A program made the position numbers and the translations under genes. The notes below the pieces were generated by a model, which was not told the DNA's origin, searched no databases, and was given only the letters and a program-made list of their open reading frames with translations. A stretch of 7,363 bases of DNA, taken from positions 1 to 7,363 of IMG/VR virus record IMGVR_UViG_2529292836_000012. One strand, written 5' to 3'. Shown piece by piece: positions 1 through 7,363 of this stretch (position 1 is its first letter; each line of letters opens with the position of its first letter). Origin of the DNA: a virus (lineage: Duplodnaviria > Heunggongvirae > Uroviricota > Caudoviricetes).

Positions 1-5918: not shown

Positions 5919-6968
5919 TCAAACGATTAAATCCTGAACTTCCCTGACTGTCTGTTCAAAACGTCCGGTCTCCAGCTCAACACCAATCGCACAACGCCCC
6001 AGTGCCATCGCCGCTTTTACCGTTGAACCTGAACCCATAAAAAAATCTGCAACCAGGTCTCCCGGACGACTGCTCGCGTTGATTATCTGCTGCAGCATTT
6101 CTGCCGGTTTTTCGCACGGATGTTTCCCTGGATAGTACTGCACCGGTTTATGCGTCCAGACATCGGTGTACGGAACCTGCGCCGTCACACCGAAATACCG
6201 CCGCAAATTTTTATATTCACTCAGCAGTTCCGTATACTGCCGGTTCAGCTCACTGTATGTGCTGACCAGCTGGTGGTGTGGCTTTTCCAGTTCCCCGCGC
6301 TGATGTTTTTCTGCCGCAACACGCGCAAACAACGCCTGCAATTTATTGTAATCACCCTCGTTCGGTAACTGCCACTGACTGGCACCAAACCAGTGCGAAG
6401 CCATGTTTTTCTTTCCGGTGGCTTCCGCTATCTGTTTTGACGTTATTCCCAGTGATTTACGCGCATCACGAAAGTAAGAAATCAGCGGGGCCATGACGTG
6501 CTGTTTTAGCTCGCGCCCCTGTGCCACATAGCCATCATCTTTCGGGCGATACGGTCCCTGATAATGTTCTGCAAACAGAATGCGCTCTGTTGCCGGAAAA
6601 TACGCCCGCAGACTTTCCTTATTGCACCCGTTCCAGCGTCCGGACGGCTTCGCCCAGATAATGTGGTTCAGCACATTAAAGCGCTCACGCATCATGATTT
6701 CGGTGTCAGATGCCAGGCGATGACCACAGAACAGGTAAAGACTTCCGGCAGGCTTCAGTACCCGCCAGAACTGCGCCAGACACTGGTCCAGCCATTTCAG
6801 GTAATCATCGTCGCCCTCCCACTGGTTATCCCAGCCCTCGGGCTTCACTTTAAAGTATGGCGGGTCTGTGACTATCAGATCGACAGAGTTTTCCGGTAAG
6901 GTCTGGATAAACTCCAGGCAATCAGCGTTGATTAACTCACAACTGGATATTTTTACAGTATTAATCAT
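5919..6968 (-). CDS. DNA methyltransferase (N6-adenine/N4-cytosine family, DPPY motif); orphan, no restriction enzyme gene in window
   Basis: 349 aa with motif IV (LIVTDPPYF) near the N-terminus and the AdoMet-binding motif I (FFMGSGST) near the C-terminus, a beta-class permuted order. A roughly 150-aa variable central region includes an HTH-like segment (LGITSKQIAEATGKK). Confidence 0.92.
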   Translation of the reverse strand: MINTVKISSCELINADCLEFIQTLPENSVDLIVTDPPYFKVKPEGWDNQWEGDDDYLKWLDQCLAQFWRVLKPAGSLYLFCGHRLASDTEIMMRERFNVLNHIIWAKPSGRWNGCNKESLRAYFPATERILFAEHYQGPYRPKDDGYVAQGRELKQHVMAPLISYFRDARKSLGITSKQIAEATGKKNMASHWFGASQWQLPNEGDYNKLQALFARVAAEKHQRGELEKPHHQLVSTYSELNRQYTELLSEYKNLRRYFGVTAQVPYTDVWTHKPVQYYPGKHPCEKPAEMLQQIINASSRPGDLVADFFMGSGSTVKAAMALGRCAIGVELETGRFEQTVREVQDLIV

Positions 6969-7118
6969 AGATCAATAAGCACTTCTCTGATAGGCTCATA
7001 CCGCTTTTGCGCAAAGCAGATGGGCCTGAGGTTTGCTTGTGACCCCAACGCATGAGCAGATGGCTGGCAGGTGCCGCTAACACCCACCAGCCGCCCATTA
7101 CCACAAATTAAAAAGCCT

Positions 7119-7316
7119 TCACTGCGGAAGGCGTCTGTAACAACCGAACTGATAATCTGCCAGACCCGCCATAACAAGCTGAGTCAGTATTAACTGGCAG
7201 CGTTCGCGTGAAAGGTAAGTATTCTGCGCAATTTCCCCGACGGTCGCCGGTTCGGTGACGCTTAATTCATTAAACACCACTCTGGCGGTTTCGGTCATAT
7301 CCTGCTGTTTTAGCAT
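7119..7316 (-). CDS. small winged-helix-like DNA-binding protein (65 aa), hypothetical; may be the 3' end of a longer gene
   Basis: MLKQQDMTETARVVFNELSVTEPATVGEIAQNTYLSRERCQLILTQLVMAGLADYQF…, a PapI/FaeA-like wHTH pattern. The frame is open to the window edge (the track start at 7352 is a TTG). A purine-rich stretch precedes the ATG at 7316. Confidence 0.4.
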   Translation of the reverse strand: MLKQQDMTETARVVFNELSVTEPATVGEIAQNTYLSRERCQLILTQLVMAGLADYQFGCYRRLPQ

Positions 7317-7363
7317 GCCTTTTTCCCTTTTCCGGTTAACGTGACATACCAATACCTCTTGTC

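Follow-up and report, generated by a model that had tools for sequence, protein, structure and literature searches.

An M.EcoGII-family adenine methyltransferase in the late region of a lambdoid prophage, carried behind a conserved winged-helix ORF and a structured leader

By its sequence, the methyltransferase encoded in the stretch of caudovirus DNA analyzed here (IMG/VR record IMGVR_UViG_2529292836_000012, 7,363 nucleotides; hereafter the window) is a member of the M.EcoGII/M.EcoGI family, the beta-class, SAM-dependent N6-adenine methyltransferases of lambdoid prophages. The gene is intact and under purifying selection, and it forms the last element of a conserved cassette in which a small winged-helix ORF and a structured leader precede it. 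As an enzyme it is already known, being another copy of a characterized family and ordinary by itself, while the cassette with its leader is the part that may be new. We favor, with a probability of about 0.72, a reading in which the enzyme is a non-specific methyltransferase of the M.EcoGII type that would be expressed late, methylate phage DNA broadly and thereby counter restriction.

The methyltransferase and its kinship with M.EcoGII

A preliminary description of this DNA had placed a methyltransferase at positions 5919 to 6968, which is exactly the extent of a single long ORF on the minus strand. It starts with ATG, encodes 349 aa and matches PF01555 (N6_N4_Mtase) with an E-value of 2.6e-44 over residues 29-340, corresponding to profile positions 1-219 of 221; since these residues span nearly the whole 221-position profile, a long insert splits the methyltransferase domain. 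Within that domain, the catalytic motif IV (DPPY, residues 35-38; 6855..6866, minus strand), invariant in 45 homologues, lies N-terminally, the target-recognition region (TRD) is central, and the SAM-binding motif I (FxGxG, here FFMGSG, residues 309-314; 6027..6044, minus strand) is C-terminal, with D308, F309, F310, G312, S313, G314 and S315 all invariant in the family alignment. The motifs had been called permuted, and their positions were given correctly, but this order is no peculiarity of the protein, as it defines the whole beta class.

The insert occupies residues 146-255 (6204..6533, minus strand). The AlphaFold2 (AF2) model of the methyltransferase has a mean pLDDT of 70.6, moderate overall, with a Rossmann core and a helical insert that are mostly confident. 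Between the two halves of the core, the insert is all-helical (residues 146-173, 177-184, 190-194, 204-223 and 231-255, with pLDDT mostly about 80-89), in agreement with the published AlphaFold2 description of the M.EcoGII TRD as a four-helix bundle at residues 160-237 containing a helix-turn-helix (HTH) (PMC11551740). By sequence alone, the HTH appears as sub-threshold matches to HTH_3 and Pou (E about 0.05, residues about 156-190). The earlier proposal that a long insert with an HTH-like segment forms the target-recognition region is supported by both the model and the published structure prediction. The poorly predicted stretches, 101-145 and 255-286, overlap residues of the homodimer interface, which the paper on the reconstructed enzyme SUPREM placed at residues 97-110 and 116-140 (PMC11551740).

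Among solved structures, the best sequence matches are M.BceJIV, M.RsrI, CcrM and M.MboIIA, each covering the core halves only, and Foldseek matches of the AF2 model return the same beta-class N6A/N4C enzymes (CcrM, M.BceJIV, MboIIA and RsrI). These four share the Rossmann core and motif order of the window enzyme, with 16-21% identity in the fold alignment, but they are sequence-specific (CcrM for GANTC, M.BceJIV for GTWWAC, M.RsrI for GAATTC and M.MboIIA for GAAGA), and the 110-residue helical insert has no counterpart in them, because the PDB sequence matches cover the two core halves only. The alpha-class promiscuous methyltransferases of the M.HaeV type (Drozdz et al., cited in PMC5778455) likewise have relaxed or absent adenine specificity, although their motif order is reversed, FxGxG-TRD-DPPY, and hence their architecture is different.

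The closest characterized relatives come from E. coli O104:H4 C227-11: M.EcoGII, which like the window enzyme has 349 aa and is about 91% identical to it, and M.EcoGI (Murray et al. 2018, NAR 46:840, PMC5778455). M.EcoGII and the window enzyme have in common the order DPPY-TRD-FxGxG, a helical TRD with an HTH, residence in a lambdoid prophage and the lack of an endonuclease partner. In our alignment the two proteins have equal length and no real indels, and 318 of 349 residues are identical, a count made against a reference from Supplementary Table S1 of PMC11551740 that was machine-read from PDF and carries errors at family-invariant positions. Three repaired versions of that reference gave no exact look-up match, which leaves the true identity at roughly 91-93%, and no identical copy of M.EcoGII was found among phage records, where the best reached 93-94%. 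The window enzyme differs from M.EcoGII by about 27-32 substitutions concentrated in the TRD and linker, K150Q among them; the TRD, with about 17 of 110 residues differing, is the most diverged region. M.EcoGI is identical to M.EcoGII at 333 of 349 residues and was also treated as promiscuous by its discoverers, who named the methyltransferase of phage 1720a-02 a close M.EcoGII homologue (PMC5778455). This phage matches our locus at 89.6% DNA identity across the small ORF, the methyltransferase gene and the tRNAs.

M.EcoGII is a characterized E. coli prophage enzyme that methylates adenine in any context (PMC5778455), a property ascribed to its family on dsDNA, ssDNA and RNA, and the reconstructed proteins Anc291 and SUPREM, 70-84% identical to it, are active on DNA and RNA and largely non-site-specific (PMC11551740). 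The window enzyme is 86% identical to Anc291 and 71.5% to SUPREM, it falls within the clade spanned by these three proteins, and at 21 of the 32 positions where it departs from M.EcoGII it has a residue of Anc291 or SUPREM. Lying in a clade whose tested members all lack site specificity, the enzyme is itself likely to be without sequence specificity. The preliminary description had held that target specificity could not be read from the sequence, a view that this kinship makes untenable in practice.

A conventional orphan methyltransferase, marking one motif either for regulation or against one restriction system, would nevertheless fit several features of the protein, namely its full-sized TRD with an HTH, the position of the TRD as the most variable segment, and the name "site-specific DNA-methyltransferase" that NCBI gives to it and its relatives. 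That name is carried by all 3716 members of its 90% cluster (the exact protein occurs on 68 public contigs), but it is a generic PGAP label and not a result, and it is probably misleading here. The protein is 91% identical to a non-specific enzyme, relatives down to 70% keep the non-specificity, and most of the TRD differences are already present in active non-specific enzymes. We consider a sequence-specific orphan unlikely.

Comparison with 110 full-length homologues, following the suggestion that inactivating mutations be sought, revealed none: the window enzyme departs from positions conserved in at least 90% of them at three sites only (T89, Q150 and Y278), all outside the catalytic and SAM-binding motifs. 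Y278 is common to M.EcoGII, and at position 150 the replaced lysine is 96% conserved. Against five orthologues (Nei-Gojobori), dN/dS is 0.10-0.12 for the whole protein; the core halves have values of 0.05-0.10, and the TRD, the most variable part of the family and still constrained, has values of 0.12-0.22. These values bear on a further alternative, that the gene is a decaying, inactive relic of a cryptic prophage. In the closest annotated genome the large terminase gene of the prophage is interrupted by an IS66 insertion, and M.EcoGII's own prophage was called cryptic (PMC5778455). Nevertheless, the methyltransferase ORF is full length with all invariant residues and a dN/dS of about 0.1, its protein recurs on many contigs and in a large cluster, and the large terminase gene is intact in the window (682 aa), which leaves a relic extremely improbable.

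Late-operon position and proposed role

The remainder of the window corresponds to lambdoid-prophage late DNA, with its genes entirely on the minus strand. Besides the small winged-helix ORF, the neighbors of the methyltransferase gene encode two holins, an M15 endolysin, and the small (DUF1441) and large (GpA) terminase subunits. The enzyme stands alone, as the preliminary description had stated: no restriction endonuclease partner was found among the window ORFs or in the annotated 25-kb prophage context, and PADLOC matched methyltransferase models only. It is not part of a Type II restriction-modification pair, nor is it of the Dam type or a member of the MT-A70 prophage rRNA methyltransferase family.

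The gene had also been described as lying upstream of tRNAs, and in the window a tRNA trio (ileZ-like CAU, argN UCG and argO UCU; 5869..5620, minus strand; ARAGORN, Rfam) does begin 49 nt past its stop codon, the first member being tRNA-Met(CAU) according to ARAGORN and an ileZ-type tRNA-Ile in RefSeq. This arrangement is lineage-specific, however. We collected 80 loci from as many species, with 64-91% identity of the methyltransferase protein, and the trio adjoins the gene in 3 of the 77 informative ones, all of Escherichia type; the linkage is incidental and was ruled out as a functional feature.

Several ETEC genomes carry the DNA of the window at 99.8% identity, and phage phiP27, many Stx2a-converting phages and phage 1720a-02 carry it at about 90%. 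Unlike M.EcoGII, the window copy belongs to a non-Stx prophage of ETEC type in which lysis genes come directly after the tRNAs. The stretch comprising the small ORF, the methyltransferase gene and the tRNAs occurs at 80% coverage or more in 1751 of 5426 complete E. coli genomes, about one third. In phage Stx2a_1447 the module lies directly upstream of stx2AB, and in phages of this type it would share the toxin's late transcription unit.

The sequences preceding the cassette lie outside the window and were read from one of the 99.8%-identical genomes (L001), where the order is DUF968, RusA, DUF1133/Phage_antitermQ, a terminator hairpin, the small ORF and the methyltransferase gene. The DUF1133 protein of this genome is also above the Pfam threshold for Phage_antitermQ. 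About 160 nt past this Q-like gene, and about 80-100 nt past the end of the window, stands a tR'-like terminator made of a hairpin and a U-run (-20.8 kcal/mol, z = -4.3), and a search of the methyltransferase strand from Q to the tRNAs revealed no sigma-70-like promoter. Standing behind a Q-type antiterminator and a tR'-like terminator, with no such promoter in between, the methyltransferase is most simply, and by its position probably, a Q-dependent late gene. M.EcoGI and M.EcoGII are silent in the lysogen, and constitutive expression of M.EcoGII harms cells (PMC5778455; review PMC12707154), both of which fit a late-gene position. The preliminary description had raised the possibility of altered host methylation; given the silence of these homologues and the position of the gene behind a Q-dependent terminator, this is unlikely in the lysogen.

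In the reading that we favor, the methyltransferase would remain silent behind the tR'-like terminator in the lysogen. Upon induction, Q would let RNA polymerase read through, the gene would be transcribed, and the enzyme could modify a large share of the adenines while the phage DNA replicates, such that packaged genomes would reach the next host already protected against those Type I, II and III restriction enzymes that are blocked by m6A. Protection of phage DNA from restriction had been put forward at the outset and is still the role we prefer, by analogy with the published behavior of M.EcoGII in vitro, where it blocks at least 18 restriction enzymes and the DNA that it has methylated withstands every m6A-sensitive enzyme tested (PMC5778455). 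We found no published demonstration of packaged phage DNA hypermethylated by a member of the family. Plasmid DNA modified by M.EcoGII transforms E. coli with an efficiency 4-5 orders of magnitude below that of a dam-methylated control, suggesting that heavy methylation may carry a cost.

Another reading makes host takeover or exclusion, not self-protection, the main role of the enzyme: the host chromosome or competing DNA would be hypermethylated late, to the detriment of Dam-dependent processes, transcription or incoming DNA. Constitutive M.EcoGII expression is deleterious, hypermethylated plasmids transform very poorly, and the gene would be expressed alongside the lysis genes, when host viability is no longer important. 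However, an enzyme made minutes before lysis would have little time to bring any benefit of this kind, and both the discoverers of M.EcoGII (PMC5778455) and a recent review (PMC12707154) favor anti-restriction. As a main role we regard takeover as improbable, more so than sequence specificity, though it is compatible with self-protection and the roles are not mutually exclusive.

The winged-helix ORF and the structured leader

Immediately upstream of the methyltransferase gene lies a 65-aa ORF (7119..7316, minus strand; phrog_331, named "TrmB-family regulator" by NCBI), followed by a conserved structured leader of about 105 nt (6993..7097). Neither had been noticed in the preliminary description. 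The AF2 model of the small protein has a pLDDT of 91.4 and the order H-b-H-H-b-b, the canonical winged-helix topology. A homologue of this ORF precedes the methyltransferase gene at a nearly fixed distance in 53 of 75 species loci, even where the small protein has fallen to 37-50% identity, and at a fixed distance in 110 of 114 viral contigs. Its fold matches, all with E-values of 1e-3 or above, are generic and include IclR/MarR DNA-binding domains, the N-terminal winged helices of O-methyltransferases and the RNA-binding winged helix of SelB; with only such matches to go by, the fold was dropped as a guide to the ligand.

A substrate other than DNA has to be considered at this point, either because the enzyme acts on RNA or because the winged-helix protein redirects its choice of substrate as a second subunit. 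M.EcoGII does methylate RNA and DNA:RNA hybrids in vitro, the small ORF is conserved immediately upstream, its fold matches include the RNA-binding winged helix of SelB and winged-helix domains of methyltransferases, and there is a precedent in M.EcoPA8orf6770P, a prophage enzyme of the MT-A70 family that has to bind the winged-helix protein PNB-2 in order to methylate 16S rRNA (PMC10810198). Yet M.EcoGII needs no partner for full activity on DNA, which it methylates about 90 times faster than RNA (Table S3, PMC11551740), PNB-2 works with an enzyme of another family (MT-A70, with DPPW), and about 18 species loci keep the methyltransferase and the leader without a detectable small ORF. This alternative has, in our estimation, a low probability, on a par with that of a sequence-specific orphan, and DNA is still the substrate that we favor.

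Small ORF and methyltransferase gene are separated by a 150-nt spacer whose conservation, with a mean column identity of 82% across 27 species, far exceeds that of both flanking coding sequences. In pairwise comparisons with the window, the spacer has diverged by 0.23-0.26 and synonymous positions of the neighboring gene by 0.78-0.80, a rate about 3 times slower for the spacer. Alignments, RNAalifold and compensatory changes define three hairpins within it, P1 (7062-7092), P2 (7032-7060) and P3 (6993-7026), and a possible long-range helix P0 pairing UGGGC with GCCCA (7093-7097 with 7021-7025). RNAalifold, run on a MAFFT alignment of 31 species that was not structure-fitted, predicted P1, P2 and P0 independently. 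P0 cannot form together with the outer stem of P3, and the pair data favor neither. The leader is placed on the minus strand by inference, with wobble counts of 28 G-U versus 26 A-C.

Two candidate architectures have 11 and 13 pairs in which both partners have changed, where column shuffles give 4.1 and 4.6 (0/500), in a set of related sequences in which P2 was first spotted by eye. Their covariation scores are 0.176 and 0.184 (0.078 and 0.086 when shuffled), and all slid registers score 0.10 or less. Compensatory changes affect 7 of 9 P1 pairs, and in the more diverged copies of Lonsdalea, Symbiopectobacterium, Yersinia, Serratia, Chania and Rosenbergiella both P1 arms are replaced yet complementary. 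The P2 pair 50-74 occurs as CG, UA, AU and UG, with no unpaired case. At the center of P3 is a near-palindrome, in which one locus (L042) carries a symmetric change at positions unable to pair in the hairpin (GCTTTAACGTTAAAGC), while the Serratia and Chania copies have non-palindromic loops; this center could be a DNA operator palindrome instead of an RNA hairpin.

The leader always stands directly against the start codon of the methyltransferase gene: it does so in 55 of 80 species loci, among them the roughly 18 in which no small ORF is detectable, and in 114 of 118 informative viral contigs carrying a 21-nt leader core. In the four exceptions, a low-GC cassette with a gene for an AraC-family regulator takes the place of the methyltransferase gene, P2 and P3, with a breakpoint just past P1 and homology resuming at the tRNAs. 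No Shine-Dalgarno sequence is evident before the methyltransferase ATG, and a UGAUC is conserved at -8 to -4.

Several other identities for the spacer were considered and rejected. An ORF coupled to the methyltransferase gene through an ATGA overlap would have a frame open for 0-51 codons across species and no conserved start, and a flagged terminator hairpin between the small ORF and the methyltransferase gene (7115-7132) has a folding energy no different from that of shuffles (z = -0.93). The EHEC prophage sRNAs HnrS/EcOnc10-12 are 66 nt long, have an intrinsic terminator and are confined to EHEC/EPEC, and the anti-sRNAs are 51-60 nt long and located 3' of moron genes. For the leader, Rfam 15 gave no match at E-values up to 1 in a scan of the whole window, with chance-level miRNA/CRISPR matches (E > 4) only in a 211-nt stretch, and the core sequence string of the leader was found in no paper of the literature searched.

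Possible control of the cassette and its significance

The pairing of a conserved leader with one self-toxic enzyme suggests that expression is under control. We tentatively propose, as a possibility short of the probable, that the leader is an undescribed cis-regulatory RNA that gates the methyltransferase through mutually exclusive helices, either P0 against the outer stem of P3 or an extension of P1 against P2, with the winged-helix protein or the enzyme itself as a possible ligand. No description of a cassette of winged-helix ORF, leader and methyltransferase was found in the literature.

In layout the cassette resembles com-mom of phage Mu, where control is translational, with a small protein encoded upstream that unmasks the start codon by binding the leader RNA. 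Com is a zinc-finger RNA-binding protein, whereas the small protein of the cassette is a winged helix in the AF2 model. In both systems a small protein gene lies directly upstream and a structured mRNA region precedes the start codon, and Mom, like this methyltransferase family, is a toxic, broad adenine-modifying enzyme of a temperate phage, silent in the lysogen and expressed late (the parallel between Mom and M.EcoGII is drawn in PMC12707154). As Mom makes a different modification and is not a PF01555 protein, the likeness to the cassette is an analogy of layout only, and the control of the cassette would be com-mom-like, from unrelated parts.

The second parallel, M.EcoPA8orf6770P with PNB-2 from an Stx prophage (Gong et al. 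2023, PMC10810198), also has a small winged-helix partner immediately upstream, which is co-transcribed with it. That enzyme, however, is an MT-A70 protein with DPPW, is encoded in the early region, shows hardly any activity by itself and has 16S rRNA as its preferred substrate (PMC10810198), whereas the window enzyme is a PF01555 protein with DPPY whose homologue is highly active alone on DNA. On the grounds of family, motif and genomic region, the identity of the two was ruled out.

The assignment corrects a database label, since thousands of entries named "site-specific" have as their closest characterized relative an enzyme that is non-specific and toxic, M.EcoGII, which is sold as a chromatin-footprinting reagent. 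In Stx2a phages with the module upstream of stx2AB, methyltransferase expression would be tied to toxin expression, and the enzyme may influence the passage of these phages across restriction barriers from strain to strain. If the leader and the winged-helix protein do control the methyltransferase, this would explain how phages can safely carry a non-specific methyltransferase and would add a new class of RNA motif.

The structured leader and start of the methyltransferase gene

The start codon of the 349-aa PF01555 methyltransferase gene, a member of the M.EcoGII family (5919-6968, minus strand), lies directly downstream of a conserved structured element of about 105 nt (6993-7097, minus strand). 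Across species, the leader alignments A2 and A3 contain compensatory base changes in three hairpins, P1, P2 and P3, and an alternative long-range helix is possible. The element matched no Rfam family, and a literature search found no mention of it. Trabulsiella odontotermitis has the leader twice: in addition to the full copy there is an incomplete one some 900 nt further upstream (L014, 3015-3083), which corresponds to profile positions 3-71 and spans P1 and P2.

No Shine-Dalgarno sequence is evident immediately before the methyltransferase ATG (6969-6976, minus strand). Positions -7 to -4 in this segment form a GATC (Dam) site, with conservation of 90% or more between genera. RNAalifold, applied to A2, predicts a pairing of GCU..UGAUC before the ATG with GGUCA..AGC of P2, in columns that are invariant and so offer no covariation for it.

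The winged-helix ORF preceding the methyltransferase

Across Enterobacterales, M.EcoGII-family genes are immediately preceded by a conserved 65-aa winged-helix ORF (phrog_331; 7119-7316, minus strand), whose product may act in regulation or as a partner subunit. The ORF list gives a 77-aa version with a TTG start; the start that agrees with RefSeq is instead the ATG at 7316, which purine-rich sequence precedes.

Terminase and terminator of the related prophage

In the closest annotated genome, L001, the large terminase gene (5296-7911) is split by ISCro1, an IS66-family element, whereas the corresponding ORF in the window (216-2264) is intact and encodes 682 aa; the window thus comes from a prophage that is related to that of L001 and may still be capable of packaging. 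Some 80-100 nt past the right end of the window, L001 carries a strong intrinsic terminator (13940-13970; AACCCGC-UUUAU-GCGGGUU followed by U7; -20.8 kcal/mol, z=-4.3), which is absent from the list produced by the consensus terminator scan. A Q-like DUF1133/Phage_antitermQ gene is located about 160 nt upstream, and the terminator is probably the tR' of the prophage.

A cargo slot upstream of the tRNAs, and the module in an Stx2a phage

In four IMG/VR viral contigs containing the 21-nt leader core (L099, L137, L163, L182), the sequence downstream of that core differs: a cassette of low GC content (0.40), encoding a 237-aa AraC-family regulator, takes the place of the 3' two-thirds of the leader together with the methyltransferase gene. 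Since the breakpoints fall directly after P1 and directly before the tRNAs, the methyltransferase position is a moron slot that carries alternative cargo. The CAU tRNA gene (5794-5869, minus strand) was called tRNA-Met by ARAGORN, while RefSeq labels the identical gene tRNA-Ile and Stx-phage records name it ileZ, annotations that imply a lysidine-modified CAU anticodon. In the O157:H7 Stx2a phage Stx2a_1447 (L002, 3716-6746), the small ORF, the methyltransferase and ileZ-argN-argO form a module followed immediately by stx2A and stx2B; because of this position, a non-specific methyltransferase homologue would be co-transcribed with the toxin genes.
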